Under the pieces are notes generated by a model. It had not been told where the DNA came from. It saw nothing but the letters and a program-made list of their open reading frames with translations, and did not search any database. 64,000 nucleotides of DNA, from assembly GCA_902544525.1 (NCBI GenBank), contig CACCCN010000001.1, forward strand, positions 41,289 through 105,288, given 5' to 3'. Numbering within the stretch: position 1 is the first letter of the stretch; each line of letters begins with the position of its first letter. The DNA is from an uncultured Pelagibacteraceae bacterium. Its GTDB lineage: Bacteria > Pseudomonadota > Alphaproteobacteria > Pelagibacterales > AG-422-B15. Position numbers and translations under genes: made by a program. This document shows positions 1 to 64,000 of this stretch, one piece after another.

Positions 1-472
1 GTATTTGATATCCAATTGCGGATAGTGCGGGCATAGCCATATCAAATGCCTCTCTTGTTCCACCAACCAGAATAGCAATATTTCCTGTTGCAGCTCTGTG
101 ACATCCTCCAGACACAGGTGCCTCAATTGCATGAGCTTCTTTTTCAATTATTATGCTGGCTAATCTTTTCATTTCTTTGTCATCCGTTGTACTCATTTCA
201 ATCCAGAGTTTTCCTGATCCCATACCTTTAATTAACCCTTCTGCGCCCTCAAGAACACTTTCAACAGCTTTTGGGCTTGGCAGGCATGTTATTGATATAT
301 CCGATTTTTTAGCAAGTTCTTTTGGGGTTTCTAACCACTTAGCTCCTTTTTTAATTAATTCATTACCTGCATCTTTATCAAGATCATTTATAAAAAGCTC
401 AAAACCACTTTCTAAAACACTATTTGCTAATTTAAAACCTACATTTCCTAATCCAATAAAGCCTATTTTCAT
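1..472 (-). CDS. NAD(P)-dependent beta-hydroxyacid dehydrogenase family (3-hydroxyisobutyrate/6-phosphogluconate dehydrogenase-like), N-terminal part; C-terminus lies beyond the window edge
   Basis: The reverse complement from ATG at 472-470 reads MKIGFIGLGNVGFKLANSVLESGFELFINDLDKDAGNE, a Rossmann GxGxxG N-terminus typical of this family. It is absent from the ORF track because it runs off the window. The + strand ORF 153..497 is antisense to it. Confidence 0.6.
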   Translation of the reverse strand, partial: MKIGFIGLGNVGFKLANSVLESGFELFINDLDKDAGNELIKKGAKWLETPKELAKKSDISITCLPSPKAVESVLEGAEGLIKGMGSGKLWIEMSTTDDKEMKRLASIIIEKEAHAIEAPVSGGCHRAATGNIAILVGGTREAFDMAMPALSAIGYQI

Positions 473-491
473 TATTATTTACCTTTCAAGT

Positions 492-1418
492 TTATAATGT
501 TGGAGGGATAGATTGCTGTCTTGTTCCTATAGCATGATAAGCTATAGAAAATATAATTGCGCCACCGCCATACAAAGTAATTGCTGATGGAATTTCATTT
601 ATTCCAAATATTGGTAACCAACACCAAAGCACTCCAGCTACAACTTCTAACAATGATAGCAACATAAATTCTGCTGTTGGTAAATATTTTGCGCCAATAC
701 TTAGGCAAATTAATCCGGTGGCAACAAATGTACCATGAAGCATGCTTAGCAAAATATTTCTTATCGGCATAGAGTATTCATCGCCAGATATTAAAATCAT
801 CAAAATAGAAAATAGTGAGCAAGTAATCCCAGCTATTATGATTGTTGTGAACTTTGGAGTATCTGGCCGCCATCTCAAACTTACTGCAAAAATTGAAAAT
901 CCAATTGAACATAGCAATCCAAATAACCAGCCAAGTAATGTACCAGATTGCCAATCATTATAAGCCATAAGAAATATTCCAAAAAAAGAAATGAGGCATG
1001 CAATGATGGTGGCAGATCTAACTTGTTCCTTTAAAAAGATATAGGCAAGTAGTCCTGCAAATAACGGCTGTGTTCCAATCATGAATAGTGTCGTTGCAGC
1101 TGATGTAAAAGTCATTCCAAAAATAAAAAAAATAAATGCAAACGCTAAACTAACTCCACCAATAACGCCGGATGATCCTACCCTTCTAAAATTTTTATAA
1201 AAATCTATTCCCTCTTTGTATAATAAAAAAATAACCAAGATTGTAGCTACAGTAATGCCTCTATAGAAAAGATAATGCCATTGATATATATCAGCATCAA
1301 TCATGTAGCGAATTGTTGGAGCACCAAAACTCCATATTAAGCCTGCAGCAAGAGCTAAAACAAAACCTAAATAATATTTATTGCTATAGTCTTGTTGGGA
1401 AGCTGATAAATCAGTCAT
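492..1418 (-). CDS. DMT superfamily (EamA-like) transporter
   Basis: 308 aa and about 10 hydrophobic helices arranged as two EamA-like halves. No soluble domain. Confidence 0.75.
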   Translation of the reverse strand: MTDLSASQQDYSNKYYLGFVLALAAGLIWSFGAPTIRYMIDADIYQWHYLFYRGITVATILVIFLLYKEGIDFYKNFRRVGSSGVIGGVSLAFAFIFFIFGMTFTSAATTLFMIGTQPLFAGLLAYIFLKEQVRSATIIACLISFFGIFLMAYNDWQSGTLLGWLFGLLCSIGFSIFAVSLRWRPDTPKFTTIIIAGITCSLFSILMILISGDEYSMPIRNILLSMLHGTFVATGLICLSIGAKYLPTAEFMLLSLLEVVAGVLWCWLPIFGINEIPSAITLYGGGAIIFSIAYHAIGTRQQSIPPTL

Positions 1419-1460
1419 ATAAAAAAATCATATATAATTTTTAGGGGGATTACACTATAA

Positions 1461-2594
1461 ATGAATGCTATGGAAATAAGTTCTAAATATGGAATCTATG
1501 AAAAGCGTTTCGAAAAAGTATTCGAACAATTTAGAGAAAATTTGGAAACAAATATAGATATTGGTGCATCTTTCTCTGTTTACTCTAATAATAAAGCATT
1601 AATCAATCTTGCCGGTGGTTATAAAAATAAAGATAAGACCGAACCATGGTCACTAGATACTACTGTATGTGTTCACTCAACAGGAAAAGGTGTTGTTGCA
1701 ATGTGCTTAGCTTTATTAATCGATAGAGGTTTATTAAATCTAGATGAAGCTGTTGCTAACTATTGGCCTGAGTTTGGCTCAAAATCAAAAGGAAATATTT
1801 CTGTCAAAACTCTGCTTTCACACCAAGCTGGTTTATTTGCTTGGAAAGAAAAAATGATAGAGGAAGATTTCTTAAATTGGGATTATTGCGTTGGACTGCT
1901 AGCTAATCAAGAAACACTACATGAACCTAATAGTGAAATTTGCTATCACGCTAAATCTATTGGTTTTCTTATAGGTGAATTGGTTAAACGTATTACAGGA
2001 AATTCAATTGGCAAATTTTTAAAAGATGAGCTTGCAGATCCTCTTAATGTCGCATGCACCATAGGAACACCGGCTGAGAAACATATCAATATTGCTGAAT
2101 TAATGAATTCTAAAAATTTAAATGACGCATTTAAGGAACCAAATAATATAGATGAGTATGTCATGAAAGCATTTTTGAATCCTGGCAACCGAACCAGAAC
2201 AGCCAATACTGCAAAATTTAGAGAAGCAGAAATTCCTGCTTTGAACTGTCATAGTAATTCGTCATCACTTGCTAAATTATACGATCACTTTTTTAATAAC
2301 GAATTTGTAAGTAAATCAACTTTTAAAAAAATCACATCAATCGAGGTAAGGGGCAATGATCAAGTAATGAAAAGACCAATGCAATGGAGTCCTGTGGGTT
2401 TTAGTATTGGTGGAGGAAAATTATTTGGAGAGAGTAGTCATGCATTTGGTCATACAGGATGGGGCGGCTCAATGGCTTTCACTGATCCTGATAATAATTT
2501 AAGTGTCGCATATGCTATGAATCTTCTTACAGGATCAATGCTAGGAGATCATAGAGCAATGAAGTTAGTTGAGCTTACTTATGAGTGTTTATGA
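1461..2594 (+). CDS. Serine hydrolase, beta-lactamase fold (family VIII esterase/EstB-like)
   Basis: S-x-x-K nucleophile motif (HSTGKGV) near the N-terminus and an HTGWGGS box near the C-terminus. Length is 377 aa. Confidence 0.75.
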   Translation: MNAMEISSKYGIYEKRFEKVFEQFRENLETNIDIGASFSVYSNNKALINLAGGYKNKDKTEPWSLDTTVCVHSTGKGVVAMCLALLIDRGLLNLDEAVANYWPEFGSKSKGNISVKTLLSHQAGLFAWKEKMIEEDFLNWDYCVGLLANQETLHEPNSEICYHAKSIGFLIGELVKRITGNSIGKFLKDELADPLNVACTIGTPAEKHINIAELMNSKNLNDAFKEPNNIDEYVMKAFLNPGNRTRTANTAKFREAEIPALNCHSNSSSLAKLYDHFFNNEFVSKSTFKKITSIEVRGNDQVMKRPMQWSPVGFSIGGGKLFGESSHAFGHTGWGGSMAFTDPDNNLSVAYAMNLLTGSMLGDHRAMKLVELTYECL

Positions 2595-3919
2595 AAATGA
2601 GTTTTAAAAAAAAGTTTTTTTATGGAGGTGGGGATTTTGCTATCAATATTATGTGGCAATTAACTATCTTTTATTTATTATTTTTTTACACAGATATATT
2701 TGGAATATCGCCAGCAAACGCAGGACTAGTATTTTTTATTGCAAAAATATGGGATGCAGTAACTGACCCAATTATGGGGTATATCGCTGATAATACTTCT
2801 ACAAAATGGGGAAAGTTTCGACCTTACATTTTATTTGGATCCATACCGGCATTAATAATGATTGTTCTATGCTTTACCTCGCCAACGTTATCTCAAACTG
2901 GAAAATTTTACTGGGCACTTTGTACTTATATAACTTTTACAACTTTATACACAATTATTGCAATTCCAGTGGGATCACTAATCCCTGCCATGACTCAAGA
3001 TAGAGATGAAAGAACATCATTAGCTTCTTTTCGATATTTAGGTGCAAGTTCTGGATCTATATCAGTTGCAGTATTAACTCTTCCTCTTGTCGGACTATTT
3101 AGTTCGCCTCAATATGGTTTTCCAATAACTGTAGCTATACTTGCCTTCTTTGGTGCGATCTTTGCATTCTTATGTTTTTATCACACTGAAGAAAAGTATT
3201 CTAAAACTTATGAAAAACGTGTGAGTATCAAAGATTTATTGAGAATGGTATTCTCAAATTTTCCTTTACACCTAGTAATACTTGCGCTGCTTACAACCTG
3301 GATTGCAAATAATATCAAACAAATAACAGTAATCTATTTTGTAAAATATAACTTACAATTAGAGGCTTTCTTTAGTCCCATTCTTCTTTCAGTCATTTTA
3401 CAAATTATGTTTGGAGCATTTTTGATAAATTTAATAAAACATAAATTTGAAAAGAAAACTTTATTTATGATAGGGACATTCCTATATGTCATTACTGATT
3501 TGATTATTTATTATATTACTGGTTATGAAAATTTTTGGCTTTTTGCATTTGTAGCATCATTTGGCTTTGTTGGCTTTGGAATGGCTGGGGTAATGGCGTG
3601 GTCAATGATAGCTGATACGGTTGAATATGGAGAGTGGAAATCTGGATTTAGAGCAGAAGGCACGCTAAATGCTGCGCATGTATTTGTATTTAAGTTAAGT
3701 GTTGGTTTTAGCGCGTGGCTAGCAGGTTACATATTAGATAGAACTAATTATAAACCCAATGCAGAAATACAGAGTATTGATACACTAAATGGACTATTTA
3801 TTATGGGCTATATCTTTCCTGCAATTGCTGGAACTATTGCCATTATAGTTATGCTTTTTCATAACTATAATGGTGCTTTTTATGAGAAAATTTTTTCTGA
3901 GCTCAAGCAGCGTCAATAA
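2591..3919 (+). CDS. Glycoside-pentoside-hexuronide (GPH):cation symporter, MelB/LacS-like
   Basis: The N-terminus GGGDFAINIMWQ...FFYTDIFGISPANAGLVFFIAKIWDAVTDPIMGYIADNTSTKWGKFRPY is the GPH family signature, with 12 predicted TM helices. ATG 2591 forms an ATGA overlap with the upstream stop; the ORF track starts at GTG 2585. Confidence 0.8.
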   Translation: MKMSFKKKFFYGGGDFAINIMWQLTIFYLLFFYTDIFGISPANAGLVFFIAKIWDAVTDPIMGYIADNTSTKWGKFRPYILFGSIPALIMIVLCFTSPTLSQTGKFYWALCTYITFTTLYTIIAIPVGSLIPAMTQDRDERTSLASFRYLGASSGSISVAVLTLPLVGLFSSPQYGFPITVAILAFFGAIFAFLCFYHTEEKYSKTYEKRVSIKDLLRMVFSNFPLHLVILALLTTWIANNIKQITVIYFVKYNLQLEAFFSPILLSVILQIMFGAFLINLIKHKFEKKTLFMIGTFLYVITDLIIYYITGYENFWLFAFVASFGFVGFGMAGVMAWSMIADTVEYGEWKSGFRAEGTLNAAHVFVFKLSVGFSAWLAGYILDRTNYKPNAEIQSIDTLNGLFIMGYIFPAIAGTIAIIVMLFHNYNGAFYEKIFSELKQRQ

Positions 3920-3925
3920 TTACAA

Positions 3926-4960
3926 ATGAAAAGGGAAATTTCTTCAAGTGCAAATGGGCGAGTTAATCTTCTTGGCGAACACTTAGACTATAATGGCGGT
4001 GCAGTTCTTCCGTTGCAAATTGATAAATGTGTCAAAATTTATTTGTCCGATAATAATACTAATGAAAAAATTGTTATAAAGTCCAAACAGTATGATGAAA
4101 AAGTAATTATAAATCATAATCTTGCAAAGCAAGAGAATTGGTCAGATTTTGTTGTGGGCGCATGTAAAATAATTTCTGATAAATTTGGAATAAAAATATC
4201 TAGTATAAATTTTGTAATTGATAGCGATTTGCCTATAGGAATTGGTTTATCGTCATCTGCTGCAATTACTGTGGCTACTTTAAGAGCATTAATTACGAAA
4301 TATAATATTGAAATTTCTAATGAAGAAATAGTTAGTCTCGCTTTAAGAGTAGAAAGTGATTTTGTAAATGTTGGTGGAGGTATGATGGATCAATTTACCT
4401 CTATTTATGGCAGTACTTCTGAAATACTCTACTTAGATACTGCAACTAATGACTTTGAATTAATTACTCTAAATGAAAACTATAAATTTTTAATTATAGA
4501 TAGCGGTGAGTCGAGAATCTTAGCGAATAGTGAATTTAATAGTAGAAAGATCTTATGTGAAAATGTTGCTAATAAATTGAGTTTAAACTACTTATGTGAA
4601 TTATCAGATCTTGATGAAAAATTAACTAAAAAACTTACAATGGAAGAAATTAAAATTGCAAAACATGTAGTTTATGAAAATATAAGAGTTCACAAAGGTA
4701 AAAAATCGTTATTAAGTAATAATTACGATTTATTTGGTAAGTTAATGACAGAAAGTCATATGTCCTTAAAAAATAATTATGAAGTGTCAACTGCAAATTT
4801 AGATACTCTGGTAAATCTTTGTAATTCATTTGGAGCCTTAGGTTCAAAATTAACAGGTGCTGGATTTGGTGGGGCAATTGTTTCACTAATAAAAAATGAT
4901 TTGGTAGATGATTTAAAAAAGTATATTATCAAAAATTATCCAAACGCTAAATTTCTATAA
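3926..4960 (+). CDS. galK: Galactokinase (GHMP kinase)
   Basis: Galactokinase signature GRVNLLGEHLDYNGGAVLP and the GHMP ATP motif PIGIGLSSSAA. Confidence 0.8.
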   Translation: MKREISSSANGRVNLLGEHLDYNGGAVLPLQIDKCVKIYLSDNNTNEKIVIKSKQYDEKVIINHNLAKQENWSDFVVGACKIISDKFGIKISSINFVIDSDLPIGIGLSSSAAITVATLRALITKYNIEISNEEIVSLALRVESDFVNVGGGMMDQFTSIYGSTSEILYLDTATNDFELITLNENYKFLIIDSGESRILANSEFNSRKILCENVANKLSLNYLCELSDLDEKLTKKLTMEEIKIAKHVVYENIRVHKGKKSLLSNNYDLFGKLMTESHMSLKNNYEVSTANLDTLVNLCNSFGALGSKLTGAGFGGAIVSLIKNDLVDDLKKYIIKNYPNAKFL

Positions 4961-4962
4961 AT

Positions 4963-6198
4963 ATGAAATTAAATCTACCAAAAGAATTTATATGGGGAAC
5001 TGCGACCGCTGCTCATCAAGTTGAAGGAAATAACACTAACTCTGATTTCTGGCTTTTAGAAAATACCAAAAATACTGTATTTGCAGAGCCATCTGGTATT
5101 ACCTGTGACCAATGGAACAGATATGATGAAGACATTAAACTCATGGCTGATCATTCTATTCAATCTTATCGATTATCAATTGAATGGGCGCGAATTCAAC
5201 CTTCTGAAACTGAATTTTCGCAAGAGGCAATTGATCATTACAAAAAAGTTCTTGATTGTTGTCATGCTCATGGTCTTAAGACTTGTGTCACTTATCAACA
5301 TTTTACTTCACCCCTTTGGTTTACAGCGAGGGGTGGTTGGGAAAAAAGTGAAAATACAGATTTTTTCTCAAAATATGTAGAGAGAGCTACCACGGAGCTG
5401 GGGGACAAAATAGATACTATATGTACTATCAATGAAGCTAATTTAACAGCACAGCATTTTTTTAGATTTCCAATTTATCCAGAAAATGGAATGAAAACTA
5501 TGATGCCTTTCGTAAGCGATGCGGCAAAAGCGTGTGGTTCAGATTTAGATAATTTTGGTCCTTTCTTATTTGGGCATCCTTTTAAAATTAGGGACTGTAT
5601 GATGCAAGCTCACGTCAACTCAGTGCCAATCATTAAAGGGCTTCTTAATAAAAACCAACCTGTTGGAATAACACTAGCTATTGAAGATTACCAATGTATT
5701 GAAGGTGGAGAGGAGTCTAGAAGTAAGGCTCATGCTGAATCGGTTGATGTATGTTTAGATCAAATCAAAGACGATGATTTTGTAGGCATTCAAATGTACA
5801 CTCGTCATATTTTTGGTCCAGAAGGAGTAACTCCAAATAAAGAGAGGGAAATGCTTGTAATGGATTATGAATATTATCCAGAATCACTAGAGAATGTAAT
5901 CAAATACGTAGCTCCAAAAATCAATTGTCCTATAATTGTAACAGAAAATGGAATCGGAACTGATGATGATAACCAGAGAATTAGTTATATTACAACAGCG
6001 CTAGAAGGACTTCAAAAATGCCTTGATGATGGTATAGATATTAGAGGTTATTATTATTGGTCTTTCTTAGATAATTTTGAGTGGGTTTATGGCTACAAAC
6101 CGAGATTTGGACTTGTCAAAGTAAATCGAGAGACACAAGAAAGAAAAGCTAAAGAAAGTCTAAAGTTTTATCAAAAAATAATTAATGACTCAAAGTAA
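4963..6198 (+). CDS. Glycoside hydrolase family 1 (beta-glucosidase/beta-galactosidase)
   Basis: GH1 N-terminal signature FIWGTATAAHQVEGN, acid/base TINEAN, nucleophile VTENGIG, and C-terminal YYYWSFLDNFEW. Confidence 0.85.
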   Translation: MKLNLPKEFIWGTATAAHQVEGNNTNSDFWLLENTKNTVFAEPSGITCDQWNRYDEDIKLMADHSIQSYRLSIEWARIQPSETEFSQEAIDHYKKVLDCCHAHGLKTCVTYQHFTSPLWFTARGGWEKSENTDFFSKYVERATTELGDKIDTICTINEANLTAQHFFRFPIYPENGMKTMMPFVSDAAKACGSDLDNFGPFLFGHPFKIRDCMMQAHVNSVPIIKGLLNKNQPVGITLAIEDYQCIEGGEESRSKAHAESVDVCLDQIKDDDFVGIQMYTRHIFGPEGVTPNKEREMLVMDYEYYPESLENVIKYVAPKINCPIIVTENGIGTDDDNQRISYITTALEGLQKCLDDGIDIRGYYYWSFLDNFEWVYGYKPRFGLVKVNRETQERKAKESLKFYQKIINDSK

Positions 6199-6199
6199 T

Positions 6200-6634
6200 T
6201 TAAGTCTCGTCAAAATTGGAAGTGTTTAAATAACATCCAGCTATTAGCCAACTATTATCTGGTTGCCGCTGCATCAAATAAGTAGCTGTTACGAAGTTAC
6301 CATCTGGATCAACCAAGAACACATTTAAAGTAGGCGCTCCTCTGATTATTGTTGCTTCACCGAAATCAATTTTTTTTGGTCTATAAACTGCTTGATATTG
6401 CGTGACAACCATATTTTTGAAAATTTCAGGGGATGAAAAAATTCTTTTTATCAGTGGAGCGGCATAAGAATAGGCTTTTTCAAAATCGTCTTTTGCGAAA
6501 GCCTCAAGTTGTTGTTCAACAACATTTTTTATATTGGCTTTATCATTATTTGACAATTGTTCAGCTTTAAGCTGGCTCACACCACTTAAAAAAAAGAAAA
6601 GTAATAAAGCTATTAGAAACTTTATTTTTACCAC
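6200..6634 (-). CDS. DUF4864 domain protein (NTF2-like), secreted
   Basis: N-terminal signal peptide. The body (QQLEAFAKDDFEKAYSYAAP...YRPKKIDFGE...YLMQRQPDNSWLIAGCYL) matches the DUF4864 pattern as I remember it. Confidence 0.6.
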   Translation of the reverse strand: MVKIKFLIALLLFFFLSGVSQLKAEQLSNNDKANIKNVVEQQLEAFAKDDFEKAYSYAAPLIKRIFSSPEIFKNMVVTQYQAVYRPKKIDFGEATIIRGAPTLNVFLVDPDGNFVTATYLMQRQPDNSWLIAGCYLNTSNFDET

Positions 6635-7816
6635 TTATAAAACTTCAAACAGACCAGCAGCACCCATACCACCGCCAATGCACATGGTCACAACACCATA
6701 TTTGATACCACGTCTTTTGCCTTCTATTAAAATATGACCTGTCATTCTTGACCCAGTCATACCATAAGGATGACCTATTGAAATTGAACCACCATTGACA
6801 TTCAATTTTTCGTTATCAATTCCAAGTTGATCACGACAATAAAGAACTTGAGATGCAAATGCCTCGTTCAATTCCCAAAGATCAATATCATCAATAGTTA
6901 AACCATTCTGCTTTAACAGTTTAGGCACAGCGATAACAGGACCTATACCCATTTCGTCTGGCTCACAACCGCCAATGGCTAATCCTCTAAATATACCCAT
7001 AGGTTCGATATTTCTTTTTTCTGCTTCTTTAAGGTCCATTAACACACATGAAGATGCTCCATCAGATAACTGACTTGCATTACCTGCTGTGATAAATTTG
7101 TCAGGTCCATTTATAGGATTTAACGCAGCGAGATTCTCTAAAGTTGTTGATGGACGATTACATTCATCTTTATCAACTGTTACTTCTTGTTCAGTAACTT
7201 CTTTTGTTTCTTTATTCATAACATCCATCTTGGTTTGTAAAGGAACAATTTCATCAGAAAATTTTCCTGCCTCTTGAGCAGCAGCTGTTCTTTGTTGGCT
7301 CTGAAGTGAGTATTCGTCTTGAGACTCTCTTGATATATTATATCTCTCTGCAACAATATCAGCTGTATTAATCATTGGCATCCACAAAGCTGGACAGATT
7401 TTTTGCAATTCTGGCTCTACAAGATGTTTAAAGTTTAGATTAGTTTGAGTCATTGAAATAGACTCAACACCACCACCGATTGTTACTTTTACTCCATCAA
7501 CAATAATTCTTTGCGCAGCTACAGCTATAGATTGCAAGCCAGATGAGCAGAATCTATTAATGGTAGTTCCGGGAACAGTTACTGGACATCCACCCGCAAT
7601 GGCTACATTTCTTCCAATATTGTGACCCGTAGCTGCTTCAGGTTGGCCACAGCCAAAAATTATATCTTCAACTTCACCTGCATCAATTCCAGCTCGTTCA
7701 ATTGCATGTTTCACGGTATGACCACCCATAGTAATGCCATGAGTTTTATTAAAACCACCACGCATAGCTTTTGCTAAACCAGTTCTTGCTGTTGAAATAA
7801 TTGCTGCTTCTCTCAT
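6635..7816 (-). CDS. Acetyl-CoA C-acyltransferase (thiolase)
   Basis: 393 aa. Active-site Cys context NRFCSSGLQ, C-terminal GHPYGMTG and CIGGGMGAA motifs. Confidence 0.9.
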   Translation of the reverse strand: MREAAIISTARTGLAKAMRGGFNKTHGITMGGHTVKHAIERAGIDAGEVEDIIFGCGQPEAATGHNIGRNVAIAGGCPVTVPGTTINRFCSSGLQSIAVAAQRIIVDGVKVTIGGGVESISMTQTNLNFKHLVEPELQKICPALWMPMINTADIVAERYNISRESQDEYSLQSQQRTAAAQEAGKFSDEIVPLQTKMDVMNKETKEVTEQEVTVDKDECNRPSTTLENLAALNPINGPDKFITAGNASQLSDGASSCVLMDLKEAEKRNIEPMGIFRGLAIGGCEPDEMGIGPVIAVPKLLKQNGLTIDDIDLWELNEAFASQVLYCRDQLGIDNEKLNVNGGSISIGHPYGMTGSRMTGHILIEGKRRGIKYGVVTMCIGGGMGAAGLFEVL

Positions 7817-8021
7817 TATACTGTTCCTTTAATTATGAATAGAAAGCCGTAAAGATACATGCTTTAAAGATAATTAAAAGAGTATTTTTTTGTAATAGAT
7901 TCAATTAGTTAAATATTCTCTTAAATTTAAAATTAAATTTAAATTTATTAGATATTAATCTTGACCATACATAGTCTTAATTATAGAAGGACATCACAAA
8001 CAAATAATCGGTAAGTACAAT

Positions 8022-8456
8022 ATGGTTATGTTAAAAACACAAGATGCTCCAACATGGGTTCCTGAGGGATACAAAAAACTTGGATGGCATGCTGGATTCG
8101 ATGTTTTAATTGGGCCAATGTATTATAAAAAAGACGAAAATAATAATTTCAAATTTATTTCAAAAATTTTAGATAAACACCTTAATGCTGCAGGTATTGC
8201 CCATGGTGGATTTTCCATGGCTCTTGCCGATATTTTTTTTGGATCTGTAGCTTTCTCTGCATGCGGTAAAAAATCTACAAGTACTATTTCATTAAATTCA
8301 AACTTTGTTTCACCAGGATTGCTTGATGAAATAGTCGAATGTGAAGCCAAAGTAACAAAAATGACTAGATCTCTTATATTTATAGAGGGTTCAATATCAT
8401 CAGGTGATAAAACAATTCTATCTGCTTCAGGAATTTGGAAAATACTAGGTCAGTAA
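8022..8456 (+). CDS. PaaI-family hotdog-fold thioesterase
   Basis: 144 aa with the GIAHGGFSMALAD motif typical of PaaI/4HBT class II thioesterases. Confidence 0.65.
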   Translation: MVMLKTQDAPTWVPEGYKKLGWHAGFDVLIGPMYYKKDENNNFKFISKILDKHLNAAGIAHGGFSMALADIFFGSVAFSACGKKSTSTISLNSNFVSPGLLDEIVECEAKVTKMTRSLIFIEGSISSGDKTILSASGIWKILGQ

Positions 8457-8981
8457 TTTGAAGTATCTATCTATTGCTACATAAGTTTTCATATCCTGTA
8501 ATTTATTTCTATTCATTAATTTTCTAATTTCATTTTTTGAAAATATTTTTACATCAATAACTTCATCATCATCTAAATTTGTTTCAAATTTCTGTTTACA
8601 ATCAACTGTATAAGTAAAAATTCTGCAACTGTTATAAGCAGGAGTTGCAAAATAATTTCCTAAGCTTTTCCAGTTCGTTCCGACATATCCAGTTTCTTCC
8701 TTAAGTTCTCTTTTGGCACATTTTAGTGGTGTTTCATTTTGGTCAATCGTTCCAGCCGGAACTTCCCAAATTATTTGATCAGCACCATATCGATACTGTC
8801 TTACCAATAGAATATTTTTTTTATCTATAACCGGAACAATAGAAGTTATGCCATTGTGCTTAATCAAGTAACGATTCATAACTTTATTGTTAACCCACTT
8901 AACTTCATCAATACAAAAATCAAAGACTTTAGTTTTAATTTTCTTTTTATTTTTGATAAAAGTGGCTTTTTTTAAATTCAT
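8445..8981 (-). CDS. NUDIX hydrolase (ADP-ribose/nucleoside-diphosphate-sugar pyrophosphatase-like)
   Basis: Nudix box GTIDQNETPLKCAKRELKEETGY. Confidence 0.8.
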   Translation of the reverse strand: MNLKKATFIKNKKKIKTKVFDFCIDEVKWVNNKVMNRYLIKHNGITSIVPVIDKKNILLVRQYRYGADQIIWEVPAGTIDQNETPLKCAKRELKEETGYVGTNWKSLGNYFATPAYNSCRIFTYTVDCKQKFETNLDDDEVIDVKIFSKNEIRKLMNRNKLQDMKTYVAIDRYFKLLT

Positions 8982-9479
8982 TTAATTTATAACTTTAAAA
9001 TCAATATATTTTATAGGGTTATGCTTTTCTTCAATAAATTTTATCATATCAGAAGTAGCAATATTTATTGTGGCGGTATTTACTAATGGATGAAAATTTA
9101 ATTTCTCATAATTAAGAAAGTTTTTATCTAAGAAAAAGAGGACTTTTTTATCAACATCATTGATTAATGCAAATGGACTTACAGATCCAGGTTCAATCCC
9201 TAATATTGATTCTAGATATTCTGCTTTTGCAAATGAAAGTTTCTTTGACCCAATAAAATTCATTATTTTTTTTAAATCTACTTTGGTATTTTCTTCTACG
9301 CTTAATAAATAAAATTGTCCCTTAGCATCTTTTAAAAATAAATTTTTGGAGTGTGCGCCTAAAATTGAGCCTCTAAGCAATTTAGAATCTTCAACTGTAA
9401 ATAAAGGTGCATGTTCTTTTACTTCATAGTCACAATTAGACTCATCTAATAACTTAATTAGTTCTTCTTTAGACAGCAT
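8982..9479 (-). CDS. YbaK/ProX-like aminoacyl-tRNA trans-editing domain protein
   Basis: 165 aa. The HSKNLFLKD...GSVSPFALIND pattern is characteristic of YbaK/ProRS-associated deacylases. Confidence 0.6.
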   Translation of the reverse strand: MLSKEELIKLLDESNCDYEVKEHAPLFTVEDSKLLRGSILGAHSKNLFLKDAKGQFYLLSVEENTKVDLKKIMNFIGSKKLSFAKAEYLESILGIEPGSVSPFALINDVDKKVLFFLDKNFLNYEKLNFHPLVNTATINIATSDMIKFIEEKHNPIKYIDFKVIN

Positions 9480-10348
9480 TATACTAGAGCTTTTAATTTA
9501 TTTTTATAATCTGAAGTTGGAAGTGAGTTTAATAAATCTCTAAAATTTTTCTTACTTATCCACTTGTTCTGATAAGCAGTTAATTCTATTGATCCAATCA
9601 ATGTTTTATTTTCTTTCTGGTATTTGGCTAAATAATTAGATGCTTCTAACATCTCATTTGCATCACCTGTATCAAACCACTTTACATCTTTTCTCAGCTT
9701 AAAAACTGATAGCAAACCCTTATCAAGATAAAATTTATGAACGTCAACTATTTCAAGCTCGCCTCGCGCTGATGGAGATAATTTTTTAACACAGCTAATC
9801 GCTGTTTTATCATAGAAATAAAAGCCTGGAATAGTATCATCACTTTTTGGTTTTTTTGGTTTTTCTTCTATTGATAGAATCTCTTTTCTTCTATTAGTTT
9901 CAATAACAGCAGATTTAGATGGATATTTAGTTTTTACCGACAAAATAGCAGCATCTTTATAAGTTAATTGGGCTTCTTTTAGTGTTTTTGAAAAACTTTT
10001 TCCAATAAAAATATTATCTGCTAATGCGAGAATAAAACTGTCTTTACGAATAAAACTCTTAGCAACATTTATTGCATCTGGTATTCCAATTGGTTTTTTT
10101 TGATGAGTAAATGAAAACTTCATTCCTAATTTTTTTCCATTGCCAAACAATTTTTTAAAATTTGAAATATCTTTCTTACGTGAAATAAATAATACTTCCT
10201 TTACCCCTGCCATCATTAGATTGGTCAATGCATAATAAAGCATTGGCTTATCATAGACTGGTAGCATTGGTTTACTGATAACTGAAGTTATAGGACTTAA
10301 TCTTGAGCCTTTGCCGGCCGCTAAAATAATACCTTTTTTAAATTTCAT
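9479..10348 (-). CDS. Sugar-1-phosphate nucleotidylyltransferase (RfbA/GalU-like NTP_transferase)
   Basis: N-terminal GIILAAGKGSRLSPIT nucleotide-binding motif; 289 aa. Confidence 0.75.
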   Translation of the reverse strand: MKFKKGIILAAGKGSRLSPITSVISKPMLPVYDKPMLYYALTNLMMAGVKEVLFISRKKDISNFKKLFGNGKKLGMKFSFTHQKKPIGIPDAINVAKSFIRKDSFILALADNIFIGKSFSKTLKEAQLTYKDAAILSVKTKYPSKSAVIETNRRKEILSIEEKPKKPKSDDTIPGFYFYDKTAISCVKKLSPSARGELEIVDVHKFYLDKGLLSVFKLRKDVKWFDTGDANEMLEASNYLAKYQKENKTLIGSIELTAYQNKWISKKNFRDLLNSLPTSDYKNKLKALV

Positions 10349-10367
10349 GAGTTATATTTGATAACTG

Positions 10368-11210
10368 TTATTTTTTCTTAAGATACTTTCTATCTTTTAA
10401 ATCCTTATAGACGGGTTTAGTTTTTTGCATTTTTGACATAGCTGAAATAGTTACATCCTCTGGGTGAAGCATCCCAGCATTCCAGAGAGATACAAAATTT
10501 AAGCCATCTTGAATAGAATGGTCACGGGAGTAATTAATTGCTTCCTTAGTTCCCCACATAGCCAATGGTGATTTTGAGGCAAGATTTTTTGCAATTTCCA
10601 TAGCTTTTTTTACTGCACTCTCATGGTCAGCTTCAACGTAATTAATAAGTCCAACTTCATGAGCCCTCTCTACTAAAACTTTACTGCCTGTCATGGCCCA
10701 TTCCCGTGCTATACCAGCTGGAATTATGGTAGGTAATCTTTGCAAGGTTCCTATATCGGCAACAATTCCTATATTAATTTCTTCAACAATAAAAAATGCA
10801 TCTTGAGATGCTACCCTAATATCTGCTGCAGTAATAAGATCAATTCCACCTCCTACACAGCCTCCTTGAATTGCAGTAATAACTGGAAAACGTACTTCTT
10901 CTATGCAGCTTGCCCATTTTTGCATTTCTAAGACTTGTTCTCTAAAATGTCCTCTAACTCTTCCAGTTTCATCATTTGCTTCAGCTCCTAATCCTATGTC
11001 TTGCATCATTGCTAAATCTAAGCCTGCACAAAATGTTGGTCCATGAGCGGAAATAACTAAAGCTCTAATGTCACCTCTATCATTAAGCTTGTTGACCTCA
11101 TCAGGAAAGGCTGTCCAAAATTCAAGCGTTATTGCATTTCTTTTCTCAGGGTTACTGAAAACGATGTGAGCAATACTATCTTCAATTGTTACTTCAAATG
11201 GTTTTGACAT
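10368..11210 (-). CDS. Enoyl-CoA hydratase/isomerase (crotonase) family, dienoyl-CoA isomerase-like
   Basis: Crotonase fold motifs FCAGLDL and GGCVGGGIDLITAADIRVAS. Confidence 0.8.
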   Translation of the reverse strand: MSKPFEVTIEDSIAHIVFSNPEKRNAITLEFWTAFPDEVNKLNDRGDIRALVISAHGPTFCAGLDLAMMQDIGLGAEANDETGRVRGHFREQVLEMQKWASCIEEVRFPVITAIQGGCVGGGIDLITAADIRVASQDAFFIVEEINIGIVADIGTLQRLPTIIPAGIAREWAMTGSKVLVERAHEVGLINYVEADHESAVKKAMEIAKNLASKSPLAMWGTKEAINYSRDHSIQDGLNFVSLWNAGMLHPEDVTISAMSKMQKTKPVYKDLKDRKYLKKK

Positions 11211-11290
11211 AGTTATATTTTTTATTAAAAAGTGCTTACAAATTCAATCATTTAAACATAAAATAATAATTAAATTATAGATAGAAAAAA

Positions 11291-12139
11291 ATGGCCATAA
11301 ACTACGAAGAAATTATGTCTCTTGAGGAAAAAAATCTCGAGTTATCTTATTCACAAAGAGACTCTATTATTTATAGTCTTGGAATAGGACTTGGCAAAGA
11401 TCCAATGGATACCACAGAATTGAAATATGTTTATGAAAATGGTCTAATTGCCTTTCCAAGTATGGCGACTAATTTTCAGTATAAGTCACCTTTACTACTA
11501 AAAGCTAAATTAAATATGGTAATGGTTGTTCATGGTGAGCAAGGTATAACTCTTCATCAACCTATGCCATCAAGTGCTGATGTAAATTTAGATACAAGAG
11601 TTATTAATTGCTATGACCGAGGTGAATCAAAAGGAGCAATCATTGAGACTGAAACAAATGTAAAATTAAAGAAAGATGACTCTCCATTATGCACATTAAT
11701 AAGTAAAACTTTTGCTAGAGGTGATGGAGGTTTTGGTGGCAAGGACGTTCCTGCTTCAACGCCAGTAGAATTGTCTGGTAAACCAGATCTAACTCATGAA
11801 ATTTCAACATCTGAGGATCAAGCATTAATATTTAGATTATCAGGGGACTCCAACCCTTTGCATTCTGATCCAAGCTTTGCAAAAATGGCCGGGTACCCAA
11901 AACCAATACTTCACGGCTTGTGTAGTTATGGAATTGCTTGTCGCTCATTAGTTGAAACTCTGTGCGAAAAAGATAGCAAAAGACTAAAAAGATTTGACGT
12001 CAGATTCTCTTCTCCTGTATTTCCAGGTGAAACAATTATTACCGAAATGTGGAAGCAAGATGGCTTAGTACATTTTCAATCAAAAGTTAAAGAGCGTGAT
12101 AAAATTGTTCTTAAAAATGGAGTCTGTGAGATATCATGA
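11291..12139 (+). CDS. MaoC-like (R)-specific enoyl-CoA hydratase, double hotdog
   Basis: 282 aa. The C-terminal half carries LSGDSNPLHSDPSFAKMAGYPKPILHG, the MaoC dehydratase motif. Confidence 0.8.
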   Translation: MAINYEEIMSLEEKNLELSYSQRDSIIYSLGIGLGKDPMDTTELKYVYENGLIAFPSMATNFQYKSPLLLKAKLNMVMVVHGEQGITLHQPMPSSADVNLDTRVINCYDRGESKGAIIETETNVKLKKDDSPLCTLISKTFARGDGGFGGKDVPASTPVELSGKPDLTHEISTSEDQALIFRLSGDSNPLHSDPSFAKMAGYPKPILHGLCSYGIACRSLVETLCEKDSKRLKRFDVRFSSPVFPGETIITEMWKQDGLVHFQSKVKERDKIVLKNGVCEIS

Positions 12140-13317
12140 TACCGCCAGCAGGAATTACTCCAGGTAAGAAAAATTTATTTTATAACGACTCACATCATGC
12201 TTGGAGAAAGGAATTAAAAAAGTTTGTAGCAAAAGAAATTGCTCCATTCGTTGAAACTTGGGAAGAAGCTGGTGAATTTCCAAGAGAACTATACAAAAAA
12301 GCTGGAGATTTTGGTCTATTGGGTATGGGATACCCTGAAAAATATGGAGGTACGTTTGAAGGTATAGATATTTTTCATGGAATTGTTACATCTGAAGAGC
12401 TTGCTCAAGGTAGCGGTGGAATTGCTGCCAGTCTATTATCTCTAAATATTTCATTACCTCTAATTCTTGCGCTTGGTACCGAAGAACAAAAAGAAAAATA
12501 TATTACTCCAGTTATTGCTGGAGATAAAATTGCATGTCTTGGTGTAACAGAACCATCAGGTGGCTCTGATGTTGCTGGAATAAAAACTAAGGCTGTAAGA
12601 GATGGCAGCGATTATATCTTAAATGGATCAAAAATGTTCATCACATCTGGGATGAGAGCTGATTATTACGTAATTGCATGCAGAACTGGTGGACCAGGGA
12701 CATCTGGTATATCTGCTATTCTTGTTGAAAAAGGTACGCCTGGTTTTACTCAAACACCGTTAAAAAAAATGGGATGGTTAGCTTCAGATACAGCTGTATT
12801 GTACTTTGACGATTGTCGAGTACCTGCTGAAAACTTAATTGGTGGTGAAAATAGTGGCTGGGCAGGTATCATGTCAAATTTCAGTCAAGAAAGACTTGGA
12901 TTAGCAGCCGGTATGAATGCGTATTCACAGATATGTATTGATGAGTCTCTAGCTTGGGCTAGAGAAAGAATGACATTTGGAAAACCACTTATACAAAATC
13001 AAGTAATCAGGCATAAGCTATCAGAGATGTCTCGAATGGTTAATGCAACAAAAGCCTATATGGAATTATTGACTTGGAAAGTTATGAATGGGGAACAGCC
13101 TACTGCTGACCTTTCTCTACTAAAGGTGCAAGCGAGCAAGACCATGGAATTTTGCGCCAGAGAGGCAATGCAGATTCTTGGTGGTGCAGGCTATCTTAGA
13201 GCAAACAGTGGTCCAGGAAAAGTTGAGAGAATTTATCGTGAAGTTAGAGTCAATGCCATTGGTGGAGGATCTGAAGAAATAATGTTGGATTTAGCTGCAA
13301 GGCAATTAAAGTTTTAG
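12136..13317 (+). CDS. Acyl-CoA dehydrogenase
   Basis: 393 aa. ACAD motifs CLGVTEPSGGSDVAG and QILGGAGY, with catalytic-base context GGGSEEI. ATGA overlap with the upstream MaoC gene. Confidence 0.9.
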   Translation: MIPPAGITPGKKNLFYNDSHHAWRKELKKFVAKEIAPFVETWEEAGEFPRELYKKAGDFGLLGMGYPEKYGGTFEGIDIFHGIVTSEELAQGSGGIAASLLSLNISLPLILALGTEEQKEKYITPVIAGDKIACLGVTEPSGGSDVAGIKTKAVRDGSDYILNGSKMFITSGMRADYYVIACRTGGPGTSGISAILVEKGTPGFTQTPLKKMGWLASDTAVLYFDDCRVPAENLIGGENSGWAGIMSNFSQERLGLAAGMNAYSQICIDESLAWARERMTFGKPLIQNQVIRHKLSEMSRMVNATKAYMELLTWKVMNGEQPTADLSLLKVQASKTMEFCAREAMQILGGAGYLRANSGPGKVERIYREVRVNAIGGGSEEIMLDLAARQLKF

Positions 13318-13318
13318 G

Positions 13319-15088
13319 CTAAAATTCTGCAACTTCCATTTCCATCAAAGTTGATTTTCCTGATTGAACTTTACCAGAGTACATCTTTATTTCAGGCATA
13401 AACTTTTCAATAAAATAAGTGCCTGTTTTAATTTTAGTTTTATGTTGAGGTTCATTTTTTCCATCAGAAAATTTAGCTGTTCTTGCCCACATATAAGTTA
13501 AAGATGTTAACGCAACTAAATTTAAGTAATCCGATGCTGAAGAAAGTGCGTTTTCAGGATCCTGCATTCCATTTTGCATTAACCACATGGTAGAAGCCAT
13601 AACCTCTTTAACCGCATCCTCTAAGGCTTTTATAAAACTTGAAATATTTTCATTATCTTTATTTTCAGCAATAAATTGCTGAACTTCCTTTTGAAAATTT
13701 TGCAAAAGTCTTCCTTTATGCATAGTTAGCTTTCTACCAACTAGATCTAGTGCTTGAATACCATTTGTGCCTTCATAAATTAGAGCAATCCTTGCATCAC
13801 GCATATATTGCTCGAGTGGGTATTCTTTTGTAAAACCACTCCCACCTAAAACTTGAAGAGAGTCAGAGCAGTTTAAAAAACCTTTTTCACTACAATATGA
13901 TTTAATTATTGGAGTCATAATAGCAGCAAAATCATCCGCTGACTCTCTCACCGACTCATCCTCGTGATGCTCGGCTAAATCAATTTTCATCGCAGTATAT
14001 ATACAAAGCGATCTCATTGCCTCTGTAGTTGCTTTTACATTCATAAGCATTCGTCTTACATCTGGGTGAACAATGATAGTATCAGCTTTTTCTTCAGTTT
14101 CCTGTTTTTCCTTAACAACTGAACGCATTTGTCTTCTATTTTTTGCAAAGTCTAATGCATTTTGATATGCGATTTCAGACATTGCAACACCTTGAAGTCC
14201 TACTTTTAACCTTGCATCGTTCATCATCAAGAACATAGCCTCCATACCCTTATTAGGTTCACCAATCAGCCAACCTTTTGCATCATCCAAGTTCATTACA
14301 CAGGTTGGAGAAGAATTAATACCTAGCTTGTGTTCTAGACCACCACAAAATATTGGGTTTCTGGAGTTATCATCAAGCCTCTTTGGAACTAAAAATAGAC
14401 TAATGCCTTTAATACCCTCTGGTGCATCCGGTAAACGAGCAAGGACTAGGTGTATAATATTTTCAGTTAGATCATGCTCACCAAACGAAATCCAGATCTT
14501 TTGCCCGTTCAATTTAAAATAGTCCTCTTCAGGTGTTGCTGTAGTTCTGATGAGCCCGAGATCAGTTCCACATTGTGACTCTGTTAAACACATTGTACCC
14601 ATCCATTCACCAGCTATCATTTTTGGAAGATATTTATCTTTAAGTTCTTTACTTGCCTTTTTTAGAATGGCCTTTATCGCACCCTGACTAAGACCAGGAC
14701 CCATATAAAATGCCATGTTAGAAGCAATTCCAACTTCTCCATTCAACATTGCCATAGCAAATGGTGCGCCACCCCCACCATACTCAGTTGGATTACAAGC
14801 ACCAATATATCCTGAATCAACAACACTTTTATAAAGAGGTTTAAAATAATCAGGAGTTTTTACTTCTGGGCCTTCTTCACCATCTTTTATATAAACAAGT
14901 CCTTCGCGGTCAGCTTTCTTATTGCTTTCAACCATTTCTTGCTCATTAAATTTTGCAACTTGCTCAACAACACTGATTACTGTTTCCGTGTCATAATCTT
15001 TAAACAGATCTATTGAGTTTGCAAACGAGTTGTACTCGAGCATTTCGAGATTATATTTAAAATCGTCTATAGGACTTTTGTAAACCAT
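13319..15088 (-). CDS. Long acyl-CoA dehydrogenase with extra C-terminal domain
   Basis: 589 aa. Motifs CLTESQCGTDLG and QVLGGSGFTKEYPLEQYMRDARI, plus a C-terminal extension of about 150 aa. Confidence 0.85.
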   Translation of the reverse strand: MVYKSPIDDFKYNLEMLEYNSFANSIDLFKDYDTETVISVVEQVAKFNEQEMVESNKKADREGLVYIKDGEEGPEVKTPDYFKPLYKSVVDSGYIGACNPTEYGGGGAPFAMAMLNGEVGIASNMAFYMGPGLSQGAIKAILKKASKELKDKYLPKMIAGEWMGTMCLTESQCGTDLGLIRTTATPEEDYFKLNGQKIWISFGEHDLTENIIHLVLARLPDAPEGIKGISLFLVPKRLDDNSRNPIFCGGLEHKLGINSSPTCVMNLDDAKGWLIGEPNKGMEAMFLMMNDARLKVGLQGVAMSEIAYQNALDFAKNRRQMRSVVKEKQETEEKADTIIVHPDVRRMLMNVKATTEAMRSLCIYTAMKIDLAEHHEDESVRESADDFAAIMTPIIKSYCSEKGFLNCSDSLQVLGGSGFTKEYPLEQYMRDARIALIYEGTNGIQALDLVGRKLTMHKGRLLQNFQKEVQQFIAENKDNENISSFIKALEDAVKEVMASTMWLMQNGMQDPENALSSASDYLNLVALTSLTYMWARTAKFSDGKNEPQHKTKIKTGTYFIEKFMPEIKMYSGKVQSGKSTLMEMEVAEF

Positions 15089-15163
15089 GAATTATTCTTA
15101 TTTTGATAGTAAATTATTATCAACATATATAATATATTTAAAGTTAAAATAAATGCATAAATT

Positions 15164-16087
15164 ATGAATATTTATCTGCCCATTGCAGAGCTCTCAGTTA
15201 ATATTTTACTAATATTATCACTTGGTGGAGCTGTGGGTTTTCTCTCTGGTATGTTGGGGCTTGGAGGAGGTTTCTTAATGACACCACTCTTAATGTTTAT
15301 AGGCATACCTCCAAATGTAGCAGTTGCCACCTCAGCTAATCAAATAGTTGCCGCATCAGTATCTGGCGCCCTATCTCATTGGCGGCAAGGGCTAGTAGAT
15401 ATAAAAATGGGAATGTATTTGTTACTTGGGGGATTGTTTGGCTCGATTACTGGCATATGGATATTTCAGTTGCTTACCAGCGCAGGTCAAATTGAAACAT
15501 TCTTAGCTATTGTTTACTTTATTCTTTTGTTTTCAATTGGGACATTAATGTTAATTGAGAGTTCGCAGGTTATAAGAGATCGTATAAGAAAAAAAACAGT
15601 TAAAAGAAAAATGCATTACCATAACTGGGCACATAGACTTCCTTTCAAAGTAAGATTTTATTCATCTAATTTATATATAAGTGTAATACCACCTATTATC
15701 ATTGGTTACTTTATTGGAATACTGTCTGCTACTATGGGTATTGGTGGTTCATTCATATTAATACCTGCCATGATCTATTTTCTTGGAATGCCAACTTCCA
15801 AGGTTATTGGCACCTCTTTATTTCAAATTATATTTATAACTGCATTAGTAACACTGCTTCATGCTACTTCAACATTTGCAGTTGATGCTATGCTTGCTTT
15901 TATTTTGATTTTATCTTCGGTTGTTGGTGCTCAATTAGGAGTTATATTCACAAATAAATTTAGAGGAGAAGAATTGAGGGCTTTATTGGCAATTGTTGTA
16001 TTGGCAGTAGCCATAAAAATTGGAACTGATTTATTAATACAACCTGCAGATGTGTTTTCAATCTCAGTACTGAAAGAACTCTATTAA
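15164..16087 (+). CDS. TauE/SafE (TSUP, DUF81) family membrane transporter
   Basis: 307 aa polytopic protein with duplicated GxGGG-containing halves (GLGGGFLMTPLL; GIGGSFILIPAM). Confidence 0.8.
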   Translation: MNIYLPIAELSVNILLILSLGGAVGFLSGMLGLGGGFLMTPLLMFIGIPPNVAVATSANQIVAASVSGALSHWRQGLVDIKMGMYLLLGGLFGSITGIWIFQLLTSAGQIETFLAIVYFILLFSIGTLMLIESSQVIRDRIRKKTVKRKMHYHNWAHRLPFKVRFYSSNLYISVIPPIIIGYFIGILSATMGIGGSFILIPAMIYFLGMPTSKVIGTSLFQIIFITALVTLLHATSTFAVDAMLAFILILSSVVGAQLGVIFTNKFRGEELRALLAIVVLAVAIKIGTDLLIQPADVFSISVLKELY

Positions 16088-16088
16088 A

Positions 16089-16856
16089 ATGAAACATGTA
16101 ATATATATTTTTTTGTCTCTTATCTTTTATAACGGGCATGCCGGCGCATTAGTAATTGGATCCGATATAAGCGAAATTACAATTGGAGCAAACTTCTCAG
16201 GTCAAGATTTGTTAGTTTTCGGTGCCTTCTACTCTGATCCATCTTTACCAAGGGATGCTAAAGGTGATGTAATAATTGAGGTAAAAGGGCCACCTCAAAC
16301 GGTACAAGTCAGAAAAAAGAAGTCATTTTATGGTTTTTGGCTTAACAGCACTGAAGTCACATTTAGAGAAGTGCCTGGGTTTTATTATTTAACTAGTACG
16401 ACAGAAATTAACGACGAACTCTTAAATAAAAATAGTATTTCTCTTCTTACGCCGCAAGATACCCAACAAATTGAATGGGGTAAAATAAGAATGCCTAGAG
16501 ATCGGCATGATTTTTTAAATGCTATGAAAAGAAACAAAAATAATCTTGATTTGTTTGCTGTTAGTAATGATTTAGATGAAATTGAAATTCTTGATGGTAA
16601 TTTATTTAAAACTAATATACCTATTCCTAATACCGTCCCAATTGGTAATTATACTGTTTCAGTTTATTTACTAATTAATTCAGAATTAAAACAGGATTAC
16701 AGTTATAATTTTAAGGTTAAAAGAGTTGGAATAGAATCTATGATACATAGCTTGGCCTTAAATTTTCCAGTCATATATGGTTTTCTTGCAGTTGTTATAG
16801 CTGGTCTTATGGGATGGATAAGTGCAGAAATGTTTAGAAGGCTTAGAAAGACTTAA
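16089..16856 (+). CDS. TIGR02186 / Alph_Pro_TM family protein (function unknown)
   Basis: 255 aa with an N-terminal signal and one C-terminal TM helix. It sits immediately downstream of a TauE gene, the arrangement I recall for this Alphaproteobacteria-restricted family. Confidence 0.5.
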   Translation: MKHVIYIFLSLIFYNGHAGALVIGSDISEITIGANFSGQDLLVFGAFYSDPSLPRDAKGDVIIEVKGPPQTVQVRKKKSFYGFWLNSTEVTFREVPGFYYLTSTTEINDELLNKNSISLLTPQDTQQIEWGKIRMPRDRHDFLNAMKRNKNNLDLFAVSNDLDEIEILDGNLFKTNIPIPNTVPIGNYTVSVYLLINSELKQDYSYNFKVKRVGIESMIHSLALNFPVIYGFLAVVIAGLMGWISAEMFRRLRKT

Positions 16857-16859
16857 GTT

Positions 16860-17588
16860 TTGGAGGAAATATCATTCTTTTTTGTTTTTTTGGCGGGCTT
16901 ACTTAGCTTTCTGTCGCCATGCGTCTTACCAATTGTTCCAGGTTATTTATGTTTCCTGGCAGGGACTTCGCTAGATAAAATTACTGATGAAGAAACAAAA
17001 AAAACTATAAGTGTTTTTAAATACGCGGTTGCATTTGTTCTTGGCTTCTCAACAATATTTACATTATTAGGTGCTACAGCAAGCTCTATTAGCAACCTTT
17101 TATACGAATACCTAGATTACTTTAGAATAGCTGCAGGAATAATAATAATTTTATTTGGCATACATTTTACGCACTTAATTCAATTAAGCTTTCTAAATAG
17201 AGACACAAGATTTCAAATAAATAATTTCAAGCCAGGTTTAATTGGATCTTATATCGTAGGTATCTCATTTGCTTTTGGATGGACTCCCTGTATTGGACCA
17301 ATATTAGGCAGCGTCCTATCTGTTGCCGCTAGTTCAGATAGTATCTATTTTGGTGTTTGGCTATTGTTGACTTATTCTGCTGGATTAGGAATCCCTTTTT
17401 TGCTTGCCGCTGCAGGTATTGGATATTTTTTAAAATTTCTTGTTAGTATAAGAAGCTATATTAGACCTATAGAAATATTTACTGGACTATTGCTAATTTT
17501 ATTTGGTGTGCTTATTCTAACTAACCGAATGCAAGAAATTGCATTCTTTTTTATTGAGTATTTTCCAATTTTAAACTCATTGGGCTAA
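16860..17588 (+). CDS. ccdA: Cytochrome c biogenesis thiol-disulfide transporter CcdA (DsbD-family)
   Basis: SPCVLPIVPGYL and WTPCIGPILG motifs carry the two conserved Cys. Six TM helices. TTG start. Confidence 0.85.
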   Translation: MEEISFFFVFLAGLLSFLSPCVLPIVPGYLCFLAGTSLDKITDEETKKTISVFKYAVAFVLGFSTIFTLLGATASSISNLLYEYLDYFRIAAGIIIILFGIHFTHLIQLSFLNRDTRFQINNFKPGLIGSYIVGISFAFGWTPCIGPILGSVLSVAASSDSIYFGVWLLLTYSAGLGIPFLLAAAGIGYFLKFLVSIRSYIRPIEIFTGLLLILFGVLILTNRMQEIAFFFIEYFPILNSLG

Positions 17589-17598
17589 GGAGAGAAAT

Positions 17599-18474
17599 AT
17601 GTTTCAGAAAGATTTATTAAAAGAAAAAAGAATTTTAGTCACTGGTGGAGGATCCGGGCTTGGTCAAGCTATGGCTACTCGCTACCTTGAGCTAGGAGCA
17701 GAAATTTATATTTGTGGTAGGAGAAAATCTGTGCTCGAAGAGTCGGCCAAGAAAATGATGGATGAACATGGTGGTTCAGTCAAAAGTCTTTCTTGTGATA
17801 TAAAAGTACCTGAAGCTATCGAAGATATGGTTGATGAAATTTGGAGCGAAGGACCTCTTACAGGATTACTTAATAATGCTGCTGGTAACTTTATTTCTAG
17901 AACAGAAGACCTCTCACCAAGAGCTTTCACTGCTATTTCAAATATAGTTTTTAACGGTACTTTTTACATGACCAATGCAATTGGTAAAAGATGGCTTAAA
18001 GAAAATTTAAAAGGAAGTATTATTTCTATTTTAACCACTTGGGTAGATAGCAGTGGACCTTATACTGTGCCATCGGCAATGTCCAAATCAGGTCTTGCAA
18101 CTATGACTAGATCATTGGCTGCTGAATGGGGTAATAGAGGAATAAGATTGAATGGAATTGCGCCAGGCCCTTTTCCTACGAAAGGTGCTTGGGATAGATT
18201 AGCCCCTGGAGGTAAAGGCGCTAATATGATGGAGGCTATTCCAATGAAAAGAACAGGTGAACTGAGTGAGCTTGCCAACTTAGCTACTTTTCTCATGGCA
18301 GATGGGTGTGAATATCTTACTGGAGAAATTATTGCAATTGATGGGGCTCAATGGCTAAATCATGCTGGTAATTTCTATGAAATGTTAAAGGATGTTACTG
18401 ATGATGAATGGGAAACACTTAGGAATATGATTAAATCTTCAAACGATTCTGATAAAGCTAAAAGGTCTGTTTAA
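17599..18474 (+). CDS. SDR oxidoreductase, 2,4-dienoyl-CoA reductase-like
   Basis: TGGGSGLG cofactor motif and NNAAGNF. Overall resemblance to DECR-type SDRs. AGGAG ribosome-binding site upstream. Confidence 0.65.
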   Translation: MFQKDLLKEKRILVTGGGSGLGQAMATRYLELGAEIYICGRRKSVLEESAKKMMDEHGGSVKSLSCDIKVPEAIEDMVDEIWSEGPLTGLLNNAAGNFISRTEDLSPRAFTAISNIVFNGTFYMTNAIGKRWLKENLKGSIISILTTWVDSSGPYTVPSAMSKSGLATMTRSLAAEWGNRGIRLNGIAPGPFPTKGAWDRLAPGGKGANMMEAIPMKRTGELSELANLATFLMADGCEYLTGEIIAIDGAQWLNHAGNFYEMLKDVTDDEWETLRNMIKSSNDSDKAKRSV

Positions 18475-19274
18475 GAAAAGTAGTCTGAGTACATTTTGCG
18501 AGACATCCTCCTAACGATTGCTGGAAAGTAACGCATTAGAAAAACAACTAGGTTGCCAGTAAATCCAATAACATTATGTACTCCTCGCTTTTGATAAATT
18601 TTAAAAACTCTTTGAGCTACTTTTTCTACTGGGTGAATACCCGATCTAGAATTTATAACTTCACGATTTAACACTCCATCCATCATTGGTGTTGCCTGTT
18701 CTGCATCCAAAATAGGGGTTTCTGTAAACCATGGATTTAATTCACTAACCTTAATTTTATGCTTAGTAAATTCTATATTTAACGCCTCTGTTAAACCTCT
18801 TACTGCAAATTTAGTTGCTGAATAAACTGCCGCCCCAGGAACTGGCACAAAGCTACCAACAGATCCAGTATTAATAATCATGCTGTTATTTGTTTTTTTA
18901 AGCAATGGTAAGATCTTGAAAATACCATTTATGACACCATTTAAATTAATTTCTACTATCTTATGAGCTTCTTCAATTGGTATATCTTCTATTCTTCCAG
19001 TAAAAGCAGCTATACCAGCATTATTAAAAAAAAGATCACATGTTCCGTTAGTATAGTCACTATATGCATTTATCGCGTCCGTCCACTCTTCTAAATTTGT
19101 TACATCTAATTTTTTGTACATACAGGAATTATGTCCTATTTCATTAGCAACATCGACTAAACCCTTTTCATTGATATCGAATAAACCAACGTTCCAACCT
19201 TTTTTGGCAAAAAAAATAGCAGTAGCCTTTCCAATTCCAGATGCTGCTCCAGTGATAAATATATTTTTATTCAT
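18471..19274 (-). CDS. SDR family oxidoreductase
   Basis: TGAASGIGKA Rossmann motif, NNAG, and the YSATK catalytic motif. Confidence 0.8.
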   Translation of the reverse strand: MNKNIFITGAASGIGKATAIFFAKKGWNVGLFDINEKGLVDVANEIGHNSCMYKKLDVTNLEEWTDAINAYSDYTNGTCDLFFNNAGIAAFTGRIEDIPIEEAHKIVEINLNGVINGIFKILPLLKKTNNSMIINTGSVGSFVPVPGAAVYSATKFAVRGLTEALNIEFTKHKIKVSELNPWFTETPILDAEQATPMMDGVLNREVINSRSGIHPVEKVAQRVFKIYQKRGVHNVIGFTGNLVVFLMRYFPAIVRRMSRKMYSDYFS

Positions 19275-20311
19275 AAACCTGAGCCTACTGCTTCTGAAAT
19301 TGAATTGAAACCATCTTTTTTTGCTAATTGAACTAATTCTTTATTTATTTTATTAATTAGGTTGGGGCCTTGAAATGTAAAAGCTGAATAGAGCTGTATT
19401 AAAGACGCTCCTAACTTTATTTTTTGGTATGCCTCACCACCACTAGAAATACCACCTACGCCAATTAGAATTATTGACCCTTGAGTTTCGCGAAAGACTA
19501 GTTCAAGAATCTCGTTTGATTTTTTTAGAAGTGGTTTACCAGATAGACCGCCATCCTGTTTTCTTATTTGAGGGCTTAAATTTTGTTCGCGCTGAATAGT
19601 CGTATTAGAAATAATTAAACCTGCAATTGAATATTTACTGATTAAATTAATAATATCACTATAGTTATTTGACTCTTCGTCAGGATTAATTTTTATAAAA
19701 ATTGGTTTTTGGACTTTTTTATCTTTTAGTGACGCAACTAAGTTACTGATTAACTCTTCTAGCGCAGTTTTATCCTGCAATTTCCTCAGATTTTCAGTAT
19801 TTGGTGAGGAAATATTTACTGTTATATAGTCTGCAAAATCGTGCGCTTTATTTATTAGTATAGTGTAATCATCAATGAAATTTTTGGTGTCTTTATTAGG
19901 ACCAATGTTAATTCCAAGTGGCGAGTCGAAATCAGTTCTCTTCTGCACACCATTTAGAAAAGAATTAATCCCTTTATTATTAAATCCTAAACTATTAATT
20001 AGTGCACTTTCTTCTATGTACCTAAAAACTCTTGGTTTAGGATTTCCATACTGCGGCAATGGCGTAACTGTTCCACATTCAACAAAACCAAATCCAATTT
20101 TGAATAAGCTTTCAAATACTTCGGCATTCTTATCATAGCCTGCCGCCATACCCACTGGATTTTGAAACTTTAATCCCACTATTTCCTGTTCCAGTAATTC
20201 ATGTCTAAACTTGTTAAATAATATTGGAGCAAATTTAAGTAGCTTAATAGAAATGTCATGCGCCGTTTCTGGTTCAAACTTTCTTAATAAACTTATTAGT
20301 AAATTATCCAT
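19271..20311 (-). CDS. pyrD: Dihydroorotate dehydrogenase (quinone), class 2
   Basis: 346 aa. Motifs FQNPVGMAAGYDKN, GFGFVECGTVTP, NISSPNT and GVGGI. Confidence 0.9.
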   Translation of the reverse strand: MDNLLISLLRKFEPETAHDISIKLLKFAPILFNKFRHELLEQEIVGLKFQNPVGMAAGYDKNAEVFESLFKIGFGFVECGTVTPLPQYGNPKPRVFRYIEESALINSLGFNNKGINSFLNGVQKRTDFDSPLGINIGPNKDTKNFIDDYTILINKAHDFADYITVNISSPNTENLRKLQDKTALEELISNLVASLKDKKVQKPIFIKINPDEESNNYSDIINLISKYSIAGLIISNTTIQREQNLSPQIRKQDGGLSGKPLLKKSNEILELVFRETQGSIILIGVGGISSGGEAYQKIKLGASLIQLYSAFTFQGPNLINKINKELVQLAKKDGFNSISEAVGSGL

Positions 20312-21878
20312 GATTAGATGAAAAGTTTAAACGAGTTTCAATTAACTTAATCGTTTTATCAATTCCGTATATTGCTACAAAAGTTCCAAATCTCGGTCCA
20401 TCATCTTTTCCAAATAAAACTTGATAAATTAACTTGAACCAATCTCTAAGATTCTCAAACTTATAATCTTTTCCTATTTGATATATTTCAGTTTGAATTG
20501 TTTCTGCATCAGTTTCGTCTTTCATTAGATTCAATCTTGATATTAAATCTTTGAAGATTTTAGTTTCATCATCACTGGGTATTTTAAAATTAGATATATT
20601 TTGCGAAACATCATTATCAAAATTTTTCACACATCTAATCAACGATTCTAAAAAGACTAAATTTTGCTCTTCTATGTCGCCAACATATTTTTTAACAAAA
20701 TCTAAAATAATTGATGGGTCGTTCTCAGTACTTGCGGAAACTAAGTTTAATAGAATATTATAGCTCACTGATATATTCTGCATCGACGGTTTACCATTAA
20801 ATATATGCCAAATGGGACTATCTATTTTTTCTTTATATGTGAGTGTGTCAAATTTATTTACAAGCGATATGAACTCGTCAGTTGACTTTGGTATAACATC
20901 TAAGAAGAGTTTTTTTGCACGCCTTGGATTTTGATACATAAAATAACTCAATGTTTCTTGTGGGGCATATTTTAACCATTGCTCAATTGTAAGACCATTT
21001 CCTTTGGATTTTGATATTTTTTCACCATTTTGATCCAAAAATAATTCGTAGAAAAAGTTTTCCGGGGGATTACCTCCCAAAGCTCTACAAATTTTAGCTG
21101 ATAATTGAAAGGTTGGGATTAAATCTTTTCCGTACATTTCATAGTCAACTCCTAGCGCAATCCACCGCATTGCCCAGTCAACTTTCCATTGTAATTTACA
21201 GTGACCTCCAGTAACTGGAACCTCATAATCTTTCTCATTATATTTGTACTTAATAGATTTGTTTTCAATATTTGTTTCTAATATTTCTACCTCGAGGACT
21301 TTATGAGTGTCAGGACATATAGGTAAAAATGGACTATATGTTTTTTGTCTGTCCTCTCCTAATGTTGGTAATACAATATTTTTTATTTTGTCGTGATTTT
21401 TTAATACATTGATAAGTTGTTCATCAAAAAAACCTGATTTATATAATTCAGTTGCACTTTTAAATTCATATTTGAATTTAAACCTATCTAAGAATTCTCT
21501 TAACATAGCATTATTATGTTCACCAAAGCTTGAATGTGTTCCAAATGGATCAGGTATTGAAGTTAGTGGTTTATTTAAGTTTTCCTCTAAGGGTTTTGTA
21601 TTAGGTATATTGTCTGGAACTTTCCTAAGACCATCTAAATCATCTGAAAAAGTTAAAAGATTAATTTTTAAATCAGTAAAGTTTTTTAAAGCATTATAAA
21701 TCATTGTTGTTCTTGCAACTTCTCCAAAAGTCCCAATATGGGGTAACCCACTTGGACCATAGCCCGTCTGTAAATTGATTTCTGTATTGCCCTGCTTTAC
21801 TGCTCGATCTAAGATTTTTTTTGCCTCAATAATTGGCCAGGCCTTGGACTCAATTGCTGTTTCTTTAAAATTATCCAT
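20304..21878 (-). CDS. lysK: Lysine--tRNA ligase, class I
   Basis: 524 aa. Class I LysRS N-terminus TGYGPSGLPHIGTFGEVART (HIGH-like) and a KISKSKGNG (KMSKS) loop. Confidence 0.9.
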   Translation of the reverse strand: MDNFKETAIESKAWPIIEAKKILDRAVKQGNTEINLQTGYGPSGLPHIGTFGEVARTTMIYNALKNFTDLKINLLTFSDDLDGLRKVPDNIPNTKPLEENLNKPLTSIPDPFGTHSSFGEHNNAMLREFLDRFKFKYEFKSATELYKSGFFDEQLINVLKNHDKIKNIVLPTLGEDRQKTYSPFLPICPDTHKVLEVEILETNIENKSIKYKYNEKDYEVPVTGGHCKLQWKVDWAMRWIALGVDYEMYGKDLIPTFQLSAKICRALGGNPPENFFYELFLDQNGEKISKSKGNGLTIEQWLKYAPQETLSYFMYQNPRRAKKLFLDVIPKSTDEFISLVNKFDTLTYKEKIDSPIWHIFNGKPSMQNISVSYNILLNLVSASTENDPSIILDFVKKYVGDIEEQNLVFLESLIRCVKNFDNDVSQNISNFKIPSDDETKIFKDLISRLNLMKDETDAETIQTEIYQIGKDYKFENLRDWFKLIYQVLFGKDDGPRFGTFVAIYGIDKTIKLIETRLNFSSNHG

Positions 21879-22015
21879 TAAGTGAAATATATATTTTTTA
21901 GATAGTATATGTATAATTAATGTACCATAAAAAATACCTAAAAGACAAACACAGTGAATGAAAATTTTATTTATATACTAGTTGACTAATAAATATTCTG
22001 TTAGAATTTCGTAAT

Positions 22016-22408
22016 ATGTATAAACAAGTTAGTAATTCTATAGAAATTTCTGTTACTCCAGAATACTTGGCTGAACAATCAATTCCTGAAGAATATTATC
22101 ATGTTTGGGCATATCACGTTACAATTGAAAACTTAGGTGTAAAACCCGTTACCTTAAAAAGCAGATATTGGGAAATTATAGATTCCAATGGAAAAAAGCA
22201 GGAGGTAGAGGGCATGGGTGTAATTGGTAAACAGCCTACAATTAAACCAGGTGACAGATTTACGTATACAAGTGGCACACCCCTCAACTCGACTAGTGGT
22301 ATTATGAGTGGGAGCTACAAGATGGAGTCAGAAGATGGAAACCAATTTTTAGCCAAAATACCATCTTTTTCATTAGATTTACCTTTACCTACTAAAAAAC
22401 TGAATTAA
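22016..22408 (+). CDS. apaG: ApaG (DUF525) protein
   Basis: 130 aa. The sequence [27 protein letters not shown]...[13 protein letters not shown] matches the ApaG pattern. Confidence 0.85.
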
Positions 22409-22458
22409 ATACATATTTATCTTATATAAAATCATCTTTTGATGTAGAAAGCCGTCTT

Positions 22459-23085
22459 ATGAAAAAGAAAAATAAAACTATTAAAAAGAAAAAAATAATT
22501 CAAAAGCCATCTGAAGCTGAGGCTATGAAAGCTGTTAGAACTTTGATTACTTTTGCTGGTGAAAATCCTGACAGAGAAGGACTACTGGATACACCAAAGA
22601 GAGTTGTAAAGGCATACAAGGATTGGTTTTCTGGTTATGATCTAGATCCAAAAGATTATTTGGGCACAACTTTTTCTGAAACTGGCGGCTATGACGAAAT
22701 TGTAATGTTGAAAGATGTAAGAATTGAATCTCACTGTGAACATCATATAGCTCCTTTTATAGGTACAGCTCATATTGCATATTTACCAAATAAAAGAGTT
22801 GTTGGTATTAGCAAGCTTGCAAGAGTAGCCAATATCTTTGCCAAGAGAATGCAAGTTCAAGAGAAGCTTACCGCACAAATTGCCAATTGCTTACAGGATG
22901 TACTTAAGCCACGAGGTGTTGCAGTAGTAATTGAGGCCCAACATGAATGTATGACTACAAGGGGCGTCCACGAACCAGGAATTTCAATGGTCACAAGTCA
23001 ATTATTAGGTAAGTTTAGAACTGATGCTTCAACTAGAAGCGAGTTTTTCAGTATGATCGGACAAGGAATACTCAAAAAGGCATAA
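22459..23085 (+). CDS. folE: GTP cyclohydrolase I
   Basis: Motifs [20 protein letters not shown] and QVQEKLT. Confidence 0.9.
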
Positions 23086-23100
23086 ATAGCCTAATGAATA

Positions 23101-24555
23101 ATGTTTAACTTTAAATTAATACTAAACGTATTAGGTACCCTGCTTATTGCATTAAGTATTTTAATGTTAATACCTATGTTAACTGATTTAATAAAATCAA
23201 ATCAAACTTGGGTCTCTTTCTTTATAGCTTCACTCTTTTGCTTAGGTTTCGGTATTTCTTTATTTCTATCTACAAGAGGTGATAGTGAAGGTAACAAACT
23301 CACAACTAAAGATGCTTTTCTCTTAACTACTGGTTCGTGGGTTGTTATTGCTCTTTTTGGCGCTTTACCATTTTATATTTCAGATTTTGAATTTTCATTT
23401 ACTGATGCAATTTTTGAGTCGATGTCAGGAGTAACCACAACTGGCTCAACAATCATTACTAATATTGAGGATATGAGTGCAGGTATTTTATTATGGAGAT
23501 CTTTACTACAATGGCTTGGAGGTATTGGTATAATTGTAATGGCAATTAGTATCTTGCCAGTTTTACAAGTTGGTGGAATGCAAGTATTTAGAACAGAGTC
23601 ATCTGATACGAGTGATAAGATATTGCCAAGAACTGCTCAGGTAGCTTCTGCAGTGTTAAGTATATACATTGTGCTTACTTCCTTGTGTGCACTTGGATAC
23701 TGGGTTTTTGGAATGCAAATTTTTGATGCTGTGAATCACAGTATGACAACTATTGCAACTGGTGGATTTTCAACAAAATCAGAATCAATTGGTGCGTTCA
23801 ATAGTTCTGGAATTGATTACGTCTCATCAATTTTTATGATATTAGCTAGTCTACCAATACTCGTTTATCTTCAAATATATAGAGGTAAAATTACTGATTT
23901 TTTTAAAGATCAACAAATAATCACTTTTGTCTTAATAATTTTTTTAAGTTGTACTGCTGTAATAGTTTATTTGTGGTTTTATAATATTAAGGAACCAGCT
24001 GAAGCAATTAGACACGGTTTATTTAATGTAACCTCAATAATTACCGGCACAGGATACACTACAGATAACTACAATCTATGGGGAGCTTTTCCAATCTATC
24101 TTTTATTTTTTGGCATGTTTATAGGTGGTTGTGCTGGCTCCACTACATGTGGCATAAAAGTTTTCAGATTTCAAATTTTATTTGAAACAACTAGAAATCA
24201 AATTAAAAAAGTGCTTCACCCTCATGGAGTTTTTATTCCACATTATAATAATAAGAAACTTTCTGATGATGTTGTAACATCCGTAATGAGCTTCTTTTTT
24301 GTTTTTATTCTTAGTTTCATAGTAATTACACTATTACTATCAACAACTCAGTTGGATTTTATTACATCATTATCAGCTGCTGCAACGTCTTTAGCAAATG
24401 TGGGTCCTGGACTTGGCTCAACCATTGGGCCAGAAGGAAATTTTAATGGGATTCCTCTAGGGGCAAAATGGGTTCTTATCACAGCAATGTTAATTGGCAG
24501 ACTAGAGCTTTTCACTGTTTTAGTTTTGATAATGCCGCAATTTTGGAAAAAATAA
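23101..24555 (+). CDS. trkH: TrkH-family potassium uptake protein
   Basis: 484 aa polytopic protein. Repeated selectivity-filter-like MSGVTTTGST, IATGGFST and ITGTGYTT segments. Confidence 0.9.
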   Translation: MFNFKLILNVLGTLLIALSILMLIPMLTDLIKSNQTWVSFFIASLFCLGFGISLFLSTRGDSEGNKLTTKDAFLLTTGSWVVIALFGALPFYISDFEFSFTDAIFESMSGVTTTGSTIITNIEDMSAGILLWRSLLQWLGGIGIIVMAISILPVLQVGGMQVFRTESSDTSDKILPRTAQVASAVLSIYIVLTSLCALGYWVFGMQIFDAVNHSMTTIATGGFSTKSESIGAFNSSGIDYVSSIFMILASLPILVYLQIYRGKITDFFKDQQIITFVLIIFLSCTAVIVYLWFYNIKEPAEAIRHGLFNVTSIITGTGYTTDNYNLWGAFPIYLLFFGMFIGGCAGSTTCGIKVFRFQILFETTRNQIKKVLHPHGVFIPHYNNKKLSDDVVTSVMSFFFVFILSFIVITLLLSTTQLDFITSLSAAATSLANVGPGLGSTIGPEGNFNGIPLGAKWVLITAMLIGRLELFTVLVLIMPQFWKK

Positions 24556-25461
24556 TTATCCCAAGAGGTGAAGTAATAATTCTTTTTGAACATGTAAACG
24601 GTTTTGGGCCTCTTGCCACACATATGACTGCTCTCCATCAATAACTTGCGCAGACACCTCCTGTGATCTATTTGCCGGCAAACAATGCAAAAAAATACTA
24701 TCTTTTTTAGCTATTGACATCATATTTTGATCAATAGAATATTTGGCAAGCATTTCAATTTTTGTACTATCTTCGATGTCTCCCATTGAAAACCATGTGT
24801 CTGTATACATTACATCAGTCGCTTCAACTTTTTTAAAATCTAATTCATTCAGGCTAATATTATCAAAGCAGATTTTTTTATTCATATCACTTAACTTCTG
24901 CGAATAGATGTCTTGATAATATTGTGGACAATGTAAGGTTAATGTAAAACCTAAGTCATTATTTGCTGCTTCGATTAGCGAATGGGCTACATTACTTATA
25001 GGTCCAAACCATGAAATATTAACTCCCTCAAGTGACCCCTTTAATTCGATGATAGTCATTAGCGTTGCAAGTGTTTGACAAGGATGGGACAAGTCAGATA
25101 ATCCATTGATAATAGGTACACCAGAGTACTTTGCTAAGTTTTCTAAGGTTTGATGACTATTAGATCTCATCATTATAATATCTGCATACTGAGATAGCGT
25201 TTGGGCTGTATCTGCTAAAGTTTCTCTTTTCCCTAAATGAAGTTGATCTTTATCAAGCATAATTGACAAGCCGCCTAATTGCTTTATTGCTAATTCAAAA
25301 GAAATTCGAGTTCGTGTTGAATTTTTTTCAAATATCATTGCCAAGGTTTTATTTTGTGCATCACTTGATTGTCTTTTATTGTTTTTTTTATCAATCGCAG
25401 ATGAAATAATTTTAATACATTCCTCGTTTGAAAAGTCAGATATATTTAGAAAATTTTTCAT
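24556..25461 (-). CDS. argF: Ornithine carbamoyltransferase
   Basis: Carbamoyl-phosphate motif NSTRTRISFE, plus HPCQ and HCLPA. Confidence 0.9.
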   Translation of the reverse strand: MKNFLNISDFSNEECIKIISSAIDKKNNKRQSSDAQNKTLAMIFEKNSTRTRISFELAIKQLGGLSIMLDKDQLHLGKRETLADTAQTLSQYADIIMMRSNSHQTLENLAKYSGVPIINGLSDLSHPCQTLATLMTIIELKGSLEGVNISWFGPISNVAHSLIEAANNDLGFTLTLHCPQYYQDIYSQKLSDMNKKICFDNISLNELDFKKVEATDVMYTDTWFSMGDIEDSTKIEMLAKYSIDQNMMSIAKKDSIFLHCLPANRSQEVSAQVIDGEQSYVWQEAQNRLHVQKELLLHLLG

Positions 25462-25463
25462 GA

Positions 25464-26630
25464 TTAAAAACCTAAACTACAGACATTTTCAATTTTTTTT
25501 AGAGCTTCATCACACTCATTAATCGATACAGTTAGTGGAGGTAATAATCTTACAACGTTATTACCAGCCTTAATGCTTAACATTTTTTGTTTTCTTAGCT
25601 CTTCAACAAAAGTAATATTATCTTTGTAACATTTAAGACCGAGAATAAGTCCTTTTCCTCTTATCTCACTGATAGACTTTGGGTATTTCAATGAAATTTC
25701 TCTTAATCCTTCAATTAGATATGTAGATACTTTTTCTAAATTAGACCTAAAGTTATCTTTTTGCATTAAATCTAAGACAGCATTTCCAACAGCAACAGCT
25801 AACGGGTTACCCCCATATGTTGAGCCATGTGTCCCATGACCCATTACATCACCAATTTTTTTGGAGGTCATAGTAGCGCCTAAAGGAAACCCATTAGCAA
25901 TAGCTTTGGCTGTTGTCATTATATCAGGTTCAACACCAGACCATTGATATGCAAACATTTTACCAGATCTATAAAAACCACACTGAACCTCATCAAAAAT
26001 TAAAAGGATATTATTATCGTCACAAAGTCGTCTCAACCCTTCTAAACATTCCTTTGGTAAAGAGGAAACTCCACCCTCACCTTGAATTGGTTCAACAAGA
26101 ATTGCAGCAGTTTTATCTGAAATGGATTTTTTCAATGCATCATGGTCACCAAATTTTAATTGTTTAAATCCAGGCATTTCAGTATTAAATCCTTCTAACT
26201 TATCTGAGCCCCCCGCCGCTAAAGCACCTAAAGTTCGACCGTGAAAAGATCCTGAAAAAGTTATTATTTCATTTTTTTGTTTAGAGTCTTCAGTGATATA
26301 AAAATACCTTCTAGCTATTTTAATTGCAGCCTCAATTGACTCGGCGCCAGAGTTACAAAAAAATACATAATCTGCGAAGCAGTTTTCACATAGTCTTTTA
26401 GCAAGCCTTTCTTGTTCCGGTATCTGGTATACATTTGAAACATGCCAAAGTTTATTGGCTTGCTCCATCAATTTTTCATTTAAGTATTCATTGCCGTAAC
26501 CAAGAGAATTAACGGCTATACCAGAACCAAAATCTAAATATTGGTCACCGCTAGATTCATATAAATAACTTCCTTGACCATATTCAAAAGTTAAATTTGA
26601 TCTTGGGTATGTTGGCAAAACATTAGACAT
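25464..26630 (-). CDS. argD: Acetylornithine aminotransferase (class III PLP aminotransferase)
   Basis: 388 aa. Motifs FFCNSGAESIEAAIK, DEVQCGFYRSG and TTAKAIANG (PLP lysine). Adjacent to argF. Confidence 0.9.
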   Translation of the reverse strand: MSNVLPTYPRSNLTFEYGQGSYLYESSGDQYLDFGSGIAVNSLGYGNEYLNEKLMEQANKLWHVSNVYQIPEQERLAKRLCENCFADYVFFCNSGAESIEAAIKIARRYFYITEDSKQKNEIITFSGSFHGRTLGALAAGGSDKLEGFNTEMPGFKQLKFGDHDALKKSISDKTAAILVEPIQGEGGVSSLPKECLEGLRRLCDDNNILLIFDEVQCGFYRSGKMFAYQWSGVEPDIMTTAKAIANGFPLGATMTSKKIGDVMGHGTHGSTYGGNPLAVAVGNAVLDLMQKDNFRSNLEKVSTYLIEGLREISLKYPKSISEIRGKGLILGLKCYKDNITFVEELRKQKMLSIKAGNNVVRLLPPLTVSINECDEALKKIENVCSLGF

Positions 26631-26891
26631 AAAAAAAATAGTTTTTAATTAAAAAAATAATAACAAACTCAAAAAAAATAATGTTTAGTGGAAATATAAT
26701 AAAAGTCATTAATAATTTAATTTCAGTAATTATGTTAGGTCTTTGAATTATATAGAAAAATAATACTGATTATTAATACCAAAAAAATATCAACATATAG
26801 TTATTAAGTATTGAATAATAACTAAATATGGTGCTAAAATCTTTCAGTATTAAGGAAAATTAGCATTTTTTAACTTATAAAGGTCAAACAC

Positions 26892-27344
26892 ATGTCTTGG
26901 ACTCACGAAAGAATAGAACAATTAAAAAAACTTTGGGAAGCAGGGTATACAGCCAGCAATATTGCTACCGAACTTGGTGGGATAACCAGAAATGCAGTAA
27001 TCGGTAAGGCGCATCGTCTCGGGCTTTCAGGAAGAATGAAATCTAAAAGTAAGGTTTCTTCAGTATCTATTGTGAGAAAAAGAAAGATGCCAGTTAATAA
27101 AAACTCCAAAATAATTGAGCTGACTACCTCAGTTGAACCTATGAATCCAACATCATTTGCAGATATAAAAGATGGCTTATGTAGATGGCCATTAGGTGAA
27201 CCAGAAGATTTAGACTTTAAATTTTGTGGCAGAAAATGTGCCGAAGGTATAATTTATTGTACTGAGCATCATTCTCTTGCTTATCAGCCATTAAACCAAA
27301 CAAGACAAAAACGAGCTTCAAGAAAAAGATTTAAAATAGGCTAA
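26892..27344 (+). CDS. gcrA: GcrA cell-cycle regulator
   Basis: The N-terminus MSWTHERIEQLKKLWEAGYTASNIATELGGITRNAVIGKAHRLGLSGR is the GcrA signature. A conserved C-terminal CRWPLGEP...FCG segment is also present. Confidence 0.85.
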   Translation: MSWTHERIEQLKKLWEAGYTASNIATELGGITRNAVIGKAHRLGLSGRMKSKSKVSSVSIVRKRKMPVNKNSKIIELTTSVEPMNPTSFADIKDGLCRWPLGEPEDLDFKFCGRKCAEGIIYCTEHHSLAYQPLNQTRQKRASRKRFKIG

Positions 27345-27444
27345 ATTAAAATAAGCCGATAACAAAGCTAAGGCTTAGAGCAAATATTATCAAAAGTAAA
27401 ATAACAAGTATAACTCCATTTTGTAAACTCATAAGCAGTTCTCA

Positions 27445-28518
27445 CTAGTTAGGCAAAATTGCCTCTTCTTTGTTTATTTTATCATAAACTTCTTCAATTG
27501 TTTTTTCAATTCTAACGTATCTTTCGCTAGTCGATGGATGTGTGCCGCCCTTAGAGTAAATTGAACTTGGAACTTCAACTGCAAATCTTCTCCAAAAATT
27601 TGCTGCGTCGTCAATTTCGTAACCTGACAATGCTAAAGCATAAATACTTAAGTAATCAGCCTCATTTTCGTAATCAATAGAATAAGACATCGCACCCATA
27701 TTTGCGCCCATATTCATAAAATCTGTTTGAACCCCCTGTGATCTTGCTAGAATATCTAACAGTAGACCAATACCTGCACCCGCTTGCATATTAGTCTTCT
27801 TATCATCAATATGATGGTAGGCATTATGTGCCAATTCATGTGCAAAAACTAGAGGTATTCCAATTTCATCTTGAGCAAGCCATTTAGCCATTCGCAAAGA
27901 TAAAGCTATAAAGTTTCCATCAGCAAATGCATTAAAAGTATTGTTATCTAAATCAACAAAAAAACCAAACCTGCATTGCTTTTGTGCTTTAACATTAATC
28001 AATATTTCTTGGTCATTTCTTTTTACTAAAATTTGGTGTGTTTTAGTTTTACTGTCTCGTATCTTTTTATAAAACTCAGAAGTTGCGTTAACACCATATG
28101 GTGCAGTTTGATCATTAATTTTAATAATTTTATCACCACGATTTAGTCCAGCATTCCGTGCAGGAGTATTTATACCAGTAGCAACAATTGTTATATCGTC
28201 GGTTAAAAATAATGATTTTGTTAATTCACTTCTTATTTGTTCTGGACCATCGTAACGTGTTGCTATATCAACTCCGATACCATAAATTTGATCTTCTTCT
28301 CTACAAAGCTCAACCGCGTTAAAAAGTATATTTAAACCAACTTCAGATACATTTAAATAAGCCTTCAACCAACTATCAGCAAATAATTGATTTTGTATTT
28401 TTTGTTCTTCTATTGAAAGTTCTTGATTATATGTAGGAAGAGTGCCCTGTGGTTGAGCACAGCTGACAATAATGAAGGTAGAAATTAATAAAAATATTTG
28501 AATTCTTATCTTAACCAT
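27445..28518 (-). CDS. M48-family zinc metallopeptidase lipoprotein with PDZ-like insert
   Basis: Lipobox IVSCAQ, HELAHNAYHH (HExxH), a PDZ-like GLNRGDKIIKIND segment, and a downstream GTHPSTSER motif. Confidence 0.7.
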   Translation of the reverse strand: MVKIRIQIFLLISTFIIVSCAQPQGTLPTYNQELSIEEQKIQNQLFADSWLKAYLNVSEVGLNILFNAVELCREEDQIYGIGVDIATRYDGPEQIRSELTKSLFLTDDITIVATGINTPARNAGLNRGDKIIKINDQTAPYGVNATSEFYKKIRDSKTKTHQILVKRNDQEILINVKAQKQCRFGFFVDLDNNTFNAFADGNFIALSLRMAKWLAQDEIGIPLVFAHELAHNAYHHIDDKKTNMQAGAGIGLLLDILARSQGVQTDFMNMGANMGAMSYSIDYENEADYLSIYALALSGYEIDDAANFWRRFAVEVPSSIYSKGGTHPSTSERYVRIEKTIEEVYDKINKEEAILPN

Positions 28519-29371
28519 CTGTCTTTTTTAACATATAGATCGAATGAATAAAAATAATAATTATTATACAAATTGCTCCTATAATTGTATTGAGACTCGG
28601 AGTTTCACTAATGAAATACCATACTATTATAGGCCCTAACGCAGTTTCTAATAAGAAAAACAAACCTACCTGTGATGCAGAAATAAATCTTGGTGCAAAC
28701 GTGATAAAAATAAATGATATACCCACTGTGAAAATCATTAATAGAATAAAAGATAGGTCATAAGTACTAATTACAAAACTACTCACAACAAATGACGAAA
28801 TTAAAGCTGTAAGGAGCTTTCCCATTACATATGAGGGTATAAAATTTTTTTCACTTGAAGATCTAATAACCACAAGACTACTCGCAACAGAAATTGCGGC
28901 CAAAATTCCATAAAAGTCGCCTAATAATCTTCCTGAACCAATTGAATCATAAAATATAAAAACTACGGCAATAAAACAGAGTAAAATCGCTAATGTGGTA
29001 TATAAATCTAACTTTTCGGCTAGAGCAAAAAAAGAGATTATTGCAGCAATTAGAGGCACTAAACTGATCATTACTAGCGCATTGGCGACGTTCGTGTTTT
29101 GTAAAGCCAAGATAAAAAAGATGTTGCCACTGACAATAAATAGTGAGTTTATCAAGCCACGACTTCCAGCGTTAAAGAAAAAGTTAATAAAGTTTTTTCT
29201 TACATAAATAGCTGAAAGAATAAATAAAAATAATCCAGGAACTAAACTTCTATAAAATAGTAAACTCCAGGTGTCTAAAGTTATTAGTCTTATAAGAAGA
29301 CTGTCGGGTGTTAAAAGCATAACACCAGCGAATGCAAGGAGTATGCCTTTCTGGTTATTAGTTAATGTCAT
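28511..29371 (-). CDS. DMT superfamily (EamA-like) transporter
   Basis: 286 aa with 10 hydrophobic helices in a two-repeat organisation. Confidence 0.75.
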   Translation of the reverse strand: MTLTNNQKGILLAFAGVMLLTPDSLLIRLITLDTWSLLFYRSLVPGLFLFILSAIYVRKNFINFFFNAGSRGLINSLFIVSGNIFFILALQNTNVANALVMISLVPLIAAIISFFALAEKLDLYTTLAILLCFIAVVFIFYDSIGSGRLLGDFYGILAAISVASSLVVIRSSSEKNFIPSYVMGKLLTALISSFVVSSFVISTYDLSFILLMIFTVGISFIFITFAPRFISASQVGLFFLLETALGPIIVWYFISETPSLNTIIGAICIIIIIFIHSIYMLKKTDG

Positions 29372-29395
29372 ATAAATTTTTTACTTATTAAATAT

Positions 29396-29472
29396 TGGTG
29401 CGCCGGAAGAGATTCGAACTCCTGACCCCCAGATTCGTAGTCTGGTGCTCTATCCAGCTGAGCCACCGGCGC
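29396..29472 (-). tRNA. tRNA-Arg (anticodon ACG), CCA encoded
   Basis: The reverse complement gcgccgg-tg-gctc-agctggat-agagc-a-ccaga-ctACGaa-tctgg-gggtc-aggag-ttcgaat-ctctt-ccggcgc-acca folds as a canonical 77-nt cloverleaf. Confidence 0.9.
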
Positions 29473-29503
29473 ACATAGAGTTGATTAACTTACTTTATAG
29501 TAT

Positions 29504-30199
29504 CTAACTTAGAAATCTTTTTTTAATTATTTTATAAATAGCTGGTATTAATACTATTGCGGCAACAACGAAAATTGGCACTAGATAGCTAGGATTTAAT
29601 AACATAGAGCTATCAAATTCTTTTGCTTCAACAATATCATTAATTCCACTACCGATACTTACTAAGATATATGCCCATGGAACTACACCAAATATTGTAG
29701 CTATAAAGTAGTCTCTCATTCTCATATCAAAAATTGCTGGCAATAGATTTTGAACGCCAAAAGGGGTACCACCAATTACCCTAATAAATAGTAAATAACT
29801 GATTGCGTTAGAATTAAATCCATCTTTAATTTTTTTAAAACGATCACCTAACTTACGCAGAAAAAAACTCTTGAATAAATATCTTCCATATAAAAATACA
29901 ATCATAGCCCCAATAGTTTCACCAATAATTGCTATTGCCAAGCCAGTGTAAAATCCAAAGTAGAATCCTGAGAGTATACAAACAGGTGAAGCAAACCCCA
30001 TTAAAGCTATAGTTATTGTTAAAATTGCAGTAGTAATTAAAATTGAAGATATTGGATTTTCAGCAATAAATTCCTTGAAAAAACCATTTTGAGTAACTAT
30101 GAATTCCATTGAAATTGGATTATTATTTCCAAGAAAATAGAGACCAAAAACAGCAATAATACCAAATAATGACCAGTAAATTGTTTTCTTATTTATCAT
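29504..30199 (-). CDS. TVP38/TMEM64 (DedA-related) family membrane protein
   Basis: Polytopic protein. The internal ...IGETIGAMIVFLYGRY... and GGTPFGVQNLL segments are typical of the family. I prefer the ATG at 30199 (MINKKTIYW); the ORF track extends to 30256. Confidence 0.7.
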   Translation of the reverse strand: MINKKTIYWSLFGIIAVFGLYFLGNNNPISMEFIVTQNGFFKEFIAENPISSILITTAILTITIALMGFASPVCILSGFYFGFYTGLAIAIIGETIGAMIVFLYGRYLFKSFFLRKLGDRFKKIKDGFNSNAISYLLFIRVIGGTPFGVQNLLPAIFDMRMRDYFIATIFGVVPWAYILVSIGSGINDIVEAKEFDSSMLLNPSYLVPIFVVAAIVLIPAIYKIIKKRFLS

Positions 30200-30281
30200 A
30201 GTTTTTGAGACTTTTAATACTATTTGACTATCTATAGTTTGCAATTTATAACGCAATCCACAAGTTAACTTATTTAATCAA

Positions 30282-30416
30282 ATGAAAAGAACATTTCAAC
30301 CATCAAATATAGTAAAAAAGCATAGACATGGCTTTAGAGCAAGATCTGGGACTAAAAGTGGCAGGATAATACTTGCACGTCGAAGAGCTAAGGGCAGAAA
30401 AGTTCTTTCTGCTTAA
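30282..30416 (+). CDS. rpmH: 50S ribosomal protein L34
   Basis: Translates to [44 protein letters not shown] (44 aa), which is too short for the ORF track. It lies upstream of rnpA as usual. Confidence 0.95.
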
Positions 30417-30432
30417 ATCTATGTGAAGCTTG

Positions 30433-30765
30433 ATGGTTACTCTTCAAACACTTAAAACATCAAAAGACTTTCAAGCTGCTAAAAATGGTAGATTTTATAG
30501 AAGTAATTCATTTCTTTTGCAGGCACTTAAAGCTAGTAATGAAAATATAATAAAAGTTGGCTATACGGTAACTAAACAAAACGGAAATGCGGTAAACAGA
30601 AATAGAATAAAAAGAAGATTAAGAGAAGTTGTTGCGAATGTGATTCATGATTATGGTAAAAATAATTGGAATTATGTACTAATTGGTAAAAAAAAAGTTA
30701 TAACTGCTGACTTTGAGGATTTGAATAAAGAGTTTATTAACGCATTAAAAAAAATACATAAATGA
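30433..30765 (+). CDS. rnpA: Ribonuclease P protein component
   Basis: About 110 aa and basic, with the [14 protein letters not shown] motif. Positioned between rpmH and yidD. The ORF track uses TTG at 30430. Confidence 0.85.
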
Positions 30766-30998
30766 GCATATTTAAAAAAATTTTAATTTTTCTGATTATA
30801 GGATACCAAAGACTTGTCTCTCCATATTTTCCGTCCTCTTGTCGATTTGACCCAACTTGTTCAAATTATGCAAAAGAAGCTATACAAACTCATGGTGCTT
30901 TGAAAGGCACCTATCTAAGTATTATTAGAATTGGGAAATGTCATCCCATAAAAATTTTAGGTGGATCTGAGGGATACGATCCAGTTCCAAAAAAATAA
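30762..30998 (+). CDS. yidD: Membrane protein insertion efficiency factor YidD
   Basis: The [35 protein letters not shown] signature. Confidence 0.9.
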
Positions 30999-31003
30999 TC
31001 AGC

Positions 31004-32722
31004 ATGGATACAAGAAATATTATATTAGCTACCGCCTTATCTATAGGAATCTTATTAGTTTGGAGTGTTTACTTCGCGCCACCACCAGTTCTTAATGAAC
31101 CTATTACTTCTGAACTGTCAGAAAGCTCAGACAGCAATGAAATTGATTCAGATTTAGGTCTTGGAAGTTTAGATGAATCAATCGATATTATTGAAGAAAA
31201 TGAAATATTATCTCTTGAGGATAGTATTTCTGACTCAGACAGAATTGAGATTAATACTCCAGGAATTTCTGGTTCGATAAGACTAAATGGTCTAATAATT
31301 GACGATGTCACTCTTAAATCTTATCGTGAGACCCTTGATGAAAATTCAGAAAATATTCGTTTCTTAAGTCCACTTAAAACTGGTGATGGCCATGAAGTTT
31401 CATTCGGATGGATACAGGCCAAAAACAGTGATTTTGAAATTCCAAATAGAAATACTCCGTGGAAACTTATAAGTGGCAGTAACGTTTTAAATTTAAACAA
31501 TGAACTAATATTTGAATGGAAAAATAAAACAGGGCAAATATTTCAATCTACTATTGAACTGGATGATGAGTATTTATTTAAAATTACCCAAAAAATAATC
31601 AATAATGGTGCAAATGGCATCATAGTAAACAACGCTGCAAAAATTACTCGGGAGAGTACGCCTACTTTGTCTGGTATGTTTATCTTACATGAAGGTCTTA
31701 TCGGAGTACTTAATGAAGAACTTGAACAAATTGATTATGACGATCTTGCTGAAGACAAAGTATATAACTTTGACAGCCAAAATGGTTGGCTTGGATTTAC
31801 TGATAAATATTGGCTTACCGCCCTTATTCCTGAACAGGGAAAATCTTTCAAAGGAATATTTAGCTATGATAAAAATTATAGTGCCTATTTTCGAAGTCAA
31901 GACTCGGTAATAGTAAGTGCGGGTGATACTTATCAGACTTCAAATAATATTTTTATTGGAGCAAAAGAAGCAGAGGTAATTGATGCTTACCAAGAAGAAT
32001 ATAACTTTTATAACTTTGATCTTTCAATCGATTGGGGATGGTTCTATTTTTTAACAAAGCCTTTATTCTATATTATCTATTATTTATTTGAATTAACTGG
32101 AAATTTTGGAGTTGCTATTATTATCTTAACGGCAATGACAAGAATATTATTTTTTCCATTGGCTAACTGGTCATTTGTCTCAATGGCAAAAATGAAAAAG
32201 CTACAACCAGAAATGACAAGATTGAAAGAGTTGCATAAAGATGACCGCCAACAGCAACAACAGGCACTGATGGCATTGTATAAAAAAGAGAAGGTGAACC
32301 CTGTCTCAGGTTGCTTGCCGATATTGATCCAGATCCCGTTCTTTTTTGCAATCTATAAAATGCTATTTGTATCTCTAGAGATGCGGCACGCGCCATTTTT
32401 TGGCTGGATACAAGACTTATCAGCAAAAGACCCAACGACCATATTTAATTTATTTGGCTTAATTCCATGGGATCCACCTTCATTTATGATCATAGGTGTA
32501 TGGCCAATTTTGATGGGTCTTACTATGTGGATTCAACAAAAATTAAATCCAGCACCACCAGATCCAATACAGGCAAGAATATTTATGTTCTTCCCATTTT
32601 TTATTACCATACTGCTTTCTCAATTTGCTGCAGGTCTTGTTATCTATTGGACTACAAATAATTTGCTATCGATTATTCAACAGTGGATTATTACTCGTCG
32701 CGTAAACGTTAAAACTAACTAA
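31004..32722 (+). CDS. yidC: Membrane protein insertase YidC
   Basis: 572 aa with a large periplasmic domain. The C-terminal core carries KMKKLQPEM...YKKEKVNPVSGCLPILIQIPFFFAIY. Confidence 0.95.
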   Translation: MDTRNIILATALSIGILLVWSVYFAPPPVLNEPITSELSESSDSNEIDSDLGLGSLDESIDIIEENEILSLEDSISDSDRIEINTPGISGSIRLNGLIIDDVTLKSYRETLDENSENIRFLSPLKTGDGHEVSFGWIQAKNSDFEIPNRNTPWKLISGSNVLNLNNELIFEWKNKTGQIFQSTIELDDEYLFKITQKIINNGANGIIVNNAAKITRESTPTLSGMFILHEGLIGVLNEELEQIDYDDLAEDKVYNFDSQNGWLGFTDKYWLTALIPEQGKSFKGIFSYDKNYSAYFRSQDSVIVSAGDTYQTSNNIFIGAKEAEVIDAYQEEYNFYNFDLSIDWGWFYFLTKPLFYIIYYLFELTGNFGVAIIILTAMTRILFFPLANWSFVSMAKMKKLQPEMTRLKELHKDDRQQQQQALMALYKKEKVNPVSGCLPILIQIPFFFAIYKMLFVSLEMRHAPFFGWIQDLSAKDPTTIFNLFGLIPWDPPSFMIIGVWPILMGLTMWIQQKLNPAPPDPIQARIFMFFPFFITILLSQFAAGLVIYWTTNNLLSIIQQWIITRRVNVKTN

Positions 32723-32727
32723 TAATT

Positions 32728-33618
32728 ATGGCTAATAAATTAAATATTGCTCTACAGAGAGCAAAACTTTTGAATAAGCTATGGCCACAAGGAAAACAAT
32801 TTCATAAACAGGCTTTAGCTTTTACTGATTTTTATCAAGATAAAATCATTGTGATAAAATATGGTGGTTTTGCACTTAGTAATCAAAAGATTGTAAAATC
32901 TTTTGCAAAAAATATTTCGTTATTTAATCAGCTCGGATTAAAAGTTGTTATTGTGCATGGTGGTGGACCACAAATTGAAAAAGAGATGCAAAAACAAAAA
33001 ATTAAAGATCAAGAGTATCAAGGCTTACGAGTTACTAATAAAAAAATTCTCAGTATTGTAAAAAAAATAATTGGTCGCGAATTAAATCCAATGATTGTTA
33101 AGAATATTAGTCAGTCTGGTGGTAAAGCAAAATCCATCAATGGGATAACTAAAAAAATAATTCAAGCAAAAAAAATTCTTAATGGTAAAATTGGTTTTGT
33201 AGGTACTCCTAGCAATTTAAATAAAACCTATATTTTAGAATTGTTAAAAAAAGGAATAGTGCCTGTGATTTCACCTCTTGGATACGATAAATTAGGTAAT
33301 ACATATAATATTAATGCTGATACTGCTGCAGGTTATGTTGCAGAAAAATTAAAAGCGGAAAGACTTATTTTGCTAACTGATGTGGTGGGAGTTTTAGATA
33401 ACAAAAAGAAATTAATAGCTGCGTTAAATGAAAAAAATGCCTCAAAATTTATAAAAAATGGTACTATAAAAGGTGGAATGCTGCCAAAAATAAAAACATG
33501 CTTCAACATTATTAAAAAAGGCGTTAAGGGTGTTGTGATTATTGATGGGCGTAATCCAAATGCAACCATTTTAGAACTATTTACTAAAAAAGGTGCTGGA
33601 ACGTTAATTTCAAAATAA
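32728..33618 (+). CDS. argB: Acetylglutamate kinase
   Basis: Motifs VIKYGG, VVIVHGGGPQI and NINADTAAG. Confidence 0.9.
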   Translation: MANKLNIALQRAKLLNKLWPQGKQFHKQALAFTDFYQDKIIVIKYGGFALSNQKIVKSFAKNISLFNQLGLKVVIVHGGGPQIEKEMQKQKIKDQEYQGLRVTNKKILSIVKKIIGRELNPMIVKNISQSGGKAKSINGITKKIIQAKKILNGKIGFVGTPSNLNKTYILELLKKGIVPVISPLGYDKLGNTYNINADTAAGYVAEKLKAERLILLTDVVGVLDNKKKLIAALNEKNASKFIKNGTIKGGMLPKIKTCFNIIKKGVKGVVIIDGRNPNATILELFTKKGAGTLISK

Positions 33619-33631
33619 TAAAGGTTAATAA

Positions 33632-34453
33632 ATGGATAATACTGAAACTAAAGATTTTATTGAAAAGGCTTGGGATAATATTGCTGACTTAGATATTAAC
33701 GATGCAGCCTTAATAACACATGTAAATAATACTATTGATCTGGTTGATAATGGTACTATTCGCGTCGCTGAAAAACAAGGTAATGACTGGACTGTAAATC
33801 AATGGATTAAAAAAGCAGTATTGCTGTCGTTTCGAATTAATTCAAATCAACTTATAAAAGGCCCTTATACTACTTGGTACGATAAGGTCGAAGGCAAAAC
33901 TACAAAATGGGGTGATGATGATTGGAAAGTAGCTGGCTATAGACACGTACCCAATGGAGTAGTTCGAAAAGGTTCGTTCATAGGCAAAAATGTGGTTTTA
34001 ATGCCATCATTTGTAAATATTGGTGCTTATGTTGACGAGGGTACCATGGTTGATACGTGGTCGACAGTAGGCTCATGCGCACAAATTGGAAAAAATTGTC
34101 ACTTATCTGGTGGCGTCGGAATTGGTGGTGTACTAGAACCTTTGCAAGCGAATCCAGTTATCATTGAAGATAATTGTTTTGTTGGTGCTAGATCTGAAGT
34201 TGCAGAAGGTGTTATTGTTCGTGAAGGTTCAGTAATTTCTATGGGTGTCTATCTAGGTGCCTCAACTAAAATAATAAATAGAGAAACTGGTGAAATTTCT
34301 TATGGCGAAGTGCCTCCGTATTCAGTTATTGTTCCAGGAAATTTACCAAACAAAGATGCATCTAAGCCTGGGTTATATTGTGCTGTTATAGTAAAAACAG
34401 TTGATGCTCAGACTCGTTCAAAAACTTCAATTAATGATCTATTGAGGGAATAG
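33632..34453 (+). CDS. dapD: 2,3,4,5-tetrahydropyridine-2,6-dicarboxylate N-succinyltransferase
   Basis: 273 aa with hexapeptide repeats and typical DapD N-terminal and C-terminal regions. Adjacent to dapE. Confidence 0.9.
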
Positions 34454-34458
34454 CAAGA

Positions 34459-35619
34459 ATGTCTGAGTCACTTATTGATCCAATCGAACTAACGCAATCA
34501 CTTATTACACATCCAAGTGTTACCCCAAATGATGGAGGTGTTCTAAAGACACTACAAGATCAGTTGGAGAGAATTGGTTTTCAATGTACTCGCATGCTGT
34601 TTGAAGAGCCTGACACTAAACCAGTTGATAACTTATTTGCAACTTATGGTTCTGGTTCACCTCATTTATGTTTCGGTGGGCATACAGACGTTGTTCCTGT
34701 AGGCAACTTATCATCGTGGACTAATGATCCTTTTGACGCAGTTATTAAAGATGGAAATTTATACGGCAGAGGAGCAGCTGATATGAAATCGGCAATCGCT
34801 GCTTTTACAACAGCAGCAAGCAATTTTGTTAATGAAGTAGATTTTAAAGGAACTATTAGCTTACTAATTACTAATGATGAAGAGGGTCCAGCAATAAATG
34901 GTACAAAAAAAGTCTTAGAAGAACTTGCCAAAAAAAATGTTAAAATTGACTCCTGCATTGTAGGTGAGCCAACTTGTCCTTCACAGCTAGGCGATATGAT
35001 TAAAATTGGTCGTCGTGGCAGCTTAACTACTAATATTTCCATTACAGGAATTCAGGGACATGTTGCCTATCCTCAATGGACGTTAAATCCTATTGATGCT
35101 CTGACTAAAGTTTTAAAAAAAATTGTAGATCTAGAACTTGATAGTGGAACTGATGATTTTCCACCATCAAATATTGAAATCGTAAAGATCAATGCTGATA
35201 ATACAGCAGATAATGTGGTGCCTCAATCAGCTACAGCACAAATTAATATACGTTATAATGTTCTGCAATCTGAAGAAGGTCTCATTAAGTTAATTAATAA
35301 TATTATAAAAGAAGAACTTTCGGATACTGATTATAAATCAAAAATTGAATTCAAAAACTCTGCTCAACCTTTTTTAACAAAAAAAAGCGATTTCACATCA
35401 AAAATCAAAGAAGCTGTTGACTCAGTTACTGGCCTTAATTCAGAATTTAGTACTACTGGTGGTACTAGTGATGCTCGATTTTTCAAAGACTACTGTGAGG
35501 TTGCTGAGTTTGGCTTAGTTGGCTCTTCAGCCCATCAAGTTGATGAGCATGTTAGAGTGGAAGATATTGAAAAACTTACTAAGGTATACGAAGAGATTAT
35601 TAAAAAATATTTTTCTTAA
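34459..35619 (+). CDS. dapE: Succinyl-diaminopimelate desuccinylase (M20 peptidase)
   Basis: Motifs GHTDVVP, GRGAADMK, NDEEG and GGTSDARF. Confidence 0.9.
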   Translation: MSESLIDPIELTQSLITHPSVTPNDGGVLKTLQDQLERIGFQCTRMLFEEPDTKPVDNLFATYGSGSPHLCFGGHTDVVPVGNLSSWTNDPFDAVIKDGNLYGRGAADMKSAIAAFTTAASNFVNEVDFKGTISLLITNDEEGPAINGTKKVLEELAKKNVKIDSCIVGEPTCPSQLGDMIKIGRRGSLTTNISITGIQGHVAYPQWTLNPIDALTKVLKKIVDLELDSGTDDFPPSNIEIVKINADNTADNVVPQSATAQINIRYNVLQSEEGLIKLINNIIKEELSDTDYKSKIEFKNSAQPFLTKKSDFTSKIKEAVDSVTGLNSEFSTTGGTSDARFFKDYCEVAEFGLVGSSAHQVDEHVRVEDIEKLTKVYEEIIKKYFS

Positions 35620-36050
35620 TAATCATAAAAATCAATTTCATCTGCACTTATCTGATATCCAGTTTCAGCCCAAATATTTGTTTGTGCTTTAACAATAATT
35701 TTTCCGGTTACCCAAACTGGCTCCCAAAGAGTCATGGCGTCCCACGGTACTTCAGTTGTTACATACACTAACTGATTGGGCGGTGGTGGCGGTACATGAA
35801 TACAAGCGCCAACAAATGGTACCAACATAAACTCCGTAACCCCAAAGCCTATATGATCTAATGGCACTATAAATCCAGGAATTTTCACAGTTTCACCATC
35901 TAATTTATTATTAAATTTTACTGATTTGGGAGTAAAAATATTAGTCCATGGTATAAGATCACTCCATCCAATCTCTCTGCTGTCTGCAGAAAATGAATTT
36001 ACAATTAACAAAGCTAATATTCCAAAACTAAAAAATAATTTCTTCATCAT
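35616..36050 (-). CDS. DUF3299 domain protein (ZrgD-like), secreted
   Basis: 144 aa with a signal peptide and the GFIVPLD...MLVPFVGACIHVPPPPPNQ motif. It is the last gene of the ABC operon, with a 4-nt overlap with the permease gene. Confidence 0.6.
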   Translation of the reverse strand: MMKKLFFSFGILALLIVNSFSADSREIGWSDLIPWTNIFTPKSVKFNNKLDGETVKIPGFIVPLDHIGFGVTEFMLVPFVGACIHVPPPPPNQLVYVTTEVPWDAMTLWEPVWVTGKIIVKAQTNIWAETGYQISADEIDFYDY

Positions 36051-37297
36051 ATTTTAACAGTCATACCATCATTTATAGAAAACCAATATGCTCGCAGTGC
36101 AGGTATTAAGCTTACAAACATTGCGGCAAATATAAATAATATAAATATATAAATATCACTTAAAGAAAACATCTCAACAGTTACTAATATTCCATAAGTA
36201 GTATCAATCCATGGCTGAAGAAAATAAAGCAATATAAATAATAAAATAGTACTAAAAAATATACTTACGCTTGAGATTATTAATGCTTCTAACATTAATA
36301 GCCCTATAACAATTTTAGGTGATGCGCCCATGGCTCTCCAAATAGCCATTTCTCGTCTTCTTTCATTTAAACTTGAAAGTACTATTGCAGCCATACCCAT
36401 CAAAGTAGTTAAAATAACAACAAATGATATTCCCAATAATATATTCTCAACAACTCCAACAATTCTCCATAATTCTTGTAGCGCAACGCCAGGCAATATT
36501 GCAATTAGCGCTTCTTCAGGGTACTCATTAATCCATCTCTGAAATTGAAAAATTTTTAATTTTGAGTTAACCCCTAATAGTACAGCTGTAATATTTGAAG
36601 TGGCTAAATCCATTTTACGAATTTCATCTATTGGGGTTACCTGCCCTGGAATTTTTGCACCACTAGACCAATCTACATGAATTGCTTCAATGGCTTTTAA
36701 ACTAACTATTATAGTATTATCGACGGGAGTCCCTGTTTTTGCGAGAATGCCTGAAACTTTAAATGGTTGGTCATCATGATCTGTAAACGACTTTAGTCCG
36801 TGAGAAACAATAATTGATGAGTTAATTTGATAATCTAATTTTTCCGCAACACCAAACCCAAGAACAACGTCATATAAATCTGAAAAATACTTACCGTCTT
36901 TTATAACCAAAGATTTATTTCCTCTATACTTATAATGTTTAAAAAATTCTTTATTAGTACCCATCACTCGATACCCCTTATGGCTGTCTCCTAAGGAAAT
37001 TGGTACTGCCCATTCAACCTCATCTTTTTCAATAATATCCTGGTAGCTTTCCCAAGTAATATTGTTGGTGGCATTACCGATTCTAAATATTGAATATAAT
37101 AACAGCTGAACAGAGCCAGTTTTTGAACCTACGATTAAATCTGTCTGAGATACTGTATTAGTAAAACTGGTGTATGCTGAGGATCTTAACTTTTCCACAC
37201 TTAGATAGAGCATCAATGAAAGTGAGATAGCAAAAATTGTCATGCTTACAGTCAATAGTCTTGCGTAGAGTGAATTTAGAGTTAATTTTAACAACAT
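36047..37297 (-). CDS. ABC transporter permease, FtsX/MacB type (ZrgC-like)
   Basis: 416 aa. One TM helix, a large periplasmic domain, then three C-terminal TM helices (FtsX topology). Confidence 0.8.
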   Translation of the reverse strand: MLLKLTLNSLYARLLTVSMTIFAISLSLMLYLSVEKLRSSAYTSFTNTVSQTDLIVGSKTGSVQLLLYSIFRIGNATNNITWESYQDIIEKDEVEWAVPISLGDSHKGYRVMGTNKEFFKHYKYRGNKSLVIKDGKYFSDLYDVVLGFGVAEKLDYQINSSIIVSHGLKSFTDHDDQPFKVSGILAKTGTPVDNTIIVSLKAIEAIHVDWSSGAKIPGQVTPIDEIRKMDLATSNITAVLLGVNSKLKIFQFQRWINEYPEEALIAILPGVALQELWRIVGVVENILLGISFVVILTTLMGMAAIVLSSLNERRREMAIWRAMGASPKIVIGLLMLEALIISSVSIFFSTILLFILLYFLQPWIDTTYGILVTVEMFSLSDIYIFILFIFAAMFVSLIPALRAYWFSINDGMTVKI

Positions 37298-37298
37298 T

Positions 37299-38003
37299 TT
37301 AATTCTCTCTAACTAAGATATCTTTGATATTTATTGTACGATCAAAGTAATTAGATATCGATGAGTCATGGGAAACCATTAGCAAAGTCGATTTATGTTC
37401 TTCAATCTGTCTGAACATTAAATCTAGAAATTTTTTTTGAGTAGATGCGTCTAATGAGGAAGTGGGTTCATCTGCGATTATTAAAGATGGGTTTCCAATT
37501 AAGGCTCTCGCAACTGCTACTCTTTGTTGTTGACCAACACTTAGTTTGTTTGCTTGCATTGCAATTGTGGACTCTGACAATTGAAGGGACCGACATAAGT
37601 TTAAAGCTGCTTCACGATGATTTTTAACTCTGCTATCTCTGTTTTTTGAAAAATATAAAGGTAAAGTAATATTATCGATAACATTCGCGTAAGGCAGTAA
37701 ATTAAATTGTTGAAAAATAATACCAATATTATCAGATCTAAATTGATCTTTTTTATTTGCTTTTAAATCATTAAGTTTTTGTTCATTTAAAAATATATCG
37801 CCAGATATGGGGCTTAAAAAACCACAAATAAGAGATAATAAGGTAGTTTTACCTGAACCACTCTCACCTAGAAGCAGTACCTTCTCCCCTCTGCCAATCT
37901 CTAGCTTAGGTATATAAATTTTAAAATCTGCAACTTTGGACCAATAGAATCTTACGGAATCTAGGTGGATTGTTTCTTCATTCAAATCAAATCTTACCTT
38001 CAA
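37299..38003 (-). CDS. ABC transporter ATP-binding protein (ZrgB-like)
   Basis: Walker A GESGSGKTT, signature LSVGQQQR, Walker B LIIADEPT. Confidence 0.85.
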   Translation of the reverse strand: MKVRFDLNEETIHLDSVRFYWSKVADFKIYIPKLEIGRGEKVLLLGESGSGKTTLLSLICGFLSPISGDIFLNEQKLNDLKANKKDQFRSDNIGIIFQQFNLLPYANVIDNITLPLYFSKNRDSRVKNHREAALNLCRSLQLSESTIAMQANKLSVGQQQRVAVARALIGNPSLIIADEPTSSLDASTQKKFLDLMFRQIEEHKSTLLMVSHDSSISNYFDRTINIKDILVREN

Positions 38004-38526
38004 TATTTATAATAGGATTATCTGCTTCAACCTCAAAACTCGTTGAGCCTATTTCAGACACAAATTGAACTTCTAGTTCTCCATAATTTGAAAAAGTTTC
38101 AAAATAAGGAAACTCTAATAGATCTAAAGATTTAATATCACCACATTCAAATGTGTATTTAGCATAAAATTCGTTATGCGCCTCCTCTTGGTGTTCATCG
38201 TGATCATCTTCTTGATTAATATTAATTTTAGAAGAAACTAATAAACATTTACTGTTAGTAGGAATTATAAAAATATTATTATAATCATCAAATTTTGTTA
38301 ATGCAGCATTAACTGTGGCTTTATCTTGTTCACTTTTAGCCTCATATTCAAAACCAACTATATCTGCACCAGGTATCATAAATTCTAAAACCATCGTATT
38401 ACTTTGGATTGCAATATTTAATTCACTAACCCCATGTTCATGCTTATCAACCTGTCTCGTTTCTTCTGCAAACAATAGTGAAATAAAAAAATAAAAAGAA
38501 ATAGAAATATATAAAAATAATCTCAC
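37987..38526 (-). CDS. DUF2796 / ZrgA-like periplasmic metal-binding protein
   Basis: Signal peptide and a His/Asp/Glu-rich segment QEDDHDEHQEEAHNE. GTG start preceded by AGGAGG. Positioned between zur and the ABC ATPase. Confidence 0.6.
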   Translation of the reverse strand: MRLFLYISISFYFFISLLFAEETRQVDKHEHGVSELNIAIQSNTMVLEFMIPGADIVGFEYEAKSEQDKATVNAALTKFDDYNNIFIIPTNSKCLLVSSKININQEDDHDEHQEEAHNEFYAKYTFECGDIKSLDLLEFPYFETFSNYGELEVQFVSEIGSTSFEVEADNPIINIEGKI

Positions 38527-38571
38527 TAATGCCTCCTAATATTAATTACAAAAAATATATTACCATATGAT

Positions 38572-38985
38572 TTAAATAGCCTTACAAGAATCACAAACAC
38601 CAAAAAATTCTAAATTATAACCTTTAAAGTTTACTCCTGATTTATCTTTAAAGTCAGATAAATATTTAAAAAGTTTTTGATCATTTATTTCTGTGACTAT
38701 TTCACATTGATTACAAATTGAAAATGCAACAGCATGTGGAGTTGCACAGTCTCCAATATTACATGCAATAAATGAGTTTTGACTCTCAATTTTATGTATC
38801 TTGCCTTTTTCAATCAGTTTATCTAGGGCTCGATATACTTGCGGTGGCGCATTAATTCCACTTTTTTTAACTCCGGACAATATTGAATAAGCCTTAACTG
38901 GTTTTTTTATTTTTTGGATGTAATCAAGTACTATTTTTTGATTTTTTGATAATGATATTTGATTTTTAATCATTGCATTTACCAT
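38572..38985 (-). CDS. zur: Fur-family zinc uptake regulator
   Basis: 137 aa with a winged-helix N-terminus and two Cys pairs (CNQCE, CDSCK). Embedded in the znu operon. Confidence 0.75.
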   Translation of the reverse strand: MVNAMIKNQISLSKNQKIVLDYIQKIKKPVKAYSILSGVKKSGINAPPQVYRALDKLIEKGKIHKIESQNSFIACNIGDCATPHAVAFSICNQCEIVTEINDQKLFKYLSDFKDKSGVNFKGYNLEFFGVCDSCKAI

Positions 38986-38986
38986 A

Positions 38987-39778
38987 TTAATATTTTTTTT
39001 TAATTTTTGTTAGAGATAAAATGAATAATATTAACGCTACTAAAATTATAGTTGGTCCCGAAGAAGTATTAATTTCAAATGAAGTGTAAAGACCAATACA
39101 AACTGATAGCAAACCACCTATTATTGAAAGAAATACCATTTGCTTTGGATTTTCAGATAGGTTTCGTGCCATTGCTGCTGGAATAATTAACATTCCTGTT
39201 ATTAATAATAAGCCAACCATTTTTATTGAAATTGCTATTAGCGCGGCCAATAAAATGGTAAATACAGCTTTGACTTTTTCCGGCTTCATGCCTTCCGCTT
39301 CAGCAAGTTCATAATTAACAGTTGATGCAAATAGAGGTTTCCAAATAAATCTTAAAGTCAAAAGTATTAATGCACCTCCTATCCATATTATTAATAAATC
39401 ATTAACGTTTACTGATAATATATCTCCGAATAATACTCCCATAATATCAAATCTAATAAATGAGAGAAAACCTAGGACAACTAAACCAATTGCAAGTGAC
39501 GAATGAGAAAGTAAACCTAACAGTGAGTCGCCTGCAAGATAAGTTGACTTTTCTAACCTTAACAAAATTAAAGATACAATCGAAGCAACTGCAAAAACTG
39601 ATAAGGCGACATTAATATCGAATGAAATCGATAACAAGACTCCAAGCAAAGATGAGTGCGCTAATGTATCCCCAAAGAATGATAGGCGTCTCCAGACAAC
39701 AAAGCACCCAAGTGGACCAGTAACAAGTGCAATTCCTATGCCTGCAACTAATGCTCTAAATAAAAAGTCATCAAACAT
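38987..39778 (-). CDS. znuB: Zinc ABC transporter permease
   Basis: 263 aa. ABC-3 family permease pattern (FFGDTLAHSSLLG) and 8 TM helices. Confidence 0.9.
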   Translation of the reverse strand: MFDDFLFRALVAGIGIALVTGPLGCFVVWRRLSFFGDTLAHSSLLGVLLSISFDINVALSVFAVASIVSLILLRLEKSTYLAGDSLLGLLSHSSLAIGLVVLGFLSFIRFDIMGVLFGDILSVNVNDLLIIWIGGALILLTLRFIWKPLFASTVNYELAEAEGMKPEKVKAVFTILLAALIAISIKMVGLLLITGMLIIPAAMARNLSENPKQMVFLSIIGGLLSVCIGLYTSFEINTSSGPTIILVALILFILSLTKIKKKY

Positions 39779-39780
39779 AT

Positions 39781-40530
39781 TTACTCTGTCTCTTTCATTA
39801 TCTTGCCGTCCACAGAATGGGTATGGTTGTGCTCATGTTCATAAATTGACAATAATTGTGATGATTGATCACCAAATAATTCTTTATAGTTTTTATTCTG
39901 TGCTACATCAACCGGAGAGCCTGAACAACAAACATGTCCATTTAAACAAACAACGTGGTTGGTCGCAGACATTACAACATGTAAGTCATGTGAAATTAAA
40001 AGGATTCCACAATTTAAAGACTCGGAAATATTCTTAATCAAGCCATATAATGCTACTTCACCAGAATAATCGACACCTTGAACAGGCTCATCTAAAACTA
40101 AAAGTTCAGGTTTTTTTGCAATTGCTCGCGCCAATAAAACTCTTTGAAATTCACCCCCAGATAGATCCCTGAGATTTCTAGTTTTTAAATGCTCAACGCC
40201 TGCCAAATTTAAAGCATTAGAGATTTCATCAGAATTTAAGTTTTGAGTTAAAACCATAAAATCGATGACTCTAATCGGCAGCGTCCAATCTATTGTCACT
40301 TTCTGAGGAACATAAGCTATTTTTTTTGTAAATCTTTGAACAGAACCTTCAATATTTTTATAGAGGCCTAATATAATCTTAGCTGTAGTCGACTTACCTG
40401 AACCATTAGGCCCAATAAGTGTTACTATTTTGCCTCGATGAATCTCTAAATCAACACCCTCTACAAGCCATTTATTATCTTTAAAAACGCCTGCATTAGA
40501 TAACTTTACCAACATGTTCTTCTCGCTCAT
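39781..40530 (-). CDS. znuC: Zinc ABC transporter ATP-binding protein
   Basis: Walker A GPNGSGKST, signature LSGGEFQR, Walker B LLVLDEP. C-terminal His-rich tail (HEHNHTH). Confidence 0.9.
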   Translation of the reverse strand: MSEKNMLVKLSNAGVFKDNKWLVEGVDLEIHRGKIVTLIGPNGSGKSTTAKIILGLYKNIEGSVQRFTKKIAYVPQKVTIDWTLPIRVIDFMVLTQNLNSDEISNALNLAGVEHLKTRNLRDLSGGEFQRVLLARAIAKKPELLVLDEPVQGVDYSGEVALYGLIKNISESLNCGILLISHDLHVVMSATNHVVCLNGHVCCSGSPVDVAQNKNYKELFGDQSSQLLSIYEHEHNHTHSVDGKIMKETE

Positions 40531-40553
40531 ATTTTCAGCTTGTCAAAAAAATT

Positions 40554-40582
40554 ACGTTATAATATAACATCAATATTATAAC
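40554..40582. promoter_or_regulatory. Putative Zur operator in the divergent znuC/znuA promoter region
   Basis: Perfect 10-7-10 inverted repeat GTTATAATAT-aacatca-ATATTATAAC (40556-40582). Nested within it is the 13-bp palindrome GTTATAaTATAAC (40556-40568). Both resemble Zur boxes built on GTTATA/TATAAC half-sites. Confidence 0.6.
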
Positions 40583-40603
40583 ACATTGAAAGCAAATAAC
40601 CCC

Positions 40604-41572
40604 ATGAAATTAAATATTAAATCTAGTTTAATTATATCCATCTTTACCTTTTTTTCTTTTTTTTCTTACGCTCATGCAGAGATTAAAGTCGTTGCATCTA
40701 TAAAACCTATTCATTCGTTGGTTAGTTATGTCATGGATGGTGTCGGAACACCAAGTATACTTGTTGATGGAAGTTCTTCACCACATACATTTCAATTAAA
40801 ACCATCGCACGCCCAGATGTTACAAGATGCTGATATAGTTTTTTGGATTGGGGAGGATTTAGAATCATTTTTAGAGACACCACTTGAGTCAATTGCTACT
40901 AATGCTAAGAAGATAACATTAATGGAATTAGATGATATTGAGCTGCTTAAATTTAGAGAAAAACATATTTTTGAAGAACATGCTGAGCATGATGATCATG
41001 GTGACGAACACGAAGAAGGTCATGATGAACACGAAGATGAGCACGGACATCATGATGAGCATAATCACGGTGAGTTTGACATTCATTTTTGGCTAGATCC
41101 TGCAATTGCAAAAGTAATTGTTAAAAATATTGCAGAAGAATTATCGAATATTGATGTTGCAAATAAAGCGACCTATGAAGCTAATGCATCAAAAGCTATT
41201 AGTGAACTTGATGAACTCATTGCAGAAACTAAGCTTAAAATAAATAAGAATGCAACCTATGTAGTGTTTCATGATGCCTACCAATATTTTGAAGAAAGGT
41301 TTGGGATTGAAGTTTTAGGTGCATTGTCTGTAAACCCTGAAATCTTACCAGGAGCAAAACAACTTGCTGAGATAAGAGAAGTAATTGAACATGAAAATGT
41401 AAATTGTATATTTTCAGAACCTCAATTCAATCCAAGTATTGCAAAGACAATAGCAGCAGATACCGGTGTAAAAGCAGCAGTATTGGACCCATTAGGAGCT
41501 GAATTAGACCCAAGTAAAGATTTATATTTTGATCTTATAGCTGATATGGCTTCATCTTTTAGCGGCTGTTAA
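40604..41572 (+). CDS. znuA: Zinc ABC transporter periplasmic binding protein
   Basis: Signal peptide MKLNIKSSLIISIFTFFSFFSYAHA, a cluster A-I SBP fold, and the long His/Asp/Glu loop HAEHDDHGDEHEEGHDEHEDEHGHHDEHNHGE typical of ZnuA. The ORF track starts at TTG 40586. Confidence 0.9.
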   Translation: MKLNIKSSLIISIFTFFSFFSYAHAEIKVVASIKPIHSLVSYVMDGVGTPSILVDGSSSPHTFQLKPSHAQMLQDADIVFWIGEDLESFLETPLESIATNAKKITLMELDDIELLKFREKHIFEEHAEHDDHGDEHEEGHDEHEDEHGHHDEHNHGEFDIHFWLDPAIAKVIVKNIAEELSNIDVANKATYEANASKAISELDELIAETKLKINKNATYVVFHDAYQYFEERFGIEVLGALSVNPEILPGAKQLAEIREVIEHENVNCIFSEPQFNPSIAKTIAADTGVKAAVLDPLGAELDPSKDLYFDLIADMASSFSGC

Positions 41573-41661
41573 GAAAATCTTTCTATATAACTTTTGCACT
41601 TTATAAGTATTTTAGTGCACTAAGTTATATCTTTTGTATTAAAATCTAATAAGCTAAATGC

Positions 41662-42297
41662 ATGCAAACTTTTATCGCTCAGCCAAAACTTCGTGGCATA
41701 AGTCATTTCCTAATGTTTTTTGTATCGATAATAGCTTGCACATTTCTGATACTTAAAAGTACAAACACAACAGAATTTTTGTCCACATCAATTTATTCTA
41801 TTGGAGTACTAGCAATGTTTGGTTTTAGTGCTTTGTACCATCGCAAAAAAGCCTCAATACTTATTAAGCAAAGATTACGTAAACTAGACCATACCGGTAT
41901 ATTCCTGATGATCGCAGGCACATTTACTCCCATGTGTTTATTATCACTGCCAATAGAAAGTGGCACTAAACTTTTAATTATAATTTGGTCTGTGGCTATA
42001 ATTGGAATCATTCAATCAATTTTCTTTTCGAAAATTCATCGGCTATTAAGAGCTTTTATTTACTTAGTTGCTGGATGGGTTGCACTTCCATTTATGCCAA
42101 TGTTCGTAGCTTCATTAAGCTTCTTGAAATTAAGCTTAGTTATTGCAGGAGGTGTTATTTATTCAATTGGGGCAACAGCCTATGGTTTTAAAATACCAAG
42201 ATTATCACCAAATATTTTTGGGTTTCATGAGTTTTTTCACTTACTGGTAATTATTGCTGCAGTATTACATTTTATTGTCATTTACAGCTTAGTCTAA
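41662..42297 (+). CDS. Hemolysin III / PAQR family 7-TM protein
   Basis: 211 aa with 7 TM helices. PAQR metal-site motifs are present: SALYH, LDHTGI, HEFFH. Confidence 0.85.
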   Translation: MQTFIAQPKLRGISHFLMFFVSIIACTFLILKSTNTTEFLSTSIYSIGVLAMFGFSALYHRKKASILIKQRLRKLDHTGIFLMIAGTFTPMCLLSLPIESGTKLLIIIWSVAIIGIIQSIFFSKIHRLLRAFIYLVAGWVALPFMPMFVASLSFLKLSLVIAGGVIYSIGATAYGFKIPRLSPNIFGFHEFFHLLVIIAAVLHFIVIYSLV

Positions 42298-42325
42298 AGG
42301 AGGAGAACAAGGCTCTCCTCCTTTT
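42297..42325. terminator. Rho-independent terminator hairpin between convergent genes
   Basis: The stem aaggaggaga / tctcctcctt encloses a 7-nt loop. It is followed by a T-run on the + strand and a short T-run on the - strand. Confidence 0.6.
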
Positions 42326-42334
42326 AAACTTTTT

Positions 42335-42979
42335 TTAGATCATGCTCTTCATATTTCTGACAAGTGTCTGCACGCCAATGACTCCAGATGGATCATTCAA
42401 TGCATCGTTAGCCCATTTAGTAAAGTCATCACTACTATTGGCACCATCAATAGTTTTACCATAGTCTGTCATACTTTTATGACCTTCAATGTAAACCATC
42501 CCAGTTGGTTCTCCAGAAATACCTCGCCAAACACTAACACTAGTACCCATTGATTCTTGTAACTTTTTTGCAATGGCCGTACTTTTCATTAAGCTTTCCA
42601 TTTTTCCTGGTCCTGCAGGTGCAAATATTGTCACCTTGTAATAAGGTAAAGATGTATCTATCATCCCTCCTAACTCGGGATCAGCTGTACACTCATAAGA
42701 ATTTACCATTTTGATAATACCAGCATCAGTTGACATAGCTTGCTGCATAAGACCTTGATAGTCAGTATCTTCACTAAGTTTGTCCATAAAAGCACCGTAT
42801 GCCTCTGCACTTTCAAATTGTGCGCCCAAATCAATTCCTTGATTTACAGTCCCTCTTAGAGTTAGATTAAAATAAAAATCTGCCCCATGTTTTTTATATG
42901 TCTTCGCCATACTCATTAGCCATTGCATGCCCTCTGGTTTATCAGCGAGCCATCGTGCACCTGAAAAAATTGCTACCAT
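42335..42979 (-). CDS. Hypothetical protein, apparent internal two-domain duplication
   Basis: 214-aa ORF with no signal peptide. The two halves have similar alpha/beta-like patterns. No motif recognised. Confidence 0.4.
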   Translation of the reverse strand: MVAIFSGARWLADKPEGMQWLMSMAKTYKKHGADFYFNLTLRGTVNQGIDLGAQFESAEAYGAFMDKLSEDTDYQGLMQQAMSTDAGIIKMVNSYECTADPELGGMIDTSLPYYKVTIFAPAGPGKMESLMKSTAIAKKLQESMGTSVSVWRGISGEPTGMVYIEGHKSMTDYGKTIDGANSSDDFTKWANDALNDPSGVIGVQTLVRNMKSMI

Positions 42980-43088
42980 ATTTATCTCCTTTAAAAAAAA
43001 ATTAAGAAAAATTTTTTCACAAATTGGTAACTTGTAAAATAAGAAAAATATGAATATTTTATTAATTAATAAAATTTACTATTGATAT

Positions 43089-45137
43089 TTAATTACTTTT
43101 TACTAAATTGATGAGAAAAGCGTTATCAAGTGCGCTTTCTTCTAGAGCATTCAACCTGCCACTTTTGCCAGCGTGTCCGCCTACCAAGTTCATTTTCATT
43201 ATAATCGGGTTTTTTGAAGTGGTGTTATCTCGAAGTTTAGGCACATATTTTGCTGGCTCATAATATTGCACTTGAGAGTCATATAAGCTGGATGTGACTA
43301 ATACTGCAGGGTAATTGGCTGGTTTAATGTTGTCATAAGGTGAGTAGCTTTTTATATAATCATACTCTTCTTTATTTGCTGGATTACCCCATTCTTTATA
43401 TTCAAATGTCGTTAAGGGTATAGACTCGTCTGACATTGTAGTGACAACATCAACAAATGGTACAGCTGAAATAATGCCGGTATACAATTCTGGCTCTATA
43501 TTGATTACAGCCCCCATTAAAAGACCACCAGCGCTGCCGCCCATCGCATAAACATTCTTTGAATTACCATAACCTTGATCCAATAAAGATTTAGTTGCAT
43601 CAATAAAATCATAAAATGTGTTTTTTTTGTTAAGGATTTTACCATCTTCATACCAAAAACGTCCCATCTCAGAACCCCCTCTAATATTTGCAACCGCAAA
43701 TATAAATCCTCTATTTAACAATGGTAAGATTGAAGTACGAAAGGCTGCATCAATAATTATACCATAAGAACCATAGCCATAAACTAATATAGGCGCTTGC
43801 GATAAATCAGTACCTTTTTTATAAACCAATGACACGGGAACTTTAGTTTCATCACGAGCATCTATTTTTAAACGTTCAACTTCATATAAGTTTTCATCAA
43901 AATTGCTTACACTTTGCTGCCACACTAATTCACTAGTACCAGTGGCAATATCTTCTTTAAAAATAGAACTTGGTTTTTTGGGGCTGGAATACCCATAATA
44001 AAACTCATTTGCTAGATATTCATTGTTGGTCGCCAAGTAGCAGCTAAAAGCAGGTTCACTAAACTCAATATACTGTTTATCAAGGGTTTGCCGGTGCATT
44101 TTGAGAATTTTTGGCAATCCGTCCTCTCGCACTTCAAGATAAATATAATCAGGAAAAGCCTCAAAATCTTCGATTAGCATGGCGCTATTATGCTCTATTA
44201 CCGTCTCCCAGCTATTGTAATCATTAATTTGTGCATGACTAAATTTTAGCAATGCAAAATTTTTTTTATCATCAGCATCACTAATGGCGTAAAAGCATTC
44301 AGGAGTATCTTCCACTGAATACAAGTGTTTTTCAGATCGGGTTAATACACAAAATGGTTTACTGGTTTCATCTTCTAAATCTAATAACCAAGTTTCAGAT
44401 GCTTCAGTTTTACTAATATAAATATTTAGATATTTTTTAGTTCGAGACTCATAAATATTGAGATGGAATTCCATATCATGTTCTTCATAGATTAGAATAT
44501 CTTCACTTGCGTCTGTGCCAAGTTTATGTTTATAAACTTTATTCTCAATTAGAGTAACTGGGTCTTTTTGTGCATAATAAATGCAAGTATTTTGTTTATC
44601 CCATACGACACTACCAGAACTGCGTTCAATTGCACTGTCGATAATCTTCCCCGATGCTAAATCTTTTACTTTTATATTATATTCACGCCGACCTGATAAA
44701 TCTTCAGCATAAGCAATAAGTAAATTATCTGAAGAAGGCGTTAATGATGCCACATTGAAATAATCTAGACCTTTTGCGAGTACATTAACGTCTAACACTA
44801 ACTCTTTTGCTCCATCAAGCTCGCGATAGTAAGTTTTATATTGTTGATCTGCACTAATTTCAGAAAAGTATAGATAGTCTCCATACTTAATCTTCATGGA
44901 TACTTCATGTGGTGGAATGAAGCTAACTAACTCATCATAGATTTCTTGTCTACAGTCACCTTTGCTTGCAAACCAGTCTTCTAAATATTGATTTTCAGCT
45001 GCTAAATAAGAAATAACTTCTGGATCTTTACGGGTATCATCTCGTAACCAATAATAATCATCAATGCGCTCATCACCATGGGCGCTATGAACTTTAGGGA
45101 TCTTTTTAGGTTGTGGTGGTTTGAGTAAATCAGACAT
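43089..45137 (-). CDS. ptrB: Oligopeptidase B (S9A prolyl oligopeptidase family)
   Basis: N-terminal beta-propeller region (HGDERIDDYYWLRDD) and a C-terminal catalytic domain with GGSAGGLLMG (the nucleophile Ser). I prefer the ATG at 45137 (MSDLLKPP); the ORF track extends to 45185. Confidence 0.85.
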   Translation of the reverse strand: MSDLLKPPQPKKIPKVHSAHGDERIDDYYWLRDDTRKDPEVISYLAAENQYLEDWFASKGDCRQEIYDELVSFIPPHEVSMKIKYGDYLYFSEISADQQYKTYYRELDGAKELVLDVNVLAKGLDYFNVASLTPSSDNLLIAYAEDLSGRREYNIKVKDLASGKIIDSAIERSSGSVVWDKQNTCIYYAQKDPVTLIENKVYKHKLGTDASEDILIYEEHDMEFHLNIYESRTKKYLNIYISKTEASETWLLDLEDETSKPFCVLTRSEKHLYSVEDTPECFYAISDADDKKNFALLKFSHAQINDYNSWETVIEHNSAMLIEDFEAFPDYIYLEVREDGLPKILKMHRQTLDKQYIEFSEPAFSCYLATNNEYLANEFYYGYSSPKKPSSIFKEDIATGTSELVWQQSVSNFDENLYEVERLKIDARDETKVPVSLVYKKGTDLSQAPILVYGYGSYGIIIDAAFRTSILPLLNRGFIFAVANIRGGSEMGRFWYEDGKILNKKNTFYDFIDATKSLLDQGYGNSKNVYAMGGSAGGLLMGAVINIEPELYTGIISAVPFVDVVTTMSDESIPLTTFEYKEWGNPANKEEYDYIKSYSPYDNIKPANYPAVLVTSSLYDSQVQYYEPAKYVPKLRDNTTSKNPIIMKMNLVGGHAGKSGRLNALEESALDNAFLINLVKSN

Positions 45138-45190
45138 TATTTTCTCATCATCATTACGCCATATTCCAGACGAAATAAAGCCCAATTATT

Positions 45191-45733
45191 TTGTTACAAA
45201 ATAAGAAATCAACACTTAAAAGAAAGGATTTACAACCTGTGAGAAAAACCCACTATATCAATCCACGCTACTATCAAAACGAAAAAACTATTCTCCTCAA
45301 CCCCTCAAAACCATTTTCTCGAAAAAGAAAACCACCAAAAAAACCAGGGCTTTTTAAATATATATTACTCGTATTTTTATTATTTTCTGCCTTTATTGGC
45401 TACTCAGCTTATGCAGAAGACTATTATTGTAAACAAAAAGCACTTGTGGGCTTCAAAGGTATACCAGAAAATGATCTAAAAGTTGTTGAATTCAATCCCA
45501 TGGAGTTTGAAGTCGATACTACTAATCCTAAGTGGAACTGTGAATATCCAGAAGGTGAAGACTTTCTATATTGTGCAGATTATTTCAGTCAGTTCATTAT
45601 GCAAAAAGAAACTAAAGAGTTCACTCTCACATATCACAATGGCTTAATTAAAAATGCTCAAGATAATTTATATGTAGGTTATGGGCAGTGCATTCCAAGA
45701 TTTGATGTGCCTAATGATATTGTGATTGGTTAA
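45191..45733 (+). CDS. Hypothetical single-pass membrane/secreted protein with a Cys-containing C-terminal domain
   Basis: The frame is open for 180 codons but has no ATG before the hydrophobic segment LFKYILLVFLLFSAFIGYSAYA; candidate starts are TTG 45191 or GTG 45239. The ectodomain is about 105 aa with 4 Cys. Confidence 0.35.
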   Translation: MLQNKKSTLKRKDLQPVRKTHYINPRYYQNEKTILLNPSKPFSRKRKPPKKPGLFKYILLVFLLFSAFIGYSAYAEDYYCKQKALVGFKGIPENDLKVVEFNPMEFEVDTTNPKWNCEYPEGEDFLYCADYFSQFIMQKETKEFTLTYHNGLIKNAQDNLYVGYGQCIPRFDVPNDIVIG

Positions 45734-45963
45734 CTTATATTTTTATCAATCATAGTTTTTAAAATTAGATCAGATATTTCTTTATCCATTGAAGGAGATT
45801 TAAGGGTTACACCAGCCATATCAGCAGCCACTACCCAACTTGATGTTTTATTATTCCAGAAGACAGCAACTTCACCACCATATTTAGTAGCAGCAAATGC
45901 AACAGGTAGATCATTCCAATCTCTAATCGAAGATAATAACTGTATTGGATGCTTTAGTTCCAT
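45730..45963 (-). CDS. Hypothetical small protein (paralog of the upstream 109-aa ORF)
   Basis: 77 aa. Its start forms a TAATG overlap with the upstream stop. It shares an ...AVF.N....W V..DM.G core with the 109-aa ORF. Confidence 0.4.
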   Translation of the reverse strand: MELKHPIQLLSSIRDWNDLPVAFAATKYGGEVAVFWNNKTSSWVVAADMAGVTLKSPSMDKEISDLILKTMIDKNIS

Positions 45964-46292
45964 TAACTCGCAAAGTACTTATCATAAATTTCGTTATGAA
46001 CAATTTCCTGGGTCATCTTTTCCTTTATTGCACCTATAGCATCATTATCATAACTAGATAATCCATTTTGAGGATGTACAAATTGTCCAATATTCATATC
46101 TATTTTTACCCATTTTTGTTGTTCTAAATTGAAAACAGCCAATCCATAATTTCCAGATTTCAATTTAACCATAGCAATAATTAATCCATCTCTAGATCTT
46201 AAGTCTGTAATTTCTATTGGTATTGCTATTTCGTTATCGTTTTTATAGTCATCTAGACTTATTATTTTTACTTTCAAAAGCCTTCCTTTCAC
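45963..46292 (-). CDS. Hypothetical small protein
   Basis: 109 aa. GTG start with no visible SD. It overlaps the upstream 49-aa ORF by 44 nt in the +1 frame. Confidence 0.4.
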   Translation of the reverse strand: MKGRLLKVKIISLDDYKNDNEIAIPIEITDLRSRDGLIIAMVKLKSGNYGLAVFNLEQQKWVKIDMNIGQFVHPQNGLSSYDNDAIGAIKEKMTQEIVHNEIYDKYFAS

Positions 46293-46398
46293 ATAGTTTT
46301 GTATTTATTTTTCTATTTTTTGAGATTGAGAAGGTTGACCAACCATCTTTAAAGATTGGGTCATCTTGTTTTTTAAATGACCTGCTTATTATTTTCAT
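46249..46398 (-). CDS. Hypothetical small basic protein (49 aa)
   Basis: ATG preceded by a strong SD (GGAGGTaaaaATG). Translates to MKIISRSFKKQDDPIFKDGWSTFSISKNRKINTKLCERKAFESKNNKSR. Below the ORF-track length cutoff. Confidence 0.3.
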   Translation of the reverse strand: MKIISRSFKKQDDPIFKDGWSTFSISKNRKINTKLCERKAFESKNNKSR

Positions 46399-46490
46399 TT
46401 TTACCTCCGTTTTAGCGTTTTAAAATTAGCACTCGCAATAGGAACAAATTAGTGCATAATTAGTCTACATTATCTTTTTTTAATTTTAAA

Positions 46491-47381
46491 GTGTTAAAAA
46501 ATATAGAAATGCAAATCAATAAAGAGTTACAGGAAATAATTGACGATAATATTCAGAATATCAATAATGGTATTAAAAAAGCATGCAAAGAAATCACTTC
46601 GTTTTCTCAGCCTCAAATAAGAAATTATTTACATGAGTCTGCTTCAATAAAACTTAGAGATGATCGCATTTCTAACGAAATATTAAGCCTTTTCAAAAAA
46701 GAAAATTATCAGAAAAGTAAAATTAAGGATATTTCCAATAAGTTTAGTTTATATCATGATGATGTAGAAAAATTCTTGATAAGAAAAACACATCATGATC
46801 TTGAAAAAAAGATTAACAAAAATAGTTTAGCCGATAAGTTATTAGAAATAATTTTTGAAGATTCAGGTTTTGATAAAAAAAGATTTAATTTTATTAGAAC
46901 AAATTTAGCCAACTTATTTCCATATAGTTTTTATCATTTTATATTAAACGGTTATAACAAAAATACCGTAGGTATAGATAGCGGTATTATGTCAGCAAAT
47001 GCGGGAGATAGTAGTGAACATTTTTTTGTTGCCAGAGCAATCCTTGCTGGCTTTAATGCGTCAGTTGTAGATGTTAGATCTTCAGCTTATGATGTCGTAA
47101 TTGATATAAATAATAGATTATTAAAGGTTCAAGTTAAAAGTTCAGATAATGATGTATTTAGTAGAAAGGGAAGAGATAGAGGTGGCCAGGGCATAGACCC
47201 AACTGATCCAACTAATAGAGGTAAAATAGTTTCATCTAAAGATACTGACTTACTTGTGTTTGTTATGAAAAAAACTGGTACTATTTTTATTTTTCCAAAA
47301 AATGAAATTGATAAACTACCAACTACACTAAAAGGTAGAGATTATATTAAAAATATGGAGAACTGGGATCTAATATCATAG
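46491..47381 (+). CDS. Putative Type II restriction endonuclease: C-terminal PD-(D/E)xK nuclease domain with an N-terminal helical (possible HTH) region
   Basis: The core SSEHFFVARAILAGFNASVVDVRSSAYDVVIDINNRLLKVQVKSS fits an E...D-x13-QVK PD-(D/E)xK motif (Hjc/PDDEXK_5-like). Its 3' end overlaps the convergent C5-methyltransferase gene by 6 nt. Confidence 0.55.
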   Translation: MLKNIEMQINKELQEIIDDNIQNINNGIKKACKEITSFSQPQIRNYLHESASIKLRDDRISNEILSLFKKENYQKSKIKDISNKFSLYHDDVEKFLIRKTHHDLEKKINKNSLADKLLEIIFEDSGFDKKRFNFIRTNLANLFPYSFYHFILNGYNKNTVGIDSGIMSANAGDSSEHFFVARAILAGFNASVVDVRSSAYDVVIDINNRLLKVQVKSSDNDVFSRKGRDRGGQGIDPTDPTNRGKIVSSKDTDLLVFVMKKTGTIFIFPKNEIDKLPTTLKGRDYIKNMENWDLIS

Positions 47382-48389
47382 GTTTATCGAAAGTTTTATC
47401 TTCCTAGCAATTTTCTCGATTAAATCAACTGTTACAGAATTCCCAGCTTGTTTGTATAGTTGGGACCTCGCAACATCTTTTGGAAATTTAATATTCTTAA
47501 AACCTTGTAATCGGAAACACTCTTTTGGTGTTAGCTTTCTGATGCCAAAATCATCCAGAATTAATGGTACATTATGCCCACCAGTACCCATATTAGCAGT
47601 TAATGTAGGGCACTCGTTGCTCTGATTTTCTCGAACATAGACCCTACGCCACTGATAAACTGTATCTTTGCGCTTAATAGTTTTCCTTAATTCTTTATAT
47701 GCATAAAAATCCTGGCGATAATAGAATTTTTCATCAACTTCTTTCTTCTCAAGGATTTGTTGAATATTTTTTTTACGCTTAGAGGGTTGAATATGATTTT
47801 TATCAAATAAATAACTGCTATATTTTTTTTGATTTTTTAAATCAAATTCCCAGTCTTTCTCATCTCTAAAACAAACAATAATGGTTCTTTCACGATTCTG
47901 GGGAATGTCTGTATAAACAGAAGTATTATAAACTTCCCAAAAAACTGAATAACCAAGTTCATGAAGTGTTTCAATAATAATATCTTTAGTTCTCCCTCCG
48001 TCATGTCCACTTAAATTCTTTACATTTTCAAGCATTAAAGCTTTAGGTTTTTCTTCTTTCTCCTCTAATTTTTTAATTAAATTCATTATTGAGTAAAATA
48101 AATTCCCGCGGGGATCCTTAAACCCTTTTTGATAACCTGCAACCGAGAATGCTTGACATGGGAACCCTCCAACTAATACGTCAACTGGGGTTAACTCATC
48201 AATAGTAAGATCATTAATATCTTTTTCTATGAGTTTATGTTCAGGATGATTTAATCTATACGTTTTACAGGCATTCTTATCAATTTCATTTGACCAATTA
48301 ATTTCAAAGCCAGCCCGTTCAAACGCAAGTTCAATTCCACCTACTCCTGAAAATAAACCTCCTACTGTAAGTTTTTTATTTACCATCAA
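47376..48389 (-). CDS. dcm: DNA (cytosine-5)-methyltransferase
   Basis: All hallmark motifs are present: I LFSGVGG, IV GGFPCQAFS, VI LMLENVKNL, VIII PQNRERTIIV, X AGNSVTV. Confidence 0.9.
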   Translation of the reverse strand: MMVNKKLTVGGLFSGVGGIELAFERAGFEINWSNEIDKNACKTYRLNHPEHKLIEKDINDLTIDELTPVDVLVGGFPCQAFSVAGYQKGFKDPRGNLFYSIMNLIKKLEEKEEKPKALMLENVKNLSGHDGGRTKDIIIETLHELGYSVFWEVYNTSVYTDIPQNRERTIIVCFRDEKDWEFDLKNQKKYSSYLFDKNHIQPSKRKKNIQQILEKKEVDEKFYYRQDFYAYKELRKTIKRKDTVYQWRRVYVRENQSNECPTLTANMGTGGHNVPLILDDFGIRKLTPKECFRLQGFKNIKFPKDVARSQLYKQAGNSVTVDLIEKIARKIKLSINL

Positions 48390-48837
48390 TTTTTTTAAAC
48401 TCTTGTTCAGTTATTGATTTTAAGCCCCCTTGAAAATATAGACCGTACTTATCTTTATTTTTTATAAAATCCAGTTCATTTATTTTAGATTTAACAGAAA
48501 AAGGTTGTTCAAAAATTTTAATCTCTTTGATTTTAATATATTTTTTAATAACAGACTTTTGATATGATTGATTAAAATTGTCGTAATGCATATCAAAGTC
48601 TTCTATGATCTTATCAGTAGTAAATGATGCAACAAAATGTTGGGAGTATTTATTTGTTCCAGCAAGATAAATTAAAAAATGACTTTCATTTTTAATTTTT
48701 TGAATGCCTGGGGTATTTCTGTATAAAGGCCATTTTTTTTCTTCAAGTCTTTTCATACTTATATCAAAAGCTGATACAAGCTGATCACTGTTATCGACAT
48801 CATATCCATCATTACAAATTAAATAAAAGTAGTTCAT
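48376..48837 (-). CDS. Hypothetical protein, PUA-like (EVE/ASCH-type) fold suspected
   Basis: 153 aa. The pattern MNYFYLICN...KKWPLYRNTPGIQKIKNESHFLIYLAG...LKSITEQEFKKI resembles stand-alone EVE/ASCH domains. This is by-eye pattern similarity only. Its stop overlaps the dcm start by 14 nt. Confidence 0.35.
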   Translation of the reverse strand: MNYFYLICNDGYDVDNSDQLVSAFDISMKRLEEKKWPLYRNTPGIQKIKNESHFLIYLAGTNKYSQHFVASFTTDKIIEDFDMHYDNFNQSYQKSVIKKYIKIKEIKIFEQPFSVKSKINELDFIKNKDKYGLYFQGGLKSITEQEFKKIDGK

Positions 48838-48863
48838 GCGTTTTATAATCCTAACTATAAAGC

Positions 48864-50198
48864 TTATTTACACCAATTTGTTTTATTATCCCGATCATAA
48901 ACAACTCCCAAGTTTTTACTTACAATATTAGTGGATACATCTTCGCCATCAACTATTAGATGAGCAAGAATTCTACCAAAATAATCTTCCTTATAATCTG
49001 TTTTAAACTTAATAGTTGCAGCATTAGCAATTAGGTTATTGAGATAATCTCTAGCTTTTAAGCCTAGTTCAAGCTCAGCCTCACATTTGGGTTTGGATAT
49101 TTCTGGGGTGTCTAATTCTAATAATCTGATTTTAGTATCAATTCCATTCAACGTTACGTAGCAGGTATCCCCATCATAGCAGTATTGATCTTTGTATTTA
49201 CGTAAAACAATTTTTTCCTCTACTAATTGTGAGTAAGCTATATAAATTTCTTCAGCGCTATTGATAGCTTTGACACCTGCTCCTGAAAACCGAGGTGGTA
49301 TAACATTAGGTGACGCATAAATATGACCTCCATTTAATAATGTATATAATCCAACAATTTTACTGCCATTGCTCTCTTTTTTAATAACAGAAGTTTCACC
49401 ATCTAAATTTTTAAATGCGATAATCTTCTCTGTGTACATAGATGTTAAATCTCTCCAATAATTGTAGGTTGCATCTGAAGATATAACAAATCCTCTGCTG
49501 TCATTTCCAAGAATTGAGACTAAACCACCTTGATGCGGATTGATTGTGTCAACCGCACCATTAAAAATCAGCATGTTGACTTCACGATTTGATCTAGAAC
49601 AATCGTTATTTTCCTCAATCGGAAGATTTGCAGCAAAGGCGGCGTATAATAAAATATCTTCTGGAATTTCATAAGCAAGTTTAAAAACCATATGACCACC
49701 ATTTGACATACCACTCACTACAATTCTGTTGGTGTCGATTCTAAAGTCAGTTTTTAGAAATTTTACTACTTGCTTAAAATAGCCTACGTCATCAATGTCT
49801 AATTCATTGGCGTCATAATCTGCTGTGCCCCTACAATCGTTCCAATGATTTTTATAGCCTTGCGGGTAAACAACTAAGAAACCTTTTTCCTCGGCTAGAT
49901 ATTCAAAGTCATATCCCGTAAAAACTCTCATTCCTTCTGCACTCTCTCTAGAGCCATGCAAAGCAAAAAAAACAGGGGCATCATTTTTTAGTGAACTTGG
50001 AATATATACACCATAAGTCCTGGTTAAATCATCATGCGTAAAAGAATAAGTTTTATATGTTCCTTGTGAAGGTGGATCTCTTAAGACTTCAGCCGTTGTA
50101 TAGTAGCTTAAAACTGCTAAGGCAAGATAAATACCAAAGACTATACCAATAAAAAATAAAAAATAATTTGAGGCAATAATTTTTTTTAATGGAATCAT
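48864..50198 (-). CDS. Membrane-anchored fusion: alpha/beta-hydrolase (PHB-depolymerase/LpqC-type esterase) plus C-terminal staphylococcal-nuclease (SNase) domain
   Basis: N-terminal TM helix. The esterase part has ALHGS and the nucleophile elbow GMSNGGHM. The C-terminal DGDTCYV...IRLLELDTPE...YFGRILAHLIVDGEDV matches SNase Ca/catalytic motifs (compare RLLLVDTPE in S. aureus nuclease). ATG at 50198; the ORF track uses TTG 50219. Confidence 0.7.
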   Translation of the reverse strand: MIPLKKIIASNYFLFFIGIVFGIYLALAVLSYYTTAEVLRDPPSQGTYKTYSFTHDDLTRTYGVYIPSSLKNDAPVFFALHGSRESAEGMRVFTGYDFEYLAEEKGFLVVYPQGYKNHWNDCRGTADYDANELDIDDVGYFKQVVKFLKTDFRIDTNRIVVSGMSNGGHMVFKLAYEIPEDILLYAAFAANLPIEENNDCSRSNREVNMLIFNGAVDTINPHQGGLVSILGNDSRGFVISSDATYNYWRDLTSMYTEKIIAFKNLDGETSVIKKESNGSKIVGLYTLLNGGHIYASPNVIPPRFSGAGVKAINSAEEIYIAYSQLVEEKIVLRKYKDQYCYDGDTCYVTLNGIDTKIRLLELDTPEISKPKCEAELELGLKARDYLNNLIANAATIKFKTDYKEDYFGRILAHLIVDGEDVSTNIVSKNLGVVYDRDNKTNWCK

Positions 50199-50279
50199 AC
50201 TAAATAAATTAAGTAACAAATCATTCCTAAAAATCCTAGTAGTGTACCTAAAGTTAAAATTAAAATTTTATACTTCATA

Positions 50280-51017
50280 TTAATATTTAACTTCCATAAA
50301 ATATAAACCTTCAGCCGGTGCAAGCGCACCACACTTGCTTCTGTCTTTTGCATCTAATGCTTGTTGCAACCGCTCAATATCCCATAGTCCTTCACCTACC
50401 ATTTTTATCGTACCAACCAGGGATCGGATTTGATGTTGCAGGAAAGATGGTGCTACAAAACCAAAATAAATATTATCATCTTGTTGCGTAATTTTGCAGC
50501 TATTCAGGGTTTTTATCGGAGATTTTGACTGGCAATTAACTGATCGAAACGTGGTAAAATCATGCTTTCCTTCAATGATGGGAGCGCAGGCTTGCATCTT
50601 TTCTAAGTTTAGATTTTTCATAACCAGCCAAGCTCTGCCTTTCTCAATCGATAATGGTGAATTACGATTGACGATGCGATACAGATATTTTCGTTCTTTA
50701 GCATCAAACCTCGAGTGAAATTTAGCGTCTACTTCAGTCACATCTAAAACTGAAATGGGATAAATTTTTAAATGATGATTTAAACCAGTTTTGATTGAGT
50801 AAGTATCAAGTTCTTTGTGTTGAATATCAAAATGTGCTACTTGCCCAGTGGCATGTACGCCTGCATCAGTCCTACCGGCACCAAACAAAACTGGTTTTTC
50901 TTGAAACATACTTTCAATCGCTGTTTCAATGCACTCTTGAACGGATAAACCATTTTCCTGTCGCTGCCAGCCAACAAATGGAGTGCCATCGTATTCAATA
51001 ATTATTTTATATCGCAT
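50280..51017 (-). CDS. truA: tRNA pseudouridine(38-40) synthase
   Basis: Motifs YDGTPFVGWQRQ and GAGRTDAGVHA (the catalytic Asp). Confidence 0.9.
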   Translation of the reverse strand: MRYKIIIEYDGTPFVGWQRQENGLSVQECIETAIESMFQEKPVLFGAGRTDAGVHATGQVAHFDIQHKELDTYSIKTGLNHHLKIYPISVLDVTEVDAKFHSRFDAKERKYLYRIVNRNSPLSIEKGRAWLVMKNLNLEKMQACAPIIEGKHDFTTFRSVNCQSKSPIKTLNSCKITQQDDNIYFGFVAPSFLQHQIRSLVGTIKMVGEGLWDIERLQQALDAKDRSKCGALAPAEGLYFMEVKY

Positions 51018-51934
51018 TACAGTTTAGTGCCGACATTTACTTTATTACCTTTTAAAAATTCTGTAAGTGTGACAAGACCTTTACCTTCTTTTTTTAAAGT
51101 CAGTGGTTGTAATGCTTGTTGACCACAGCCAATTAGCAATTCATCATTTAAAATTTCACCAGGATTACCATCTATATCAATAACTTTTGAACTCATGACT
51201 TTTATTCGTTTGCCATCCATTTCAAACCAGGCGCCGGGGTTAGGATTAAAAGCTCGTATTTTTTGATTAATAAGCTGCGCGTTATCTTGCCAATTAATCT
51301 TGGCCTCAGTTTTATCTATTTTATTAGCGTACGTTGCTAAATTATCATCTTGTTTAATTGCTTCTCCACCAGTATTAAGTTTATCGAAAAAATTATTTAA
51401 TAACGTCTTACCAAGCTGGGATAGATTTTTTTCTAAATCTTGATAACTATCTTCATCATTAATTATTAACTCGGCATCAAGTAAAACATCTCCAGTATCC
51501 AACCCTTCATCAACTTTAATAAAAGATACGCCGGTAACTTTATCGCCCGCAATAATAGATCTTTGTATTGGTGCAGCACCACGATATTTAGGCAATAGTG
51601 AACCGTGTAAGTTGAAGCAGCCTAATTTTGGAATATCGATAATTTCTTTTGGAAGAATATAACCATATGCAATCACAAAAATAATATCAGGGCTTAATTC
51701 ATTGATTTTGTTGATTATTTCTGGATCTTTAAGGCTTGTGGGATATTCAAGTGGTAGCTGATACTCTTCAGCAAACTTAGCCACGGGCGATAACGTTTTC
51801 TTCATGCCACGATTAGCTAGTTTTGGTGGCGCACTAAACACCGCTTGAATATTAACAGACGACTCCAACAACCCTTCTAAAATTGGAACAGCAAATTTTG
51901 ATGTTCCCATAAATAAAACATTGTAGTTCTGCAT
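51017..51934 (-). CDS. fmt: Methionyl-tRNA formyltransferase
   Basis: FMGT N-terminus and NLHGSLLPKYRGAAPIQ. Confidence 0.9.
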   Translation of the reverse strand: MQNYNVLFMGTSKFAVPILEGLLESSVNIQAVFSAPPKLANRGMKKTLSPVAKFAEEYQLPLEYPTSLKDPEIINKINELSPDIIFVIAYGYILPKEIIDIPKLGCFNLHGSLLPKYRGAAPIQRSIIAGDKVTGVSFIKVDEGLDTGDVLLDAELIINDEDSYQDLEKNLSQLGKTLLNNFFDKLNTGGEAIKQDDNLATYANKIDKTEAKINWQDNAQLINQKIRAFNPNPGAWFEMDGKRIKVMSSKVIDIDGNPGEILNDELLIGCGQQALQPLTLKKEGKGLVTLTEFLKGNKVNVGTKL

Positions 51935-51945
51935 TTTTAAAATCC

Positions 51946-52551
51946 TTAAATTTTTTGTCGTGAACTTAACGCTGCTGCGAGTGTACCTTCATCCATGTAG
52001 TCTAATTCACCACCAACAGGTACACCATGTCCTAATCTTGAAACAGTAACATTACAATCTTTCAAACAATCAGCAACATAGTGTGCTGTAGTTTGACCAT
52101 CCACTGTTGCGCTTAGAGCTAAAATAACTTCAGTGACATTTTCAACCTGTGATCGTTCTACTAACTTTCTTACCTTCAGATCATCTGGTCCCACCCCATT
52201 AATAGCAGATAGTGTTCCACCTAATACATGATAAGCGCCATTGTAAAGTTCAGCTTTTTCCAATGCCCATAAATCAGCCACATCTTCGACAACACAAATT
52301 TGTGTTTGATCACGCTGTTCATCTTGGCAAATAGCACAAGGTGAAGTTAAATCAATGTTACCACAATTTTCACATGTTAAAATATTTTTACTTGCTGAGA
52401 GTAATGACTCTGAAAGAGGTACCATCAACTGATCTTTGCGTTTTAATAAATGTAACACTGCACGACTTGCTGATTTAGGTCCATAACCAGGTAACTTACT
52501 TATAAGTAAGATGAGTTTATCAATTTCTTCGTTAGAATATTTACGCCGCAT
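51946..52551 (-). CDS. recR: Recombination protein RecR
   Basis: [11 protein letters not shown] HhH motif, C4 zinc finger CENCGN...CAIC, and a Toprim domain. Confidence 0.95.
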
Positions 52552-52552
52552 A

Positions 52553-52876
52553 TCAGATCGGCATCTTGAATCCTGGCGGTAATTTTAAACCTCCAGTAAT
52601 TGAGCTCATTTCATCGGCAGTTTTTTGCTGAACTTTTTCTTTAGCATCATTGTGTGCTGCTAAAATAAGATCTTCTAAGATATCTATTTCGTCTGCAACT
52701 AATAGTGATGGATCAATAGTTACATTCGTGACCATGCTTTTACCATTGACCGATACCTTTACTAAGCCTCCACCTGCAGTACCTTCAGCTTCAAGTTCTT
52801 CAACTTTTTTTTGCGCATCCATCATTTTTGATTGCAGTTCTTGGGCTTGTTTCAGCATATTATTAAAATCAGTCAT
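52553..52876 (-). CDS. ybaB: YbaB/EbfC nucleoid-associated protein
   Basis: 107 aa beginning [22 protein letters not shown], with a C-terminal PGFKMP. Lies between dnaX and recR. Confidence 0.9.
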
Positions 52877-52892
52877 TACTCTTCTTTCTATA

Positions 52893-54182
52893 TTAATTAT
52901 CTAATGTTTCAACTTCTGCGCCTGGGAAAAAATCAATGATTTCCTGGACTTTTGGGTCAATTTTTGGTGCACTTGCCTTCTTTTGAATAGGGGTAGGATC
53001 TGTATCTGTCGAATCATCCTCTTCAATAGTTTTCGAAATTTCTTCAATCAGCTCATTTGGTTTTGGAATATCGGCAGTATACGCAATTCTAATTAGCAAC
53101 ATCTCTAAAGCACTAATAGGTGAAAAGGTATCGGATACTTCTTGTAACCCTTTATGTAGCATTTGCCAAACCATCGACAAGGTTCCCACTTGTAGTTTGC
53201 TTGCTAATTCTTCTAATGCCTTGAATTCCGCATCAGTATGTGAAAGTCGTAAACTTTCTGCTGCATCGACTTTAAATAATGTCAGATAGTGAACAATATG
53301 TATGAGATCTCTAAGTATCAACAATGGATCTGCGCCACCATCATAAAGTAAATTTAATTTATCAATCGCTCCTAGTGTTTGTCCTTCCATTAATAGTGAA
53401 ACTAAATTTAAGATTTCTACTGGATCATTAAGACCAATCATGTCTTTTACTAAGTCTTCTGAAATATTTGATTCAGAATAAGCAATGGCTTGATCGAGTA
53501 AAGATAAGCCATCACGCACAGATCCTTCGGCAGATCGGGAAATAATTTTTAGTGCACCTTCTTCAATGGGTACACCTTCTTTGTCACAAATAGTTTTAAA
53601 AAAATCACTTAATTCATTCGGTTCTATTCGTTTCAAATCATAACGCTGGCATCGAGATAAAATTGTTGCAGGAATTTTTCTAACTTCAGTTGTTGCAAAA
53701 ATAAATTTGACATGTTCAGGGGGCTCTTCAAGCGTTTTTAATAATCCATTAAAAGCAGCATTAGATAACATATGTATCTCATCGATAATATATACTTTAA
53801 AGTTTGATGATACGGGTGCGTATTGAACACCATCAATTAGTTCACGGATATCATTGATACCTGTTCTTGAAGCAGCATCCATTTCCAATACATCTATGCT
53901 ACGTGACTCAGCGATGGCTATACAATTATCGCATTTACCGCAAGGCTCTTGAAATTCACCGCTACTTAAATCAACCTCTCTACAATTCAAAGCTTTAGCA
54001 ATAATTCTTGCTGTTGTTGTTTTTCCTACACCACGGACACCTGTAAGTAAGTAGGCATTAGCAACACGATTTAACTTTATTGCATTTTTAATAGTTTGTG
54101 CCATTAACTCTTGTCCAATTAATTCAGAAAAATTATTAGGACGATACTTAAGTGGTAGCGGTATATGTCTTTGCTCTTCCAT
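52893..54182 (-). CDS. dnaX: DNA polymerase III subunit gamma/tau (short form, 429 aa)
   Basis: Walker A GVRGVGKTT, zinc module CGKCDNC, DEIHML, and SRC motif LSRCQ. Confidence 0.9.
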   Translation of the reverse strand: MEEQRHIPLPLKYRPNNFSELIGQELMAQTIKNAIKLNRVANAYLLTGVRGVGKTTTARIIAKALNCREVDLSSGEFQEPCGKCDNCIAIAESRSIDVLEMDAASRTGINDIRELIDGVQYAPVSSNFKVYIIDEIHMLSNAAFNGLLKTLEEPPEHVKFIFATTEVRKIPATILSRCQRYDLKRIEPNELSDFFKTICDKEGVPIEEGALKIISRSAEGSVRDGLSLLDQAIAYSESNISEDLVKDMIGLNDPVEILNLVSLLMEGQTLGAIDKLNLLYDGGADPLLILRDLIHIVHYLTLFKVDAAESLRLSHTDAEFKALEELASKLQVGTLSMVWQMLHKGLQEVSDTFSPISALEMLLIRIAYTADIPKPNELIEEISKTIEEDDSTDTDPTPIQKKASAPKIDPKVQEIIDFFPGAEVETLDN

Positions 54183-54207
54183 AATGAATGAATAACTTTA
54201 ATTTAGT

Positions 54208-54297
54208 GGGAGATTAAAACAACCCAAGTATTGCCTCTACGGCTGCTGCATTTCTGCCCTGACCGATTTCGAGATATACTCGTCTGCATAATCTCCC
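54208..54297 (-). ncRNA. ffs: Signal recognition particle RNA (4.5S, small type)
   Basis: The reverse complement GGGAGAUUA...GGUCAGGGCAGAAAUGCAGCAGCC...UAAUCUCCC has a 9-bp closing helix. It also has a domain IV-like motif with a GNRA tetraloop (compare E. coli GGUCAGGUCCGGAAGGAAGCAGCC). It lies 25 nt upstream of dnaX, the usual position. Confidence 0.75.
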
Positions 54298-54366
54298 GAT
54301 ATATTATAGCAGACAGATATGTAAAATTGCTTTAATAAAATAAGATACTTAACAACTAATTTTTTG

Positions 54367-55299
54367 ATGAATTCAATTACTTTTAGCCATAATCCAATTG
54401 ACCGTGCATCCCAACTTCGCAGTAATAAAGAATGGCAACAAGAATCAATAACCTCTGAAAAATCTTTATTTATGATCTTTTTTGAGGATCGACCTCTCAT
54501 TAAAGTCAGTAAAGATCATTCCACTAAGCCCGAAATATTATGGGTTTCATATCAACAGTTAGCACCCTTACTAACCAATGATGTAAGCCCACTTTTTTTG
54601 GGTATAAAGGATGATCTACCATATTATGCGGTTGATTTTAGTATTCTGGATTTAGATCAAATGTTATCACATCCCAGTTTCGCTAATTGTAAATTTATTG
54701 ATGCGCGCTCTATTGCCCTAAGCATAGATGTTGCAAGCACAGGAATAATTGCTCAAGCAAAATCAAACTTTGAATGGAATAAAAAAAATATTTATTGCTC
54801 AATATGTCCAGGAGTAAAACTAGAAACTAAAGACACAGGATATAAAAAATGTTGCCCTCAGTGTGGCACTGAATACTTCCCACGTGTGGACCCAGTTGTA
54901 ATCATGTTGCCTTGTTTTGAAGATAAATGTTTGCTGGGAAGACAAAAAGCTTTTCCTCCTGGAATGTTTTCTGCTCTTGCAGGATTCGTTGAACCAGGCG
55001 AAACTATTGAAGAGGCGGTAATAAGAGAAATTCATGAAGAAGTCGGCTTAGAATCTAGAGACGTAAATTATAAGTTTACTCAGCCCTGGCCCTTTCCATC
55101 ATCACTTATGATTGGGTGTACGGCATTAGTTGATAATCCTAAATTTAAAGTAGACGATGAGGAAATTGAGGAGGCTATTTGGCTCAACAAAGAAGATTTA
55201 ACGAAAATATTAGTTGGCAAAAGTGAAAAAAGAATCTGGATACCACCACCCATGGCAATTGCACATCAATTAATTATAAATTGGATGGAAGCAAACTAA
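54367..55299 (+). CDS. nudC: NAD(+) diphosphatase (NADH pyrophosphatase)
   Basis: Zinc ribbon CSICPG...CPQCG followed by the Nudix box GFVEPGETIEEAVIREIHEEVG and the SQPWPFPSS-like TQPWPFPSS motif. Confidence 0.85.
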   Translation: MNSITFSHNPIDRASQLRSNKEWQQESITSEKSLFMIFFEDRPLIKVSKDHSTKPEILWVSYQQLAPLLTNDVSPLFLGIKDDLPYYAVDFSILDLDQMLSHPSFANCKFIDARSIALSIDVASTGIIAQAKSNFEWNKKNIYCSICPGVKLETKDTGYKKCCPQCGTEYFPRVDPVVIMLPCFEDKCLLGRQKAFPPGMFSALAGFVEPGETIEEAVIREIHEEVGLESRDVNYKFTQPWPFPSSLMIGCTALVDNPKFKVDDEEIEEAIWLNKEDLTKILVGKSEKRIWIPPPMAIAHQLIINWMEAN

Positions 55300-56135
55300 G
55301 ACTTTGATCGATATTTATGTTTTGGATACTCACCTAAAATTCGAAGCATATTGGTATAATGTTTCACTTCTTCAATGGCACCAGCAACTACTGGGTCACC
55401 AAGATGTCCTTCAAACTCAATATAAAATTGCGCTTTATTAAAATCGCTTTCAATAATAAAGCTTTCTAACTTAATCATATTCACGCCATTAGTAGCAAAG
55501 CCACCAAGAGCTTTGTATAAAGCGGATGGAATACTTTTAGTTTCTATAATACAGCTAGTTAAATAATCTAAATTTTTATCTTTTTCCTGCTGCAGGTCTT
55601 TCGACATTACTAAAAAGCGAGTGGTATTCATTTTATCATCTTCAATATCAGCTTGTACTATTTCTAAATTATAAATTTCAGCAGCAAGTTCTGAGGCAAT
55701 TGCCGCCTCGGTGTCTGAACCATAACTACTTAAATATTTAGCAGAGCCTGCTGTATCTGCCATGGCAATAGGTTGTAAATTTAGACTTTCGATAACTTTA
55801 GTGCATTGCCCTAAACCCATTACATGACTTCTAACCGATTTTAATGCTTCCACTTTAACGCCTGGTTTTGCGATTAATTGATGTCTTACTTTTTCAAAGT
55901 GCTCTGCGTATATTTTTAAGTCAGAATTACCTACAAGTTTATGAATGTCAGCAACTCTTCCAGCGGCTGAATTTTCAACTGGTATCATCGCTAAATTAGT
56001 TTCACCACTACTTACACATGCCAATGCTTCTGTGAAGTTATTACAAGGTACAACTTCATGATCACTGAATACATTTTTGCAAGCAAGATGGGAGTATGCT
56101 CCAAGCTCGCCCTGAAATGAAATTTTTTTGGTCAT
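55296..56135 (-). CDS. pheA: Prephenate dehydratase
   Basis: N-terminal ISFQGELGAYSH, a TRF motif (NTTRFLV), and a C-terminal ACT domain. Confidence 0.85.
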   Translation of the reverse strand: MTKKISFQGELGAYSHLACKNVFSDHEVVPCNNFTEALACVSSGETNLAMIPVENSAAGRVADIHKLVGNSDLKIYAEHFEKVRHQLIAKPGVKVEALKSVRSHVMGLGQCTKVIESLNLQPIAMADTAGSAKYLSSYGSDTEAAIASELAAEIYNLEIVQADIEDDKMNTTRFLVMSKDLQQEKDKNLDYLTSCIIETKSIPSALYKALGGFATNGVNMIKLESFIIESDFNKAQFYIEFEGHLGDPVVAGAIEEVKHYTNMLRILGEYPKHKYRSKS

Positions 56136-56140
56136 TGTAA

Positions 56141-56899
56141 TTAAATAAGTTTTTGCATTTTTTCTAAATCTTCCGGAGTATCCACGCCTAAAGGTAAAAA
56201 GTCAATTAGTTGAATATCTATTCGCATCTGATTATCTAATGCCCTCAACTGCTCAAGTTTTTGATCAATTTCTCTTGTCGATGGTGCCAAATGAACAAAC
56301 TTTTCTAGAGCTGGGCGTGTATAGGCATAGAGACCAATGTGGTGCAAATAATTGCCGTTAATTGATGCTTCTGGAGTTCTTGTAAAATTAATAGCTCTAC
56401 CAATTTTAGTATTTGGGTTTATGTCTGCAATAGCCTTGACTATACTTTTACTGTTTATCTCATCATGATCTGTCATCTCACATACCAGCGTGCTAACTTC
56501 AGCTGCTTCATCAGAAAGCAAGTTCACCACTGACGATAAACACTCTCTATTTATCTGTGGCAAATCACCTTGAAGATTAACAATGAAATTAATATTTTTG
56601 TCCTGATCAAAATTTTCTAAAGCTTCGTAGATACGATCAGTCCCAGATTGGTGATTCGATCGAGTAAGTTCACAATTACCCCCAGCTTCAGATATTACTT
56701 CTTTAATTTTGTCACTGTCAGTTGCAACTATTACTTTCCCAATTTCAGCAGCAACTGCCTGTTCCCATACATGCAGTATCATTGGTTTACCATTAATGGG
56801 CAATAACGGCTTATTCGGGAGTCTTGTTGAAGCAAGGCGAGCTGGAATTATAATTGCAGTATTTTCTTGATTTATCATGGTCATATTGTGCGACGTCAA
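56141..56899 (-). CDS. kdsB: 3-deoxy-manno-octulosonate cytidylyltransferase
   Basis: Motifs IIIPARLASTRLPNKPL, NLQGDLP and LEQLRAL. The true start may be an internal Met at 56878. Confidence 0.9.
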   Translation of the reverse strand: MTSHNMTMINQENTAIIIPARLASTRLPNKPLLPINGKPMILHVWEQAVAAEIGKVIVATDSDKIKEVISEAGGNCELTRSNHQSGTDRIYEALENFDQDKNINFIVNLQGDLPQINRECLSSVVNLLSDEAAEVSTLVCEMTDHDEINSKSIVKAIADINPNTKIGRAINFTRTPEASINGNYLHHIGLYAYTRPALEKFVHLAPSTREIDQKLEQLRALDNQMRIDIQLIDFLPLGVDTPEDLEKMQKLI

Positions 56900-56972
56900 G
56901 GCGCATTATAACTTGAATAGTTTAGATTTATGTTCTAATTATAACTCAAATCTACACAATTATAAGAATTTT

Positions 56973-57518
56973 ATGGACTCATTAGAAATCAACAAATTAG
57001 TCGCCGGTATACTTGTAGTTGTACTAATCATTATCGGAATATCCAATTTTGCTGAGATCTTATATCATGTCGAACAGCCTAAAGTTGCACATTACGTTAT
57101 CGAAGGTGTGGATGATACTACTATGGCAAGTGCTACTGATGAAGTAGTAGCTGAACCTGTTGAAGAACCAATACTTACTCTATTGGCATCTGCTAACATA
57201 GAAAAAGGAATGAAAACTTTTAAAAAATGTTCTTCTTGTCATGTTGCAGTAAAAGACGGTGCTAATAAAATTGGACCTGGATTATGGGAAATTGTTAATA
57301 AAGAAAAAGGTGTGGTTGATGGTTTTTCATACTCAAATGCTCTTGTTAGTTACGGCGGTAAATGGACTTATGATGAACTAAATGGTTTTCTAAAAAATCC
57401 AAAACAATATATTGCAGGTACCAAAATGTCTTTTGCCGGGCTCAAAAAATCTAGTGATCGTGCCAACGTTATTTTATACTTAAGAAGTTTAAGTGATAGC
57501 CCTGCTCCCTTAGAGTAA
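56973..57518 (+). CDS. Membrane-anchored c-type cytochrome (class I, CycM-like)
   Basis: N-terminal TM anchor, heme motif CSSCH, and a distal Met in GTKMSFAG. I prefer the ATG at 56973; the ORF-track start at 56877 overlaps kdsB. Confidence 0.8.
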   Translation: MDSLEINKLVAGILVVVLIIIGISNFAEILYHVEQPKVAHYVIEGVDDTTMASATDEVVAEPVEEPILTLLASANIEKGMKTFKKCSSCHVAVKDGANKIGPGLWEIVNKEKGVVDGFSYSNALVSYGGKWTYDELNGFLKNPKQYIAGTKMSFAGLKKSSDRANVILYLRSLSDSPAPLE

Positions 57519-57575
57519 TCAAGATAAATTTAAATTGTACTTTATTTGAACCTTGCAACAGGTTAGATTCTGTTG

Positions 57576-58937
57576 ATGCAGTCTAATACAAATTCATTCG
57601 CAGCCTATTGGGATCGCAGAATGTTAAGAATACTTTTGCTTGGTATTATAAGTGGATTTCCTTGGGTATTAATTGGTAGTGCTTTAACGTTGTGGTTAAA
57701 GGAAGATGGAATAAGTAGAAGCACCATTGGTTGGGCTGGATTAATTTTTAGTGTTTATGCGATAAATTTCCTTTGGGCTCCGCTAATAGATCGTATAAAA
57801 ATACCTATATTAACTTCATTAGTTGGTCACCGAAAAGCATGGATTATGTCTATGCAATTAATAATTCTTCTATCTTTAGTTGTGTGGAGTTTTTTAAGTC
57901 CTGTAGATAATCTAGGAGTTATTGTCGTTATAGGTCTAATTATAGCTATATCTTCTGCCTCACAAGACATCACTATTGATGCATTACGAATTGAACAGAT
58001 TGGAAAAAATGAGTCTGCTGCAATGGCTGCTGGTGCTGCGACTGCTGTAGTTGGTTGGTGGAGTGGATATAAGCTAGGTGGTTTAGTTACATTAATTACT
58101 GCAGATTGGATACAAGCTTTAGGTATAGAAAATTATTGGCAAGTAACCTTTATTATAGTTTGTAGTATCGTGGTTCTTTGCGGTATTGGATTATTTTTTA
58201 TTCCCGAAACAGGCACTAATGAACGTATTCAATCACAACAAAAAGATCAGAAAAATATTCAAGGTAGAATTGGAATTACAGGTAGTTTAGGTAGTTTGAT
58301 AGCTTGGTTTACTGCTACCATAGTAAGCCCATTATTTAGTTTTTTTAAACAAAATGGACTAGCGATTGGTGTTTCAATAGTGGGTTTTATTTTTCTATTT
58401 AAAATTGGAGAGGCGTTCTTAGGAAGGATGTCGATTTTATTTTATAAAGAGATAGGTTTTTCCAAATCCGATATTGCGTTGTACTCAAAAGGTTTAGGCT
58501 GGATCACTACAGTGGCATTCACCATAGTTGGTGGCTGGTTTGCAATTAGATCGGGAGTTATAAAAGCATTATTTATATCAGGAATCATTATGGCTCTTAC
58601 GAATCTCATGTTCACACTGCTTGCTTGGAGTGGAAAGTCTGAGTTTTTATTTGCTGCTGCAGTTTTATTAGATGATCTTGCTGCCGCCTTTGCAACCGTT
58701 GCCTTTGTAACGTTTATCTCTTTATTAGTTGATCGCAATTATACTGCCACCCAATATGCATTACTAGCATCAATTGGAACAGCCGGTAGAACACTAATGG
58801 CATCTTCGTCTGGTGCATTGGTTGATTGGCTTAATGGCGACTGGGGCATCTTTTTCATAATTACAGCCCTAATGGTAATTCCTTCACTAATATTACTGTG
58901 GCTTATAAAAGAAAAAATAACTTTAAAAGAAAATTAA
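57576..58937 (+). CDS. ampG: AmpG-family MFS permease (muropeptide transporter-like)
   Basis: About 453 aa and 12-14 TM helices. N-terminal RMLRILLLGIISGFPWVLIGSALTLWL and the LWAPLIDR motif are typical of AmpG. Confidence 0.75.
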   Translation: MQSNTNSFAAYWDRRMLRILLLGIISGFPWVLIGSALTLWLKEDGISRSTIGWAGLIFSVYAINFLWAPLIDRIKIPILTSLVGHRKAWIMSMQLIILLSLVVWSFLSPVDNLGVIVVIGLIIAISSASQDITIDALRIEQIGKNESAAMAAGAATAVVGWWSGYKLGGLVTLITADWIQALGIENYWQVTFIIVCSIVVLCGIGLFFIPETGTNERIQSQQKDQKNIQGRIGITGSLGSLIAWFTATIVSPLFSFFKQNGLAIGVSIVGFIFLFKIGEAFLGRMSILFYKEIGFSKSDIALYSKGLGWITTVAFTIVGGWFAIRSGVIKALFISGIIMALTNLMFTLLAWSGKSEFLFAAAVLLDDLAAAFATVAFVTFISLLVDRNYTATQYALLASIGTAGRTLMASSSGALVDWLNGDWGIFFIITALMVIPSLILLWLIKEKITLKEN

Positions 58938-59098
58938 GAGTTAGTTACGAGTGCTATCAACAGGCCAACAAATGCCAGTAATACTAATCCCCAAATAACT
59001 TGTTCCGTTTGACTAGTATCTTTCTTTAAATTGGCGACTTTTGAGGCTCCATAAAAGAAAATAGCTATACAAATTAATATAAAAACAATTCTAAACAT
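58934..59098 (-). CDS. Hypothetical small 2-TM membrane protein (54 aa)
   Basis: Translates to MFRIVFILICIAIFFYGASKVANLKKDTSQTEQVIWGLVLLAFVGLLIALVTNS. Its ATG overlaps the upstream stop (TAATG). Below the ORF-track cutoff. Confidence 0.3.
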   Translation of the reverse strand: MFRIVFILICIAIFFYGASKVANLKKDTSQTEQVIWGLVLLAFVGLLIALVTNS

Positions 59099-59727
59099 TA
59101 TTTACCCTGAAAACGACGATAATAGAAAATAGCCAAATAGTAAAATAAGAATGTACCGATAAACCACACTGACTGCGCCTGCAGCGTTGCTTCACGCTCT
59201 CCAAAATTAAACAGAGTAGGATTAAACCATGGGCCTAAAGGCATCATAGGGCCCCATGAAATTCGAGCGTCACTTCCTATTTGGTTATGATATAAGATCA
59301 TCTCCACCCATATGTTTTGCCCCATATACCATATGAATAAAATTAAAAATGCCGGCCACACAAACTTTTCAAATGGTAAAGCTAAGTGATTATAGTATTT
59401 ATTTACCAAGATAATACCAAGCCATACGACACCAGTGTCTACTATTGAATTAGTTAGCCAATTAATTTGATAGGGAATGGCACAGTTTAAAGCATCTGTT
59501 CTTCGAACAGTAACGTGCTGCCCATCAATTAAACCAAAGTTCATCCAGATTTCCCAACCAAATACTGCTACTAAAAAAGAAGAGACCAGAGTATAGGCAA
59601 TCCATTTTTTTGTTCGCCCACTTAGTACTGCATATAGCGACACTACAAACGTTAATAATACCGAACTATAAATTACAATTACTTTACGCCACTCATCAGA
59701 TTCCAAACCACATTCAAATAAATACAT
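59098..59727 (-). CDS. Hypothetical polytopic membrane protein (Trp-rich)
   Basis: About 209 aa and 5-6 TM helices, with no recognised motif. The ATG at 59727 lies 1 nt after the NlpC/P60 stop; the ORF track extends to 59763. Confidence 0.45.
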   Translation of the reverse strand: MYLFECGLESDEWRKVIVIYSSVLLTFVVSLYAVLSGRTKKWIAYTLVSSFLVAVFGWEIWMNFGLIDGQHVTVRRTDALNCAIPYQINWLTNSIVDTGVVWLGIILVNKYYNHLALPFEKFVWPAFLILFIWYMGQNIWVEMILYHNQIGSDARISWGPMMPLGPWFNPTLFNFGEREATLQAQSVWFIGTFLFYYLAIFYYRRFQGK

Positions 59728-59728
59728 A

Positions 59729-60565
59729 TCAATAGTCTCTACCCATTTTTGTAATCTTGCCATAGGTTCTTTTTATTCTTGCCTTCGCTTGCTTTAAAGG
59801 CTCTATTTTTGTGCACATATGAAATGCATTGGCATGAATAATATTCGAATTATCTATCATCATTGCTACGTGACCCTTCCAAAAAATTAAGTCGCCTTTT
59901 TTTAAATTTTTCTCTACAACCTCGGTTTTAATGAAGTCTTCTTGTAAGTCTGTATCTCTCGGAAAGTACTTACTATTAATCTGAAAAATATTTTGTATTA
60001 AACCAGAGCAGTCAATTCCAATTGAGTTACGACCACCCCACAGATACGGAGTATTAATAAATTTTTTTACAAGATCTATTTGATTTAAGTCATTAGTTTT
60101 CATACTGACTATATCATTTCGATGACACCAACCTAGATTTTTAATTTTATAAAAATGTTTATTTTTAATTTTCCCAGTAATTTCAATTAGAGAATTAAAG
60201 CTAAGTTCAGTAATAGGAATAGATTTTATATTAGGTTCTTTGTAAACTATACATCTTAGTACTATGACTTTATGAGTTGAATTAATTTTTTTCGTTTGTA
60301 AGTTTTTAACCGGTGTGTAGCCAACATAATCGTCACGCAAAGATTGCACCCAAGCATAGCCTTTCTTTACTTCAAAAACATAAACTGCCTCTCCATAAAG
60401 TAATTGCGAAATTAAATTTTTTTTATCTTTAGAAAATAAGTTTGTATAATTTGATTTAATATAATGAACTTTGCCTTTAACAAATTTTCTTTTACTTAAA
60501 AAATCTTTATATTCATATGAGGCTAAATCATTTCTGATGGGAGTGATACGTTTATCGAAGATCAC
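59729..60565 (-). CDS. NlpC/P60 (C40) peptidase with N-terminal SH3b-like domains, no signal peptide
   Basis: Catalytic Cys context GGRNSIGIDCSGLIQ and catalytic His context GDLIFWKGHVAMM. Confidence 0.8.
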   Translation of the reverse strand: MIFDKRITPIRNDLASYEYKDFLSKRKFVKGKVHYIKSNYTNLFSKDKKNLISQLLYGEAVYVFEVKKGYAWVQSLRDDYVGYTPVKNLQTKKINSTHKVIVLRCIVYKEPNIKSIPITELSFNSLIEITGKIKNKHFYKIKNLGWCHRNDIVSMKTNDLNQIDLVKKFINTPYLWGGRNSIGIDCSGLIQNIFQINSKYFPRDTDLQEDFIKTEVVEKNLKKGDLIFWKGHVAMMIDNSNIIHANAFHMCTKIEPLKQAKARIKRTYGKITKMGRDY

Positions 60566-60575
60566 CTTTATTATT

Positions 60576-60896
60576 CTATATTGAGTTCGCTAGGTAGATT
60601 AAAACAATGATAACTGTAAATATTCCACCAAATATCATTGTAGCTCTAACCGTTACATTTATCCTATCGGCAAAAAAAATATGATAAATTGCAGCACCCA
60701 ATAGTGGCACCAGTATTATTACCAATGTCCAAATCAACTTAGATGTACTTGAGCTTAATCTATTTTCTGAAAGTTCATATAAAGCAAGTGGTGTCCAGGC
60801 AGCATATAAAAATATTGGCAGGTAATAACCATAAAAATTAAATAGAAGAGATAAAAATGTAATATCTCCAATCGGAAAAGCTGCAACACCAGGCAT
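60576..60896 (-). CDS. Small membrane protein with PLD-nuclease N-terminal (PLDc_N) type motif
   Basis: 106 aa and 3-4 TM helices. The segment KLIWTLVIILVPLLGAAIYHIF resembles the PLDc_N motif. Confidence 0.5.
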   Translation of the reverse strand: MPGVAAFPIGDITFLSLLFNFYGYYLPIFLYAAWTPLALYELSENRLSSSTSKLIWTLVIILVPLLGAAIYHIFFADRINVTVRATMIFGGIFTVIIVLIYLANSI

Positions 60897-60936
60897 ATTA
60901 TTTTCTCCTTTTATAAAATCGTAAACTAAGCATAAG

Positions 60937-62544
60937 TTAGTTTAAATACTTTTCTGCAGTTTCTGGTAACTTAATATTTGTAAAATCTATGTCATACTTA
61001 GCAAATACATCTACAGCAGGAAAGACATTGTTAAAATATGAGCTAGGACTTTGCATATTTGCTTGAAGAGGTGGTTCAGGCATAGTGCGCCAGTCTCCAA
61101 CCTCAAAAGAACCTTTATTTACATAAACCACCCTTGCAATTGAGCTCCAAAGACCTGAAAGGTCACTGCCTCGAGCAAAAAGATTGCTACCACATGATCC
61201 AGATGTTTGTATTCCTGGTGGAAATGAAGTTTGGAATGAATTGCCCTTAAAACAATTTGCTAGATTTGATACACCACTTAAAGCCATATCAGCTTTATTT
61301 GAATTTATAATAATATTATCCTGAACCAAGTTACCATGTGCTGGCCAATAATTATCATCGAATGAAGCAGTAACAACTACTCCAAAAAGATTATGGTCAT
61401 TAATTACATTATTTTTTATGACATTGTTATTACCACCAGCAATAATAATGCCATTACCTAGCGTAATATACTGATTTGGCCATGCTGGAGCTTTGGTATT
61501 ATTATTATTTTCAATATGGTTGCCTATAATGAAACTTTCACGTTCAGGGGGCAATAACTCGCTATCAAGAGTATTGGGTGCAATACCTCCCATATTATTT
61601 CTAAATACTGAGCTCACAATATAAAGGTTTCCTCCAGAGTTTGTTCCTGAATAACCTAATCCATTATTTTCAGAAATAACGTTATTAATAACAGCATCAC
61701 ATGGGTAACATTGGCCAATATAAAATCCTGCATCTGGAGACCCAGAGGCATAAGAATGTTCTATAATTCCATCAACGGAATCAAAGGCGTAAATACCATA
61801 ATCACCATTATTATAAGCAGTCACATATGAGGCTCTATATCCTTCAGAGGTTGCCCAATAAAAACCATTTAGAAGAGCGTTACGCGCAGTAATATTTTCA
61901 ACTGCAACTCCATCTACCCCTGCTACTATTATACCGTTGGCTTTTTCAAACTCTCCATCAATGATGACTTCGTTTCGATCTATGCCTCTAATTGTAATTG
62001 ACGGAGTCCTAACAACTACTTCCTCATAATATATTCCCCTATCTATTAAAACGAGATCACCTGGATTAGATGCATCCACTGCATCCTGTATTGTTTCATA
62101 AACTAATGGTACATATCTCACATCACCACTAAATTTATTTACAACATCATTTTTTGTAAAATTTGTATATTCTTGATATTCAATATCCCCTACAACCACT
62201 GATCCTGCCATACCCCAATCACCTTCAGGCGTTGCATGATAAGAACAAATATATTTAAAGAGTCCCTCAGTATCAAAATTGACATCAATATAATCATTTT
62301 TCGGAACATCTTCTAAACTACCCCAAGCTGCATCTGTAGCAATGACATTATGAGGATTATTACCTGCATTATAAAATCTCACCAATCCGCCTTCATGTAC
62401 TCTTACTACAGGTGGCGAGAAAGTGTTATCAATCATTCTGACGCCTGTATAAGCTGAAGTACTGCCGTCATCACAACTAGAGAAAGTAATTATAGATGTC
62501 AATAATATTGAAAATCCTAATACTATTCGTTTGAGATTATGCAT
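60937..62544 (-). CDS. Lipoprotein: N-terminal cupredoxin (type 1 Cu) domain fused to a right-handed parallel beta-helix (NosD/pectate-lyase-like) domain
   Basis: Lipobox ITFSSC. Candidate Cu ligands are PHNV...CSYH...GM. The beta-helix part shows TIQDAVDASNPGDLVLIDRGIYYEEVVV followed by many N/G-rich coil repeats. Confidence 0.6.
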   Translation of the reverse strand: MHNLKRIVLGFSILLTSIITFSSCDDGSTSAYTGVRMIDNTFSPPVVRVHEGGLVRFYNAGNNPHNVIATDAAWGSLEDVPKNDYIDVNFDTEGLFKYICSYHATPEGDWGMAGSVVVGDIEYQEYTNFTKNDVVNKFSGDVRYVPLVYETIQDAVDASNPGDLVLIDRGIYYEEVVVRTPSITIRGIDRNEVIIDGEFEKANGIIVAGVDGVAVENITARNALLNGFYWATSEGYRASYVTAYNNGDYGIYAFDSVDGIIEHSYASGSPDAGFYIGQCYPCDAVINNVISENNGLGYSGTNSGGNLYIVSSVFRNNMGGIAPNTLDSELLPPERESFIIGNHIENNNNTKAPAWPNQYITLGNGIIIAGGNNNVIKNNVINDHNLFGVVVTASFDDNYWPAHGNLVQDNIIINSNKADMALSGVSNLANCFKGNSFQTSFPPGIQTSGSCGSNLFARGSDLSGLWSSIARVVYVNKGSFEVGDWRTMPEPPLQANMQSPSSYFNNVFPAVDVFAKYDIDFTNIKLPETAEKYLN

Positions 62545-62583
62545 TAGATGATTATGTATTATGTGTATAGAATCTCAATAAAT

Positions 62584-62907
62584 TTATATTTCAGACAATT
62601 GAACATCATAACGTGATTTTAAAGTCTTTAGGAACACTTTAAGCGTTTCATCAGTTTTATGGCTCTCGAGATATTTTCTGTGAATAATCTCATCTTTAAA
62701 CCTTAAAATGATACATATATCATATTGTTTGTTGTTATATTCGTGCTGATTAATGATATCCCCATGATATAATACCTCAATACCATAACTTTCAATCAGT
62801 TTTGAGACATCACTTTTTATGTATAAGAATTCAGTTTTGGCATTTTCTGTTAGTTCAACTAAAGTTAATACGTCTAATGGGTACGGTATTTTTTTAATAA
62901 GCTTCAT
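62584..62907 (-). CDS. Hypothetical protein (possible small alpha/beta-barrel, DUF1330-like)
   Basis: 107-aa ORF. The resemblance to any known family is weak. Confidence 0.35.
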   Translation of the reverse strand: MKLIKKIPYPLDVLTLVELTENAKTEFLYIKSDVSKLIESYGIEVLYHGDIINQHEYNNKQYDICIILRFKDEIIHRKYLESHKTDETLKVFLKTLKSRYDVQLSEI

Positions 62908-62983
62908 TAATAAAAATATTAATTTAATGAATAAAAAAAGTCACTATTTTCTAATTATAATTTTAATCTCTAAGATTTAGTTA

Positions 62984-63211
62984 TTATCTTGGATTTTTTC
63001 TCAAATAATTGATAAATTTAATTAATTCATTTAATTGGTCATCAGGAATATCTTTATATGAACAACCATATTTATTCTTAATTTCAAGTGATATATGTGC
63101 GTAAGGGTTTCTTCCTTTTGGATGGTTTGGGTGATCTGGAAGCACTCCTTTTAGAGAATCTCCTGCTTCTAAAATTAATTGCCATATTTTTTTTGCATTT
63201 TTTTCATGCAT
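62984..63211 (-). CDS. Hypothetical small protein
   Basis: 75-aa ORF (MHEKNAKKIWQLILEAGDSL...). No recognised motif. Confidence 0.35.
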   Translation of the reverse strand: MHEKNAKKIWQLILEAGDSLKGVLPDHPNHPKGRNPYAHISLEIKNKYGCSYKDIPDDQLNELIKFINYLRKNPR

Positions 63212-63236
63212 ATAAATATAATATAGTAAGACTTGT

Positions 63237-63596
63237 ATGGTTAAAAATATAAATGCAATAAATTGTTTTGATACTCTGAAAAAAATAGAAAATTCTCAAT
63301 TAATTGATGTAAGGACGCCAAAAGAATGGCGGAAAGACGGTTGTGCAGATTTAACATTATTAAAAAAGAAATTATACCTTGTTACTTGGAATGAGTCTGA
63401 GGAAGAGTTTTTTAATAAGATTAAGAATTTAAATTTCAAAAAAGAAGAAACATTGTTTTTTATTTGTAGATCGGGTATTCGATCAGCTAATGCTGTAAGT
63501 TTTCTGATTAACAAATGTATGCTTGATAGCTGCTATAATGTTGAAGGTGGCATGGAATTTGGCTGGAAATGTGCAAATTTACCAATGAACTTATAA
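63237..63596 (+). CDS. Rhodanese-like domain protein
   Basis: 119 aa with the active-site loop CRSGIRS and a QLIDVRTPKEW N-terminal motif. Confidence 0.8.
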   Translation: MVKNINAINCFDTLKKIENSQLIDVRTPKEWRKDGCADLTLLKKKLYLVTWNESEEEFFNKIKNLNFKKEETLFFICRSGIRSANAVSFLINKCMLDSCYNVEGGMEFGWKCANLPMNL

Positions 63597-63696
63597 TAAT
63601 TTATTCTGTATATAATTTATATCATTAAAAATTAGTCTATAAACTTGGCAATAAAAATAGATATAATTTTTAACCACATTTACATATATTTTTATC

Positions 63697-64000
63697 ATGA
63701 GTCAAATTTTAAAAAGAACTGAGAATTTACTTCTAGCATTAGAAAGTATAAATGATAAATCAAGATTCGCATCATTATCTAATTTTAGAAGATCTGTCTA
63801 CGGATTTAAAATTTTAGTGGATGTAATGCACAGTTATTTAAACAATGACAATGCTGAATTATGTACAAAGGAATATTTAACCAAGAGAGTTTCTTCACTC
63901 GCCTCAAGAGCAACAATAATAAATTTTATCAACGATCAAATTAGTTTTGGATCCTTAGTTGCTAATACGAGCTCAATTGATGGAAGAATTAAAATAATTA
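63697..64000 (+). CDS. Hypothetical protein, possible winged-helix (MarR-like) regulator; 3' end beyond the window
   Basis: Open from ATG 63697 to the window end. The ...YLTKRVSSLASRATIINFINDQISFGSLVANTSSIDGRIKII segment resembles a wHTH recognition helix plus wing. Confidence 0.3.
   Translation, partial: MSQILKRTENLLLALESINDKSRFASLSNFRRSVYGFKILVDVMHSYLNNDNAELCTKEYLTKRVSSLASRATIINFINDQISFGSLVANTSSIDGRIKII

What the first reader, a model, noticed from the sequence alone, without database searches (positions are those of the whole stretch)
45138..50279. Accessory island between ptrB and truA: R-M core plus reader-like protein, hydrolase-nuclease fusion and coupled micro-ORFs
This is the only stretch of the window made mostly of genes with no housekeeping identity. 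It holds a convergent PD-(D/E)xK nuclease / C5-MTase pair. Upstream of the MTase on the same strand are a PUA/EVE-like 153-aa gene (14-nt overlap) and a TM-anchored alpha/beta-hydrolase-SNase fusion (26-nt gap). To the left are three translationally coupled small ORFs and a start-codon-less secreted/anchored Cys protein. Two nuclease folds, one DNA methylase and a possible modified-base reader in 5 kb is the signature of a defence island. I do not recognise this gene combination as a named system. Caveat: the SNase fusion abuts truA (ATG 1 nt after its stop), so it may belong to the core truA operon. In that case the true island would be about 45.1-48.9 kb.
Basis: partly seen in the sequence, partly recalled or inferred. 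Interest (0 to 1): 0.7.

Follow-up and report, generated by a model that had tools for sequence, protein, structure and literature searches.

The report
Restriction-modification cassette with methyl-base reader
A strain-variable slot between two housekeeping genes of a marine SAR11-like bacterium holds an ordinary cut-and-methylate DNA defence pair, but the methylase is partnered by a small "modified-base reader" protein that turns out to accompany cytosine methylases in dozens of marine genomes and whose role is unknown.

Summary
The window is Pelagibacterales DNA, and truA-ptrB is a strain-variable slot. Near-identical strains (flanking proteins 97-100% identical) carry truA-hydrolase/SNase-ptrB with nothing else, or different cargo. 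A 90%-identity relative has truA directly next to ptrB.

The block is a mosaic, not one system:

- **Backbone gene:** the membrane-anchored esterase-SNase fusion occurs at this site in strains that lack the R-M genes. It starts at ATG 50198. The ATG next to truA opens a conserved 27-aa micro-ORF.
- **Type II R-M pair:** a C5-MTase and a 296-aa PD-(D/E)xK REase. The REase family sits beside MTases with the same target-recognition motif in Campylobacter, Helicobacter and Bacillus.
- **EVE protein:** the 153-aa protein has an EVE/PUA-like fold. Of 61 evaluable marine loci with a relative, 56 have a C5-MTase within 200 nt, paired with at least 8 unrelated REase families.
- **Unexplained cargo:** p77, p109 and the anchored p180 have no assigned function. 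p49 is probably not a gene.

The stand-alone EVE plus m5C Type II R-M trio was not described in the papers I could search. How the EVE protein works is inferred, not shown.

The parts
43089..45137 (-). ptrB (oligopeptidase B), the conserved left flank. The probable start is ATG 45137.
   Evidence: It is 97% identical in L167 and L168, where it directly follows the esterase-SNase gene. L013 has truA and ptrB separated by 9 nt.
45239..45733 (+). p180/p164, a membrane-anchored Cys-containing protein with a GTG start (alternative TTG at 45191). The N-terminal ~75 aa (cytoplasmic tail plus TM anchor) are backbone. The C-terminal ectodomain is strain-specific.
   Evidence: One search shows GTG at 45239. 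The 164-aa form is in a 16-member cluster. The N-terminus is 96-97% identical to p241 of L167 and L172, and the sequences then diverge completely. Codon differences against L097 are 38 synonymous to 26 non-synonymous. No family hit.
45730..45963 (-). p77, a small protein of unknown function.
   Evidence: Cluster of 9 members at 90% identity; one variant was seen on 48 contigs. No family hit. Weakly similar to p109 (E 0.02). Absent from L097 and L148.
45963..46292 (-). p109 (more often called as 103-104 aa), a small protein of unknown function. Its stop overlaps the p77 start by 1 nt.
   Evidence: Cluster of 25 members. 3 synonymous to 3 non-synonymous differences against L011, which is inconclusive. 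No family hit.
46249..46398 (-). p49, a doubtful ORF. The conserved DNA here may be the promoter or leader of the small-ORF unit.
   Evidence: Singleton cluster. Differences are 1 synonymous to 3 non-synonymous and 2 to 8. A 155-nt stretch (46304-46458) is conserved at 83% in L097 and L148 next to a different REase. A promoter-like site lies at 46497-46469 on the minus strand.
46491..47381 (+). Type II restriction endonuclease (296 aa from GTG, or 290 aa from ATG 46509). It has an N-terminal ~165-aa all-helical domain and a C-terminal PD-(D/E)xK domain with the motif D201...Q214-V-K216.
   Evidence: Full-length homologues (~40% identity) in Campylobacter and Helicobacter abut a C5-MTase (M->R with start/stop overlap), and the Bacillus homologue lies about 1.5 kb from one on the opposite strand. 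All three MTases share the window MTase's target-recognition motif. 7 synonymous to 0 non-synonymous differences against L011.
47376..48389 (-). C5 cytosine DNA methyltransferase (337 aa), convergent with the REase. Probable GCNGC specificity (inferred).
   Evidence: The motif YQWRRVYVRENxSNxCPTLTANMGTGGHNVPL is shared with MTases whose partner passes the Pfam RE_Bsp6I threshold.
48376..48837 (-). Stand-alone EVE/PUA-like protein (153 aa), directly upstream of the MTase and overlapping it. Family-invariant residues are W36, Y57, F124 and G132.
   Evidence: Linked to a C5-MTase in 56 of 61 marine loci. 24 synonymous to 19 non-synonymous differences with no indels against L097.
48864..50198 (-). 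Membrane-anchored alpha/beta-hydrolase (PHB-depolymerase-type esterase) fused to a staphylococcal-nuclease domain (444 aa). A backbone gene of the locus, not part of the R-M cassette.
   Evidence: Homologues of 444-446 aa sit between truA and ptrB in strains without R-M.
50195..50278 (-). 27-aa hydrophobic micro-ORF (MKYKILILTLGTLLGFLGMICYLIYLV). It starts 1 nt after the truA stop, and its stop overlaps the fusion's ATG.
   Evidence: L168 has the same length, position and hydrophobic character (MKYKISILTLGIVLGFAGTVYFLIFIA), although its fusion allele is only 72% identical.
50280..51017 (-). truA, the conserved right flank.

Best explanation
The truA-ptrB interval of this Pelagibacterales genome is a strain-variable slot. 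In this strain the slot holds four kinds of content.

1. **A backbone gene.** A membrane-anchored, probably exported esterase-SNase fusion preceded by a 27-aa micro-ORF.
2. **A Type II restriction-modification cassette.** A C5-MTase methylates a short site (probably GCNGC). The convergent PD-(D/E)xK endonuclease cuts that site when it is unmethylated.
3. **A stand-alone EVE-fold protein**, translationally linked to the MTase.
4. **Unrelated small cargo**: p77, p109 and the variable ectodomain of an anchored protein.

The EVE protein belongs to a family that is a conserved companion of C5-MTase genes, whichever REase is present. I infer that it binds a modified cytosine in an aromatic pocket (W36, Y57, F124). 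I also infer that it works with the methylase side of the system, most likely by reading the 5mC mark the MTase makes. For example, it could occupy or flag methylated or hemimethylated sites.

**Shown:** gene identities, protein folds, variable presence of the block, and the EVE-MTase linkage.
**Inferred:** the EVE ligand, the MTase specificity, and any mechanism for the EVE protein.
For: **Variable slot**
- L013 has truA and ptrB separated by 9 nt.
- L168-L171 have truA-fusion-ptrB, with flanking proteins 97-100% identical to the window.
- L167 and L172 carry other cargo.
- L012 has a different 8-kb set of genes after truA.

**R-M pair**
- MTase: Pfam 7e-87, closest solved structure M.HhaI at 5e-46.
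- REase: fold and family evidence.
- REase homologues lie next to or near MTases with the same target-recognition motif in three other genera.
- REase codon differences against L011 are 7 synonymous to 0 non-synonymous.

**EVE protein**
- EVE fold.
- A profile of the family finds 1093 proteins. These include EVE-HNH and EVE-PD-(D/E)xK fusions of the kind seen in modification-dependent nucleases.
- 56 of 61 evaluable loci have a C5-MTase within 200 nt (53 divergent, 3 co-directional).
- The partner REases fall into at least 8 unrelated families. One is HinP1I-type (2.5e-74) and one is Bsp6I-type (26.1 bits against a cut-off of 25).
- EVE and MTase pairwise identities co-vary: Mantel r 0.57, reached by 0 of 2000 permutations.
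- The only invariant residues are aromatic or glycine, which fits a binding module and not an enzyme.
Against: - No experiment exists and no ligand is known.
- The window protein itself misses the Pfam EVE threshold.
- A 28%-identical family member sits beside an N6-adenine Type IIG system. The wider family is therefore linked to R-M systems in general, not to m5C specifically. This weakens the idea that it reads the partner's 5mC.
- Its fused relatives sense foreign modifications.
- No EVE-MTase fusion appeared among the top 150 family hits.
- The MTase-EVE intergenic regions contain no GC sites that could be methylated.
- GCNGC is not depleted in the window: 131 sites against 88 expected.
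- The GCNGC assignment rests on one partner family that only just passes a Pfam threshold.
Confidence: 0.62

Rival explanations
1. The EVE protein is a Type IV-like sensor of foreign hypermodified cytosines (5hmC, glucosyl-5hmC or fully 5mC-substituted phage DNA). It would complement the Type II pair: the REase cuts unmodified invaders, while EVE blocks modified ones or marks them for a nuclease. The self mark made by the MTase would not be its ligand.
For: - Family relatives are fused to HNH, NucS-like and Hjc-like nucleases.
- Structural neighbours include VcaM4I, an EVE-HNH modification-dependent enzyme.
- Bell et al. 2020 (PMC7641849) proposed this role for stand-alone EVE proteins next to Type I R-M systems.
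- A relative sits beside an m6A Type IIG system, so linkage does not depend on the kind of self mark.
Against: - EVE153 has no nuclease domain.
- The partner REases come from at least 8 unrelated families, so a conserved physical hand-off to the REase is hard to picture.
- The tight and specific adjacency to the 5' end of the MTase gene has no explanation under this model.
Confidence: 0.25
2. The whole 45.1-50.3 kb block is one integrated multi-gene defence system. The SNase fusion would be a second effector, EVE its sensor, and the small ORFs its regulators.
For: - The fusion, EVE and the MTase lie on one strand, with a 26-nt gap and then an overlap.
- One family member is an EVE-alpha/beta-hydrolase (DUF900) fusion.
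- PADLOC has a candidate model containing an SNase domain.
Against: - The fusion occurs at the same site without EVE, MTase or REase in near-identical strains.
- EVE-MTase-REase occurs without the fusion in about 60 loci.
- The fusion has an N-terminal membrane anchor. Its esterase part has abundant stand-alone homologues in Pelagibacteraceae and SAR86.
- p77 and p109 are missing from L097 and L148, which do have EVE and the MTase.
Confidence: 0.05
3. EVE is the cassette's expression controller, a substitute for a C protein. It would bind nucleic acid at the MTase/EVE promoter or leader to time MTase expression against REase expression.
For: - No helix-turn-helix controller gene was found in the island.
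- 53 loci have the MTase and EVE genes divergent across a shared 37-117-nt region that is conserved within subgroups.
- PUA-like domains can bind RNA (established knowledge of the superfamily).
Against: - The intergenic regions have no methylatable GC sites, so a methylation-sensing switch is excluded.
- In the window lineage the gene is inverted and overlaps the MTase, so the shared promoter is lost. The gene is kept all the same.
- The EVE fold has no known sequence-specific operator binding.
Confidence: 0.08

Closest known systems
Orthodox Type II R-M systems with a C5-MTase (for example HhaI/HinP1I at GCGC, Bsp6I/Fnu4HI at GCNGC)
   Same: Separate MTase and REase genes in convergent orientation. 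The MTase has the full set of C5 motifs (PCQ, ENV, QxRxR, GN). The REase has a PD-(D/E)xK core. The cassette sits in a variable island. The same REase family sits next to or near MTases with the same target-recognition motif in Campylobacter, Helicobacter and Bacillus.
   Different: There is a third conserved gene (the stand-alone EVE) at the MTase 5' end. There is no C protein and no Vsr in the island. The REase family has no characterised member that I could identify, and public annotation calls it a 'group I intron-associated endonuclease'.
Stand-alone EVE proteins next to Type I R-M and SWI2/SNF2-nuclease systems (Bell et al. 2020, PMC7641849)
   Same: A small single-domain EVE protein encoded beside an R-M system and predicted to read modified bases.
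   Different: Those cases are Type I systems or helicase-nuclease systems, mostly in archaea. This is a Type II m5C cassette in marine bacteria, with a stereotyped position at the MTase start and interchangeable REases. That paper's text does not mention Type II m5C partners.
EVE-nuclease modification-dependent restriction enzymes (VcaM4I/TspA15I family, EVE-McrB)
   Same: The same fold. Members found by the same family profile carry HNH or PD-(D/E)xK domains.
   Different: EVE153 has no nuclease or NTPase domain, and it is encoded with a methylase that makes modified DNA in the same cell.
UHRF1 SRA domain with DNMT1 (eukaryotic hemimethylation reader plus maintenance methylase)
   Same: A PUA-like base-flipping reader genetically coupled to a C5 cytosine methylase. 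This is an analogy for one possible mechanism.
   Different: There is no evidence of any physical interaction or hemimethyl preference here. The domains are EVE rather than SRA. This is a lead recalled from general knowledge, not a tested similarity.
I-Ssp6803I homing endonuclease (PDB 2ost, Pfam PDDEXK_5)
   Same: The C-terminal nuclease domain of the REase has the same fold and the same D...QxK motif.
   Different: The REase has an extra ~165-aa helical N-terminal domain. Its homologues lie next to or near a methylase, and nothing in the loci examined points to an intron.

Membership tests
Type II restriction-modification system | DNA methyltransferase with the conserved C5-MTase motifs | tested here: met
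   PF00145 at 7e-87 over 324 of 324 profile positions. TIGR00675 at 298 bits against a cut-off of 101. M.HhaI at 5e-46.
Type II restriction-modification system | Separate adjacent endonuclease gene with a nuclease fold | tested here: met
   PD-(D/E)xK domain shown by Pfam (26.0 bits against 26.1, borderline), PHROG 5018 at 7e-11 and Foldseek 2ost at 1.7e-6. Family members lie next to or near MTases with the same target-recognition motif in 3 other genera.
Type II restriction-modification system | MTase and REase recognise the same sequence; methylation blocks cleavage | not testable with these tools
   GCNGC is inferred only from identity of the target-recognition motif with MTases whose partner passes Pfam RE_Bsp6I.
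EVE domain (Pfam PF01878, PUA-like superfamily) | Sequence match to the family profile at its curated threshold | tested here: not met
   The window protein has no Pfam hit. Its NCBIfam PRK00809 match (3e-11) is below cut-off. Relatives found by its own profile do pass: P0005 at 26.0, P0167 at 28.8 and P0268 at 29.5 bits, against a cut-off of 23.
EVE domain (Pfam PF01878, PUA-like superfamily) | PUA-like beta-barrel fold | tested here: met
   AF2 pLDDT 78.7. The top Foldseek hits are all EVE or YTH proteins at probability 1.0.
EVE domain (Pfam PF01878, PUA-like superfamily) | Binds a flipped modified base | not testable with these tools
   The only support is that W36, Y57 and F124 are invariant across 42 family members.
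Modification-dependent (Type IV) restriction enzyme of the EVE-nuclease type | Reader domain fused to, or in an obligate complex with, a nuclease or McrB-type NTPase | tested here: not met
   A 153-aa single-domain protein. No McrB/McrC, HNH or GTPase gene in the island.
Alphaproteobacterial housekeeping EVE (TsaD-GpsA-YciI-EVE operon, PMC7641849) | Conserved operon context | tested here: not met
   The neighbours are the esterase-SNase fusion and a C5-MTase. The operon is described.
Strain-variable genomic island / hot spot | Present or absent, or different cargo, between conserved flanks in close relatives | tested here: met
   At least five configurations occur at truA-ptrB, four of them with flanking proteins 97-100% identical to the window.
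C-protein-controlled R-M / Vsr-linked m5C system | Helix-turn-helix controller gene or Vsr mismatch endonuclease in the cassette | tested here: not met
   No island ORF hits such a family. By sequence inspection only, a Vsr-like gene and a HhH-GPD-like gene each follow EVE in one locus (L158, L160).

The most novel reading that the evidence does not exclude
The stand-alone EVE protein is a true third subunit-like component of m5C Type II R-M cassettes. It would read the cassette's own 5mC mark, for example by recognising hemimethylated sites and steering or stimulating the methylase (a bacterial analogue of UHRF1-DNMT1). Alternatively it would shield the new mark from modification-dependent nucleases, so that the cassette can establish itself in new hosts.
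Probability: 0.18. Interest if true: 0.85.

Novelty: new variant of a known kind. Interest (0 to 1): 0.55.

Why it matters
Type II R-M systems are usually treated as two-gene units, with an optional controller or Vsr gene. Here a reader-fold protein travels with the methylase through repeated swaps of the endonuclease, across dozens of loci in some of the most abundant and most gene-poor bacteria in the ocean. That persistence implies a selected function tied to cytosine methylation.

If the protein reads the self mark, it would be a prokaryotic writer-reader pair. If it reads foreign marks, it would be a nuclease-free arm that covers modified phage DNA. Both ideas can be tested with a 153-aa protein and a three-gene clone.

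The locus also documents, with near-identical strains, how one SAR11-type hot spot exchanges cassettes.

Tried and rejected
- **PADLOC, PHROGs, Pfam and NCBIfam on every island ORF:** nothing for p180, p77, p109 or p49.
- **Phage, plasmid and IMG/VR searches for the EVE protein, and IMG/VR searches for p77 and p109:** no match, so there is no sign of a viral or plasmid origin.
- **Rfam on 42-52 kb:** no RNA family.
- **Promoter and terminator scan:** fewer sites than in shuffled sequence, so uninformative.
- **tRNA scan:** none near the island. The only one in the window is tRNA-Arg at 29.4 kb.
- **Methylation-sensing operator idea:** rejected, because 50 MTase-EVE intergenic regions are pure AT with no GC sites.
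- **GCNGC avoidance as support for the specificity:** not seen, with 131 sites against 88 expected.
- **Search for an EVE-MTase fusion:** none among the long family members. They are nuclease or DUF900-hydrolase fusions.
- **Broad alignments (A2, A3) as metagenome queries:** too diverse for the tool. The narrower A4 worked, so the context survey covers the subfamily carrying the YGLYFQGG motif.
- **p77/p109 paralogy:** only marginal, E 0.02.
- **Housekeeping alphaproteobacterial EVE operon:** the gene context does not match.

Full report
**Source and gene content**

The window is low-GC (about 33%) DNA of a Pelagibacterales bacterium. The closest truA loci are single-cell and metagenome genomes labelled Pelagibacterales/Pelagibacteraceae (AH-269-J06, AG-422-B15).

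All ORFs named in the finding exist. Read on the minus strand, the order is:

- truA (51017-50280)
- a 27-aa micro-ORF (50278-50195)
- an esterase-SNase fusion (50198-48864)
- a 153-aa gene (48837-48376)
- a C5-MTase (48389-47376)
- a convergent 296-aa gene on the plus strand (46491-47381)
- p49, p109 and p77 (46398-45730)
- a plus-strand anchored protein (45191 or 45239 to 45733)
- ptrB (from 45137)

**Corrections to the observation**

- The ATG one base after the truA stop is not the start of the fusion. It opens a 27-codon hydrophobic ORF in another frame. Its TGA overlaps (ATGA) the fusion's real ATG at 50198.
- The micro-ORF keeps its length, position and hydrophobic character in a strain whose fusion allele is only 72% identical. 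It is probably a real small membrane peptide.
- The 'start-codon-less' protein has a GTG at 45239. This is the start in relatives and gives the 164-aa form present in public gene calls.
- p49 is doubtful. It is a singleton cluster with more non-synonymous than synonymous differences.
- p77 and p109 recur in marine metagenomes (clusters of 9 and 25 members) but match no family.

**Is it an island?**

Yes, and the evidence reaches population level. The truA-ptrB interval occurs in at least these states:

| Locus | Similarity to window | Gene order |
|---|---|---|
| L013 | about 90% aa identity | truA stop, 9 nt, ptrB start |
| L168-L171 | truA 98%, ptrB 97%, HlyIII/DUF6854/RecR/YbaB 100% | truA-micro-ORF-fusion-ptrB, 5 nt between the last two in L168; L169-L171 contigs end about 100 nt into ptrB |
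| L167 | flanks 97-100% | fusion-p90-p241-ptrB |
| L172 | truA 99%, fusion allele 89% | truA-fusion-p241-type-ptrB |
| L012 | truA 90% | an unrelated 8-kb gene set after truA, including another SNase |
| L014-L017 | truA about 70% | truA abuts dapE/dapD (L014, L015 read) |

The strain-specific insertion is therefore about 45.4-48.86 kb. It runs from inside the anchored-protein gene to the start of the 153-aa gene.

The anchored protein is modular. Its first ~75 residues (tail plus TM anchor) are 96-97% identical to p241 of L167 and L172, after which the sequences are unrelated.

The fusion allele differs by 28% between strains whose flanks are near-identical. This points to recombination or diversifying selection at this gene. 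I did not resolve which.

The R-M part includes the lowest-GC kilobase of the window (0.261). No integrase, tRNA gene or flanking repeat marks the block.

**The restriction-modification pair**

- The MTase is an unambiguous C5 enzyme.
- The 296-aa protein has a C-terminal PD-(D/E)xK domain with D201 and Q214-x-K216 conserved across 39 homologues. The AF2 model (pLDDT 88.7) matches I-Ssp6803I and Hjc resolvases. The ~165-aa helical N-terminal domain matches nothing.
- The family is well populated: 146 hits, most about 295 aa and about 40% identical.
- In Campylobacter insulaenigrae and Helicobacter the gene directly follows a C5-MTase with overlapping stop and start. In Bacillus the MTase lies about 1.5 kb away on the opposite strand.
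- Those MTases share the window enzyme's target-recognition motif, YQWRRxYVRENxxNxCPTLTANMGTGGHNVPL.
- Against a 96.6%-identical contig the REase shows 7 synonymous and 0 non-synonymous differences.

This is a functional-looking orthodox Type II system. Public annotation of the REase family as 'group I intron-associated endonuclease' reflects only the Pfam family name.

The same motif occurs in marine 326-aa MTases whose convergent partner passes the Pfam RE_Bsp6I threshold (26.1 against 25). I therefore infer GCNGC specificity with moderate confidence. The site is not avoided in the window.

*Fold and family*

- By sequence it is a distant EVE relative: PDB MJECL36 at 3e-5, NCBIfam PRK00809 at 3e-11 (below cut-off), and no Pfam hit.
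- By fold it is clearly EVE/PUA-like. MJECL36, PH1033, VcaM4I, Atu2648, Rpa0253 and THYN1 bound to 5mC DNA are the best matches, followed by YTH domains.
- A word-indexed search found only 5 relatives. A full HMMER scan with the family profile found 1093, of which 582 score at or below 1e-10. Nearly all are ~150-aa stand-alone proteins.
- The few longer members are EVE-HNH, EVE-NucS-like, EVE-Hjc-like and one EVE-DUF900 hydrolase.
- Across 42 members the invariant residues are W36, Y57, F124 and G132. No conserved acidic, basic, His, Cys or Ser position exists. This is the pattern of a binding pocket, not of an enzyme.

*Genomic context (the main new result)*

- A 41%-identical homologue sits in integrase-EVE-260-aa protein-C5-MTase.
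- A metagenome scan returned 71 marine loci. Of 61 with enough flanking sequence, 56 have a C5-MTase ORF within 200 nt of the EVE gene and 2 more have one within 3 kb.
- The usual layout (53 loci) has the MTase and EVE divergent across 37-117 nt, with a candidate REase convergent on the far side of the MTase.
- The window lineage and L101 have EVE followed by the MTase on one strand.
- The MTases are of several kinds: 326-aa, 412-aa, paired 307- and 321-aa, and M.HhaI-like.
- The partner genes fall into at least 8 mutually unrelated families. They include a HinP1I-family enzyme (2.5e-74) and the Bsp6I-like family.
- L097 and L148 have EVE 88% and MTase 87% identical to the window's, with the same target-recognition motif, but carry a different 279-aa convergent gene in place of the 296-aa REase. 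The MTase-EVE pair therefore persists while the REase is replaced.
- EVE and MTase pairwise identities co-vary (Mantel r 0.57; reached by 0 of 2000 permutations).
- The cassettes lie at several chromosomal hot spots: a hisG-like gene (identified by eye from its sequence) in 19 loci, tRNA-Asn in 4 of the 7 loci scanned, and a RecB-like gene (also identified by eye).
- Some cassettes sit beside other likely defence genes. I judged this from sequence inspection of a P-loop NTPase and a STAND-like protein and did not verify it.
- The EVE gene evolves under constraint: 24 synonymous to 19 non-synonymous differences with no indels at 88% identity.
- None of these genes occurs in the phage, plasmid or IMG/VR collections searched.

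**What the EVE protein does**

This part is inference.

- The linkage tracks the methylase, not the nuclease. It holds across MTase specificities. This points to the product (5mC) or the conserved catalytic body of the MTase as the functional partner.
- A methylation-sensing promoter switch is excluded. The shared intergenic regions contain no GC dinucleotide sites.
- Against a strictly 5mC-centred role, a 28%-identical relative lies just downstream of an integrase and an N6-adenine Type IIG R-M enzyme. Also, the fused relatives are of the kind that senses foreign modifications.
- Bell et al. (PMC7641849) described stand-alone EVE genes next to Type I R-M and SWI2/SNF2-nuclease systems. They proposed that these target restriction to modified DNA. 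Their text does not mention Type II m5C cassettes.
- Two further literature searches found no description of this trio. The library is incomplete, so this is not proof of novelty.
- My ranking is: self-mark reader working with the methylase, about 0.35; foreign-mark sensor, about 0.25; expression controller, under 0.1. A substantial remainder is unknown.

**The other genes**

- The esterase-SNase fusion has an N-terminal hydrophobic anchor.
- It has many 444-446-aa homologues in Pelagibacterales, and abundant esterase-only homologues in Pelagibacteraceae and SAR86.
- It is found at this locus without the R-M genes.
- I read it as an exported nuclease/esterase, perhaps for scavenging extracellular DNA. 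That role is inferred from the domains only. It is not an intracellular defence effector.
- p77, p109 and the ectodomain of p180 remain unexplained.

**Verdict**

The 'single unnamed defence system' reading does not hold.

The R-M pair is a new member of a known kind. The conserved EVE companion of m5C Type II cassettes is a new variant of a known theme (EVE proteins beside R-M systems) with an open mechanism. That feature is what makes the locus worth an experiment.

Noticed in passing
window 50195-50278 (-); L168 about 1422-1506: A 27-aa hydrophobic micro-ORF sits between truA and the esterase-SNase gene. It starts 1 nt after the truA stop and its stop overlaps the next gene's ATG. Length, position and hydrophobic character are conserved although the downstream gene is only 72% identical between the two strains.
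   Followed up: partly
window 48864-50198 compared with L167, L168 and L169: The esterase-SNase protein is only 72% identical between strains whose flanking proteins are 97-100% identical. An 89% allele also exists (L172). This could be allelic replacement by recombination or diversifying selection. I did not resolve which.
   Followed up: partly
window 45239-45733 (+); L167 1974-2699 (-); L172 1947-2780 (-): The anchored protein next to ptrB is modular. Its cytoplasmic tail plus TM anchor (~75 aa) is 96-97% conserved, while the ectodomain is swapped for an unrelated one (180-aa against 241-aa forms).
   Followed up: partly
L098, L109, L111, L122, L097 (marine metagenome loci): Nearly identical 326-aa C5-MTases with the same target-recognition motif, each with an EVE gene, are paired with four or five mutually unrelated convergent genes (280-, 195-, 373- and 371-aa families, plus the window's 296-aa family). 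The REase appears to have been replaced repeatedly around a stable MTase-EVE pair.
   Followed up: partly
L012 10741-20092: In the 90%-identity relative AH-269-J06 the space after truA holds a different cargo. By sequence inspection only, it includes a polytopic membrane protein, a Cys-loop-channel-like protein, a TerB-like protein, two very long coiled-coil proteins, a 255-aa SNase-domain protein and a trypsin-like protease.
   Followed up: no
L111 1866-2201, L113 439-774, L133 4003-4335 and about 9 more loci: A conserved acidic 111-112-aa protein (MQQLELFDYRKDYLFES...) with no Pfam or PHROG hit flanks the R-M-EVE cassettes on either side. It could be a flanking core gene or a cassette component.
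   Followed up: no
L158 1018-1416 (-); L160 666-1328 (-): In two loci the gene after EVE looks, by sequence inspection, like a Vsr-type mismatch endonuclease (L158) or a HhH-GPD/FeS glycosylase (L160). These are the usual repair partners for 5mC deamination, so EVE does not simply replace them.
   Followed up: no
L173 1324-6459: A 28%-identical EVE-family protein lies directly after an integrase, an N6-MTase and a 1002-aa Eco57I/MmeI-like Type IIG enzyme, and before a protein of more than 1850 aa with sacsin/NOV_C-like domains. The wider family therefore accompanies non-m5C R-M systems as well.
   Followed up: no
L097 1-336; L090 1-174: Upstream of the 84-88%-identical EVE gene there is no esterase-SNase gene. 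Instead there is about 330 nt without an ORF, conserved between the two contigs. ARAGORN finds no tRNA there, and I did not run Rfam on it.
   Followed up: no
L148 2879-5032; L100 3-350; L101 2596-2913: A RecB/Cas4-like nuclease gene (N-terminus MK..S.TDL.NF..C...; identified by eye) neighbours three different R-M-EVE cassettes. It may mark another hot spot or another island component.
   Followed up: no

Follow-up and report, generated by a model that had tools for sequence, protein, structure and literature searches.

A stand-alone gene of 153 codons in the window (the whole 64,000-nucleotide stretch of Pelagibacteraceae DNA analysed here) very probably encodes a protein of the EVE fold that is the partner of the C5 cytosine DNA methyltransferase encoded beside it. 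The features of this locus are as follows.

48376 to 48837, minus strand: stand-alone EVE-fold (UPF0310-like) gene, 153 aa, recognised from its ORF, dN/dS, PRK00809, PDB matches and AF2/Foldseek.
48838 to 48863, minus strand: spacer of 26 nt that separates the EVE start from the esterase/SNase gene upstream, from the sequence.
48376 to 48386, minus strand: EVE/dcm overlap of 11 nt, ATGGTAAATAA, with the dcm start codon within the last EVE codons, from sequence and conservation.
47376 to 48386 (48389 if the start is TTG), minus strand: dcm, a C5 cytosine DNA methyltransferase of Dcm type, 336 aa from the ATG, confirmed as a DNA methyltransferase by PF00145 (E 7e-87), TIGR00675 (E 9e-89) and PADLOC MTase_II (E 4e-107).
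46491 to 47381, plus strand: candidate restriction endonuclease (PD-(D/E)XK-like), 296 aa, borderline to PF11645 and convergent with dcm, their stop codons abutting.
45730 to 46292, minus strand: two small ORFs of 77 and 109 aa between the candidate restriction endonuclease and the conserved flank, with no family matches.

The EVE gene runs from an ATG at 48837 to a TAA at 48378-48376. Stop codons are frequent in DNA of 25% G+C, which is the composition of this gene (the whole window has 33%), and the ORF has homologues at 97, 84-88, 41 and 33-44% identity and a dN/dS of 0.13 compared with the 84% relative and 0.11 compared with the 88% relative (dS approximately 0.5); therefore it is not a chance ORF, and the reading frame singled out in the preliminary description is a real gene under purifying selection. 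No promoter or terminator of its own was detected in the 26-nt spacer upstream. The 14-nt overlap with dcm given in the preliminary description requires that dcm start with the TTG at 48389, whereas a start at the ATG at 48386 gives 11 nt. Relatives of 84-88% identity have TTA or TTC in place of the TTG, and retain the ATG and ATGnnnAAATAA, the latter being kept in four loci (L004, L005, L006 and L024) that do not keep the upstream TTG; thus the real overlap is most likely 11 nt. This arrangement suggests that translation of dcm is coupled to the EVE gene in loci of the window type, but in most marine loci the EVE gene is divergent from dcm and so uncoupled.

The product of the gene is predicted to be an EVE/PUA-like barrel, which agrees with the EVE/ASCH (PUA-superfamily) grammar that had been noticed in its sequence. 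The NCBIfam model PRK00809 (UPF0310) matches it with an E value of 3e-11 and 43.1 bits, which indicates homology below the level of membership, the curated cutoff being 139 bits. NCBIfam alone gave a match: a PADLOC search of the protein returned nothing, and a Pfam search nothing at E<=1. Pfam EVE (PF01878) matches 53 of 70 aligned family members (best 6.5e-10), one homologue (P0005) carries the NCBI name EVE domain protein, and membership of the window protein in the EVE family is thus transitive. A search of PDB sequences with the window protein returned MJECL36 (E 3e-5) and PH1033 (E 4e-4), and a search with the family profile returned the same two proteins at 1.4e-19 and 1.5e-11. The AlphaFold (AF2) model (pLDDT 94, pTM 0.89) has as its best Foldseek matches MJECL36, PH1033, the EVE domain of VcaM4I, Rpa0253, Atu2648, YTH domains and THYN1, and also PSPTO5229; an earlier AlphaFold model of the same protein gave an identical list. 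Profile search and AlphaFold/Foldseek, the checks proposed along with the original assignment, therefore do not refute it by fold, and the sequence features on which it was based (an N-terminal strand, the W-x-L-Y-R-N region, LIYLAG and the C-terminal end) agree with the modelled strands at residues 3-8 (YFYLIC), 35-39 (KWPLY, in the W-x-L-Y-R-N region) and 53-58 (FLIYLA) and the C-terminal helix at 144-151 (EQEFKKID).

The archaeal UPF0310 proteins MJECL36 (PDB 2p5d) and PH1033 (1wmm/2hd9) are the best matches in both sequence and fold (TM 0.74-0.78, rmsd 3.1 Å). Like the window protein they are stand-alone EVE/PUA-like barrels of similar size, and the block L-x-F-I-x-N-K-x-x-W/Y-G is common to all three, but they are only 19-23% identical to the window protein. 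VcaM4I, an EVE-HNH modification-dependent endonuclease, flips 5mC or 5hmC into a hydrophobic aromatic pocket that includes P24, W82 and Y130 (PMC7897488). The window protein has the EVE fold in common with VcaM4I (PDB 6yex; Foldseek E 1.5e-4), but lacks a nuclease domain and adjoins a 5mC writer. Two aromatic residues of the window protein, W36 and Y57, are invariant in 70 family sequences and lie within two motifs, W-x-x-x-R-N and h-Y-h-x-G, that are similar to canonical EVE motifs. Neither a nuclease nor a glycosylase motif was found in the protein, and no conserved catalytic-looking set of residues in the family. By Foldseek, YTH domains that read m6A and EVE domains that read 5mC are equally near to the window protein, so its base specificity is taken from context only. 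Close relatives include fusions to nucleases, both EVE-HNH (McrA-like) and EVE-PD-(D/E)XK; two of the homologues (P0126 and P0073) have this reader-plus-nuclease architecture, and an EVE-HNH member of the family matches only MJECL36 by sequence, not VcaM4I. Relatives are named 'predicted RNA-binding protein' by JGI. Three other identities of the protein were rejected: a Vsr endonuclease (fold EVE, no match to Vsr PF03852 in Pfam, no phmmer match to marine Vsr), a restriction-modification controller (C) protein (no HTH match in Pfam, and a gene that flanks M, not R), and a PUA-nuclease enzyme of type IV/IIM (no nuclease domain in 153 aa, and a gene always beside a C5-MTase).

The link of the EVE gene to methyltransferases is very strong in the marine clade, which is as far as the related-locus search, seeded by an alignment of five EVE sequences, reaches. 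A C5-MTase gene is directly adjacent to the EVE gene (within 105 nt or overlapping) in 65 of 79 marine loci, with 58 divergent pairs and seven co-directional pairs as in the window, and is one gene away in three more, so that the gene-neighbourhood survey suggested in the preliminary description finds the linkage in 68 of 79. Of the remaining 11 loci, one is a deletion remnant and the others break off too early on the side in question; no informative counter-example, with an intact EVE gene and no C5-MTase, was found among the 79. When the EVE proteins are clustered at 70% identity, ten of 11 clusters are linked to a C5-MTase. A control set of 80 C5-MTase loci on viral contigs has no EVE gene within 4 kb (0/80), and no relatives of the EVE protein were found in viral contigs, phage records or plasmid records; these searches give no sign that phages or plasmids carry the gene.

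Partner Dcm types and candidate restriction genes are swapped freely while the adjacency of EVE and Dcm persists. EVE proteins that are 50-70% identical to each other adjoin Dcms that are 24-97% identical, the C5-MTase partners belong to at least three unrelated types, and at least nine unrelated families of candidate R genes occur among the EVE loci. EVE and Dcm genes are neighbours in three different gene orders and in many chromosomal contexts. The EVE gene invariably flanks the methyltransferase gene and not R, and it is always first in its operon or monocistronic, with dcm-EVE gaps of 19-105 nt. At the same chromosomal site as in the window, one locus (L024) has an EVE gene whose product is 88% identical and a different R gene; another locus (L016) has lost R and M along with most of its EVE gene; and in L001 and L003 an integrase adjoins the cassette. 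The candidate restriction endonuclease of the window (28% G+C) matches PF11645 (PDDEXK_5) with an E value of 1e-5 and 26.0 bits, against a cutoff of 26.1, and has weak PADLOC matches to HEase and REase_II; it has no homologue in any fetched locus, which is in line with R-gene swapping. The ORFs of 77 and 109 aa are absent from L024 and L074, where the homologue of the flank gene directly follows the R gene; they are possibly island cargo, of uncertain membership in the cassette. A conserved ORF of 112 aa beside many cassettes, absent from the window, shows approximately 90% conservation from one cassette type to another and probably belongs to the flank, not to the cassette.

A stretch of the window Dcm, DTVYQWRR.YVREN.S..CPTLTANMGTGGHNVPLI, is common to Dcms that adjoin restriction endonucleases of the Bsp6I family and is taken to be the target-recognition region. 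Such endonucleases are present in related cassettes, and they and the shared motif supply all of the support for GCNGC as the putative specificity of Dcm. GCNGC shows no depletion in the window (131 sites against an expectation of 129); GGCC does (ratio 0.55), with no link to the EVE-Dcm cassette.

Two loci of another organism of 37% G+C (P0236 and P0301) have the gene order HhH-GPD, Vsr, Dcm, with gaps of 1-16 nt, and encode Dcms that are 64% and 59% identical to the window Dcm and have the same target-recognition motif. Neither locus has an EVE gene, no Vsr or HhH-GPD homologue was found in the window or any EVE locus, and EVE and Vsr never occur together at one locus in the sample, which includes only these two Vsr-type Dcm lineages, so the exclusivity could be a lineage effect. 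As in the dcm-vsr pair of E. coli, the gene beside that of the C5-MTase is small (132-156 aa) and tightly placed; marine Vsr and EVE cassettes have homologous methyltransferases and R genes, and the Vsr gene lies immediately upstream of dcm, on the side occupied by EVE in EVE cassettes. This placement lends the idea of EVE as a Vsr substitute positional support only: the EVE fold is unrelated and has no endonuclease motif, so the EVE protein cannot itself nick DNA. Vsr-type cassettes have an HTH controller-like gene, which EVE-type cassettes lack. A chromosomal hot spot shared by Vsr-type and EVE cassettes was considered and rejected, the two 389-aa neighbours being unrelated.

The best explanation of these data is that the EVE protein (UPF0310/MJECL36 type) would be a small, non-catalytic, stand-alone protein that reads a modified base after it has been flipped out of the DNA, and a fixed partner of the C5-MTase in the mobile type II restriction-modification cassettes that SAR11-type marine bacteria carry. 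Its putative aromatic pocket, with the invariant W36 and Y57, would bind the 5mC made by the partner or the thymine that results from its deamination; to judge by its genomic company, one or the other is most likely what it reads. Within the cassette the protein would then serve methylation rather than restriction, by marking methylated or deaminated sites and passing them to base-excision or nick repair of the host, which would limit the load of C-to-T mutations imposed by 5mC. MBD4 joins a methyl-CpG-binding domain to an HhH-GPD T:G glycosylase, and the SRA domain of UHRF1, within the PUA-like superfamily, works with DNMT1. In both, a 5mC reader is tied to the consequences or the maintenance of C5 methylation, and their likeness to EVE-Dcm is one of analogy: the EVE protein would act like MBD4 but in trans, has no homology to MBD, and might have a glycosylase or Dcm as its partner by analogy only. 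The identity of the protein and its partnership with the methyltransferase have good support; the explanation as a whole, with this mechanism, is held tentatively, its probability falling short of even, and the repair role is a minority bet. Several observations count against it: the specificity is read from context, with a fold equally near to YTH; any repair would need a host partner, since the protein carries the motif of neither a nuclease nor a glycosylase; the exclusivity of EVE and Vsr comes from two lineages of another organism; a Dcm 75% identical to that of the window (L087) has neither EVE nor Vsr; and EVE is mostly divergent from dcm. Rather improbable as yet is the sharper proposal that EVE is a 'V-type' accessory of C5-MTases, nuclease-free and replacing Vsr and the linked T:G glycosylase, or a guide of Dcm like UHRF1.

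Stand-alone EVE proteins occur beside type I restriction-modification and DUF499/SWI2-SNF2 (Hma-like) systems (Bell, Wolf and Koonin 2020, PMC7641849), so there is precedent for a free EVE protein beside a restriction-modification system; the preliminary description had called a free reader encoded with a 5mC writer unusual. As in those systems, the free EVE here is encoded as an accessory to restriction genes that include a methyltransferase, but its partner is a type II C5-MTase, in a near-obligate pairing with M rather than with a nuclease. Neither Pelagibacter, BREX nor pairing with type II or C5-cytosine methyltransferases is mentioned in PMC7641849; the attachment of stand-alone EVE to restriction-modification systems is known, and the near-obligate pairing with a type II C5-MTase is new. 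The role proposed by Bell et al. 2020 (PMC7641849) for stand-alone EVE in such loci, an in-trans sensor for restriction, would have EVE recognise foreign modified cytosines (5hmC, hypermodified phage bases) that escape the type II enzyme and then guide or activate a nuclease, so that the cassette would gain an arm resembling type IV restriction. The HNH and PD-(D/E)XK fusions among its relatives fit this role, as do stand-alone members of the wider family that follow, at the ends of their operons, BREX and MmeI-like adenine-methylase systems, or in another case adjoin a UvrD-PD-(D/E)XK/N6_N4-MTase locus; the BREX and MmeI-like neighbours suit a general defence sensor better than a 5mC-specific role. 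It is nonetheless unlikely here, because EVE is always on the M side while the R families are mutually unrelated, because a modified-cytosine reader that triggers cleavage would conflict with a neighbour that writes 5mC, because PUA-nuclease fusions avoid methyltransferases and are rarely found with them (Lutz 2019), and because it leaves unexplained why EVE genes of the marine clade pair exclusively with C5-MTases.

A similarly unlikely alternative is that EVE senses methylation state and acts on Dcm or on expression of the cassette, either as an analogue of a controller that times M versus R by titration onto methylated genomic sites, or as a cofactor like UHRF1-SRA that stimulates Dcm at hemimethylated sites. 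The position of EVE as first gene or single gene sharing the dcm promoter region, the suggested translational coupling in the window type, the lack of the controller-like gene of Vsr-type cassettes, and the pairing with any Dcm type, as expected of a context-free 5mC reader, are consistent with such a sensor; yet EVE has no HTH or other sequence-specific DNA-binding element, it is not upstream of R as controller genes are, and in 55 of the 58 regions between dcm and EVE GCNGC is absent within 100 nt, which leaves no methylatable operator there if GCNGC is the site. We know of no bacterial precedent for a sensor of this sort. That EVE might coat 5mC sites as a shield against McrBC-, BisI- or MspJI-type nucleases of a new host, aiding invasion by the cassette, is a very improbable and purely inferential idea, compatible with pairing with a 5mC writer of any specificity and with the mobility of the cassette (low G+C, the integrase next to L001/L003, many chromosomal contexts), but thousands of sites would need stoichiometric cover and type IV systems are not known from these hosts. 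Least probable of all is that EVE is a housekeeping RNA-binding PUA-like protein, a resident flank gene beside which dcm was inserted by accident of a hot spot: adjacency in three gene orders and many chromosomal contexts including the window, the island-like 25% G+C of the gene, its loss along with the restriction-modification genes in L016 and its company with the integrase in L001/L003 all oppose this, against the JGI label on relatives, the many divergent-type loci that adjoin hisG, and the greater conservation of EVE than of the adjoining Dcm across cassette types.

DNA methylation readers are central to eukaryotic epigenetics, and to our knowledge nearly all the bacterial ones described are domains that target enzymes to methylated DNA for its destruction. 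In the SAR11-type cassettes a free reader apparently stays beside a 5mC writer through dozens of variants, even as the restriction genes change. Even if EVE is a mere defence sensor, EVE-Dcm is the commonest architecture of restriction-modification cassettes in the surveyed marine genomes and metagenomes, and the pairing gives a testable context to the UPF0310 structures, which were solved about twenty years ago and are uncharacterised. If the V-type or UHRF1-like reading is true, this would be the first dedicated 5mC reader-writer pair of bacteria, found in SAR11, which outnumbers every other bacterial lineage in the ocean; if EVE handles the mutational cost of 5mC or guides Dcm, it would represent a new class of component of type II restriction-modification systems, and EVE-Dcm would be a simple two-gene system in which to study a bacterial reader-writer pair.

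The EVE gene of the window is followed by dcm and then by a convergent ORF of 296 aa, the candidate restriction endonuclease.

Genes in and beside the EVE-Dcm cassette of the window
48837-48376, minus strand: EVE gene, 153 codons, stop TAA at 48378-48376
next after the EVE gene: dcm, 336-aa C5 cytosine methyltransferase (PF00145, E 7e-87; TIGR00675, E 9e-89)
46491-47381, convergent with dcm: candidate restriction endonuclease (REase), 296 aa, borderline PD-(D/E)XK match
45730-46292, minus strand: two small ORFs of 77 and 109 aa, separating the candidate REase from the conserved flank

Judged from its sequence, the 153-codon ORF is a real gene, with homologues that range from 97% to about 33% identity and a dN/dS of 0.11-0.13 at a dS of about 0.5, despite DNA of 25% G+C (33% in the surroundings). 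The TAA stop falls within the dcm reading frame, and the two genes do overlap, but the 14 nt given in the preliminary description would require a TTG start that is not conserved in relatives of 84-88% identity; 11 nt is the most likely length, because the ATG 3 bases downstream of that TTG and the string ATGnnnAAATAA are conserved in the same relatives. Upstream of the EVE gene, after a gap of 26 nt, a gene (48864-50219, minus strand) joins in one 451-aa protein a PHB-depolymerase-type esterase (alpha/beta hydrolase) and a C-terminal staphylococcal-nuclease domain, and is the neighbour in two other loci as well (L004, L023).

The window protein falls within the EVE family, where it is divergent and stands nearest to the uncharacterised UPF0310 structures. 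Without a Pfam match of its own, it is matched by NCBIfam PRK00809 (UPF0310 family; E 3e-11) and by the PDB sequences MJECL36 (3e-5) and PH1033 (4e-4), which a profile of 70 family members improves to 1.4e-19 and 1.5e-11, respectively. An exhaustive HMMER search yielded 1093 cluster representatives, of which nearly all are stand-alone and about 150 aa long. Throughout the family W36 and Y57 do not vary; 53 of the 70 sampled members match Pfam EVE, and several bear the NCBI name 'EVE domain-containing protein'. One member (P0067, 547 aa) has its EVE domain fused to a non-nuclease partner, a DUF900 alpha/beta hydrolase. The top Foldseek matches in the PDB of an AlphaFold model built from the 70-sequence alignment (pLDDT 94, pTM 0.89) were MJECL36 (TM 0.74/0.78, rmsd 3.1 A) and PH1033, followed by the VcaM4I EVE domain, the alpha-proteobacterial EVE proteins Rpa0253 and Atu2648, YTH domains, an McrB N-terminal domain, THYN1 and PSPTO5229; an earlier, shallower model gave an identical list. 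VcaM4I is a 5mC/5hmC-dependent nuclease (PMC7897488). Together these matches and the model bear out the EVE/PUA-like fold that had been proposed by eye, but the fold alone leaves the base that is read unspecified because EVE (5mC) and YTH (m6A) folds score alike against the model. Identification of the window protein as Vsr, as a C protein or as a type IV enzyme was rejected.

Linkage to C5-MTases was assessed in 9 reference-genome loci (nearly all from Pelagibacteraceae single-cell genomes), 64 marine metagenome loci and seven further contigs added through exact-protein look-ups, all ORFs of which were searched with EVE-family and C5-MTase profiles. A C5-MTase gene lies within 105 nt or overlaps in 65 of the 79 loci with an EVE match; 58 of these are divergent, with Dcm on the opposite strand after a gap of 19-105 nt, and 7 have both genes on one strand with EVE first, the arrangement of the window. 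Three more have the order EVE, a 260-266 aa gene of unknown function, Dcm. The other 11 are without a C5-MTase, and in nine of them the sequence ends within 158 nt on the side where Dcm is expected; a distant EVE member among the 11 (L086) has only 55 nt downstream. Another (L016, from a Pelagibacteraceae single-cell genome) is a deletion remnant that lacks R and M and, from the N-terminal end, two thirds of EVE; one deletion endpoint is inside EVE because only the C-terminal ~47 codons are left (7965-8174), beside hisG. Clustering at 70% identity divides the EVEs into 11 groups, 10 of them C5-MTase-linked. No EVE-family ORF was found in a control set of 80 viral-contig C5-MTase loci (646 kb), which hold Dcms 34-59% identical to the window Dcm and three Vsr genes. 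The methyltransferase linkage noted in the window thus extends to the homologues in these marine loci. Signs of decay were seen in L008, where EVE (2533-2960) is frameshifted in a poly-A run, and in L023, where an EVE 98% identical to the window's has codon 146 changed from CAA to TAA (about position 1006).

The partner Dcms are of at least three types (327 aa; 413-427 aa; a tandem pair of 308 and 323 aa) with 24-38% identity between types, and the EVEs of the divergent type found next to them share 50-70% identity with one another. The genes convergent with dcm represent nine or more unrelated families, including the Bsp6I restriction-endonuclease family (PF09504) in 9 loci; most of these families have no Pfam match, as is usual for type II enzymes, and the window's 296-aa candidate has no homologue among all fetched loci. 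L024 and L074 occupy the chromosomal site of the window cassette and share its flank gene (a homologue of window 45191-45733); their EVE has 88% and their Dcm 87% identity to the window proteins, yet their convergent gene encodes an unrelated 279-aa protein. This amounts to an R-gene swap at one chromosomal site. The 77- and 109-aa ORFs, which have no family match and are absent from L024 and L074, are probably island cargo. Neighbours downstream of EVE vary among many loci (hisG, a PIF1 helicase, an HTH gene and others), and an integrase flanks L001 and L003. The EVE-Dcm pair persists through these exchanges, and EVE therefore belongs to the mobile unit, bound to the M gene rather than to any one nuclease or place in the chromosome. 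A 112-aa ORF, about 90% conserved (L009 5688-6026 and 18 other loci), stands upstream of R in numerous cassettes that differ in type. It has no family match, is absent from the window and probably represents a conserved gene of the flank, not a cassette part.

With the window Dcm as query, more than 100 homologues of at least 59% identity were found. Among these, P0236 (64% identical, 18 contigs) and P0301 (59%, 24 contigs) retain the invariant motif DTVYQWRR.YVREN.S..CPTLTANMGTGGHNVPLI, taken to be the target-recognition region, and their contigs have the order HhH-GPD glycosylase, Vsr (PF03852), Dcm with gaps of 1-16 nt (for example, L088 2680-8166). The convergent operon of these contigs begins with an HTH gene and includes a Bsp6I-family REase and homologues of EVE-cassette R candidates; in L088-L093 and the P0236 contigs it consists of HTH, 348 aa, Bsp6I-like REase, 183 aa (HNH-like CxxC motifs) and 254 aa. 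In the same contigs two T:G-repair genes adjoin one Dcm, and L088 has an additional Vsr-like fragment (2421-2561). EVE is absent from the HhH-GPD-Vsr-Dcm cassettes of P0236 and P0301, and relatives of that Vsr or glycosylase occur neither in the EVE loci nor in the 64-kb window. Vsr and the EVE gene thus share one location, next to the start of a homologous dcm and in tight coupling with it on its upstream side, and never occur together in the sample. This alternation was sampled in only two Vsr-type lineages, both from a different organism of 37% G+C and not at the same chromosomal hot spot. One locus (L087) has a Dcm 75% identical to the window's and neither EVE nor Vsr.

The EVE domains that have been studied (VcaM4I, THYN1) accommodate a flipped modified cytosine in an aromatic pocket (PMC7641849, PMC7897488). 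Close relatives of the EVE protein include fusions to McrA-like HNH and PD-(D/E)XK nucleases, which makes DNA a likelier ligand than RNA. The EVE protein is under selection, coupled to dcm and near-obligately paired with C5-MTases of different types. These diverse enzymes have nothing in common but the writing of 5mC, and on the simplest reading the EVE protein would recognize that mark or its decay product. A catalytic motif is absent from the EVE protein, so that any downstream step must fall to another protein. MBD4 is a reader that hands sites to repair in cis, and the EVE reader may likewise pass 5mC-deamination sites to host repair; a role in limiting 5mC-deamination damage, as an analogue in the Vsr position, is tentatively preferred among the roles considered.

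Sensing of foreign modified DNA for restriction, the model of Bell et al., is rather unlikely in these loci. It fits the wider family, whose stand-alone members with 26-30% identity (L017 5001-5447; L022 5001-5459; L021 5001-5462) are found right after BREX BrxL, right after an MmeI-like type IIG/L pair, or beside a UvrD-PD-(D/E)XK helicase-nuclease and an N6_N4 MTase, but in the marine clade the EVE gene never flanks a nuclease, and a sensor of cytosine modification would conflict with the adjoining 5mC writer (Lutz 2019). A sensor of methylation state that controls or assists the MTase is doubtful, as the EVE protein lacks any HTH and 55 of the 58 dcm-EVE intergenic regions have no GCNGC, the supposed Dcm site, within 100 nt. 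It is improbable that the protein shields 5mC against type IV enzymes, and just as hard to credit that the EVE-dcm adjacency is a positional accident. Across the window GCNGC is not depleted (131 observed, 129 expected), and none lies between 45890 and 49018; GGCC is the most under-represented 4-mer palindrome in 1-64000 (44 observed, 80 expected), which hints at GGCC-specific R-M pressure elsewhere in the genome.

Bell, Wolf and Koonin 2020 (PMC7641849) described stand-alone EVE proteins next to type I R-M and DUF499/helicase systems, and the association of such a protein with an R-M system is not as such novel. That paper makes no mention of Pelagibacter, BREX or a type II / C5-cytosine methyltransferase pairing, and full-text searches on EVE with Vsr or with SAR11 R-M islands turned up no account of the EVE-Dcm arrangement. 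In contrast to the systems of Bell et al., the partner here is a type II C5-MTase and the pairing is near-obligate, with a writer rather than a nuclease; both features are new, as is the alternation with Vsr. The EVE observation of the preliminary description is confirmed and its interpretation as a reader supported. The pairing of reader and writer and the alternation with Vsr would be surprising to R-M specialists and are readily testable.
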